Sequence record: DRR723986_599
DNA: 40,669 nucleotides
Reading direction: 5' to 3' (one strand)
Part shown: positions 1 to 40,669 of the stretch, piece by piece
Position numbering within the stretch: the stretch's first letter is position 1
Layout of the letters: each line of letters starts with the position of its first letter
Made by a program: the position numbers and the translations under genes
Notes under the pieces: generated by a model
Told to the model about the DNA's origin: nothing
Database searches by the model: none
The model's input: the letters and a program-made list of their open reading frames with translations, nothing else

Positions 1-55
1 TAACCGCGGCTAACGTCGTTCGGCTGATAAGGGTTGGATCAAGGGGGCCGCTGCT

Positions 56-802
56 CTAGCGGCCGTCGCGGAGGCGATCGCCTAGAAATGGATCCAAGTC
101 AGGCTCGGAATGGATGGCGGATACAGTGGCGTCGATATCGTACTCAACACGACGGAAGCGGATCCAAGGCTCTTCGTAGATCACGTAGCAGCTCTGCCAA
201 TTGCCGTCACGCGGCTGGCCGACAGAACCAACATTGACCATCACCTTCTCATCTCCCAGCTTGTACTCATGGTCAATTTCCTCGGGCCGAGAAAATTTCA
301 TGTCTGACGAGAATACACCGGGGACGTGCGTGTGGCCTTGGAAGCAAACATGCTGGATCATGGAAAAGAGCTTTTCCATCTTCCGGCGGTTGTAGATGTC
401 TTCCGGAAATACGTACTCATTGACCGGGTTGCGAACCGAACCGTGAACGAACAGTACGTTGCCCTCGCGGCGCGTTCGCGGCAAATGGGCGAGGAAATTC
501 AAGCGGCGGAAACACTCCTCTTCTGTGTCCCCGTGCTCAAGCTTATTGCGCGTCCAAAGAATGGCTTTCTCAGCCGCGTTGCTGAAGCCTTCGGGATCGA
601 ACAAGGCGGCGAGGTCGTGGTTCCCTAAGATGCACGCATCAAACTTGGTGGCGGCATCGACGCATTCTTTCGGATTGGGACCGTATCCGATCATGTCGCC
701 CAAGCAGACGATCTGTTCGCACTGCTGAGATTCAATGTCGGCGAGCACCGCGCGAAGAGCAACGATGTTCCCGTGGATGTCACTCAAGATAGCTCGGCGC
801 AC
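56..802 (-). CDS. Metallophosphoesterase (calcineurin-like, YfcE/MJ0936-type), paralog 2
   Basis: Motifs SDIHGN, LGDMIGYGP, GNHD, VHGS, GHTH and NVGSVGQPRD; GTG start. Confidence 0.9.
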   Translation of the reverse strand: MRRAILSDIHGNIVALRAVLADIESQQCEQIVCLGDMIGYGPNPKECVDAATKFDACILGNHDLAALFDPEGFSNAAEKAILWTRNKLEHGDTEEECFRRLNFLAHLPRTRREGNVLFVHGSVRNPVNEYVFPEDIYNRRKMEKLFSMIQHVCFQGHTHVPGVFSSDMKFSRPEEIDHEYKLGDEKVMVNVGSVGQPRDGNWQSCYVIYEEPWIRFRRVEYDIDATVSAIHSEPDLDPFLGDRLRDGR

Positions 803-1057
803 GGTAGGCAGCTCTCAGGATATGGTCTGTGGATCGACATCGCCCGCTAAAGTGAAGTTCCACGCTTGAATCGATTCCCGCAGAACCCCCATCTCGGCAA
901 AAGGCACGATCGATAATCTAGCGTTCGGCGCAAGAAACGCCTACCGGCGTTGGGCCACAAGAGTGGGTTGGCAGCGAGGTTCTTTGTGCTGACATGATTC
1001 TTGGCAGCATGCCGCGATAGTTGAGGAGCGACGCGTCGAACTACAGCCAAGGCAGGG

Positions 1058-1816
1058 CTAACGTCCGCCTCGAAGTCGGTCACCCAGCATGTTGTCCAGA
1101 TCCGTGATGGAATAAATCTTGCTGATCGTTGCTTCCATGTCGTATTCGACGCGATGGAAGGTGATGTTATTTTGCTCCGAATCCATCACGACATAGCAAC
1201 TACGTGGATCTTCGTCGCGTGGTTGTCCGACCGAGCCGACGTTAATCATCAGCTTCTCATCGCCCAGCTCAAAGACGTTGTCGCAGTCTTCTGGGCAAAT
1301 GAATTCACCGTCGGTTGTGAAGACGCCGGGCATGTGTGTGTGCCCCTGAAAGCTGATCCGCTTGATTTTGTCGAATAGCACTTTCATTCGATTCTGGTCG
1401 TAGATCGACTCAGGAAAGACGTATTCGTTGGTGGCGTCACGTGGAGAGCCGTGAACGTATAAGACATCCTCTTCAGCTTGGGACTTGCGCAGTTCGCTCA
1501 GGAAATCCCATCGACGATTGATGGCGCTAGCCGAGCCAGGGCCACGGTCAAGTTCATCGCGTGTCCAATATATGGCACGTAGGGCGACTGGATTGAATCC
1601 TTCCGGATCGAACAACGCCGCTTGGTCGTGATTGCCAAGGATGGTCAACTGGCACTTTTGCATGACTTGATCGAGGCATTGGCATGGATTGGGCCCATAG
1701 CCAACGATGTCGCCCAAGCAAACGATCCGGTCAACGTTCTGCGTTTGAATATGCGCAAGAACTGCCGTCAGCGCTTCTAAGTTTCCGTGGATGTCACTAA
1801 TCAGTGCTTGTCGCAC
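1058..1816 (-). CDS. Metallophosphoesterase (calcineurin-like, YfcE/MJ0936-type), paralog 1
   Basis: Motifs SDIHGN, LGDIVGYGP, GNHD, VHGS, GHTH and NVGSVGQPRD; colinear with 56..802 over its full length. Confidence 0.9.
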   Translation of the reverse strand: MRQALISDIHGNLEALTAVLAHIQTQNVDRIVCLGDIVGYGPNPCQCLDQVMQKCQLTILGNHDQAALFDPEGFNPVALRAIYWTRDELDRGPGSASAINRRWDFLSELRKSQAEEDVLYVHGSPRDATNEYVFPESIYDQNRMKVLFDKIKRISFQGHTHMPGVFTTDGEFICPEDCDNVFELGDEKLMINVGSVGQPRDEDPRSCYVVMDSEQNNITFHRVEYDMEATISKIYSITDLDNMLGDRLRGGR

Positions 1817-2292
1817 AGCAATCTCTTTCTAGGAAGAGGGATGGCCGAACTCGATCCTCCGGGTGACCTCTCCCGCCGTAACTGTTTCTTCAAACTGTGG
1901 CATCGCTTTTTTCGCGTCATGCCACTGTTGCAAACCCAAACCGCTTGCAACACTGTGCTTCGCTGTTTTGCGACCAATATTTTCGCCGCCGTGGACCAGT
2001 TTGTGTTCGAATTCTAGTCAAAAAGCCACTACGGAATCTCGTAAGACTGTTTCGGCCAGAATTCGCAAGCGTCACATTGTAAATCGCGAATGCCTAACTC
2101 GAAAGCCTCCAAGCGGTTCGGATGTGATCATCCTGCGGACCAAACCAGGTTTGGGGCGAATTTTGACTCCCCAAGACCTCGCAAACGCCACCCAACTGAC
2201 GGTGGTCATAGTAAAAACGCCCTGTTTGTGGGGGGCGACGGCTATTCGCGGACCCAGTAAGGCATCGAACAGGTAGAAAGACCAAGCAAAAG

Positions 2293-3042
2293 ATGTGGAA
2301 TCTCGCGATCGAATGCTCTGGGCAAGCTGCGTCGTTGGCTCTCGTGGACCATGGCGAAACTTCGAATGGGCCAAGCAACGTTGTGGAGTTTCCCAAGGGG
2401 GGGAGTAGCGTTCAATTTGTAACCCCAATGGCCAAGGATCTGCTGCAACAGGCAAAAATAACGCGTCCTGACATGATCTCCGTCACCACCGGCCCTGGTT
2501 CGTTCACCGGGCTAAGGGTTGGCATCGCTACCGCAAAAATGCTGGCTTACGCTTGGGGAATCCGCGTTGCGGCCGTTGACTCGCTAGAAGCAATTGCGTT
2601 GGAGATGGCCAGTTCTAAAACCACCGCGAACGGGTCCGCCGCAAGTCCGCCACACCTGATGGTGCCGGTCATCAATGCCTTCCGCCGACAAGTCTTCTCG
2701 GGGCTGTGGCTGGCAGACGGAGCTCAATTGACTGAAATCGCAAGCTCGAACGTGGTCGACGCTGCTGACTGGCAAAAAACGCCCGTGGAAGTGCTCCTGG
2801 AGGCTGGTGGAGGCGGTGCCGAAGTGGGCCATTTGCCGGTTGTTGTCGGTGGACCGGCACTTGGGCAGTATCCGCCAAGCAACGCAGCCGGACGAACCCT
2901 GAGCGAAGTTGTTGGATATGCCTCAGGCGAAACCGTTGCTCAATTGGGATACTCCAAGCACACAAACGGCCAGCTAGTTGAGCCAGGCGAAGTTGTGCCA
3001 GCCTACGGACGCAAGAGTGCTGCTGAGGAGAAGGCTGGATGA
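2293..3042 (+). CDS. tsaB: tRNA threonylcarbamoyladenosine biosynthesis protein TsaB
   Basis: N-terminal LAIECSG, the signature GPGSFTGLRVG, SLEAIA, INAFRRQVF and the C-terminal P.Y.R.S.AE motif. Confidence 0.9.
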   Translation: MWNLAIECSGQAASLALVDHGETSNGPSNVVEFPKGGSSVQFVTPMAKDLLQQAKITRPDMISVTTGPGSFTGLRVGIATAKMLAYAWGIRVAAVDSLEAIALEMASSKTTANGSAASPPHLMVPVINAFRRQVFSGLWLADGAQLTEIASSNVVDAADWQKTPVEVLLEAGGGGAEVGHLPVVVGGPALGQYPPSNAAGRTLSEVVGYASGETVAQLGYSKHTNGQLVEPGEVVPAYGRKSAAEEKAG

Positions 3043-3060
3043 TGGAAAATGATCGATCGC

Positions 3061-4089
3061 CTAGGCACGGCCGGCTGATATGTCGTGCAGAATCGCGCTG
3101 AGACCTGTTGTCGTCGACAGCGAACAAACCGTGTAGATGTTTGAATTGGTCTGCAATTCCAGCCACTGGTTAGCGCGTGGCATCGCGCAGGAGTAAATGA
3201 CGGGGACCTTTGTTTGGCGTTGAAGGTCGTCGATCGTCCTCGCTGTGATTCCTGGTGAAATGTTGTGTTCCGCGGCGTTGCTGGATAGGTCAACGTGGTC
3301 GGTCAGCAATACGCAGGTGGGAGAATCCCCCGAGTCGAGGGCACGCTCGCTCTGGCACAATTCACCAAGACGCTGGCTTGACCAGCGGGTCGCATTGAAG
3401 CCAAACGCGGCAAACGCCCTCTGCCAGACGCGATAACTTTCCGATGAATCGGAGACGATCGCCACCGACCCGCCGTTGGTTTCCATCCTTGCTGATCCAT
3501 CTGTGGGGCGACCAAGAAGAGGAGCTGCTGGTGCGACCGGGTGCGTGAGTAGGTTGGTCTCTGAATGGCACAGCCAGCGTTGCCAGCCATCCCAGTAACG
3601 GTGCCAGGCGAGTTGAAGCCAGGGTGTTTCACCGTGACCGGTGCGTCGGGAGCCGTCGAACCACTGCCCGAGTGCGATCGCGATTGGGATTTCACACTTG
3701 ACGGCTGCGAGTCGTGCGAGCACTGGTCCGACTTCGACGCGAGATGTCAGCGATATTACTATTCGTTGAATCCCAAGTTCGCTCGCGTAGGCGAGGTCCC
3801 GTGAAAACTCGTCCAGTGATTGCTCGGCAAAGCTTCGTACTGCAAACCCTTGTGCGCCGAATGAGCAATCGGCAGTTGGCAGCTCAGCGGAGTCGCTCTC
3901 CGCCTGGGCATGAGGAACCTCTACAGTGAAGCCGCCTATAGTGAATTGTCGCATTAGCCATTGGGTGCTTGGATCATTGGAGCCGAGCCAAAGAACCTGC
4001 GAATGCCGAGCCGGAATGCTCGTGCGCGTCAATTCTGAGTTGGACGCAGCGACGGTCTTGTTGCTAGGGGTGGTTGGCATCAAGTTCAT
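3061..4089 (-). CDS. Hypothetical protein, probably co-transcribed with the HTH-PTS IIA gene
   Basis: 342-aa ORF whose start overlaps the stop of the upstream gene; alternating beta/alpha pattern; no family recognised. Confidence 0.6.
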   Translation of the reverse strand: MNLMPTTPSNKTVAASNSELTRTSIPARHSQVLWLGSNDPSTQWLMRQFTIGGFTVEVPHAQAESDSAELPTADCSFGAQGFAVRSFAEQSLDEFSRDLAYASELGIQRIVISLTSRVEVGPVLARLAAVKCEIPIAIALGQWFDGSRRTGHGETPWLQLAWHRYWDGWQRWLCHSETNLLTHPVAPAAPLLGRPTDGSARMETNGGSVAIVSDSSESYRVWQRAFAAFGFNATRWSSQRLGELCQSERALDSGDSPTCVLLTDHVDLSSNAAEHNISPGITARTIDDLQRQTKVPVIYSCAMPRANQWLELQTNSNIYTVCSLSTTTGLSAILHDISAGRA

Positions 4090-4783
4090 TCTCGAATCGC
4101 GTAATTGCGTCCAGGGCTTCTTGAGCCGAAGTGGCGGCCCGCAACTCGCTAAGCAGCTCGCGGCTGGACACGAGTTGACTGAGCTTGGCGAGCAATTGTA
4201 GGTGCACTTTGTCGTCAGTGGAGCAGATCAGGAAGAAGATGTCCGTCAAATTGCCACTCGCATTTCCAAACGGCAATGGCTGCGACGAGATGCCCAGGCC
4301 GAGTAGAGGTTGCGCGAGAATGGACGTCCGAGGTCGCCTAGGGTGAAGCAGCGCGACACCACTGTCCAGGGCAGTTGGATGTAAGTCTTCTCGAGCGAGC
4401 ACCGCTTCGGTCATCTTGGGTGCATCCCAAAGTAAACCCGACTCCTGGGCGAGCGCCGTCATTCGGCGGACAACGCTGGACCGCGTGCGCGCCGACAGCG
4501 GGACCTCCACCGCCTCGGGAGCAATTAGCTGTGCAATGCTAACCTCTTGTTTTTTGTCATCGCTCCATCGGTCAATGACACGCCGCATTTCCGGCAAGTC
4601 GTCGATTTCGCTCGTGCCGATTTTCGCTTCCAACCAGGAGTGAACGTCTGCTTCGGGAACGAGCCATTCACCGCCCACCTTCCGTGCTGGCAGGTGGCCG
4701 CGATCGATGAGCTTACGGACCTTCTGCGGCGTAATGTGCAGATAGGCAGCCAGTTGACTGATGTCCAAGGCTTTTGACGCCAC
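4064..4783 (-). CDS. Excisionase-type HTH (HTH_17) fused to a PTS EIIA (Ntr/fructose-type) domain
   Basis: N-terminal LDISQLAAYLHITPQKVRKLIDRGHLPARKVGGEW is an excisionase-like HTH. C-terminal LAREDLHPTAL..GVALLHPR and HLQLLAKLS are EIIA motifs. Start moved to GTG 4783, which has GAAGGA upstream. Confidence 0.85.
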   Translation of the reverse strand: MASKALDISQLAAYLHITPQKVRKLIDRGHLPARKVGGEWLVPEADVHSWLEAKIGTSEIDDLPEMRRVIDRWSDDKKQEVSIAQLIAPEAVEVPLSARTRSSVVRRMTALAQESGLLWDAPKMTEAVLAREDLHPTALDSGVALLHPRRPRTSILAQPLLGLGISSQPLPFGNASGNLTDIFFLICSTDDKVHLQLLAKLSQLVSSRELLSELRAATSAQEALDAITRFENELDANHP

Positions 4784-5097
4784 GGTGTGGTTCCTTCTCG
4801 TTGGGCGGCTGCCCAGGTGCAGTTGTGTGACTTGGCGATTGCTCGCATTCAACGTGTTGCTAATGCTAGCGATTCAACGCCGCATCTGTTTACCGCTGAT
4901 CTTTCAGATTATGAGCTTTTCGTATTGACGCTCTAGGGCAAAACGGAACACGCTATTAGGGCACGATCGAAGTTCGGGCGAGTGCAGCAGCCAAGTTGAA
5001 CTGCGAATCTCGACTGAAACGACGAGGTCACACAGGACGTGTGGAACTCGTGCAATATGACTATTTGAAGCTAGCAATCGTGGCAAGGAGGCCGTCG

Positions 5098-6660
5098 ATG
5101 TCTACGTCTTTCCCAAGTGGAAACCCTACGGGTGGAAATTCTAACGAATCCTCAAAAAAGGGGGTAAGCCTCCGAGGGATGCTCAAAGAGGCCGTATTCG
5201 TCGGCTCTGAGGACATCGTCGTTACGTCGTGCTGCAATCGAGCCGCCAAGGTCAAACCGGGCGATGTATTTATCCCCGATAGCACATGTGCCGTCGACCA
5301 GCACGAACTTGCTGAAGAAGCGATTCAGCGTGGAGCGGTCGCAGTCGTCAGCGAGCGACTCTTGACGGTCTCCGTACCCCATTGCCTAGTTGAGGACACT
5401 TCTCTGGCCTACGGGCAAGTCTGCCAAGCACTCGTGGGCAATCCGTCAACTCGGATGCTAACCATCGGCGTTGTCGGTACGCATGGGAAAACGCTCGCAG
5501 CGCTGCATGTCTCCGCCATGCTCAAGCGGCTGGGAGGCTCGGTCGCGTACTACACATCCTTGGGGTCCAGCGATTCGACCTTCTGCGATCGCACGGCTAC
5601 GCGTCCCCCAGCGGCACGTAAACTGGCTCATTGGTTGCAAAAGGCCGACCAAGCAGGCGCGCCAGCGGCAGTCATCGAGCTGACTCCAGCCATGTTGAAG
5701 GCTCAAGTTGATGCGGGCGTCGAATTTGACGTACTCATCATCACCGGGCTTCGAAGTGGTCAAGCGTCCGGCTCGGCAAGCAGTCGACAGATGCGTTACC
5801 TAATCCAACGACTGGTCAGTCGAAGCCAAGATCGTTGCAATATCGTCTACAACGCGGACGATGCACTCACCTGCGAGTGGGTGTCGCAGCGCTACCCTGA
5901 CGCGGTCAGCTACGGCATTGACGCTTCTGAGCACGTGCGTGCCAAGCGGCTTTCACGATTCGGCGGCGAGCAGCAGTTGTTGGTGATTGCTGGCAACAAG
6001 CTAATGCCACTTTGCCTTAAGACTCCAGGTGACCATACGGCCCGCGGTGCACTTGCCGCGATCGCGACGGCCTGGTTGTTTGAGTTCAACATTCCCGAAG
6101 CCATCGCCGGTGTAGAAGCGCTCGACAGCATCCCCGGACGATTGCAGAAGCTTCAGCAGGCGGTCGAAGTGCCGCTTTATATCGACGCAGGATCCACGCC
6201 AGACCGATTGGCGGTTGCCTTGCACTCACTGCGAACACATCAACTCGGAACGCCGACAACCGTGGTCGACCTCGATTCACGCCTGGATGTCAAATGGCGT
6301 GCCCGGCTTGGAGAGATCCTTGAAAAGACTGGCGGCAAGGTCGTCTTATGTGGTTCGGACTTGTCGCCCGAGGCTGTTCAAGGGCTGGCGATGGACGTTC
6401 TCGGCGGGTGTAATTCGCCCGGCAAGGTCCAAGTTATTCCTGATCGAAAAGCCGCCATCGAGTGGGCAGTAAACAGTACCACCGAGGGTTGCATCTTGCT
6501 GTCCGGCTGCGGAGCCAAAGTGTGGACTGGACGTGACGGAGAGCCACTGAGCGACGAAGGTGTGGCTCGCGATGCCGTGACACAATTGAATTCCAAAGCG
6601 GCTGTAGCCAAGCTTGGGATTTTTCCTTCTTCCGAGCCGCCTGCGTCCTATTCGCATTGA
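5098..6660 (+). CDS. Divergent Mur-ligase (MurE-like) protein
   Basis: VKPGDVF..AIQRGAVAVV N-domain, P-loop-like GVVGTHGKT, YNADD, IPGRLQ, DRKAAIEWAV, LLSGCG. Start at ATG 5098 with AAGGAGG upstream. Several MurE catalytic motifs are degenerate. Confidence 0.75.
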   Translation: MSTSFPSGNPTGGNSNESSKKGVSLRGMLKEAVFVGSEDIVVTSCCNRAAKVKPGDVFIPDSTCAVDQHELAEEAIQRGAVAVVSERLLTVSVPHCLVEDTSLAYGQVCQALVGNPSTRMLTIGVVGTHGKTLAALHVSAMLKRLGGSVAYYTSLGSSDSTFCDRTATRPPAARKLAHWLQKADQAGAPAAVIELTPAMLKAQVDAGVEFDVLIITGLRSGQASGSASSRQMRYLIQRLVSRSQDRCNIVYNADDALTCEWVSQRYPDAVSYGIDASEHVRAKRLSRFGGEQQLLVIAGNKLMPLCLKTPGDHTARGALAAIATAWLFEFNIPEAIAGVEALDSIPGRLQKLQQAVEVPLYIDAGSTPDRLAVALHSLRTHQLGTPTTVVDLDSRLDVKWRARLGEILEKTGGKVVLCGSDLSPEAVQGLAMDVLGGCNSPGKVQVIPDRKAAIEWAVNSTTEGCILLSGCGAKVWTGRDGEPLSDEGVARDAVTQLNSKAAVAKLGIFPSSEPPASYSH

Positions 6661-6726
6661 CTCGGGTTACCGCGATTGGGTATTCCACAATTATCTCAAG
6701 TCAGAAACGTGGTGAAGCGAGCTGAA

Positions 6727-7071
6727 TGAGCCGCAAACCGCCTGCTGAAACAGCGCTCCTCGATGAGCGCTGGAGAGATGCCAACAAGCAATTCGTGCGG
6801 TTCAGAACCCAGACATCGGCCGTGCGAGTTACTGGTTTAAACAATCAATCAGTGGAAGCCCTGTCGTTGGCTATGGTTTTGCGGGAAAGCATAGCTGGCC
6901 TCCCTCCTGGGTCGGAGCACACATCTGATAAGCTTGGTTTCTGGGTCAACTGGGCTTAACAGCGCTTCGCGACAGGGCTTAGTTCTGCGCACCGGAGCAT
7001 TTCGAATCCGATTTGCTCCGGTGCCAGGGAACAATCGCCCTTGCAGTCCACAGATCTGCAAGGGCGTTTTT
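6727..7071 (+). ncRNA. Candidate structured non-coding RNA, family unrecognised
   Basis: At least eight stems identified by eye (see findings). G-U pairs are compatible only with the + strand. The element ends in an intrinsic terminator and lies in a ~700-nt intergenic gap. Confidence 0.5.
7036..7071 (+). terminator. Rho-independent terminator
   Basis: Stem CGCCCTTGCAG / CTGCAAGGGCG followed by TTTTT. Confidence 0.75.
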
Positions 7072-7363
7072 CGTCTAGGTCTGCCCCCTCGCTGGACAAT
7101 CCCACGCGGCAATTCCCGACCCAGCCCGCCGATTCATTCGCAATAAGCTCCCAGCTCAACCGCCACCGTGTCGCATCTAGCATCTGAGCGGTGAAAAACT
7201 AAGTGTTGGATCTCGTAGCAGCAATCACGCTGAATCCGGCAACCCATCGCCGATCTTCGCCCGAGCCGACGAAGTCACCGGGAGTTTGTGCTATTCTGTT
7301 GCTGCTTACGACGGAAGCCTTCTTTTCAGTCAAACCACGCTTCGAACCCACCTGGAGCTCAAC

Positions 7364-8542
7364 ATGATTCGATCATCCGCGAACTTATCCAACATCAAAC
7401 GCCTGGCAGCCATATGTCGCCAGCCGCTAAGACGGACTGCCTCTGCGGCTGTCTTGGCTGCTCCGCTGGCAACTTTGCCATTGGCAAATTCCAACGCGCA
7501 AGAAAGGCCGCAAGTAATTGCGGTCGAGGTGCAGGAGGTTGCAGAGCCTGAGGCCAAGGAAGACGCAGCGGCCAAAGCAGAGAAGCGAAAGGCGATGCAG
7601 ATTGTCCGTGTGACACAAGCATTCCTCGAAACACTTTCCGACGAACAGAAAGAAAAGGCAACGCTGGAATTCGATGACAAGCAACGCGTCGGTTGGCACT
7701 TCATACCAAAGGATTCTCGCAAGGGCGTGCCCCTGAAGGAGATGGAAGCCGAACAAAAGAAGGCGGCCATGCTTGTGCTACGCGCGGCGGTAAGCAAGCT
7801 GGGATTTGAGAAGTCTACCCAAATCATGAAGCTTGAATCTGTTCTCAAGCAGTTAGAAGGCGACAAGGGACGCAACGAACGCAACCCTGAGAAGTACTAC
7901 TTCACGGTCTTTGGCCAGCCGAAGTTCAAGGCGCGTTGGGGCCTGAGTATCGAGGGGCACCACCTGTCACTGAATTTCGTGTTCAAGGGAAACAAGGTGC
8001 TGGATTCCACGCCACAGTTCTTCGCGACCAACCCAGCGGTCTTGAAAGAAGATTTTGGTGAGGGCTTTCCAAAGGGCCTGCAAGTCTTGAAAGCGGAGGA
8101 GCAACTCGGGTTCAAGCTCGTGCGAAGCCTTGACGAAGCGCAAAAGAAGAAGGCGATGCTGCCGGGCGATACGCCGAGCGAGATTCGGGCCGCAGGCTCA
8201 GTGCAACCTCCAATGGAATCCCTGGGTGGCATTGCCGTTGCTGATCTCAACGAAGAACAACAAGCGACACTGCAGCGATTGTTGAAAGCCTACACAGGCA
8301 AGATGAAGCCGCTTGTTGCCAAGGAGCGGTGGAAGTTGATTGAAGAAGCGGGCATGGACAAAGTTACTTTCGGCTGGTCCGGCGCGACGCGTCCTGGCGT
8401 CGGTCACTACTACGTCATCCAAGGGCCCACGTTCGTGGTTGAATTCATCAACGTTCAACCCGATGCGGCTGGGAACCCAGCCAACCACGTCCACTGTGTC
8501 TGGCGCGATATGGGCGGCGACTTCGACTTGCCGATCAAGTAG
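7364..8542 (+). CDS. DUF3500 family secreted protein
   Basis: Signal-peptide-like N-terminus; WHFIP, YYFTVFG.P, WGLSIEGHHLSLNF, TPQFF..NP, YYVIQGPTFVVEF, NHVHCVWRD..GDF. ATG 7364 has GGAG upstream. Confidence 0.85.
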   Translation: MIRSSANLSNIKRLAAICRQPLRRTASAAVLAAPLATLPLANSNAQERPQVIAVEVQEVAEPEAKEDAAAKAEKRKAMQIVRVTQAFLETLSDEQKEKATLEFDDKQRVGWHFIPKDSRKGVPLKEMEAEQKKAAMLVLRAAVSKLGFEKSTQIMKLESVLKQLEGDKGRNERNPEKYYFTVFGQPKFKARWGLSIEGHHLSLNFVFKGNKVLDSTPQFFATNPAVLKEDFGEGFPKGLQVLKAEEQLGFKLVRSLDEAQKKKAMLPGDTPSEIRAAGSVQPPMESLGGIAVADLNEEQQATLQRLLKAYTGKMKPLVAKERWKLIEEAGMDKVTFGWSGATRPGVGHYYVIQGPTFVVEFINVQPDAAGNPANHVHCVWRDMGGDFDLPIK

Positions 8543-8566
8543 GCTGAGCCACCAAGCATCTTGCAC

Positions 8567-8613
8567 AAAAAACCGCCGCCAGAGAAACCTCTCGGGCGGC
8601 GGTTTTGTTTTTT
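8567..8613. terminator. Bidirectional intrinsic terminator between convergent genes
   Basis: Stem AAAACCGCCGCC / GGCGGCGGTTTT with an A-tract before and a T-tract after. Confidence 0.85.
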
Positions 8614-8651
8614 AGTATCTAAGCCAGCCTAACGCCGCGGTGAATACACAG

Positions 8652-9356
8652 CTAAGGCAGGCGACGCGTCAAAAGGTCAGCCGCCATAGCACGCAGTTGA
8701 GTGGCTTTACCAAGCAGTTCACGCGACTCTGTTATTTTCTGCGCCCGCGCGGCCAGGGCCGCTTCGTGGACCAACGATTGGGCTGCTTGGCACAGGCCGT
8801 TGGCCGTTTCCATGCGTATCTTGAGGCGTTCGAAAAACTCCTCAGAAGGCGTTTCCAATTGCTCGTTGAGGCTGGGCGGAAAACTCTGGTTGACCGGTAA
8901 GTCGTTGGCCGACTGCGAAGCGCTGTTGAGCATCGGTGGCGACTGTTGGGTTACTTCGCTGCTCTGAAACATCTTCTTGATTTCTTGGAAGACAGGATCC
9001 GATCCGAGCGACTCTACATCAACCTCTGGCGAAATAGGCTCAACCGCGGGCAGGTTCGGCCCTTGCTGAGGAGGAGGAGTGCGGAGTGAGGGCACGTTCG
9101 GCAGGTCGGCTTCAAGGTCTTTCTTCGCGGCGACCTCAATGTTTGACGGGCCGACTTCAATGTCTGACGGGCCTTCGTAGGTAGCCGGTAGCGGCGCTTC
9201 AGCTTGTTCTGCTGGTTTGACGGTTAGTTCCGCTGGAGGGACGCGGCCTGCCGGCTGGTCGTCTTGCTGTAGAAACGCCATTGCACCTGGAGTCGCGATG
9301 ACCGCAAGAGCATTCAATGCTAAGAAGCCAATCAGAATGGGAGCCGCGATACGCAT
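8652..9356 (-). CDS. Hypothetical exported protein with a Pro-rich linker and a C-terminal helical bundle
   Basis: MRIAAPILIGFLALNALAV signal-like N-terminus; ATG 9356 has AAAGGA upstream. Confidence 0.7.
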   Translation of the reverse strand: MRIAAPILIGFLALNALAVIATPGAMAFLQQDDQPAGRVPPAELTVKPAEQAEAPLPATYEGPSDIEVGPSNIEVAAKKDLEADLPNVPSLRTPPPQQGPNLPAVEPISPEVDVESLGSDPVFQEIKKMFQSSEVTQQSPPMLNSASQSANDLPVNQSFPPSLNEQLETPSEEFFERLKIRMETANGLCQAAQSLVHEAALAARAQKITESRELLGKATQLRAMAADLLTRRLP

Positions 9357-9507
9357 GGTCAATCCTTTGTACAATTGTCTTGGCTGGAAATCGTTGTTGT
9401 TTGAAAGTGTTGATACGTGGGGCGTGATCGACTTGCACTGAACTGTTGAGATTCTAGGTGCACTTCTAGTGGTTGCTTATTGCCCTGATTGGAGCGACGC
9501 CGGCACG

Positions 9508-11298
9508 CTATTGCAACAGTGCTTCGACATCGCGTCGCAGCTTCGTGCCACGTGAGTTGAGCATGCGAACGGTTCCGTCACGATCAACCAATAGAGTGAA
9601 TGGGATGCGATCCACTCCAAAGTTCTGTGCGATGTCCGAATCGAATGCCAACGCTGAGCTTGTAGGGACCGCTTGCAGCCAAGGCAAGCTGCGGTTGCGG
9701 ACGAAAGCTTCTCCGTCGGACAGTTTTTCGTCCAGGCACACGCCAACCACTTCGAAACCATTATCGTGGTAGTCGCTGTAGATGGATTCGATGTTCTTCA
9801 TCTCTTCAACGCAATTGATGCACCAACTGGCCCAGAAATCCACCAAGACGACTTTGCCCTTTAGCGATGCCTGGTCAATCGGTTGCCCTGAGAAATCAGC
9901 AACCGAAGTCAGTGTTAGCGGGGCCCCGATTAGGTTGAATCTTCTTTGGTGTTCCGCAATCAGTGTTTCGACATTGGCCGTTTGAAATGGAGCAATGGCA
10001 ATCGATCCCGCAGCTTGTTCGATGGTATCGACAAGGAGTGCGCTGGCTTGCACTTGCCCGCTGGCGTCGAGCTCACCGAGCATCGATGCAAGCTTTTCGG
10101 CGGCGACACCATAGGGAAACTCTTCCAGCAGTCGTCGGGCTGCCGCGGCCAAATCGTTCGACGAGGCTTTACCATTGGTTACGTCGGATTGCGTCGTGTT
10201 CAGCGTGGCCGAAATCGGGCTCGATCGCGTTAGCAGTAGCCAAGCTTCACCGCGGAGATTGCGATCTTCAGAATCAATATAGGCGTTGGCCAGCATGTCG
10301 GCCGTTTCGTTGGCAACGTCGGTATGCCCAAGTTGATTCATAACAACGGCCGCGTTCTGAACAGCGACGTACTCTGGGAACTTGCGACGTTCGGGAGCGT
10401 CGAGTAGCAAGGCACAGCTCTTGGATAAGAGCGAGGGATCTTTGGTCAATCCGTTAGCAAGTGCTTGCACTTCGAAACCCAGAAGTACAACTCTTCCTTG
10501 ATGAGCAACGTCGGCGTCTGCATCCTGTGTTAGCTCCTGTGCAAATTCGCGAAGTTTTTGTGCCGAAGCAACGTCCTGCAAACCGCTGAGATGCGATAGC
10601 GCGACCAGCTTAGCAATTTTAGCTGCTTTTGTTTGTTCTGCTGATGCGTCGGCGGAGTCGAGTACGCTTTGGGCGGTGAACATCTTCAGTTGTCCCAGCC
10701 GTTGCCCCGCCTGTTGGTACTGCTGCCGCGATAGCAGCCCATTGTTACCAAGCAGAACCACCTCCCGCAGGGCCTCATCCACCTTGGCAACATGCTGCAG
10801 CAGCTCAGTCGGATCAGTGGAATTCAGCTTGCCGATCGTGGCGAATGAGCGTGCCTGCAGGTTAACACTTTCCTCGGTCGAGACTTGGTCTGCGGCAGAG
10901 GAGGTGCTTGCTGCTGGCGGGGCCGCATCCGAATTCACGCCAGGAGCCTGGGGAGTGACGTCTTGCGGGATGGTGTTGCCGGGAGTTGTGCTGTCCGGAT
11001 TGGCAGGGCTTGATGGAGGCGCTTCGGCGTTGTCGCTGGCTGTGTCGTTTGGCGTTCCCCGGTTGCCTGCCGGCGGCAGAGGCATGGGGGCGGCCTGATT
11101 ACCCATACCAGGATTCTGCGCGTCGGAACCCGTTGCTCCCGCAGAATCAGATGGAGAGCCGCCAGCGGGAACTGCCGTATTCTCGTCGCCGCCGGTAGAT
11201 GTCAATTTTTGCGGGGAAGCTTGGTTGCAGGCCACAAGAGCTCCAACGCAGGCAACCAAGGCGATTCGGTTCAGTAGTTTGATGGGAATATACGGCAT
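9508..11298 (-). CDS. TlpA-like thioredoxin-fold lipoprotein with a large helical N-terminal region
   Basis: Lipobox-like LVAC; P/A/S/G-rich linker; C-terminal GKVVLVDFWASWCINC..E and cis-Pro motif GVDRIPFTLLVDRDG. Confidence 0.85.
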   Translation of the reverse strand: MPYIPIKLLNRIALVACVGALVACNQASPQKLTSTGGDENTAVPAGGSPSDSAGATGSDAQNPGMGNQAAPMPLPPAGNRGTPNDTASDNAEAPPSSPANPDSTTPGNTIPQDVTPQAPGVNSDAAPPAASTSSAADQVSTEESVNLQARSFATIGKLNSTDPTELLQHVAKVDEALREVVLLGNNGLLSRQQYQQAGQRLGQLKMFTAQSVLDSADASAEQTKAAKIAKLVALSHLSGLQDVASAQKLREFAQELTQDADADVAHQGRVVLLGFEVQALANGLTKDPSLLSKSCALLLDAPERRKFPEYVAVQNAAVVMNQLGHTDVANETADMLANAYIDSEDRNLRGEAWLLLTRSSPISATLNTTQSDVTNGKASSNDLAAAARRLLEEFPYGVAAEKLASMLGELDASGQVQASALLVDTIEQAAGSIAIAPFQTANVETLIAEHQRRFNLIGAPLTLTSVADFSGQPIDQASLKGKVVLVDFWASWCINCVEEMKNIESIYSDYHDNGFEVVGVCLDEKLSDGEAFVRNRSLPWLQAVPTSSALAFDSDIAQNFGVDRIPFTLLVDRDGTVRMLNSRGTKLRRDVEALLQ

Positions 11299-11594
11299 AG
11301 CTTGGGTTTCAAACGCAAGTTTGGGGCGGGTGCATTGGAGAAGCTGCACACCAACGCAGATCAACGCGCAATGAGGCTCAACCGCAGATTCTACCTTCGG
11401 TCGGCTGAACTATCCAACCGCAGGTCCTACCAATCAGGTCAAAAGCCCGGCTGTCCGCTTCCTGTAAGCGTCACGGCAAGCACAAAATGTGGCCCTGTTA
11501 CTGCGAAGCGGATTGGAACACGCCGCAATTGCTAGCATTCAGAAGCCAAGCGGAGAGTCGATACTTGCAAGTTGGCTAGAGCCGAAATTCGATC

Positions 11595-12701
11595 TTAGGG
11601 GGCTGGCTGTTCGTTATCGCCCTTGGTCTCAGGCAATGGCTGCGCGGGAGTGGGCGCCTCGAATAGCATCTGCATCAGCCGGTCGAGTTCCGAACTGTGG
11701 GCTTCTAACGACACGACTTCCCCGATCTTGTTCAACAGTAAAGACAGTGGCAATGCTGAAACGCCATACTTGAAGCTCAGGCGGTCGGAGAGCTGCGGGG
11801 AATTGTCGATGGCGATCGGCCAAGTGATCTCGTTTTTCTTTACAAACTGTTTCACTTGTTGCGGGTCGCTGTCCACGCTGATGCCGACAACGTTCAAGCC
11901 ATCTTTATATTTTTCAGCATACTTCTTCATCTGTGGCAGAATGCGCTGGCAGCTTGCCGAGTCGGTCTTGAAGAAGTAAACGATGGCGTAGCGATTCTTG
12001 AGGTAGGCCGTGTCAAGCGGCTTTCCGTCCAGATCCTTCAGTTCTAGCTCCAGTGGTTTACCGAGCAAGTCTAAGCGTCTGAGTGCGCCTTCGGCAACAA
12101 AGTGAAGCCCCTGGAACTCGGGCCGCTTGTCATCTTTGAGCATTGAGGCCAGAAGCTGGTAAGTCTCCTTGGCGGGTTTCTTGTTGGGTTGCATTTCCAG
12201 CATCATGGCTGCCGTCAGGCCAGTGTTGACGTCGGCAATTTCAAGCTGCTTGCGATCCCGGAGAAACTTGTGAATCTGTTCTTTGGACTTTTCGCGAGCT
12301 TCGGGGCTCATGGTGGTCATTAGGGCAACCGTCGACGAGATAGCATCGAACTCGATCCTTTGGAACAGCTCACCATCTTTGGATTTGTCCAGCAAAGCCA
12401 GCAGCTTCTTGGAGCCATCGCGAATCGCCGTCTGCATTTGAACGTATTCGTCGGCGGAAGCTGGCTGAACCTTCCGCATCTTGCCCAAGAATGCTTGTAG
12501 CGTTTCGCGGTTGGCTGGTTCCGGTAGCGGAAAACGTGCTTGCTCGGCTGCTGCCGCACCAGCAGGTTTGGGGGCAGGCTGCTGCGCCATCACTTGAGCG
12601 CTCAAGCCGACCGTTGTCACAGTCAGTGCGACGTAGGCGAACACTGGCCGGAAGTGTCTGATGCCCGTCGAGCCACTTTCAACACTTGTTGACCTAACCA
12701 T
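11595..12701 (-). CDS. TlpA/redoxin-fold exported protein with an atypical SxxC site
   Basis: Signal-like segment ending in AQVMA; LGKPLELELKDLDGKP, VYFFKTDSASC, VVGISVD, YGVSALP. Confidence 0.8.
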   Translation of the reverse strand: MVRSTSVESGSTGIRHFRPVFAYVALTVTTVGLSAQVMAQQPAPKPAGAAAAEQARFPLPEPANRETLQAFLGKMRKVQPASADEYVQMQTAIRDGSKKLLALLDKSKDGELFQRIEFDAISSTVALMTTMSPEAREKSKEQIHKFLRDRKQLEIADVNTGLTAAMMLEMQPNKKPAKETYQLLASMLKDDKRPEFQGLHFVAEGALRRLDLLGKPLELELKDLDGKPLDTAYLKNRYAIVYFFKTDSASCQRILPQMKKYAEKYKDGLNVVGISVDSDPQQVKQFVKKNEITWPIAIDNSPQLSDRLSFKYGVSALPLSLLLNKIGEVVSLEAHSSELDRLMQMLFEAPTPAQPLPETKGDNEQPAP

Positions 12702-12856
12702 AAAACCGTCCTGCCCTGATTGGATTGCACCTGACCATTACCAGGGCAGATTCTAAATCGGAGTGCCTTCGACGGGTAGCTGCCCGGAATTCGGTTGCGG
12801 AATGCACCCACACGCTGTCTTTAAGCACTGCCCAAACCACTGCTTTAAAAACGCAC

Positions 12857-12894
12857 AAAAAAATCCGCTGCTCCAACGGATTGGAACAACGGAC
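12857..12894 (-). terminator. Rho-independent terminator of 12978..13541
   Basis: Minus strand reads GTCCGTTGTTCCAA-TCCG-TTGGAGCAGCGGAT followed by a T-run; the G-U pairs fit the minus strand. Confidence 0.8.
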
Positions 12895-12977
12895 TTCTTG
12901 AATCGCCAAATGGAAGCGTCTTGCGGGATAAACGCCTACCGAAGCGAGTGAATTCTTGGAATTGAACCAGGTCCGGC

Positions 12978-13541
12978 CTAGCGCCAGTATCGAACTCGGT
13001 ACCAGCCGTCGGAGCCGCGAACGACAGCGTCCGCAACCAACGTCATGTTGCCGGAAGGACGACAGGTCGGCGCATTGGGGCTGGAAGAACTCCAACCCAC
13101 GCCACAAAAACGGACTCCCGGGATGGTCCCACGAACGTGTCCCTTGTAGCGACGCGAGGCCATTTGTCTGGCTTCTTGCTCAGCTTCGGCCTGGAACGAA
13201 TTCGCAACAGGTCTTGCTTGTACTTGAGCGCTGGTGACTTGTCCCACGTTGCTTGTCACGGTTGCTGACGCTGGCGTGACCACTGACGCTGCTGGCACAA
13301 CGGCAGACGAGCTGACCGTGGTAGGGGCGGCTGTCGGAGTCATGACCACGTGTGACTGAACAACCGCTGGTTGCACAATCCGCGGTGTTGTAACGATAGA
13401 CGACTGTTGAACATAGGTCGAACTGGATGGCACAACTCTGTAGTGTGTCTTACCGCGTTTGAAGAACCGTTGTGCGTTTGCGGTGGACGTTCCTACTGCA
13501 CATAAGCACAGCCCAAGCCCTGCGATGAGGCAGAATCGCAT
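12978..13541 (-). CDS. Secreted hypothetical protein with a Thr/Val/Ser-rich linker and a small, possibly CAP-like, C-terminal domain
   Basis: Signal peptide ending in ANA|Q; AAAGGAG upstream; C-terminus AEQEARQMASRRYKGH...GVGW...C...DAVVRGSDGWYRVRYW. Confidence 0.75.
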   Translation of the reverse strand: MRFCLIAGLGLCLCAVGTSTANAQRFFKRGKTHYRVVPSSSTYVQQSSIVTTPRIVQPAVVQSHVVMTPTAAPTTVSSSAVVPAASVVTPASATVTSNVGQVTSAQVQARPVANSFQAEAEQEARQMASRRYKGHVRGTIPGVRFCGVGWSSSSPNAPTCRPSGNMTLVADAVVRGSDGWYRVRYWR

Positions 13542-13964
13542 AAAACACTCCTTTACGTCGAATACTACTCAAGACGCGTACGAGGCACCCCGCCCCGAAT
13601 GACTGCGTCTGAAGATCTGCCGACTACGATGGCGCGGACTATTGAACTTGGCAACCGCCACCTTCGGGTGTTCCGGCGTCGTGCTAGCGGCCTAACGGAA
13701 GACAGAATTGCGTTGGGGCCAGATTGCGGTGCCTGACTGCCCCAGGTGGTGGTTTTGGTAGTTTGGCGGAAATTTAACGACTAGCCCCGAGCAGCGTGGA
13801 CACTCTCTCCAGCAGGCGAAATTTGGCGTCCGTGGAACCCGTGCAGGCGGCATGAGATTGAACTTTTGTGGTATTTGCGGCGAGCTGACTGGTATTCGAA
13901 GTACCGAGTGTCATGAATAATGGCAGGCCACTGTCCAAGAGTTGCCTCCAAGAATAGATCGCGC

Positions 13965-15311
13965 ATGATCAACACCCTATTCCTGCCCGAATTGCGAGAA
14001 ATGCTCGCTGAAACGGACGAAAACGGTCTGCGCGAATTCTGTACGGCACTCCATCCGGCGCGAACGGCCGAGTTCATGGAGGGGCTGCACGCTGGCGAGG
14101 CGTGGCGGGTTTTGCAGTATGCGGAAAAGCATTTGAGGGCCGAGGTCTTCAGCTATTTTCCCCACCAAATGCAGCTCGACATGTTGGGCAAGGAAGATAA
14201 TCGACAAGTTGCTGAGCTTGTCGCGGTCATCCCTGCCGATGATGCCGTCGACCTTCTTAGCGAGCTTGACGAGTCGCGGGTTGAGGAAGTGCTCGCGCTT
14301 GTACCAACGCCGGACCGTCGTGATATTCGACGCCTGCAGACATTCCCTGAGGGAACTGCTGGCTCGATCATGACCACTGAAGCGGCTTGCCTGGATGAGA
14401 AGCTGACCGTTCAGCAGGCCCTTGAACAGCTTAGTCGCCAGGCCCAGTCGCTCGAAACAATCTATTACATCTACGTTGTAGACGACACCAATCACCTACG
14501 TGGTGTGTTGAGTACAAGAATGCTGGTCAGTTCCTTCGGGAATCAGCAGCGTACTATCGGCGAATTGATGGATACGGACATCCTGACTGTTGATGCAAAC
14601 GATGATCAACAAGATGTAGCGCAAACGGTTGCCAAGTATGACTTATTGGCGATTCCCGTCGTCGACCAACAGCGTCACATGTTGGGGATTATCACACACG
14701 ATGATGTTATCGATGTCGTCCTAGAAGAAGCCGCCGAGGATGTTCAGCGGATCGCGGCCGTTGAACCGCTCGGAGACAGTTATGTTCGGACGCCCATTCT
14801 GACACTGACGTGGAAACGCGGTATGTGGCTAGGGATTCTGTTCTTCGCGAGTCTGTTAACCGCTTTTGCTCTGAAGTACTACGACTCGCAGACGCGACAA
14901 TTTGAATGGTTGGTGCTGTTCATTCCTCTGGTCATCGGTTCCGGCGGTAACTCTGGTGCACAGTCGTCCACTCTAATCATCGCGGCCATGGCGACCGGCG
15001 ATCTCAAATTAGCCAAGTGGAAACATATTGTTGGACGCGAGGTGGCCACAGGCACTCTGCTGGGACTGTTTCTCGCGTCGCTGTCCGTTGTACCCGCCGT
15101 TTTCTTGGCTCCAACATTCCTGTCCGCCGCCGTCGTCCCGCTGACCGTGTTCTTGGTCGTGATATGCGGAACGTTTTCCGGGAGCGTATTGCCTCTGCTT
15201 TTCCAGCGGGTTGGTTGGGACCCTGCCTTGATGAGCAATCCGTTTGTCGCTGGTATTAACGACATTCTCGGGATTGTCATCTACGTCAATATCGCGCTGC
15301 TACTGCTGTAG
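13965..15311 (+). CDS. mgtE: Magnesium transporter MgtE
   Basis: MgtE N-domain, CBS pair (TAGSIMT, IYYIYVVD, YDLLAIPVVD, LGIITHDD), transmembrane motifs GGNSGAQS and DPALMSNPFV..IND. Confidence 0.95.
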   Translation: MINTLFLPELREMLAETDENGLREFCTALHPARTAEFMEGLHAGEAWRVLQYAEKHLRAEVFSYFPHQMQLDMLGKEDNRQVAELVAVIPADDAVDLLSELDESRVEEVLALVPTPDRRDIRRLQTFPEGTAGSIMTTEAACLDEKLTVQQALEQLSRQAQSLETIYYIYVVDDTNHLRGVLSTRMLVSSFGNQQRTIGELMDTDILTVDANDDQQDVAQTVAKYDLLAIPVVDQQRHMLGIITHDDVIDVVLEEAAEDVQRIAAVEPLGDSYVRTPILTLTWKRGMWLGILFFASLLTAFALKYYDSQTRQFEWLVLFIPLVIGSGGNSGAQSSTLIIAAMATGDLKLAKWKHIVGREVATGTLLGLFLASLSVVPAVFLAPTFLSAAVVPLTVFLVVICGTFSGSVLPLLFQRVGWDPALMSNPFVAGINDILGIVIYVNIALLLL

Positions 15312-15364
15312 CGTGCGAAGGCGAAACCGAGAGACGTGCTAACTATCAAGCCGATAGAAATGGC

Positions 15365-15709
15365 CTAGCCAAGATGGCTTGGTGTGTCACGTGAGCCGAG
15401 GTAGAGATTGAGAATCTGACTCTGGACTTTGATCGCTCGGACGAGCGTCCAAACATGGTCAGATGAAAATTCGCAGGGGTTGCCAGACGCCAGGCAGTCG
15501 AGTTCGTCAGCAACGGCATTGTGTTGATCCGATGCAGCGCTCAGTTGCATGCCCATGCTTTCGCAGGCATTGTCCAAGCGGTTGACGTCGTGAAAAGCCT
15601 CGATCGAATCGACGTTTTGTGCGACAAGCAATGCTAGACGTAGCTGTTCAACCGGATTGAATTCCGGGTGTAACAGGGCCACGTTCTTAATTAGTCCGAC
15701 TGCATCCAC
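15365..15709 (-). CDS. Hypothetical helical protein
   Basis: 114-aa ORF with GTG start, protein-like amphipathic composition, filling an intergenic gap. Confidence 0.65.
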   Translation of the reverse strand: MDAVGLIKNVALLHPEFNPVEQLRLALLVAQNVDSIEAFHDVNRLDNACESMGMQLSAASDQHNAVADELDCLASGNPCEFSSDHVWTLVRAIKVQSQILNLYLGSRDTPSHLG

Positions 15710-16044
15710 TCGTCACATTCTCTCATGCCAGGCACCGGAGGCGCGGTTCTTCAGCTACGCCCGTTGAAGAAATAACTTCCCGCAAGACTAGCCTGAAGCT
15801 ACAACTCGGCAGCTTCATCCTGAGCAATCTGCGGGTGATCGTAGCTGTGCAAGACCACAAAAAGGGCGATCGTAAGGGTTGTGACACTTGTCACCACGAC
15901 GAATCCCCATCGCTCAAGACCTGAGCCCTCGGGAACGAGAGACCTTCAAGCCCACGGTTGCTAGGCACAAGGTACTCCAGCTATGCCCTGGTGGCGATGT
16001 CAATGCTCCTGTAGATGCCGACGAATGCGGAATCCCGAGGCTCT

Positions 16045-16935
16045 CTAGAGAAGGCCGTAGTCGGAAAGCGTTTGAGAAAGCGTGGCTTCTTCTTCTGTCG
16101 AGAGACCCGTCATGGGCAATCGCAGTTCGCCAGCGTCACGACCAAGCATGCGCATTGCAACTTTGACCGGGATCGGATTGGTGCTTAGCCCAAGCATGTC
16201 ACGACAAAGTGGGAACAACTTGTGGTGCCCCTGAGCCGCAGTTGCGAAGTCGCCGCTGGCTGCAGCTTGAACCATGCTGATCACGTCTGCCGGAACAATG
16301 TTCCCAGCCACGCTGATGACTCCTTCAGCACCGACGCTCATCATCGGAAGCGTGAGCGAGTCATCGCCGCTGAGGACGGTCAGATTGGTGGAGTTCAGAA
16401 TCTGCGAGCATTGGTCGAGCGAACCAGTCGCCTCTTTGACCATGGTTATATTGGGGATATCTGCGAGTCGAATGATTGTGTCGGGTTCGATGTTCTTGCC
16501 AGTACGCCCGGGAATGTTGTAGACGCAAATCGGCAGCGAAACGTCTTCTGCAATAGCCTTGAAGTGCTCGTAAAAGCCCTTCTGGGTCGGCTTGTTGTAG
16601 TACGGAGCAACTTGCAGCGAGGCGTCGGCGCCCTCTTTTGCAGCCCAACGCGTCAATCGCAACGCCTCTGCTGTGGAGTTGCTGCCCGTTCCAGCCATGA
16701 CCTTACAACGACCGGCGGCAATCTGGACGACCTCGCTGATAACTCGTTCGTGCTCTTCATGCGAAAGTGTTGGTGATTCGCCAGTCGTGCCAGCGGGAAC
16801 CAAGCAATTTGTACCGGCTGCGATTTGGAATTCGACCTGCTCGCGCAGTCGGCCCACGTCCAGAACGTCATCCTTTAGTGGGGTGACGATGGCGACGGAC
16901 AAGCCTGCGTAGTCGGAGCCTTTGCGTTCGGTCAT
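16045..16935 (-). CDS. dapA: 4-hydroxy-tetrahydrodipicolinate synthase
   Basis: [30 protein letters not shown], catalytic KEA, LSGDD, NPIPVK. Confidence 0.97.
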
Positions 16936-17056
16936 GGAGATGCTACTGATGAGTTGGAGGAAGGAGTGAATGCGGTCTGCCGGGCGGGCCCGAATGCGAC
17001 TATTGTGGCAAGTGGTATCCGGCTCTTCCAGCGGGGGTCTAACTTGGGCCCCCAGT

Positions 17057-17086
17057 TCTGTAATTCAAAAGTCTGCAATTCAAAAG
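17057..17086. repeat. 15-bp tandem direct repeat upstream of dapA
   Basis: TCTGTAATTCAAAAG followed by TCTGCAATTCAAAAG (14/15 identical). Confidence 0.7.
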
Positions 17087-17155
17087 ATCGCAGGCAGGCT
17101 CAGCCACGTGCAGCTCTCTCAAGGGCTGGGGCCAACTCTGCGGACAAATGTGGTC

Positions 17156-17881
17156 CTAGTGGAAGCTGGCTGCAATCGCGTCCTTCATCTCACTTACAGC
17201 CCGAGTGAGCCCCGTAAATACAGCTCGCGCGATGATGCTGTGGCCGATGTTCAGTTCCAACATGCCCGGGAGCGTGGCAACTGGCGAGACGTTCAAGTAA
17301 TTCAGTCCATGTCCGGCGTGCAGGTTCAAACCGCGAGCGGCACATGCCTCGGCGGCCGAAGCCAACCGCCGCAGCTCGTTTGCTTGTCCTGAGCCAGACG
17401 CTAGTGCGTACGAGCCGGTGTGCAATTCAACTGCAGAAACGCCCAGCTCCTTCGATGCTTCAATTTGTTTCTCGTCGGGGTCGATAAAAAGACTGACCTC
17501 GATGCCAGCATCGAGCAAACGTTTTACCGACTGGGCAACTCGCTCACGTTCGGCGACAACATCTAAACCACCTTCGGTCGTAACTTCTTCTCGCTTTTCT
17601 GGGACCAACGTAGCTTGATCCGGCTTTACTTCGCAAGCGATGTCGATGATCTCCGGAGCGCACGACAGTTCGAGGTTAAGGCCTGCTGGAACCAGTTCAC
17701 GGATAACACGTGTGTCGCGGTCGTTGATATGACGACGATCCTCACGCAAGTGGATGGTGATGACCTCGGCTCCGCCCAGTAGCGCATGCGAAACAGCCAT
17801 GGCAGGATCAGGCTCATGCGTCCGCCGAGCTTGGCGAACGGTCGCGACATGATCGATATTCACTCCCAGGCGTGGCAGCAT
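17156..17881 (-). CDS. pdxJ: Pyridoxine 5'-phosphate synthase
   Basis: [58 protein letters not shown]. Confidence 0.97.
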
Positions 17882-18080
17882 TAGCCGTCTCCCTTGTTTC
17901 AATTGAGTGCCGTCGTTTTGACAACGCGGCCGCGGGCGACAGCAAGCCGCCCTGCGAATTTACCCGTTGAATGTAGCAAGCGATAACGGGAACGACCATC
18001 GGGTTCATGAACATTGCCTTCGTCGTCCCAAATCCAATGCGTTTAACCGTTGAACAGGAACATGTTCGCGCGCTGGCCAT

Positions 18081-18218
18081 TTACTTACGCAGCAGATCCA
18101 GGTGGTCCTTCACGACCGCGATCTTGACGTTCGACTTCAGGTTCTTGAACTGACGGTCCAGCTCCACGCGATATTCTTTGCTGCCCAGCAGAGCGTATAG
18201 CTCTTAGTCGTCATCTTT
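18081..18218 (-). pseudogene. hsdR: Relic of a type I restriction enzyme R subunit (hsdR) with an in-frame stop and an internal deletion
   Basis: Hand translation gives KDDD*ELYALLGSKEYRVELDRQFKNLKSNVKIAVVKDHLDLLRK*. This matches, from memory, the HsdR segment preceding the KIAIVVDMWLTGFD helicase motif, fused to a later VV(R/K)DHLDLL segment. Confidence 0.65.
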
Positions 18219-18246
18219 ACTGTGAGATAACCTGTTCCGGCGCGCT

Positions 18247-18351
18247 TTCAACTTGGAAAGTTGAGCGACACTCACGAATGTCGCTCGATTCTCCGAATCG
18301 TGAGCGAGTCAACCCGCTCCGCGCGTTCGCATCTGGGATAGTTGAGCGACA
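18247..18351. repeat. REP cluster of three units downstream of the RAYT gene
   Basis: Units read 5'-3': GTGTCGCTCAACTTTCCAAGTTGAA (minus, 18247-18271), TGTCGCTCGATTCTCCGAATCGTG (plus, 18279-18302), TGTCGCTCAACTATCCCAGATGCG (minus, degenerate, 18328-18351). Confidence 0.8.
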
Positions 18352-19017
18352 TTAGAAGACGCCCTCCGACCTTCGGTAGGTGAACATCCCAGACTCCAAT
18401 TTTGCTTTCTGCGGATTGTCTGCAATATAACTTCGCAAGAACTGTAACTGCTCTTCGCTTCGCACTAAATGGTCAAAGGGTTCCGGGAACCAGAACGCTC
18501 CGGTTCGCTTGAGTAATTGATTGATTTTCCTGGCCGAAAAACGCATCCAGCTTCCTGGTTGAGTCTTGGCTGTCTCGTTGTCCCGGAAAGCAACTAAGCA
18601 ATGAAGGTGATTGGGCATAATGACGTAGTCACCCATCCAATAGCGGGCTTTGTGAAAATGCTCTAGCGCACCAGCGACTTCATCTCGGAGCCGCGCCTGT
18701 CGCAATTGGCACGCGCCGTGGCATTCGTCGAGCGTCGTTTCACGTTGTCTTGAAAAGTGCTTCGTGAATTCAGCTTGCTGTTCTATCGTGAGTTGTTCAT
18801 AGCCTGATTTCCAATCGTTGCCGACCGAGATGCCAAGTCGCTGCAGGTATTCGACTCGCTCGTGATGCCATCTCAGTACGACCGATTGGGGAATCGAGTC
18901 ATTCAGCCGCATTGTCAGAAAGCAAATTGCCGTTGGTTGATGACGATGCGGTCGGGTGCGGTCCCACTGATCGTACTCTGCCTGGTTGTCGAAAAACTCA
19001 CCGGTGAATTGATTCAT
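18352..19017 (-). mobile_element. REP-associated tyrosine transposase (RAYT, HUH/Y1 family)
   Basis: FLTMRLNDS, HUH motif VIMPNHLH, FW.E.FDH..R and catalytic YIADNP; flanked on both sides by REP palindromes. Confidence 0.9.
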
Positions 19018-19058
19018 GGGCGCCCCAGCAAGTGAGCATGGATGGGACGGGTACCAAA

Positions 19059-19112
19059 GTCGCTCGATTCTCCGAATCGTGAGCGTTTTCGACTCGGAGA
19101 GTCGAACGACAC
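19059..19112. repeat. REP inverted doublet (REPIN-like) upstream of the RAYT gene
   Basis: GTCGCTCGATTCTCCGAATCGTGAGCG (19059-19085) is a 27-nt exact copy of 18280-18306. It is followed by an inverted unit TTCGACTCGGAGAGTCGAACGACAC (19088-19112). Confidence 0.85.
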
Positions 19113-19133
19113 TGTCTCATCGTGCCGTGGTTA

Positions 19134-19946
19134 TCACTCGTCCAGGATTCTGACTTCGTAGACTTTGGGCCAGTTCTTGCCGGTGATGAAGAGGCGGTCG
19201 GCTTTCTCGTCGTAGGCAATACCGTTTAGAACGTGTTCGCGGTCCGGGCGACTGCGGGCCGGGTAGACGTTCGAGCAGTCGATCCAGCCGTTGAGTTTGC
19301 CATTCTTGGGGTCGATGCGGGCAATCCGATCGTCGTACCAAATGTTTGCAAGCAGTTCGCCTTTGTAGAACTCGAGCTCGTTGATCTTGTCGAGTCTTCT
19401 GGTTCCCTCGCGAATCCGCATTCTTCGAATTTCGGTCAGGTCTTTTGGGTTGACGACGATGATATTGTTGGTGCCGTCACTGACGTAAAGCACTTTGCCG
19501 TCGTCCGCAATTCCCCAGCCCTCGTTGGCGCGTCTCCAACGATAACGTTTCGTTTCAACTGGGGTAAGCGTCTTGTCCCAGACGACGCACTGCTTGCCTT
19601 TCCAGGTAAGCTGGTAGATCTTGTCGTCGAGGATCGTTATGCCTTCGCCGAAGTACTCCTGGTTCAGCGGTTTGGATTTAAGCACTCGGCCCGTTTTGAG
19701 TTCGACCTCACGGAGGCTTGAACGACCATACTGGCCGGTTCCTTCAAAGAGCGTTTCACCTTCAACGGCCAGCCCTTGGCAGAAGGCTCCTGTGTCGTGT
19801 GGGTAGCTGGCCACAACTTCAACGCGACTAATCGCACTGCCGCGCGGGAGATTGGCAACGACGACCGCACCAACTGCAACAGCCGCCGTAAATCCAGCTA
19901 AGACGATGATTTTAAGTGGCATTTTGTTGTTCTTTATGCTTGTCAT
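19134..19946 (-). CDS. Glutaminyl-peptide cyclotransferase (type I, beta-propeller)
   Basis: YPHD..AFCQGL, EGTGQYG.S, FGEGI, YQLTW, EGWG, VSDGT, NELE, LNGIAYD, TGKNWP; N-terminal membrane anchor. Start may be 19922. Confidence 0.92.
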   Translation of the reverse strand: MTSIKNNKMPLKIIVLAGFTAAVAVGAVVVANLPRGSAISRVEVVASYPHDTGAFCQGLAVEGETLFEGTGQYGRSSLREVELKTGRVLKSKPLNQEYFGEGITILDDKIYQLTWKGKQCVVWDKTLTPVETKRYRWRRANEGWGIADDGKVLYVSDGTNNIIVVNPKDLTEIRRMRIREGTRRLDKINELEFYKGELLANIWYDDRIARIDPKNGKLNGWIDCSNVYPARSRPDREHVLNGIAYDEKADRLFITGKNWPKVYEVRILDE

Positions 19947-20025
19947 CTTCTTATGCAGCTTCTTCGGCAGCGGCGAATTCTGACTTGTCTAGCTCGCCGA
20001 ATCGACTGAACTGCAGCAGGCCGAT

Positions 20026-21258
20026 TTAGTGGTCCGGTTGTGCTGCGTGGCCACAGTTTTTCAAAAGCTCTGCGAAGTAATCGAGTTCCTTGGCGATGCC
20101 AGCAGCCAGATTCTCAGTCTTCAGCGATTCCGGTAGGACTGGCCAGGCGTACGTTTCCACTTCATAGTGTCCCAGGAACCAAGGAGCCGAGTCAACTTGA
20201 ACATCCCTTGAGCTTTCGAGAAGTTCTGTCGCTTCCACAATATCTGCCTGAGTTGTCTGCAAGCTATCGAATCGGTCGACAAAAATTGGCACGTGAAAAT
20301 GCACACGCCAGGGCTCGGTTCGAAGCCCATCATCCCACTGTTGGAGGGCGATCGGCAAGTCTTCGGCCAATTCGGCGAGATTACCGTGGCTGCTGCGAGT
20401 TGTCTGGTGCAGATACTTGGGCTCGTGGAACGTCGAAAGCTGTTCAGTGATCGCCCTTCGTTCGTCGCTCGATAGTTCTGGACTCCACGGGACGTGGACT
20501 GCCGACGAAACTTGCACTTTGCCAACCCGGATGCCTGCGTCCTGGTAGGCGCGAAGTGCGTAATTCTGGCTCTCGAACATTACGCCTGAGTGGCAAATGT
20601 CGTGGCAGACCGACAGATGCCGTCGAATGGCCGCTTCGTCCGAGTCGCCGAACAGGTATCGCTGGAAGAAGTCGACGATTTCATCGCTGGTGTTGAGAAC
20701 GCAGCCCGGTTCGGGCTCAATGCACAGGACGATCTCCCTGCCCTTCTCTGCCAACATTTCCGATAGAAAGCGAGCGACGCGTTTCAGGCCTTGGGCCGAT
20801 TCCCGCCGCGAATCCTCGGTAAAACCTGGGGTTGGCCACCCGAGCGGCAAGGTTGAGATCGTACCAGCTTCCCCCTCGGGAAGAATTCGGTCGAGTACAT
20901 TGGCTAGGTCACGCGTGTAAATCTGCCGGCTCTCATCAGCCCAGGTTGGGAGGTAGACATCGTGTTTGACGACGTCTGCATGGAAATCCTTCTGCGGGAA
21001 ACCATTGAGGGTGTAAGGTGAAAAACGGTTCTCGGCTAGCCAGTTGCCGAATTCTTCAGCCCCGCCGTCGGGCACCAGGCTCCCGACCACATTCTCACTT
21101 AGCCAGAGCCCGAGCGGGAGACAGGAATCTGCACCAAGGCTGTCGCGAACTTTCCCGGCGTAGGCCAGCAAGTTCGATTTTGCGGTCCCAAGATCGATGC
21201 CCGCATGAACATTGGTGCAGTAGCCAAAGCTCAATGATTCTGTCGGGAGTGTTTTCAT
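20026..21258 (-). CDS. eboE: Metabolite traffic protein EboE (xylose-isomerase-like TIM barrel)
   Basis: YCTNVH, LGLWLS, TLNGFP..FH..VVK..VY.P.W, ISTLPL, IEPEPGC, DICH, GKVQVSSA, YLHQT, WRVHFHVP, EVETYAW.VLP. Confidence 0.9.
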   Translation of the reverse strand: MKTLPTESLSFGYCTNVHAGIDLGTAKSNLLAYAGKVRDSLGADSCLPLGLWLSENVVGSLVPDGGAEEFGNWLAENRFSPYTLNGFPQKDFHADVVKHDVYLPTWADESRQIYTRDLANVLDRILPEGEAGTISTLPLGWPTPGFTEDSRRESAQGLKRVARFLSEMLAEKGREIVLCIEPEPGCVLNTSDEIVDFFQRYLFGDSDEAAIRRHLSVCHDICHSGVMFESQNYALRAYQDAGIRVGKVQVSSAVHVPWSPELSSDERRAITEQLSTFHEPKYLHQTTRSSHGNLAELAEDLPIALQQWDDGLRTEPWRVHFHVPIFVDRFDSLQTTQADIVEATELLESSRDVQVDSAPWFLGHYEVETYAWPVLPESLKTENLAAGIAKELDYFAELLKNCGHAAQPDH

Positions 21259-21673
21259 GAATTTATAAGGTAGGCTTGTGGATAAGGTGTTCGACCATTG
21301 GGCTCCACTTGGCCCCCCGTTGTGGTGCTGTGGCTGACAAAACAGGAAAGACTGGTCATTGTGGAACAATAGGAAGGAAACGGTTGAAGCTCATCCGCAG
21401 CGTAATTCTAATGGGTCCTAAGGATCGGGCACAGCAGCATTATCGTTGCCAGCTCGGCTGTTTGATGATCCCACCAATTAGGTCTGCAACGTCCGGGTAG
21501 TCACCTAGCCTCTCTAGCACAGGGAGAGGTTGTTGAAGTTGCATGACAACCATCCCGCCTGTGGCTGTATTTCTAGCTATCTCGCTAAACTTCTGGCTCA
21601 TTGGAGTGTTCGTGCACTTTGAGGGCTACTCACCACAATCAACCAAGATTCACAAACTTAGGTTCTATCCAAA

Positions 21674-24343
21674 ATGAGATTTAGAGTCTTCAACGTTGGC
21701 GTCGCCACGCTAATGTTTTCATTGATCTGCAGCATGGGGCAGTTCGCTTCGGCGCAGCCTTTCCAAAATCGCAAGTATGGCCAGGAAGATAAGTTTCGCC
21801 AGTTGGAGGAGATTCTTCCAACGCCCAACACTTTCCGAACTGCCTCAGGAGAGCCTGGCGAATCGTATTGGCAGCAGCGAGCTGACTACATTATCGACGT
21901 GTCGCTCGATGACGAGAAGCAGCATATCACCGGCTCTGAACAGATCACCTATCACAACGATTCGCCGCACCATTTGCGTTATCTGTGGATGCAGGTCGAT
22001 GCAAATCTATTTGCGCCCGATTCAGATGCAAGCAAGCTTCAGAGTTTTTCGCCGCCGAGTCGTATGTCGCTCAGCATGTTACAGCGGATGCAGGCGCGGC
22101 AAGCGTTTGATGGAAGCGCGGAGATTACTCGTGTAGAAGACGCCGCTGGTAATGAGCTGAAGCATACGATCGTGAAAACGATGATGCGAATTGATCTGCC
22201 TAGCCCGCTGGCTCCGGGGAAATCCTTCCGCTTTGAGGTTGATTGGAACTACCAAATCAACAACTCCAAAATTGCGGGCGGACGGACTGGCTGCGAATTC
22301 TTTGAAGAAGACGAAAACTACATCTACGAGATTGCTCAGTGGTTCCCCCGCATGGTGGCTTACACCGATGCAAACGGTTGGCAACACAAGCAGTTTCTTG
22401 GCCGTGGTGAATTCACCCTCGAACTGGGCGATTACCTGGTCAAGATTACCGCTCCAGAAGACCACATCGTCGGCGCTACTGGTGTCCTGCAAAATGCGGC
22501 GGAAGTACTCACTGAAGAACAACAGAAGCGATTCGAAATGTCGCGGACTGCCAAGCGTCCAATGTTCATCGTGACGCCTGAAGAAGCGAAGGAAAACGAA
22601 AAGGAAAAGGCCGAGGGCACCAAGACCTGGGTCTTCCACGCACAGAACGTTCGAGATTTCGCTTGGGCTAGCAGCCGGAAATTCATTTGGGACGCTCAAG
22701 GCCATAGCGTCGAGGGCAACGAAGTGATGGCGATGTCTTACTACCCAAATGAAGCGGAACCTCTGTGGAGCAAGTACTCGACCGAGTCGATCATCCACAC
22801 GCTGAACGTCTACAGTCGCTATACGTTTGCCTACCCATATCCAACCGCGATCAGTGTTAATGGTCCGGTCTATGGAATGGAATATCCGATGATCTGCTTC
22901 AACGGCCCACGGCCCGAGAAGGACGGGACCTACTCTGCGAGCACGAAATACGGGCTGATCTCGGTGATCATTCACGAAGTGGGGCACAACTACTTCCCAA
23001 TGATCGTCAACAGCGACGAACGCCAATGGACGTGGATGGATGAAGGCCTGAACACATTCTTACAGTACTTGAGCGAACGCGAATGGGAGGATAACTATCC
23101 GTCTCGCCGGGGCGAACCTGAGGCGATCGCTGGCTACATGCTTAGCAGCCAGCAAGTCCCAATTATGACAAACAGTGAATCGGTACTTCAATTCGGCAAC
23201 AATGCATACGCCAAGCCAGCGACTGCCCTGAACGTCCTCCGCGAGACTGTCCTAGGACGCGAACTATTCGACTATGCATTCAAAGAGTATGCACGGCGAT
23301 GGCAGTTCAAACGGCCTATGCCAGCAGACTTCTTCCGAACGATGGAAGATGCCTCCGGTGTTGATCTAGATTGGTTCTGGCGAGGTTGGTTTTACACCAC
23401 TGATCACTGTGATATCGCAATTGACGACGTCCAGTGGTCGATTCCTGATGATGGCAACCCAGATGCAGCCGCGGAGCGAAAGCAACAGGAAAAGGAGAGT
23501 CGAACGAAGACTCTCTCCGAACAACGTAATGAATCGTTGGCGAAGCGAGCGAATCAGTTCCCCGACCTGAAAGACTTCTACAATTCGTACGATCCAGATG
23601 CAGCCACGCCCGAAGCGCGGAAAGCATTCGAATCTATGATGAGCAAGCTTTCTGACGAAGAACGCGAGCTGCTCAAGTCGAAGGAAAACTACTACACCGT
23701 GAAGCTCAAGAACGAGGGTGGGCTGGTAATGCCTGTCATTCTGCGGGCTAAGTACACCAACGGTGAAGAAGAGGTTATTCGCCTGCCTGCCGAGATTTGG
23801 GCAAAGAACAACGAGACAGCTTCGACGTCCTTTATCGCTTCTGGCGAACTTGAGTTGTTGGAGTTGGATCCGTTCCGCGAGACGGCAGACGCAAACCGCG
23901 ACAACAATTACTTCCCCCGGCGATTCGAGCCAAGTCGTTTCCAACTCTACAAGAGTCAGCGAAGCGGTCGAAGTGGCCGCGGAGGAAGCAATCCGATGCG
24001 AGCTCAACGTCAGCGAGAGGAAGCTGCCAAGAAGAAGCTAGAGGCTGAGAAGGCTGCCAAGGCTAAAGCTGCGGCTGAGAAATCGAAGCCAAAGTCGGAA
24101 GCCAAGGAAGCGGCAGAAGCTTCAGAGAAGAAGGAAACGAAAGTAACTGCGACCGCAACCGCAAGTGCCAAGGTCGACACGAACGTTGATGCTGCAATTG
24201 AAAAGTTGAAGAAGCAGCTTGCTGCAGAGCAGGAAGCCCGCGAGGCCGCGCTGAAGGAATTGAAGAATTTCAAAGCAGAGCTAGAGGCGGCCAAGAAAAA
24301 GGCAAAGGCCGGCGCGGCAAAGGACCCAGCAGCGTCCAGCTAG
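21674..24343 (+). CDS. Secreted M1-family metallopeptidase with a C-terminal A/K/E-rich tail
   Basis: YWQQRADY, GMEYPM (GAMEN variant), HEVGH zinc motif, WMDEGLN, Y.KP, FFRTMEDAS. Confidence 0.92.
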   Translation: MRFRVFNVGVATLMFSLICSMGQFASAQPFQNRKYGQEDKFRQLEEILPTPNTFRTASGEPGESYWQQRADYIIDVSLDDEKQHITGSEQITYHNDSPHHLRYLWMQVDANLFAPDSDASKLQSFSPPSRMSLSMLQRMQARQAFDGSAEITRVEDAAGNELKHTIVKTMMRIDLPSPLAPGKSFRFEVDWNYQINNSKIAGGRTGCEFFEEDENYIYEIAQWFPRMVAYTDANGWQHKQFLGRGEFTLELGDYLVKITAPEDHIVGATGVLQNAAEVLTEEQQKRFEMSRTAKRPMFIVTPEEAKENEKEKAEGTKTWVFHAQNVRDFAWASSRKFIWDAQGHSVEGNEVMAMSYYPNEAEPLWSKYSTESIIHTLNVYSRYTFAYPYPTAISVNGPVYGMEYPMICFNGPRPEKDGTYSASTKYGLISVIIHEVGHNYFPMIVNSDERQWTWMDEGLNTFLQYLSEREWEDNYPSRRGEPEAIAGYMLSSQQVPIMTNSESVLQFGNNAYAKPATALNVLRETVLGRELFDYAFKEYARRWQFKRPMPADFFRTMEDASGVDLDWFWRGWFYTTDHCDIAIDDVQWSIPDDGNPDAAAERKQQEKESRTKTLSEQRNESLAKRANQFPDLKDFYNSYDPDAATPEARKAFESMMSKLSDEERELLKSKENYYTVKLKNEGGLVMPVILRAKYTNGEEEVIRLPAEIWAKNNETASTSFIASGELELLELDPFRETADANRDNNYFPRRFEPSRFQLYKSQRSGRSGRGGSNPMRAQRQREEAAKKKLEAEKAAKAKAAAEKSKPKSEAKEAAEASEKKETKVTATATASAKVDTNVDAAIEKLKKQLAAEQEAREAALKELKNFKAELEAAKKKAKAGAAKDPAASS

Positions 24344-24373
24344 TGAGCTAGACTTTCCCAACGCCTGACAATG

Positions 24374-24409
24374 TAAGCCCCATGGTCCAACCCATGGGGC
24401 TTATTATTT
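24374..24409 (+). terminator. Probable intrinsic terminator or stabilising hairpin
   Basis: 12-bp stem TAAGCCCCATGG / CCATGGGGCTTA followed by TTATTT. Confidence 0.7.
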
Positions 24410-24550
24410 GCGGGCGGAGTATCCGTTGGGCGGCGCAGGAGTGTTCGCTCCGGTTTAAAGCAACGGTTCAAAAGCAGCCTTTGCCCATCGGTTGGTATTG
24501 GCCTATTCAACCAACTGTCACACTTCCGTGACTCCCAGAGGAGACGTGAA

Positions 24551-25216
24551 ATGATGAAGCGTCATGTTTTGGCACCGCTCGCAGTACGGCGCAGCGTCAC
24601 TTTGTGTCTTGCCGCGTTGAGTTTCGCGTGCGCACTTTCATTTTCCTCAACCGCGGTGGCTCGTCACCCGTTCCATATGAGCACGGCGTACATCGAGATT
24701 TCGCAAGAGACCGGCAAGCTTGAGATCGCGCTGAAGATTCACGGTGACGATTTGCAAGTTGGCTTGTCGGCCGTTGCGGGCAAGAAAGTGTCCATCGATG
24801 AAACTGGGAAAGCCAACCGGTTCATCGAAAAGTACATGAATCAACACTTTGTTTTTGGCGTTACAGAAAAAGAGATTCTCACGCCCGATCGTGAGCAAAA
24901 GAAGAAAAAGGCGGCAGAGAAAACGCCCGCTCCGATTCAGGTGATTGGCACCGAATTTACCAAGAGTTGGCTATGGGTTTACTGCGAAATGGAGCTGCCG
25001 AAGGAGGTTCAGGAGTCATCAAGCGACAAGGTCTATCTCAGAAACACTCTGCTCGTTGACCGAGTTGAAGCGCAGATTAACACGGTCCAGTTTCGTAACA
25101 CAAATGGTCGCCATGCCGTCCGCACTTCTGCGGCAAAGCCGGTCGTGGAGCTGAAGGCTGAGTGGCTTGACCGAAAACTGGCCATTCCTGCCGGCGATCA
25201 AAAGAGCTTGAAATGA
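24551..25216 (+). CDS. DUF6702-like secreted protein
   Basis: Signal peptide followed by HPFHMS...LEIALKI..DDL and a C-terminal N.LL....Q.N.V pattern; sits next to an M1 peptidase. Confidence 0.7.
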   Translation: MMKRHVLAPLAVRRSVTLCLAALSFACALSFSSTAVARHPFHMSTAYIEISQETGKLEIALKIHGDDLQVGLSAVAGKKVSIDETGKANRFIEKYMNQHFVFGVTEKEILTPDREQKKKKAAEKTPAPIQVIGTEFTKSWLWVYCEMELPKEVQESSSDKVYLRNTLLVDRVEAQINTVQFRNTNGRHAVRTSAAKPVVELKAEWLDRKLAIPAGDQKSLK

Positions 25217-25320
25217 TTGCCGGATAGGCGAAATGCAACTGCCGGTGTCTACTATCGGAGAAATCGTTCAATCGAATTTTCCATTCTGATGACCCTGCAA
25301 GACGCCCAGGAAACAGCAAC

Positions 25321-26583
25321 ATGGACGCCGAAGTAATCGCTATTGGCGATGAACTATCCAGTGGACAACGTCTCGACACCAACAGCCGATGGTTAAGTCA
25401 ACGCTTGGGCGAGTTGGGGGCTACTGTCGTGCGGCATTCGACCGTAGGCGACAATCTTGCGCATAACGTGGCAGCCATACGAGAAGCTGCATCCCGAGCT
25501 CGAATTGTTGTCATGACTGGAGGGCTGGGGCCTACGCTGGATGACCTGACGCGACAGGCACTTGCTGACGCGTGGAATGTACCTTTAAAGCTTGACGCTG
25601 GATCGCTTGAGCATATCGAGCAACTTTTCGAGGCTCGCGGACGCCCCATGCCCGAACGAAACCGCTCGCAGGCGACGTTTCCCGAGGGGAGCCAAGTCAT
25701 CGCAAATCCATTTGGTTCAGCGCCAGGGATTGATTTCGAAGCTCCGGGTGACGGAACGCGTTTCTTCGCTCTCCCCGGTGTGCCTGCAGAAATGACTCAG
25801 ATGTGGGCCGAGTCGGTCGCGCCAAGTATCGACAAAATGATCGGTGGTGAGTCGGCTCCGATGCGATTCCATGCTGTGCGAGCATTCGGAATTGGCGAAA
25901 GCGACGTCGAAGTTCGCATGCCTGATTTGGTTAGCCGGGATCGTCAGCCAACGGTAGGGATCACGGTCAGTCGAGCGACCATAACGCTGCGCATCGCAGC
26001 ACGCGCTGAATCGGATGAAGCGTTTCGTGAAGTGATTGCACCAACGATTCAGGAGATCGATCAAGCACTCGGAGACATTGTCTTTGGCAGCGGAGATGAT
26101 GAGCTGGAGACGGTCGTGGCGCGGTTGCTACGCGAGAGGACCGGGCGGGTAGCGGTGATCGAAATCGGTGGTGCCAGTCCCGCCTCAGATTGGTTGGCTG
26201 CAGAAGTCCAGGCAGGCGATAGCTTTTTTTCCGGTGGCGTTGCGCTTGCTGATGGAAATGCAGCAATGCGATGGCTTGGACTGAAGAGTGGTGTTGATGA
26301 CGAGCCGGCTGATGTCAGTCGTCTCGCGACAGAGTTCCTGGAGCGAATCGATACGGACTACGTGCTCGTGATCGACGGGTATCCTCGCCCAGAGGATATG
26401 TCGAGCCCCAATCGTATGTTCCCTGTGCGTTTTGCACTGGCCAGTCGTAGCGAAGATAGCGGGCCGCAGGTATTGACCCATTCGAAGAGTCTCGGTGGGC
26501 ACCCGGATGTTATTATCGCTCGGGTCGCCAAAATGGGACTCGACGTTCTGCGGCGGTTTCTGCTGGGCGCCCCAATGCTCTAA
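25321..26583 (+). CDS. cinA: CinA-family protein (MoCF-like N-domain, degenerate PncC-like C-domain)
   Basis: AEVIAIGDELSSGQRLDTNS, VGDN, TGGLGPTLDDLTR, GSAPG, LPGVP.EM, FGIGES. Confidence 0.88.
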   Translation: MDAEVIAIGDELSSGQRLDTNSRWLSQRLGELGATVVRHSTVGDNLAHNVAAIREAASRARIVVMTGGLGPTLDDLTRQALADAWNVPLKLDAGSLEHIEQLFEARGRPMPERNRSQATFPEGSQVIANPFGSAPGIDFEAPGDGTRFFALPGVPAEMTQMWAESVAPSIDKMIGGESAPMRFHAVRAFGIGESDVEVRMPDLVSRDRQPTVGITVSRATITLRIAARAESDEAFREVIAPTIQEIDQALGDIVFGSGDDELETVVARLLRERTGRVAVIEIGGASPASDWLAAEVQAGDSFFSGGVALADGNAAMRWLGLKSGVDDEPADVSRLATEFLERIDTDYVLVIDGYPRPEDMSSPNRMFPVRFALASRSEDSGPQVLTHSKSLGGHPDVIIARVAKMGLDVLRRFLLGAPML

Positions 26584-26760
26584 GGGCACTCAGAGCTATT
26601 CGATAATCAGCCCCATGCGTCATCTCTACTGGTAGCAGTGGGCGTTAAGAATTACGATTGCGCCAGCAGAAATGCTCATGCGCGGCTACCAAAGTCTGTG
26701 GTAGCGATGCGGTGCACGCCCGGTTAGTACATCTTCGCCATTTGATATTTAAGTCTTGCC

Positions 26761-28095
26761 GTGTCTGACACATCTTCAATCAAAGCGGTTCGAGTTTCAC
26801 CATGCGGTCGTGTGGAGGGTACGATTCGTCCTCCCGGCAGCAAGAGCATCACGAATCGCGCAGTCATCTGCGCAGCGCTAGGCAGTGGGCTGAGTCGGCT
26901 GACCGGAGTGCTCGATAGCGAAGATACGCAGGTCATGATGAAAGCGTGGCGTGAGGTGGGCGTTCGCGTTGAGCATTATGTTGAATCTGGGGTTCTTGAA
27001 GTCGAGGGATGTGGCGGCAAGCTTACCAGCCCTGAAGCGTCAATCTACATCGCCAATAGCGGGACAAGTATTCGATTCTTGGCGGCCGCGCTGAGTGCTT
27101 GTGGCGGTCGTTTTCGATTGCATGGCGTCGACCGAATGCATCAGCGTCCTATCGGAGACCTATCTGATGCACTGAATGCACTGGGAGCGAAGGTGCGTAG
27201 CGAGAACGACCAACGACCAGACTGCCCACCCCTGGTGATCGAATCCGAGGGGCTGCGAGGCGGCGGTGTGCAAATCGCCGGCAACATTTCCAGCCAGTAC
27301 TTGTCGGGCTTGATGATGGCCGCCCCACTGGCCGAGAGCGACGTGAGTATTTCGATCGAAGGCGAGTTGGTTTCGATTCCTTACGTCGAAATGACCAAGG
27401 CTGTCATGGAGGCATTTGGAGCGACCGTGGAAGCGGATCTTGATGCCGCCGGTTCAGGGCGAACGATCAAAATCGCTGCCACCAGCAATTACAAAGCGAT
27501 TGAATATGCAGTTGAACCGGATGCTTCAGCGGCGAGCTACTTTTTCGCCGCCGCAGCCATCACCGGTGGCAAGGCTACTGTCCTGGGGCTTGGACGCGAT
27601 AGCCTCCAGGGGGATGTGGCCTTCTGTGATGTGCTGGAGCAGATGGGGTGTCAGGTTTCCTATCAGCCTGGATCGATATCGGTTGTGGGGCCAGAGACCT
27701 TGCAGGGAGTTGACGTAAATATGGCCGATATCAGCGATACCGTGCAGACACTTGCAGCCGTGGCTATGTTTGCCCAGGGGCCGACGCGTGTTACCGGTGT
27801 GGCCCACAATCGTGTGAAGGAGACAGATCGGATTTCAGATCTGGCCCGTGAGCTGGACCGACTTGGTGCCGGAGTTGAAGAGTTCGAAGATGGCCTGTCG
27901 ATTTCGCCACCACAAACTGTTACACCAGCTAGCGTGAGGACGTACCACGACCACCGAATGGCCATGAGTCTGGCCTTGGTGGGGCTGCGAGCCGAAGGCG
28001 TTGAGATCCAAGACCCTGCTTGTACCGGCAAGACGTATCCCAACTACTGGGATGACCTAGCTGCCTTCAGCGGTTGCAGGATTGACGAGGTCTGA
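26761..28095 (+). CDS. aroA: 3-phosphoshikimate 1-carboxyvinyltransferase (EPSP synthase)
   Basis: PGSKSITNRA, NSGTSIRF, SSQYLS, VEPDASAASYF, RVKETDRI, YHDHRMAM, KTYP. Confidence 0.97.
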   Translation: MSDTSSIKAVRVSPCGRVEGTIRPPGSKSITNRAVICAALGSGLSRLTGVLDSEDTQVMMKAWREVGVRVEHYVESGVLEVEGCGGKLTSPEASIYIANSGTSIRFLAAALSACGGRFRLHGVDRMHQRPIGDLSDALNALGAKVRSENDQRPDCPPLVIESEGLRGGGVQIAGNISSQYLSGLMMAAPLAESDVSISIEGELVSIPYVEMTKAVMEAFGATVEADLDAAGSGRTIKIAATSNYKAIEYAVEPDASAASYFFAAAAITGGKATVLGLGRDSLQGDVAFCDVLEQMGCQVSYQPGSISVVGPETLQGVDVNMADISDTVQTLAAVAMFAQGPTRVTGVAHNRVKETDRISDLARELDRLGAGVEEFEDGLSISPPQTVTPASVRTYHDHRMAMSLALVGLRAEGVEIQDPACTGKTYPNYWDDLAAFSGCRIDEV

Positions 28096-28293
28096 CGAAT
28101 CGAGGAATTTCTGAGCCTCGGCCAGCACTCGTTCAATTTTCAGGTCTGCTTCTCGTTTAGCGTCACGATTGGCGGTGTTGAAGACAGCACCGCAATGAGA
28201 ACATTCAACGTCTCGACCGAGTAGGTTTACTCGAACCTGAAGTTTTCTGCCGCACGCGGGGCAATCGCGAACAAAGAAAGTTGCGGACGTCAT
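28057..28293 (-). CDS. Small zinc-ribbon protein
   Basis: CPACG..L.V...LG..V.CSHCG; GGAG upstream; overlaps the aroA 3' end convergently by 39 nt. Confidence 0.75.
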   Translation of the reverse strand: MTSATFFVRDCPACGRKLQVRVNLLGRDVECSHCGAVFNTANRDAKREADLKIERVLAEAQKFLDSSDLVNPATAEGS

Positions 28294-28795
28294 TTAAAAT
28301 CTCCGTAGGGTACTCCGCTGCGTCCACTCTCTGGGAAGAGTGTAAACGCTGAAATCGACCCCTCGTCCACCGTCAATATTCCGTGAGCCTTGTCTACTTA
28401 ACGGTGGGAGGCTTCGTCGAAGTCTGCGTTGAGCACCAGGATTATGTGCGATGGATCGCAATTGTCAATGACCTAATGGCGTAAATGCTAGCCCTGTCGA
28501 TCGATAAGGACGCGTAGTCGGGCGTTGAGACCGGTTTCTCGTGTCCAGACGCGAAATCTATTTCTGAAAGTGAAGGAGCTTCTTCTGGCGAGACAATCTG
28601 CCGCTCTAGCCAAATTCACGCCAGCTTGGGAAACTATACGCAGGAAGACACCGCTGAGTAAAAGAAACTACGTAAAGAAGAGACGCTCACAGGCAACAAT
28701 GTTCGCGCCTGTGGATGGTGGCTGACTCGCTCGAGAAGGGGCTTTGGGGCCTTCCGATTCCGTTCAGCAAGCCGGTTTTATTTTGAGGGTAGACG

Positions 28796-29569
28796 ATGAA
28801 AACTGTAATTGCACCCGATCGCACCGAGCTCGGTAAGTTTGTTGCGCAGCAGGCTGCCGCCACGCTCAAAGCGGCTTTAGAAGCCCACGAAGAAGCAAAC
28901 CTGGTGGTCGCCACAGGTTCGAGCCAGTTCGAAGTCCTCGATCAATTGGCCAAAGATGAATCGATTGATTGGGGCCGCGTGAACGGTTTTCACCTGGATG
29001 AGTATCTTGGACTTGAGAAGACGCATGCAGCTAGTTTCTGCGGCTATTTGGCAAGTCGGTTTGTTGATCGTGTTCCCCTGAAGTCGTTCTATTTCATGGA
29101 GGGAACCACAGAGCCAAGTGCGTTGGTCAGTGGTGCATCGGATGCGATATCGGGTAAACGCATCGATTTGTTGTTGTGCGGAATCGGCGAAAATGGCCAC
29201 TTGGCTTTCAACGATCCACCAGCCGATATGGAGACTGAAGCCCCCTACTTGATCGTCGATCTGGATGAGCAGTGTCGCCGGCAGCAGGTTGGCGAGGGGT
29301 GGTTCGATTCTCTTGCTCAAGTTCCACCGCAAGCGATTAGCATGTCCGTGCAGCAGATCCTCAAAGCGGAGAGGATTCTTTGTTCAGTGCCCGACCGTCG
29401 CAAGGCGGAGGCCGTTCAGAAGTCTGTCGAAGGGCCAGTGAGTGATCAAGTTCCTGCCTCGGCTCTTCAGAACCATGGTGACACCACCCTGATTCTGGAT
29501 CCAGCCTCCGCGTCATTGCTCAGTGATGAAGTGCGGGCGAATTGCCAAGTTGGCGATGAAGTGGCCTAA
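28796..29569 (+). CDS. nagB: Glucosamine-6-phosphate deaminase-like protein
   Basis: VATGSSQ, FHLDEY, GIGENGHLAFNDPP, VPAS.L; adjacent to nagA. Confidence 0.85.
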   Translation: MKTVIAPDRTELGKFVAQQAAATLKAALEAHEEANLVVATGSSQFEVLDQLAKDESIDWGRVNGFHLDEYLGLEKTHAASFCGYLASRFVDRVPLKSFYFMEGTTEPSALVSGASDAISGKRIDLLLCGIGENGHLAFNDPPADMETEAPYLIVDLDEQCRRQQVGEGWFDSLAQVPPQAISMSVQQILKAERILCSVPDRRKAEAVQKSVEGPVSDQVPASALQNHGDTTLILDPASASLLSDEVRANCQVGDEVA

Positions 29570-29592
29570 CTAAAGACGCGAAAGCCCCATGC

Positions 29593-30531
29593 ATGGCAGA
29601 ATCTTCTTGGGTGGAAGTCGAATCTTACGTTGATATCCAAGTAAATGGATACATGGGTGTTGACTTCAATAACCCGGAATTGCACCGGGAGGATGTCGTT
29701 CGGGCTGCTGAGGCGATGAAGGCCGATAGGGTCAAGGCGGCGTTTCCTACTGTTATCACAGCATCACCGCAAGCGATGGCGAAGTGCATTTCAACGATCG
29801 CTCAGGCAATCGAGGCCGAGCCGATCGTCGCTGAAGTGTTTCCCGGCATTCATGTCGAAGGGCCCTTTCTTTCCGACGTGCCAGGTTTCGTGGGGGCTCA
29901 CCCAGTCGAATTTGCGGGTACAGCCGATCTACAGCTTCTCGAACAAATGCTGGAATCTGGAAGCGGGCATGTGAGGTTACTCACTCTGGCCCCCGAAGTT
30001 GATGCTGCTTGTGAGCTAACGGCGTTCTGCGTCCGGAACGGTGTCTCCGTTGCTGCCGGTCACACAGACTGTTCTTTGGATCAACTAAAGGCAAGCATTG
30101 ATGCTGGCCTGAAGTACTTTACCCATTTGGGCAATGCATGCCCAATCAACATGCATCGGCATGACAATATATTGCTTCGGGGGTTGGCTTTGGCCAGTGA
30201 CTTGCGGATCACGGTCATCGCAGATGGGCATCACATCCCCGCTATGCTCTTCAGGCAGATGCTCGATTGGGTTCCGCCAGAGAATCTGGCAGTCGTTTCT
30301 GACGCGATCAGCGCCGCAGGTTTAGGTGCCGGAACCTACGACTTGGGTGGGCGGAGTGTGGAAGTACGTCCCGATTTGGCGGCGTGGGATGCAGCCGGAC
30401 AGCACTTTGTTGGGGCAGCCAGTCGAATGGTGGACGCTGATCATTGGCTAGCCAGCACGTTGGAGCTGCCGCACTTGGACCGCCAGCGACTGACATTCGG
30501 CAATCCTGCTGAGTGGTTTGGCCTCCAGTAG
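29593..30531 (+). CDS. nagA: N-acetylglucosamine-6-phosphate deacetylase (short form)
   Basis: DIQVNGY.GVDF, PTVIT, HVEGPFLS, GAHP, TLAPE, GHT, THLGN, IADGHH, VSDA. Confidence 0.88.
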   Translation: MAESSWVEVESYVDIQVNGYMGVDFNNPELHREDVVRAAEAMKADRVKAAFPTVITASPQAMAKCISTIAQAIEAEPIVAEVFPGIHVEGPFLSDVPGFVGAHPVEFAGTADLQLLEQMLESGSGHVRLLTLAPEVDAACELTAFCVRNGVSVAAGHTDCSLDQLKASIDAGLKYFTHLGNACPINMHRHDNILLRGLALASDLRITVIADGHHIPAMLFRQMLDWVPPENLAVVSDAISAAGLGAGTYDLGGRSVEVRPDLAAWDAAGQHFVGAASRMVDADHWLASTLELPHLDRQRLTFGNPAEWFGLQ

Positions 30532-31084
30532 CAGCGGCGCGGGAAACTAGCACCGCTTGCGCATTCTTTTCTGGTCGCTGTATCGGCTCGGCACGGGAAA
30601 CTTCGAAGACCGCATGCCTGGTTGCCTGAACCGGAGCCTTGAAACTGGCTTGAGTGCAAATCGCGCGCTGTGGTGCATTGGCGCCTTTCCGCCAGAAAGT
30701 ACGGGTTTGCGACGCGTTTGAGTCGAGGTTGTATCGCTTCGGTAAGGCTTAACGGCTGCGTGCTACTTGCGTGCTGGGCAAGTGGAATCACATTTAATTC
30801 TTGGATGCACGGATTCGCATTTTGAATGTTAAGATTGGTGAAGAAACCATGAATCGCTTGTCGGGAGCGTTTTCTGTAGGCCGATTGACCTTCAACTGTA
30901 AGCGTCAAAGGCGGCATTCTGATTCCAAGTGGGACAGGTCGCGTTAGCAGATTGCTAGCAAAACTTTGCGCATGCATCAGAAGTGGAGCTCGTGTGCAGC
31001 CGTCGGGACTGCACAAAGTGTTCGGCGAAGGATCGTTCAGAACGCTGTTGGACTCCGGAGATTTTGTTTGCAAGGAAGCAAATC

Positions 31085-32764
31085 ATGCGAAACATTCTGC
31101 GTCGGAGCCTTATCGCGGCTCTAGCAGGTGCTGGGCTTTGTTTGAGCTCTACGACGGATGTTCATGCTCAAATCCCACACACGCCGTCCTACGGACAGGC
31201 CTTGGTCTCTCAGCCAAGCCAATATCAAGGCGGACCAGCACTGGGCAGTTCGAGTCTTAGCGCTTCGGCTGGCCCGAGTGTGGCCTCAACCGGTCTCGGA
31301 AATGCCACGCCACAACAATACGTCTCTACACCAGCACCTGCCGGGCTAGCCCCAGGGCCAATCGGCGGGCTTGGTGTCGGTCAGAACGAAGCACTACAAG
31401 ATGCCACGCCAAGTGCTTCCGATGCAGGTGTTGATCTGGCAGACGCCCAGAAAGACATGGAAGCGCGGCTGAAGGAACTCGAAGAGCAATTCGCTGACAA
31501 AGTTGCTGCTGAGAAGAAGGCGAAGAGCGACGCGAAGAAGAAGCCAACCTTCAAGCTCGGCGGCCGAGTTCATATGGATTTCTGGGACTTCATGAACAAT
31601 GAGCCCGGTATTGGATTCCTCGAGAACTCTGACCCCACCGAAGCTGACTTTGGGGACGACCCAGAAGATCGATTCACGTTCCGCCGAATCCGAATGGAGT
31701 TCAGCGGTGACCTTCCACAGAACATGCTGTGGCGGATGCAGATCGACTTCAACAACCCAGCCAGCCCTGAGTTCAAGGACGTTTACTTCGGCTGGAAGAA
31801 TCTGCCTGGTAATCACACACTGCTGCTGGGTAATCAGAAGCGACCACTGGGTTTGGACCACCTGAACAGTTCGCGGTACAACATCTTTGCTGAACGTCCG
31901 TTCGTCGTCGAAGCCTTCAACGAAGATGCTCGTCGGTTCGGTCTGGCAATGTACGGTCACAGTGACGACGACGCGTACAACTGGCGATACGGTCTCTACA
32001 ACCTTGAGAACATTTCTCGGGATGGTCGATTCATCGGTGATTCAAAGCAAATGGGCGGCTACGCTCGTTTGGCATCAACGCCTTGGTACGACGATGCCTC
32101 GGGCGGACGTGGTTACTGGCACTGGGCTCTTGCCGGTGTTGTCGCGAAGCCTGATGGAGACAATTTTCCAAACGACACCAATGCAAACGACGGTCGTTTC
32201 CGAACTCGGCCTCTAGCCCGCAGTAACTCGCGCTGGCTGGACACAGGCCGGATCTCCGGTGCAGATTGGTATGAGATCATTGCACTGGAAAGCGTACTCA
32301 ACCTGGGCTCGTGGCAGTTCACCGGTGAGTACATGGCCAACTTCATGCAGCGTGACAACACGACGCCAGGAACAGGCAACGATGTCTTCTTCCATGGCTT
32401 CTACGTCTACGGTGCAAAATTCCTGACCGGTGAGCACATGGCATTTAATCGCCGAACCGGTACTCTCACTCGCGCCAAGCCATTCGAGAACTTCTTCTTA
32501 GTGGATCGAGCTGGTGGCGGAACGGGACGCGGCTGGGGGGCTCTTCAGTTGGCCCTACGCTACGACTACTTGGATCTGACCGACGAAGACATCAACGGTG
32601 GTATCGGCCAAAGCTTCACAGGCGGCCTGAACTGGTACTGGAACGCTTACTCGAAAGTTCAGACCAATCTGATTTGGGGTGACATTCGTCAACGCGGGCC
32701 CATCGGTGGTTTCGATGGCGGCGAGTACTGGATTTGGGGAACACGCTGGATGTGTGACTTCTAG
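31085..32764 (+). CDS. OprO/OprP-type (phosphate-selective) porin family protein
   Basis: Signal peptide, coiled-coil N-terminus, GGRVHMD, FRRIR, GNQKRPLGL..LNSS....F.ER, FLTGE, GLNWYWN, C-terminal Phe. ATG 31085 has AAGGA upstream. Confidence 0.88.
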   Translation: MRNILRRSLIAALAGAGLCLSSTTDVHAQIPHTPSYGQALVSQPSQYQGGPALGSSSLSASAGPSVASTGLGNATPQQYVSTPAPAGLAPGPIGGLGVGQNEALQDATPSASDAGVDLADAQKDMEARLKELEEQFADKVAAEKKAKSDAKKKPTFKLGGRVHMDFWDFMNNEPGIGFLENSDPTEADFGDDPEDRFTFRRIRMEFSGDLPQNMLWRMQIDFNNPASPEFKDVYFGWKNLPGNHTLLLGNQKRPLGLDHLNSSRYNIFAERPFVVEAFNEDARRFGLAMYGHSDDDAYNWRYGLYNLENISRDGRFIGDSKQMGGYARLASTPWYDDASGGRGYWHWALAGVVAKPDGDNFPNDTNANDGRFRTRPLARSNSRWLDTGRISGADWYEIIALESVLNLGSWQFTGEYMANFMQRDNTTPGTGNDVFFHGFYVYGAKFLTGEHMAFNRRTGTLTRAKPFENFFLVDRAGGGTGRGWGALQLALRYDYLDLTDEDINGGIGQSFTGGLNWYWNAYSKVQTNLIWGDIRQRGPIGGFDGGEYWIWGTRWMCDF

Positions 32765-32824
32765 TAGGCCTCAGGTGCTGAGTTGTTCAACGCTCGAATC
32801 GAAAATAAGTTAAGGATCAAAACG

Positions 32825-33484
32825 ATGAATCGAATAAGCAAAAAGCTCATCGTTGCACTTGGGTTGTTTGTCCTGACTGCTTCCCAAGTCAATGCCCAGA
32901 GTTGCTGCCTGTGTGGTAAGAAGGTTTGTCACCTGGAAGTGTCCAAGGAAAAAGAAGACGTAACGGTCTTCGAGGTGAAGCCTAAAGAGATTTGTATTCC
33001 CGGCATCAAGCTTCCGTGGGAATGCAAGCGACGGTGTGGAGGCGTTCGGACGATCTGCACGCTCTCTGAGGCAAAGGAAGAAAAGACGGTCTGCAAGTAC
33101 GATTGGTCAGTGAAGACGATCTGCACTGGATGCTGCACGAAGCACGGCCTTAAACGCGGTGCCCGAAGCTGTGATATTTGCAAGGACGAAAAAGTGCCGT
33201 TCGAGTACTACGCGCTTGACGCCGAAGCTCCGACCGCGGTTGCTGGAAAACAGGTCGTTCGCGTCCAGCCAGGTAGTGTCACGCAGCCACAATTGCCGGG
33301 CCAATCAGCTCCCGGTAAGGCAGTAGTTGCCAAGACGGACAGCGCGCCGTCTCAGGGAGTTGTAAAACCTGCGTCTGTAGTGAAGCCGGCTTCTGCTACG
33401 GCACCTGCCCAGGCAAAGAAGCCGTCTGCTTCGGACCGATTCAAGGCAGCAACAGGCGACCTTTGGAAAAAGCTGACTCGCTAG
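32825..33484 (+). CDS. Secreted cysteine-rich protein with a Pro/Ala/Lys-rich tail
   Basis: Signal peptide ending in VNA|Q; 14 Cys in about 95 residues; ATG 32825 has AAGGA upstream; followed by a terminator. Confidence 0.8.
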   Translation: MNRISKKLIVALGLFVLTASQVNAQSCCLCGKKVCHLEVSKEKEDVTVFEVKPKEICIPGIKLPWECKRRCGGVRTICTLSEAKEEKTVCKYDWSVKTICTGCCTKHGLKRGARSCDICKDEKVPFEYYALDAEAPTAVAGKQVVRVQPGSVTQPQLPGQSAPGKAVVAKTDSAPSQGVVKPASVVKPASATAPAQAKKPSASDRFKAATGDLWKKLTR

Positions 33485-33539
33485 GGTGAGTCGCAACTTG
33501 CCCCGCTAGCTAGAGCCAGCTAAGCCCCATGGCTAACGC

Positions 33540-33583
33540 AAAAACGGCACGTTCAGGTGACTGAACGTGCCGTTTACTATTTT
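33540..33583. terminator. Bidirectional intrinsic terminator
   Basis: 15-bp stem AAACGGCACGTTCAG-GTGA-CTGAACGTGCCGTTT between convergent genes. Confidence 0.85.
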
Positions 33584-33607
33584 GGTGTTTGTCGTTTCGA
33601 GCGGCGA

Positions 33608-33916
33608 CTAGTGTGTGGTTAGTTGCCGTGAAGACAGTCCCTCGGGGAACAGTTGGGTCTTCAGTACACGCTCGAACAAAGATGCCTTTCGCAGTCGTGG
33701 ATCATCGTCGTAAACGATGTGTTCTTTTCCGCGACGCGTCATCAATACTAACCGCCCATCCTCAAGGATGTCTTTGACGATCCAGAACTTGTCCACCTGA
33801 TACGCGTAGGCCTCACCGTTGGGCGTCGCCTCAACGTTCTTAGCCCGAGGTCCCGGGCAACTTGTGTATTTGTCGCGGGTGTAAACGACCCGATCTTTAA
33901 CTTTGAATTTTCGCAT
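33608..33916 (-). CDS. Small hypothetical protein, possibly an SH3-like beta barrel
   Basis: FKVKDRVVY...PGPRA...GE.Y.Y.VDKFW.V...TRRGK.H...DDPRLR; GAGGGAG upstream. Confidence 0.8.
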   Translation of the reverse strand: MRKFKVKDRVVYTRDKYTSCPGPRAKNVEATPNGEAYAYQVDKFWIVKDILEDGRLVLMTRRGKEHIVYDDDPRLRKASLFERVLKTQLFPEGLSSRQLTTH

Positions 33917-34141
33917 GTTCTCTCCCTCGCGGCTGCCGCCTGAGCAATCAAGGGGCTAATGTCCGACCTACAGACACTATATTATAGTCTATGGATCGGA
34001 GTAAAGTCGTCAAAAAACTCATTGCCCTGTCTGCTAGCATTGCTCTTGCCATCCTAGCGTTGGCCACAAGTATCTGTTTTTGAGCCAACGACGCCACCAG
34101 TTCTACGCGTTGTTTGTGCAAAACGAAGAAAGTTTCTTTAT

Positions 34142-34612
34142 ATGAATCGTGTGCTTTTCGTTTGTCTTGGCAACATTTGTCGTAGTCCTGCTGCCGAAGG
34201 CGTGATGAAGCATATCGTGGCTGACCGCGGTTTGGACAACGATTTCTTTATCGATTCGGCCGGAACGAGCAGCTATCACATCGGTGAGCCGGCGGATCGC
34301 CGCATGCGCGAAGCCGCGAAGAATCGTGGCATCGAATTGACCAGTCTGTCGCGGATGGTCTCAGCCCGCGACATGACTGAATTTGATTTGGTCGTTGCCA
34401 TGGACCGAAAGAATTACCGCGAATTGGAAGCGTTGGTAACTGGCGGAGGAAAAAACAACATCCGAATGCTCAGCGACTTCCTCGTAGACACTTGGCCCGA
34501 TGAAGTGCCCGATCCGTACTACGGCGGAGATGATGGCTTTGAGCAAGTGCTAGATATGTTGCTGGCTGCTTGTCCGAAAATTGTTGACCAGCTTGCGGTG
34601 GACAAGCAGTAG
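34142..34612 (+). CDS. Low-molecular-weight protein-tyrosine phosphatase
   Basis: VCLGNICRSPAAE, DSAGT, AMD, VPDPYYGG. Confidence 0.95.
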   Translation: MNRVLFVCLGNICRSPAAEGVMKHIVADRGLDNDFFIDSAGTSSYHIGEPADRRMREAAKNRGIELTSLSRMVSARDMTEFDLVVAMDRKNYRELEALVTGGGKNNIRMLSDFLVDTWPDEVPDPYYGGDDGFEQVLDMLLAACPKIVDQLAVDKQ

Positions 34613-34639
34613 TTCCAGGCAGAACTGCATCTCGGCGGA

Positions 34640-35818
34640 TTAAGCGAATTGGGCCTTCGCTTTGCCAAACGTCTCGATCGCAAACTCAAGATCGGCCTTC
34701 GTGTGAGCGGCGGAGATCTGCGTTCTGATCCGCGCTTTACCCTTCGGCACTACGGGGTACGAAAACCCAATCACGTAGACGCCGTGCTCTAGCATGAAGT
34801 CAGCCATTTGGCTTGCCAGTCGGGCGTCACCTAGCATGATAGGAACGATCGGGTGGGAACCGGGAACGATGTCAAAACCGCTGCTCGACATCGCGTCACG
34901 GAAGAACTTCGTGTTTTCTTCAAGCTGGTCACGCAGTTGACTTGAGGCTTCAAGTAGATCGATCGCCGCAATGGAAGCAGCAGCAATGGGTGGGGCAATC
35001 GTGTTCGAGAAAAGGTACGGACGCGAACGTTGACGCAGGAGTTCAACGATTTCACTGCGCCCTGACGTGTACCCGCCGCTGGCACCGCCAAGCGCTTTGC
35101 CGAGCGTACCGGTTAAGATGTCGATCCGCTCCATTACATCGTGGTGTTCGTGGGTGCCCCTGCCCTGTTTGCCCATGAAGCCGACAGCATGAGAATCGTC
35201 GACCATGACCAGGGCTTCGTACTTGTCCGCAAGTTCGCAGATGGAGGGTAAGTCCGCGATGGTCCCGTCCATCGAGAACACGCCGTCGGTTGCGATCAGT
35301 TTAAAGCGTGACCCGGAGGCGGCTTTGAGCTGCTCTTCCAAGTCATGCATGTTGTTGTTCTTGTAACGGAATCTTGATGCCTTACACAATCGTACTCCGT
35401 CAATGATGCTGGCGTGGTTCAATTCGTCCGAGATGATTGCGTCTTCGGCAGTGAGCAGCGTTTCGAACAGGCCGCCGTTGGCGTCGAAGCACGATGTGTA
35501 CAGAATCGTATCGTCACACCCGACAAATGTGCTGATCTTCGATTCCAATTCTTTGTGGATTGCTTGTGTACCGCAGATGAATCGAACACTTGCCAAGCCA
35601 TAGCCCCACTTTTCTAAGGCCGCAGCGGCTGCTTCTTGAACGGCTGGATGCTGCGCGAGCCCGAGATAGTTGTTTGCACACATGTTGAGCACGGACTGAT
35701 CGCCGACGTCGATTCTCGAATTCTGAGGCGAATCGATGATTCGCTCAGATTTGCGAAGTCCTGCATCTGTGATCTCGTCGAGCTGCGTTTGGAGGTGTTC
35801 TTGGAATGCGCCGTACAT
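34640..35818 (-). CDS. kbl: Glycine C-acetyltransferase (2-amino-3-ketobutyrate CoA ligase)
   Basis: [60 protein letters not shown]. Confidence 0.97.
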
Positions 35819-35946
35819 AGTGTTTTCCGAGTTTATTTGGCGTTGATGTTGTGTCGGGCTATTTCGCTGTCTTAAGTCCACGGTTTCCAGTTCGCGGTCC
35901 TAAGGGCCGCTGCGGAAACTTGATCTGATGGTGGGAGTTGGCCGAG

Positions 35947-37008
35947 CTACGGATTTGCGGTCAGGCTTCGTTTGTCGGCTGTGTCCTTCCAGTACAGGAT
36001 GCACTTGCCTGTTTCGCCGCCAGCCATTTCATCAAATGCGGTCTGGAAATCATCTGCCGAGTGACGGTGCGTTATGACCTGTGAGATATCCAAACCGCCC
36101 TGAAGCATGACGGTCATCTTGTACCATGATTCATACATTTCTCGACCGTAAATGCCTTTAATGTTCAACATGTTGAATACGACATCATTCCAGTCGATCG
36201 CGATCGGTTCACTTGGGATCCCGAGCATGGCGATTTTGCCACCGTGAGCCATGTTGGCAATCATGCTGCGAAAGGCGGAGGCGTTCCCGGACATCTCGAG
36301 CCCGACATCGAAGCCCTCGGTCATGCCAAGTTGCTTTTGCACATCCTGGATTGATTCGCTGCGGACATCGACCGTCCGCGTCGCGCCCATTCGCTGCGCG
36401 AGTTCTAGTCGCCAAGGATTCACGTCGGTGACGACCACAAACCTCGCACCGGCATGCTGCGCGATGGCCGCCGCCATGCAGCCGATCGGACCAGCGCCGG
36501 TAATCAAAACGTCTTCACCCAGAACAGGGAATGAAAGAGCTGTGTGGACGGCATTGCCATAGGGATCAAATATGGAGGCGGTGTCGAGATCGATGTCTGC
36601 GCTGTGAAGCCAGCAATTGGTCATGGGTAGCGAAATGAACTCTGCGAAAGCACCAGGGCGGTTGACCCCGATGCCACTCGTGTCGGCACACAGATGCCTG
36701 CGCCCGGCCATGCAGTTGCGGCATCTTCCGCAGACCACGTGCCCTTCTCCGCTAACGACGTCACCGACAGAAAAGCCCTTCACGTTCGAGCCAACGTCTA
36801 CAATCTTGCCAACGAACTCGTGACCGACGGTCATCGGAATCGGGATCGTCGCCTGAGCCCACGAGTCCCATGTGTAGATATGCATGTCGGTTCCGCAGAT
36901 GCCCGTCCGATCAACTTCGATCAGGCAATCGTTGATGCCCATTTCTGGCATCGGGACATCTTCCATCCACAACCCAGGTTCAGCTTTTGTTTTGACAAGG
37001 GCCTTCAT
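35947..37008 (-). CDS. tdh: L-threonine 3-dehydrogenase
   Basis: MKALVK, GICGTD.HI, GHEFVG, CGRCRNC...C, GAGPIG, GIYGREM; upstream of kbl. Confidence 0.97.
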
Positions 37009-37226
37009 TTGGCGATCCAAAGTTTGGGGGAGCGAGCCGGCGTTTGAAGAGAGTGGCAGGCCAGATTCGCAAGCAGCGTTTCTGCGATCTTTGATCATCC
37101 GCGTCCCTCTATCAATTGTGGATTCTATTCCAAAGCTGGCGTGTGTCACCGCCTCTGAAGAGTTCGTCAATCGAATTCGGCGTCGTACCTGCGATCGGAG
37201 CACTTGAGTAGACTGTTGGCTTCGAA

Positions 37227-37904
37227 GTGGCTACAGCGCTGCGTCGTGTCACCGAACCAACTACGAGGATTTTGTCATTGCGTTTGGACAAAGATACTGT
37301 TGCTGAAGGCATCGCTAGGCTGGTCGAGTCCGATCGAGTGTTGGCGGGAGTGATCGCGGCGTGTCCGCAATTTCGAGTAACGTCGAAGGGCTCCGGCTAC
37401 GCGGTGCTCGTACGAAGTATTCTGTCGCAGCAGATCTCGACGTCCGCCGCGCGGACCATCTGTGGGCGGCTTGAGCTCGAGCTAGGTACGAAGCAATTCC
37501 AGGCTGACAAAGTGTCTCGGCTCGCTGAAGACAAGCTTCAGTCACTAGGAATTTCGAGGCAAAAGCGATCCTATTTGACCGACCTAACGGAGCGGGTGCT
37601 CGACGGTCGCGTGAATTTTCGGCGTATCGGACGTGCAACGGACGAGGCTGCGATTGGCGAGTTGACGTCTGTGAAGGGAATCGGCCGCTGGACGGCACAG
37701 ATGTTCCTGATGTTTTCGTTGAAGCGGCCGGACGTGTTTGCGCCCGATGATCTGGGGCTGCAGAAAGCGGTGACGTCGCTCTATGGCTTTTCTGAGCGAA
37801 TTCAGCCAGCGGAGTTGTCTGAGTTTGCGCTTCGTTGGAAACCATATCGTACAATCGCGGCTTGGTACTTATGGCGTTCACTCGAACTGGAGCAGCAGAA
37901 ATGA
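37227..37904 (+). CDS. DNA-3-methyladenine glycosylase (AlkA/HhH-GPD family)
   Basis: ILSQQIS, HhH motif [27 protein letters not shown]. Start uncertain. Confidence 0.9.
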
Positions 37905-38980
37905 ATCGACTTGGCGGACTTGGTTTTAAACGGCGAAGCTTCTTGGCGGGCGCTGCTGCAGGTGCTTGTTCGTTGGCGGTTCGACCTGCGCACGGACGCA
38001 GCTCGGAAACGATTATCGGCGAAGGTGAGTTTAAATACCGGGTTCACCATCACTGGCCCGAATTGCCCAGTAAGTTCACATGGCAGACGACTCACAATGT
38101 GGCCGTCGATTCAGCCCAGAACTTATACGTGATTCATGAGGGGCTTGAGAAGCAGAAGGATCATCCTTCGATTTTTGTTTTCGACGTTGACGGAAAATTC
38201 GTTCGCGCCTTTGGAAGTCAGTTCCAGGGAGGCGGTCACGGTCTGGAAGTTCGTCAAGAAGACGGCGAAGAGTTTCTGTACGTTACCGCCTACCAGCAAG
38301 TGAAGAGTTTTGCCAAGCTGAGTTTAAAGGGTGAGGTGGTCTGGCAGAATTTTGCCCCGATGGAAAGTGGTGTTTACGCTGAGGGTGAAGCTACGAATCC
38401 GAAACGGATTTGGGGGCAGGATCGTTTCATGCCAACTAACTTTGCCTTTACCGACGACGGCGGGTTCTTCCTGGCCGACGGATACGGATCGTTCCACATT
38501 CACCGTTACGATGCCGACGGAAATTGGCTACGCAGCTTTGGTGGTCCCGGGGCTGGGGAAGGAACCTTCAAGACACCGCATGGTCTTTGGATTGACCGCC
38601 GCGGTGATTCGCCAGTCATGATTGTCACGGATCGAGCGCACAATACGTTGCAGCGATTCGACCTAGACGGAAAGTACCTCGGGACTCAGACCGGATTCGG
38701 CTTGCCAGCAAACGTTGATATCCAGGGTGACTTGGTCCTCGTGCCCGAGTTGGTTGCCCGGGTGACGATCCTGGGCAAGGACAATCAGGTCGTGGCCCAG
38801 CTTGGTGATGATGTCAGCCGGATCTCTGCGGACAAGTCGAAGGCTATCCGAAAAGATGAATCGAAATGGCTCGACGGAAAATTCGTTCACCCTCACGATG
38901 CGTGTTTCGCTCCCGACGGCAGTATTTTCGTCGCCGAATGGGTTGGCAGTGGTAGGGTGACCAAGCTAGAGAAGCTCTAG
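37901..38980 (+). CDS. Tat-exported NHL-repeat beta-propeller protein (peptidylglycine-lyase-like)
   Basis: KRRSFLAG Tat motif; THNVAVD, GGGHG, PTN, ADGYG, TPHG, HPHDACF. ATGA overlap with the upstream stop. Confidence 0.85.
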   Translation: MNRLGGLGFKRRSFLAGAAAGACSLAVRPAHGRSSETIIGEGEFKYRVHHHWPELPSKFTWQTTHNVAVDSAQNLYVIHEGLEKQKDHPSIFVFDVDGKFVRAFGSQFQGGGHGLEVRQEDGEEFLYVTAYQQVKSFAKLSLKGEVVWQNFAPMESGVYAEGEATNPKRIWGQDRFMPTNFAFTDDGGFFLADGYGSFHIHRYDADGNWLRSFGGPGAGEGTFKTPHGLWIDRRGDSPVMIVTDRAHNTLQRFDLDGKYLGTQTGFGLPANVDIQGDLVLVPELVARVTILGKDNQVVAQLGDDVSRISADKSKAIRKDESKWLDGKFVHPHDACFAPDGSIFVAEWVGSGRVTKLEKL

Positions 38981-39067
38981 TGGCGTGGTAGCGGGAAATT
39001 TGTTGGCTTTTGAGGCCCGCAAATCGGCTGAGGTTTATATTCGCCTTCCGCGTACCGCTATGGGGGC

Positions 39068-39073
39068 TATAAT
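39068..39073 (+). promoter_or_regulatory. Possible sigma70 -10 element for the downstream large ORF
   Basis: Perfect TATAAT in intergenic DNA; the -35 region is weak. Confidence 0.35.
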
Positions 39074-39340
39074 CACGCCGGAATACGCGTGCAGCTACCG
39101 GATTCGAGCGAGCTTGTAGGAAGAATTGAGCTTACAGACTCGAAACCGAGCAGTGGATCCACGACGAGCGTTCCGAGTGCGGAAGAAGTTGGGCACTCTG
39201 CCAGCTCGTAGATTTTGCCGTAAACAGTGCATTTGAGCTGAGTAAAGCTCGTCCACGTAGACGCGTTCCAAGACTGCGAAGCCCCCCCTTAAGTGGGCTG
39301 ACGCGAACCAAACCGAACAATACACGAGAGTAAGCCGCGA

Positions 39341-40669
39341 ATGGCAGATCACTGGAAATCACTACAGAGCAAGCTTGGCGCGCCGGGCATCGAAGACGAA
39401 GTTGAAACGCAACAGCCCGAAGAATCGCCTGCAGAAGAGAATGCTCATGCGAATCCCGAGCCTGCGCCCGAAATTGACGCAGAAATCGATGCTGAGCCCG
39501 AGAGTTCTGCTTCCGACGAAAGCGAACCTCTGCCAGCAGAACCCCGAGCGTCAAAACCAAAGGCCAAGAAGAAGCCGCGGCGCGATGGTTTTGCTGAGTT
39601 GTTGGGAGAAGATGCTGATGTGTCGGGTGACGACGATGGGCCAGTAGGCTTTCTGCCGGAAGAGCCCGAAGACGACGCAGAGGAAGAAGCTGCCTCGGTT
39701 GAAACGGACCAAGTCGAGCAGCCACGTGCGGAAGTTGCACCTCCCCAGCCAGCCAAGCCTCCAGCAGCCAAGAGTTCTCCGAAGAAGAAGCGTTCCAGTT
39801 GGGAACACTTGGCCAGGATGTTTGGGCGAGGCGGAGCGGAGGATGACGAGGAGGCTGGTGACGAAGAAGCCAGTTCGCCAGACGAAATCAGCGATGAGAT
39901 CGCAGACCCGATTTCACAGGTCCTGGCTAGCGAAGACACCGATGATGCTGGCAACGCTGTGTTGGATGAGATGTTTGCCGAAGCAGAGCGTGATGCTCCG
40001 ACAGGCTTCAAGGCCCAGCCACGCGTGATCGAAGATGTCGATTGGGACATGGACGACCAAGGGCTTTCGTTTAAGAAATCTGATGATCGCGAGCCGCCAC
40101 GCAAGAGCAAGGCAGCCGACCTTGACGGATTGACCGAGTCGGTCGAGCCAAGCATTGAAGGCCGTGGGGATGTCGAAGGCCGCGATAATGGCTCTGGTGA
40201 GGATGACGATGAAGAAGCTCGCGGTGGACGTCGAGGTGGGAGACGCCGTCGCCGTCGCCGCCGAGGTGGAGACGATGATCGAGGTTCTGAAGAATCAAGA
40301 GGCCGCGAACCTCGAGGAGATGACGAAGATCGCTCGCGAGGCAGTCGTCGACGAGATGAGGATGAGCCTAAGGATCGATCACTGAGCTTCCGTGACGACG
40401 ATGAAGCACAAGATCGTGATTCCGAGGCAGAATCGCGTCCACGCAGGCCTGCTGGACGTCGGCGGCCCGCCGAAACGACAAGTCGGGATGGTGACGGCGA
40501 AGAAAGCGAAACAGTTACCCGTCGAAGCAATCGTCGGCGTCGACGAGGGCGGAATCGCGAAGAAGAAGAGATTCAGTCGGATCTCGAGTCGGTGGCTGAG
40601 GTTGAAGAGCCAAGGCGTCGCCGACGCGGTGGACGAGACGAAGATCGCGGGCGAGGTGAAGATCGCGGG
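39341..40669 (+). CDS. Long acidic/Arg-rich intrinsically disordered protein (3'-partial, absent from the ORF track)
   Basis: Hand translation MADHWKSLQSKLGAPGIEDEVETQQ... stays open for 443 codons to the window end. The listed minus-strand Ser-rich ORF 39445..40530 is its antisense shadow. Confidence 0.85.
   Translation, partial: MADHWKSLQSKLGAPGIEDEVETQQPEESPAEENAHANPEPAPEIDAEIDAEPESSASDESEPLPAEPRASKPKAKKKPRRDGFAELLGEDADVSGDDDGPVGFLPEEPEDDAEEEAASVETDQVEQPRAEVAPPQPAKPPAAKSSPKKKRSSWEHLARMFGRGGAEDDEEAGDEEASSPDEISDEIADPISQVLASEDTDDAGNAVLDEMFAEAERDAPTGFKAQPRVIEDVDWDMDDQGLSFKKSDDREPPRKSKAADLDGLTESVEPSIEGRGDVEGRDNGSGEDDDEEARGGRRGGRRRRRRRRGGDDDRGSEESRGREPRGDDEDRSRGSRRRDEDEPKDRSLSFRDDDEAQDRDSEAESRPRRPAGRRRPAETTSRDGDGEESETVTRRSNRRRRRGRNREEEEIQSDLESVAEVEEPRRRRRGGRDEDRGRGEDRG

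Follow-up and report, generated by a model that had tools for sequence, protein, structure and literature searches.

The stretch of DNA analysed here, referred to below as the window (40,669 nucleotides of sequence record DRR723986_599), carries on its + strand a gene coding for a 554-amino acid MurE-like Mur ligase (4996..6660, with the Pfam domains Mur_ligase_M and Mur_ligase_C) and, further downstream, a gene with the Pfam domain DUF3500 (7286..8542). The best NCBIfam model for the ligase is murE TIGR01085, at 156.4 bits and thus below the cut-off of 257.3. An earlier note on this DNA had placed between the two genes an undescribed + strand structured RNA of about 345 nt, composed of several domains and ending in its own terminator. 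Examination of the window RNA together with 30 relatives revealed that positions 6856-7071 (+) indeed encode a real, strongly conserved folded RNA, which is smaller than first drawn.

Extent and fold of the conserved RNA

The whole 345-nt stretch folds on the + strand with a free energy of -152.6 kcal/mol (z -6.7, a value reached by 0/100 shuffles) and more weakly on the - strand (z -4.0). The fold signal is carried by positions 6854-7072, that is by the core and the terminator (z -7.8, 0/200 shuffles), the 5' part (6694-6853) having mild structure only (z -2.8, 1/200 shuffles). All of the inverted repeats listed in the earlier note are present in the sequence, including those of its domain A (6727-6804) and the hairpin at 6831-6853, but these two elements show little conservation, and already the nearest relative differs by indels. 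They belong to a variable 5' leader (6694..6855, +) which aligns poorly with the nearest relative, is unalignable over the 31 loci and lies outside the conserved RNA. The proposed extent had therefore to be reduced, since conservation is limited to about 6856-7071.

The consensus fold contains 62 base pairs, 42 of them with compensatory changes, and consists of a four-way-junction domain (6856..6980, +; helices P1, P2, P2a and P3, drawn from the consensus fold and the per-pair counts), a long hairpin, a linker and a terminator. The minimum free energy structure of the single sequence reproduces the four-way junction. The closing stem P1 (12 bp, 6856-6867/6969-6980) corresponds to the 11-bp stem that had been seen to close domain B; it is kept among the relatives as a helix of 11-12 bp in which 10/12 pairs are changed on both sides. 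P2 (6869-6880/6885-6896; 9/11 pairs changed on both sides) includes the repeat GCTATG/CATAGC and ends in the invariant loop region UUGCGGGA. The short P2a (6902-6904/6909-6911) shows covariation in distant members only. The hairpin described at 6929-6958 is likewise kept, as P3a (6924-6931/6956-6963, 8/8 pairs changed on both sides) and P3b (6933-6939/6948-6954, 5/7 pairs), the latter ending in CUGGGUC, the second invariant loop among the junction arms. One pairing was redrawn: TCGGA/TCTGA (6912-6928) is not conserved, and GGAGC at 6914-6918 pairs instead with GCTTC at 6964-6968 to form P3, paired in 31/31 sequences with A-U alternating with G-U.

Downstream of the junction, the hairpin first noticed at 6989-7024 is retained as the long conserved P4 (6985..7027, +; CUG-GCACCGGAGC...GCUCCGGUGC-CAG), in which 97.8% of cells are paired and 10/16 pairs are changed on both sides. 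Inspection of distant members by eye showed that their hairpin here either bears the U-run itself or is absent. A single-stranded linker (7028..7035, +) follows, located by the comparison of 31 sequences within a conserved CAGGGAACA block whose CCAGGGA-CA is invariant or nearly so in these sequences and is not retained in the distant members. The conserved region ends in the intrinsic terminator (7036..7071, +), formed by an 11-bp stem (7036-7046/7056-7066) and the T-run TTTTT (7067-7071), which the comparison with the 30 relatives bore out. Two candidate long-range pairings, between an invariant CCUCC tract and a GGAG motif about 45 nt 5' of P1 and between the tail CCAGG and the CCUGG of P2a, were judged by eye to be unsupported, because the partners are invariant within the order and changed without compensation in distant members.

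Covariation among homologues, which had been suggested as a check, is strong. Paired cells amount to 95.4%, as compared with 36.9-44.3% in controls in which the partners were slid, and the covariation score reaches 0.496, the controls giving no more than 0.130 and 0/500 shuffles attaining the observed value. Compensatory double changes occur in 319 cells. The argument that the G-U pairs betray the strand also holds: 199/1918 cells are G-U, and the proportion of cells pairing is 95.4% when read on the + strand as compared with 86.3% on the - strand. The co-orientation of terminators and upstream genes agrees with the + strand.

An open reading frame of 77 amino acids (6726..6959, +) overlaps the RNA, and the earlier note had raised the possibility that this ORF is the selected unit. 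In such a case the ORF would be a small protein gene and the RNA structure incidental. The frame is open in the window, and gene callers have put 'hypothetical proteins' of 68-80 amino acids over the homologous core in four metagenome records. These four are the database matches of the ORF; they cover 31-62% of the query and have in common a 20-residue translation of invariant nucleotides, on either side of which they differ completely. In the nearest relative the ATG is lost and indels are present. The spacing of invariant blocks uses all residues modulo 3 (22/35/39 of 96), and at 99 loci the frame that stays open longest across the core can be any of the three (frame 0 at 24 loci, frame 1 at 36, frame 2 at 29, with none open at 10). 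Together with the lack of any Pfam family for the ORF and with the 319 compensatory cells, these observations leave the small protein a negligible probability; the reading is refuted for practical purposes and the ORF was judged to be no gene.

Distribution and neighbouring genes

The comparative sample was centred on the genome (G001) of the nearest relative (L001). A covariance-model match was found in 128/151 genomes of the family Pirellulaceae, one each; genomes were counted irrespective of completeness, and the roughly 15% with no match are not read as true absences. At the level of the order, 127/151 Pirellulales genomes have a match, two of them with a second, partial one on another contig. 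The share is lower in the class Planctomycetia (69/151 genomes), and 7/151 genomes match in the phylum sample. Among the 18 class genomes in which mraY is present and the RNA is not matched, the junction model run with no filters revealed no divergent copy in eight, the best score in this search being 13.2 bits (E 0.11).

The genes surrounding the RNA were compared at 99 loci. A murE/murF-type ligase gene lies directly upstream in the same orientation at 79/99 loci, with a median gap of 71 nt to the RNA in the Mur-linked class of 68 loci; in some lineages P1 begins no more than about 5 nt from the stop codon. At 66/99 loci there is a Mur gene upstream and no mraY downstream. About 19/99 loci have no Mur gene upstream, the RNA standing alone among unrelated genes: the ten neighbours scanned at nine of these 19 loci are either unrelated (LRR, FliG, DUF1501, SDR, FHA and others) or on the opposite strand. 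At several of them the upstream gene is oppositely oriented, so that the RNA can only be transcribed by itself. Nucleotide identity in the core of the RNA is about 70% in comparisons in which the Mur proteins share only about 25-32% of their residues.

Downstream ORFs are variable, 30/85 being on the opposite strand and the largest cluster accounting for 13/99 loci. The DUF3500 gene is not a conserved partner. It is the downstream neighbour at only 6/99 loci, and the proposal that the RNA is an attenuating leader of this gene was abandoned, whereas the other option of the earlier note, a 3' element of the Mur-like transcript, fits the synteny of the 79 loci with a co-oriented ligase.

A different downstream arrangement emerged from the class sample. 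In genomes having both the RNA and mraY, the RNA lies directly upstream of mraY in the same orientation in 27/27 assessable cases, with a gap of 163-355 nt. In addition, 13/20 weak class-level matches are flanked directly by a Mur ligase gene on one side and mraY on the other, and at 11 of these 13 loci a hairpin with a U-run, or P1 followed immediately by a U-run, was seen by eye ahead of mraY. No locus with the RNA and mraY yet no upstream Mur gene was seen, and on break-up of the cluster the RNA remains with the mur genes, not with mraY. In Pirellulaceae no mraY was found over the cut-off in any of 41 genomes, five complete genomes giving weak paralog matches only; MurA, MurD and MurG were also not over the cut-off in five complete genomes of the family. 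Ligases of the murE/murF type remain in the family though mraY, murD, murG and murA were not found in the genomes searched.

Signals for transcription were searched on both sides of the core. A promoter-like site (TTGACT-N18-TATTCC, 6657..6686, +) overlaps the Mur stop codon and is conserved in the window and in the relatives L001 and L003, in which the adjoining leader is not. The arrangement TTGAC-N17/18-TAT(T/C)(T/C)C was recognised by eye in all seven members of the closest clade. A stricter pattern occurs at 17/99 loci, as compared with 0.3 expected from shuffles, 1/99 antisense and 5/98 further upstream, part of the sequences scored having also served to devise the pattern by eye; a sigma-70 consensus scanner found no promoter. 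A terminator-like hairpin with a T-run lies directly 3' of the core at 54/98 loci, against 5/99 in the 103 nt that precede the core and 20/98 on the opposite strand; its stem sequence varies among loci and the hairpin is retained. The consensus scanner missed the hairpin at 7036-7071 of the window because its arms are 9 nt apart and the allowed loops were 3-8 nt. Terminator-like sites separating the upstream gene from the RNA are few (5/99 loci).

Comparison with catalogued RNAs

The claim of an undescribed RNA was supported by a search against Rfam 15 (4227 covariance models, a match being a score at or above the gathering score of the family). No match was obtained in the whole window, and at E<=10 the interval 6500-7400 gave only three noise matches, of 9.6-18.6 bits for gathering scores of 62-104. 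Twenty diverse members of the family gave no match at E<=1. The earlier note had also set the RNA apart from the tmRNA, RNase P, SRP, 6S and tRNA families, rightly so. RNase P RNA (RF00010) and tmRNA (RF00023) are found over the cut-off elsewhere in 5/5 complete related genomes. The SRP RNA (RF00169) is located elsewhere in 5/5, over the cut-off in four, with none in the window. The 6S RNA (RF00013) matches elsewhere in 3/5, one of them over the cut-off, and the consensus fold, a four-way junction with a hairpin, is unlike the 6S rod. ARAGORN predicted no gene in 6500-7300.

No description of this RNA was found in the full-text literature searched, including the main articles of two motif surveys. 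A candidate motif named Rhodopirellula-1 was reportedly described by Weinberg et al. 2010 and is said to have no Rfam accession. It is listed for 'Proteobacteria, Planctomycetes' with the RNA status '?' in the motif table of one survey (PMC2864571). Like the RNA described here, it is a candidate motif from Planctomycetes; it differs in being also proteobacterial and of doubtful RNA status, and, compared by its table description alone, it fits poorly. The RNA family corresponds to no catalogued family and, judged by the table entry, is probably distinct from Rhodopirellula-1.

Other known RNAs share part of these characters. The mraW motif (RF01746) precedes the gene mraW, where the cluster begins. 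The table of PMC2864571 gives this motif for Actinomycetales. The motif and the present RNA are both structured RNA candidates tied to the cell-wall and division gene cluster, but the lineage and the position differ, and RF01746, which is in Rfam, gave no match here. Large structured bacterial ncRNAs that are still orphans include OLE, ROOL and GOLLD. The raiA motif RNA is presented in PMC10861870 as a widespread class whose function is unknown. With these four classes the RNA shares a lineage-restricted occurrence, a highly structured fold with multi-helix junctions, invariant loop or junction nucleotides, its own terminator and neighbours that do not reveal a function. It differs from them by the lack of an Rfam match and by its phylum (class Planctomycetia), and it alone has a fixed ancestral position in the dcw cluster, between murF and mraY.

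Possible roles of the RNA

We tentatively favour, at slightly less than an even chance, an autonomous and probably protein-binding non-coding RNA born in the dcw (cell-wall/division) cluster, whose ancestral home would be the murF-mraY spacer. It may be made as the tail of the murE-like mRNA, from the promoter-like site overlapping the murE-like stop codon, or from both, with transcription presumably ending at the terminator. The product would be a folded RNA of about 220-380 nt that works independently, in trans, and is most likely bound by protein, the two invariant loops being the putative contact sites. Autonomy is suggested by the retention of the RNA in a family with no detectable mraY, by the 19/99 loci with no upstream Mur gene and with unrelated neighbours, and by the variable downstream genes, of which 30/85 are on the opposite strand. 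Base-pairing targets were sought in the window as complements of the loops and showed no enrichment: GACCCAGA occurs three times for 1.24 expected, one of the three being the loop itself, and TTCCCGCAA with at most one mismatch occurs 16 times for 13.4 expected.

The anatomy of the mraY-linked loci (27/27 upstream of mraY, usually followed by a U-run) is that of a cis-acting attenuator or riboswitch and goes against autonomy. The main rival explanation, which we hold to be possible but on balance improbable, is built on it: an operon-internal regulator of the dcw cluster whose junction would sense a metabolite, e.g. a peptidoglycan precursor, or a protein, and whose folding would set a stop at the U-run versus read-through from murE/murF into mraY. 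The position of the 13 weak class-level matches between a Mur ligase gene and mraY and the U-runs seen at 11 of these loci favour this explanation, as do three features that we take to resemble those of riboswitch aptamers, namely the size of the RNA, its type of junction and the invariance of its loop nucleotides. Among known systems, SAM-I is a terminator-type riboswitch built on a four-way junction. The RNA shares with this type a four-way junction with a long P1, a following hairpin with a U-run and, in genomes that have mraY, a place directly upstream of this one gene family in 27/27 cases, but it lies 3' of a gene at most loci, is retained where the putative regulated gene is absent and matches no riboswitch model of Rfam. 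In the Pirellulaceae that lack mraY it would be a remnant, or else a regulated 3' end that has been co-opted, and there the RNA is kept in 128/151 genomes with mraY over the cut-off in 0/41, and the downstream genes are unrelated, 30/85 of them on the opposite strand. Moreover, RNA and mraY were never seen together at a locus with no upstream Mur gene, 66/99 loci have the Mur gene and no mraY, and a brief look by eye found no conserved antiterminator alternative. MurA, MurD and MurG were not found over the cut-off in five complete Pirellulaceae genomes, so a peptidoglycan-precursor ligand would be missing there. A more specific form, which we regard as unlikely, would make the junction a sensor of a metabolite or protein of the peptidoglycan pathway (for instance the MurF product UDP-MurNAc-pentapeptide, or a substrate of MurE or MurF) gating murE/murF-to-mraY transcription via the U-run, and kept in Pirellulaceae as a free-standing regulator tied to the orphan murE/murF-like ligases. 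If true, this would be the first case of a late peptidoglycan precursor being sensed by an RNA.

The proximity of the Mur ligase gene (79/99 loci, median gap 71 nt at 68 loci) also fits a cis-acting 3'-UTR element rather than an autonomous RNA. Such an element would set the stability or processing of the murE/murF mRNA and have no role of its own. The closeness of P1 to the stop codon in some lineages (about 5 nt or less), the scarcity of terminator-like sites between gene and RNA (5/99) and the fact that the RNA follows the mur genes, not mraY, when the cluster breaks up are in its favour. The arrangement of a 3'-UTR-encoded RNA, a co-oriented upstream gene with no terminator between, is borne out by the co-oriented Mur ligase gene at 79/99 loci and by the low count of terminator-like sites ahead of the core (5/99), but 19/99 do not fit, and several of these have an opposite-strand upstream gene, the RNA being transcribed alone. 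Furthermore, the invariant loops and the four-way junction far exceed the needs of a protective 3' hairpin, and the core is better conserved (about 70% identity) than the Mur proteins (about 25-32%). We regard a mere 3'-UTR element as decidedly unlikely. The sRNAs CpxQ, DapZ, SroC and MicL are 3'-UTR-encoded, short and little structured, with a linear seed and Hfq. As with them, the RNA is encoded where a protein gene ends, shares its terminator and may have an internal promoter overlapping the end of the coding sequence; it differs in that about 215 nt are conserved as structure, the 62 pairs either covarying or being invariant, and neither seed nor target was found among the loop complements within the window. 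A CsrA-titrating sponge of the Csr/Rsm type appears still more improbable. In this case CsrA-family proteins would be bound by GGA motifs at three kinds of site, the P2 loop, the linker and the leader hairpins; within the order, both the GCGGGAA of the P2 loop and CAGGGAACA retain their GGA, the closest clade has leader hairpins with GGA loops (GAC-AGGAU-GUC, ACGGAG), and five related complete genomes contain 7-12 CsrA-family genes each. Only two GGA sites are conserved, however, and none lies in CUGGGUC, the most invariant loop; the P2 loop is GCGGGGU in some members and the window lacks the GACAGGAUGUC hairpin. We know of no Csr/Rsm RNA built around a conserved multi-helix junction. CsrB and CsrC are described as sequestering CsrA (PMC4682653). 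The likeness to CsrB and RsmZ consists of GGA motifs, one looped out by a hairpin and one unpaired ahead of the terminator, along with abundant CsrA genes in related genomes; the difference is that no more than two GGA sites are conserved and that the core is a junction with a GGA-free invariant loop.

To our knowledge, almost no regulatory RNAs have been described from Planctomycetes. The RNA is a well-supported new family with abundant covariation, present once per genome in most Pirellulales genomes searched and at a lower share in the class, and it has a defined place, between murF and mraY, in the cell-wall synthesis gene cluster that is the most conserved in bacteria. Its survival alongside murE/murF-like ligases where no mraY, murD, murG or murA was found links it to the question of leftover peptidoglycan synthesis and of the role of the leftover Mur ligases in the Pirellula group. 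If it were a wall-precursor sensor it would represent a new riboswitch class and, if protein-bound, a new bacterial RNP. The family is a ready candidate for Rfam, and its two invariant loops and one junction provide a concrete genetic target in cultivable planctomycetes.

Finally, RNA libraries were searched for the transcript. Each of 23 runs contains a small share of the query words only. In 4/4 metatranscriptome runs examined, from four studies, contigs cover the core of relatives; there is one per run, of 151-261 nt and with a depth of 2.2-4, which could be DNA carry-over, and we regard them as a weak hint of expression.

Extent and fold of the conserved RNA

Every inverted repeat listed in the earlier note, which had proposed a multi-domain RNA of ~345 nt (6727-7071, + strand), was found at its coordinates. 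The 345-nt stretch folds at -152.6 kcal/mol on the + strand (z -6.7, equalled by none of 100 dinucleotide shuffles) and more weakly on the - strand (z -4.0). Folded separately, 6854-7072 reached z -7.8 (0/200 shuffles equal) and the 5' part, 6694-6853, z -2.8 (1/200). Using the upstream Mur-like protein as query identified the locus of the nearest relative, L001 (89% protein identity). Pairwise alignment with it revealed that 6843-7071 is almost identical, exceeding the flanking coding sequence, and that conservation is poor in 6700-6842, the region of the proposed domain A (6727-6804) and of ORF 6726-6959 in its 5' half, where there are indels and the ATG is lost; a further conserved stretch of ~40 nt sits right behind the Mur stop codon. 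The proposed extent thus stands for the 3' part and not for the 5' part, and domain A cannot be kept as a part of the conserved RNA. Just 3' of the terminator, L001 has a run of N (~6100-6210, against ~7110-7235 in the window), and the spacer to its DUF3500 gene is not comparable. Short tandem repeats lie behind the terminator in L024 (TTGTTACTTGTTAC..., ~40-100 nt after the core) and in L008 (GGGGTTCTGG-like units, ~45-80 nt after it).

A similarity search with 6840-7075 matched 122 of 301 genomes of L001's family, nearly always at a single site per genome. In a MAFFT alignment of 31 sequences, invariant blocks, including UUUGCGGGA, CCCUCCCUCCUGGGU, UUUCUGGGUC, GCUUC, CUG.GC and CCAGGGA.CA, alternate with compensatorily changing stems and are followed by a hairpin of variable sequence and a T-run. 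The RNAalifold consensus, run on this alignment, which was itself fitted to no model, contains 62 pairs, 42 of which show at least one compensatory double change, against 13-20 when partners were slid by 1-3 columns. Likewise, 95.4% of cells were paired (36.9-44.3% in the slid controls), the covariation score was 0.496 (at most 0.130), and none of 500 column shuffles matched the observed pairing or covariation values.

The consensus fold on the + strand is a four-way junction closed by P1 (6856-6867/6969-6980), with P2 (6869-6880/6885-6896), P2a (6902-6904/6909-6911), P3 (6914-6918/6964-6968), P3a (6924-6931/6956-6963) and P3b (6933-6939/6948-6954). P4 (6985-7001/7012-7027) comes next and is joined to the terminator (7036-7071) by a short linker. 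P2a is invariant within the family, whereas distant members show covariation in it, as in CCAAC/UUGG and CAUC/GAUG. The TCGGA/TCTGA stem of the earlier note does not belong to the conserved fold. Among 49 diverse members, fully invariant columns are confined to the loops of two hairpins, at and near UGCGGG and UGGGUC. The RNA strand is the + strand, as had been argued from G-U pairs: these make up 10.4% of cells, and pairing falls from 95.4% to 86.3% when the - strand is read. Five distant members (L155, L156, L161, L163 and L036) have no P4 and carry UUUU(U)A immediately after the 3' strand of P1, so that the closing stem of the junction would itself have to serve as terminator stem.

Protein coding, known RNA classes and novelty

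Codon-level conservation of ORF 6726-6959, the alternative raised in the earlier note, was not seen. The ORF has no Pfam family, and its four database 'homologs' (coverage 31-62%) have in common only 20 residues translating the invariant nucleotides, between wholly different flanks. The longest open stretch across the core lies in frame 0 at 24, in frame 1 at 36 and in frame 2 at 29 of 99 loci, the other 10 having none open, and the spacing of the two invariant blocks takes all three residues modulo 3 (22/35/39 among 96 loci). Together with the ATG lost in L001, this led us to reject the ORF, and a small protein gene is exceedingly improbable.

The claim of novelty held up against Rfam 15, which gave no match at gathering score in the whole window, three noise matches only at E<=10 (9.6-18.6 bits against cut-offs of 62-104) and none at E<=1 among 20 diverse members. 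The exclusion of tmRNA, RNase P, SRP, tRNA and 6S was likewise borne out: ARAGORN made no call, and in five complete related genomes RNase P RNA and tmRNA (5/5 each), SRP RNA (5/5, four over cut-off) and 6S (3/5, one over cut-off) are located elsewhere. The RNA belongs to none of the families tested. It is similar in kind to raiA and like orphan, lineage-restricted structured RNAs, in position to 3'-UTR-encoded RNAs, and in architecture to junction-type riboswitches. A full-text literature search, together with term look-ups in ncRNA survey papers, returned no description of it. A 'Rhodopirellula-1' motif that has no Rfam accession is tabulated in Weinberg et al. 2010 (PMC2864571) and, going by its table entry, could be the same motif. 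With this caveat, we rate the RNA as a new family of conserved structured bacterial ncRNA, itself a known kind; it has a modest chance of proving to be more than that.

Distribution and genomic neighbourhood

Two covariance models, R1 (the 186-nt core) and R2 (the junction alone, built from the 49 diverse sequences), were searched against samples that, going by L001 and its NCBI lineage, represent Pirellulaceae, Pirellulales, Planctomycetia and Planctomycetota. R1 matched 128/151 genomes of the family, once each, 127/151 of the order, two of them also with a partial second match on another contig, and 4/151 phylum-wide. R2 matched 69/151 genomes of the class and 7/151 of the phylum; of the six phylum matches other than the centre genome, five are also present in the class sample. 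In all these samples only the matches are informative, the genomes having come with no completeness values.

At 79 of 99 non-redundant loci the RNA is immediately preceded by a co-oriented Mur ligase gene (68 by ORF clustering, 11 by tblastn), with a median of 71 nt from stop codon to core at the 68 ORF-clustered loci; 19 loci have no such gene, and the sequence of one is too short for a call. Which ligase gene it is differs between loci: one complete genome has murE (366 bits), murF-like (104 bits), RNA in this order, and another has murE (279 bits), RNA. The window has no murF-like gene between its Mur ligase (4996-6660) and the RNA. That ligase scores 156 bits on the MurE model (cut-off 257; relatives 279-404) with a match beginning at residue 74, and is a divergent MurE-like protein, paralog or ortholog, that carries an N-terminal extension.

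Downstream genes are variable, with 30 of 85 ORFs at this position in the opposite orientation. The largest cluster is MraY (13/99 loci; one member confirmed, 345 bits, cut-off 192), followed by an SDR family (9 loci) and DUF3500 (6). Thirteen of 20 weak class-level matches examined fall exactly between a Mur ligase gene and mraY. In the class sample mraY was found in 29 genomes with the RNA and not found in 40, and found in 18 without an RNA match and not found in 64. Wherever RNA and mraY share a contig (27/27 genomes), the RNA is directly upstream and co-oriented, at 163-355 nt (median 273); we conclude that its ancestral site is the spacer between murF and mraY in the dcw cluster. In eight of the 18 class genomes with mraY and no RNA match, searching the mraY locus without filters returned nothing. 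In three mraY-linked members of another lineage (L155, L156, L163), the final 30-60 nt ahead of the mraY start codon contain CU-rich tracts (CCUCCCCUCCCUCUCC, CCUCCCUCCU) similar to the invariant CCCUCCCUCCU tract, which in Pirellulaceae sits inside the RNA.

None of 41 genomes from the window's family had mraY over cut-off, and a bona fide MraY query of five complete genomes (G030, G005, G014, G020, G037) returned weak paralog matches only (33-45 bits, in 4/5). In the same five, MurD, MurG and MurA were each over cut-off in none and MurE in four. Judging from these searches, which covered MraY, MurD, MurG, MurA and MurE, the family seems to have preserved 'orphan' Mur ligases (MurE, and MurF-like by the RNA) but not the remainder of the lipid II pathway, and it retains the RNA in the 128/151 genomes although mraY was not found there. 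Ten neighbour genes scanned at nine of the 19 Mur-less loci are unrelated (LRR, FliG, DUF1501, SDR, FHA, a glutamine-synthetase fragment, DUF3500) or on the opposite strand, so the RNA there must be transcribed on its own.

Transcription and possible functions

A terminator-like hairpin with a T-run lies immediately 3' of the core at 54/98 loci, compared with 20/98 on the opposite strand and 5/99 in the 103 nt upstream. Given this last figure, the RNA is usually not separated from the upstream gene by a terminator, and transcription reading through from mur would include it. A promoter-like pattern, TTGAC-N17/18-TAT(T/C)(T/C)C, was seen by eye at 7/7 loci of the closest clade; in the window (6657-6686) and its nearest relatives it overlaps the stop codon of the Mur gene or lies shortly after it. 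A stricter pattern occurs at 17/99 loci (0.3 expected from shuffles, 1/99 antisense, 5/98 further upstream), and is only suggestive, since some of the sequences in which it was counted had also served to derive it by eye. The leader between this site and P1 (16-188 nt) is not conserved, and domain A is therefore best seen as variable leader. Public runs sharing a small part of the query words number 23, with 20 recorded as RNA libraries, from 14 studies. The four examined, from four studies, each gave one contig over a relative's core (151-261 nt, depth 2.2-4); such contigs, which show no ends, strand or level and could reflect DNA carry-over, are weak evidence for expression.

Its single copy in most of the order genomes searched, its invariant loops, its retention where mraY and other wall genes were not found and its free-standing position at about one-fifth of loci argue that the RNA has its own function. 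We tentatively favour, at somewhat less than an even chance, an autonomous RNA that would arise as the 3' end of the mur transcript and/or from a promoter of its own and would end at the terminator; protein binding via the two invariant loops would be its most likely mode of action. The main rival, an operon-internal attenuator or riboswitch controlling murF to mraY read-through, fits the constant adjacency to mraY well, and by eye a U-run follows P1 or the next hairpin in 11/13 mraY-linked loci, but it leaves the retention of the RNA where mraY was not found unexplained, and we hold it to be rather unlikely. It is compatible with an autonomous RNA, since what was ancestrally a cis element may have come to act in trans. 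That the RNA is purely a 3'-UTR stability element is improbable. Less probable still is a sponge for CsrA, for which speak two conserved GGA sites and the 7-12 CsrA-family (PF02599) genes in each of the five complete genomes, all over the Pfam cut-off (for example G014:C1:3181516-3181671).

CsrA is usually present once per genome, and the gene number in these five represents a large expansion. We know of no antagonist RNA for CsrA in this group. The window is without the first of two small leader hairpins seen in its closest clade and has a 12-nt gap there (~6840). In L003-L008 these hairpins (GAC-AGGAU-GUC, and CGUUC-ACGGAG-GAACG or similar) lie ~10-25 nt and ~45 nt upstream of P1, have GGA loops and resemble CsrA binding sites.
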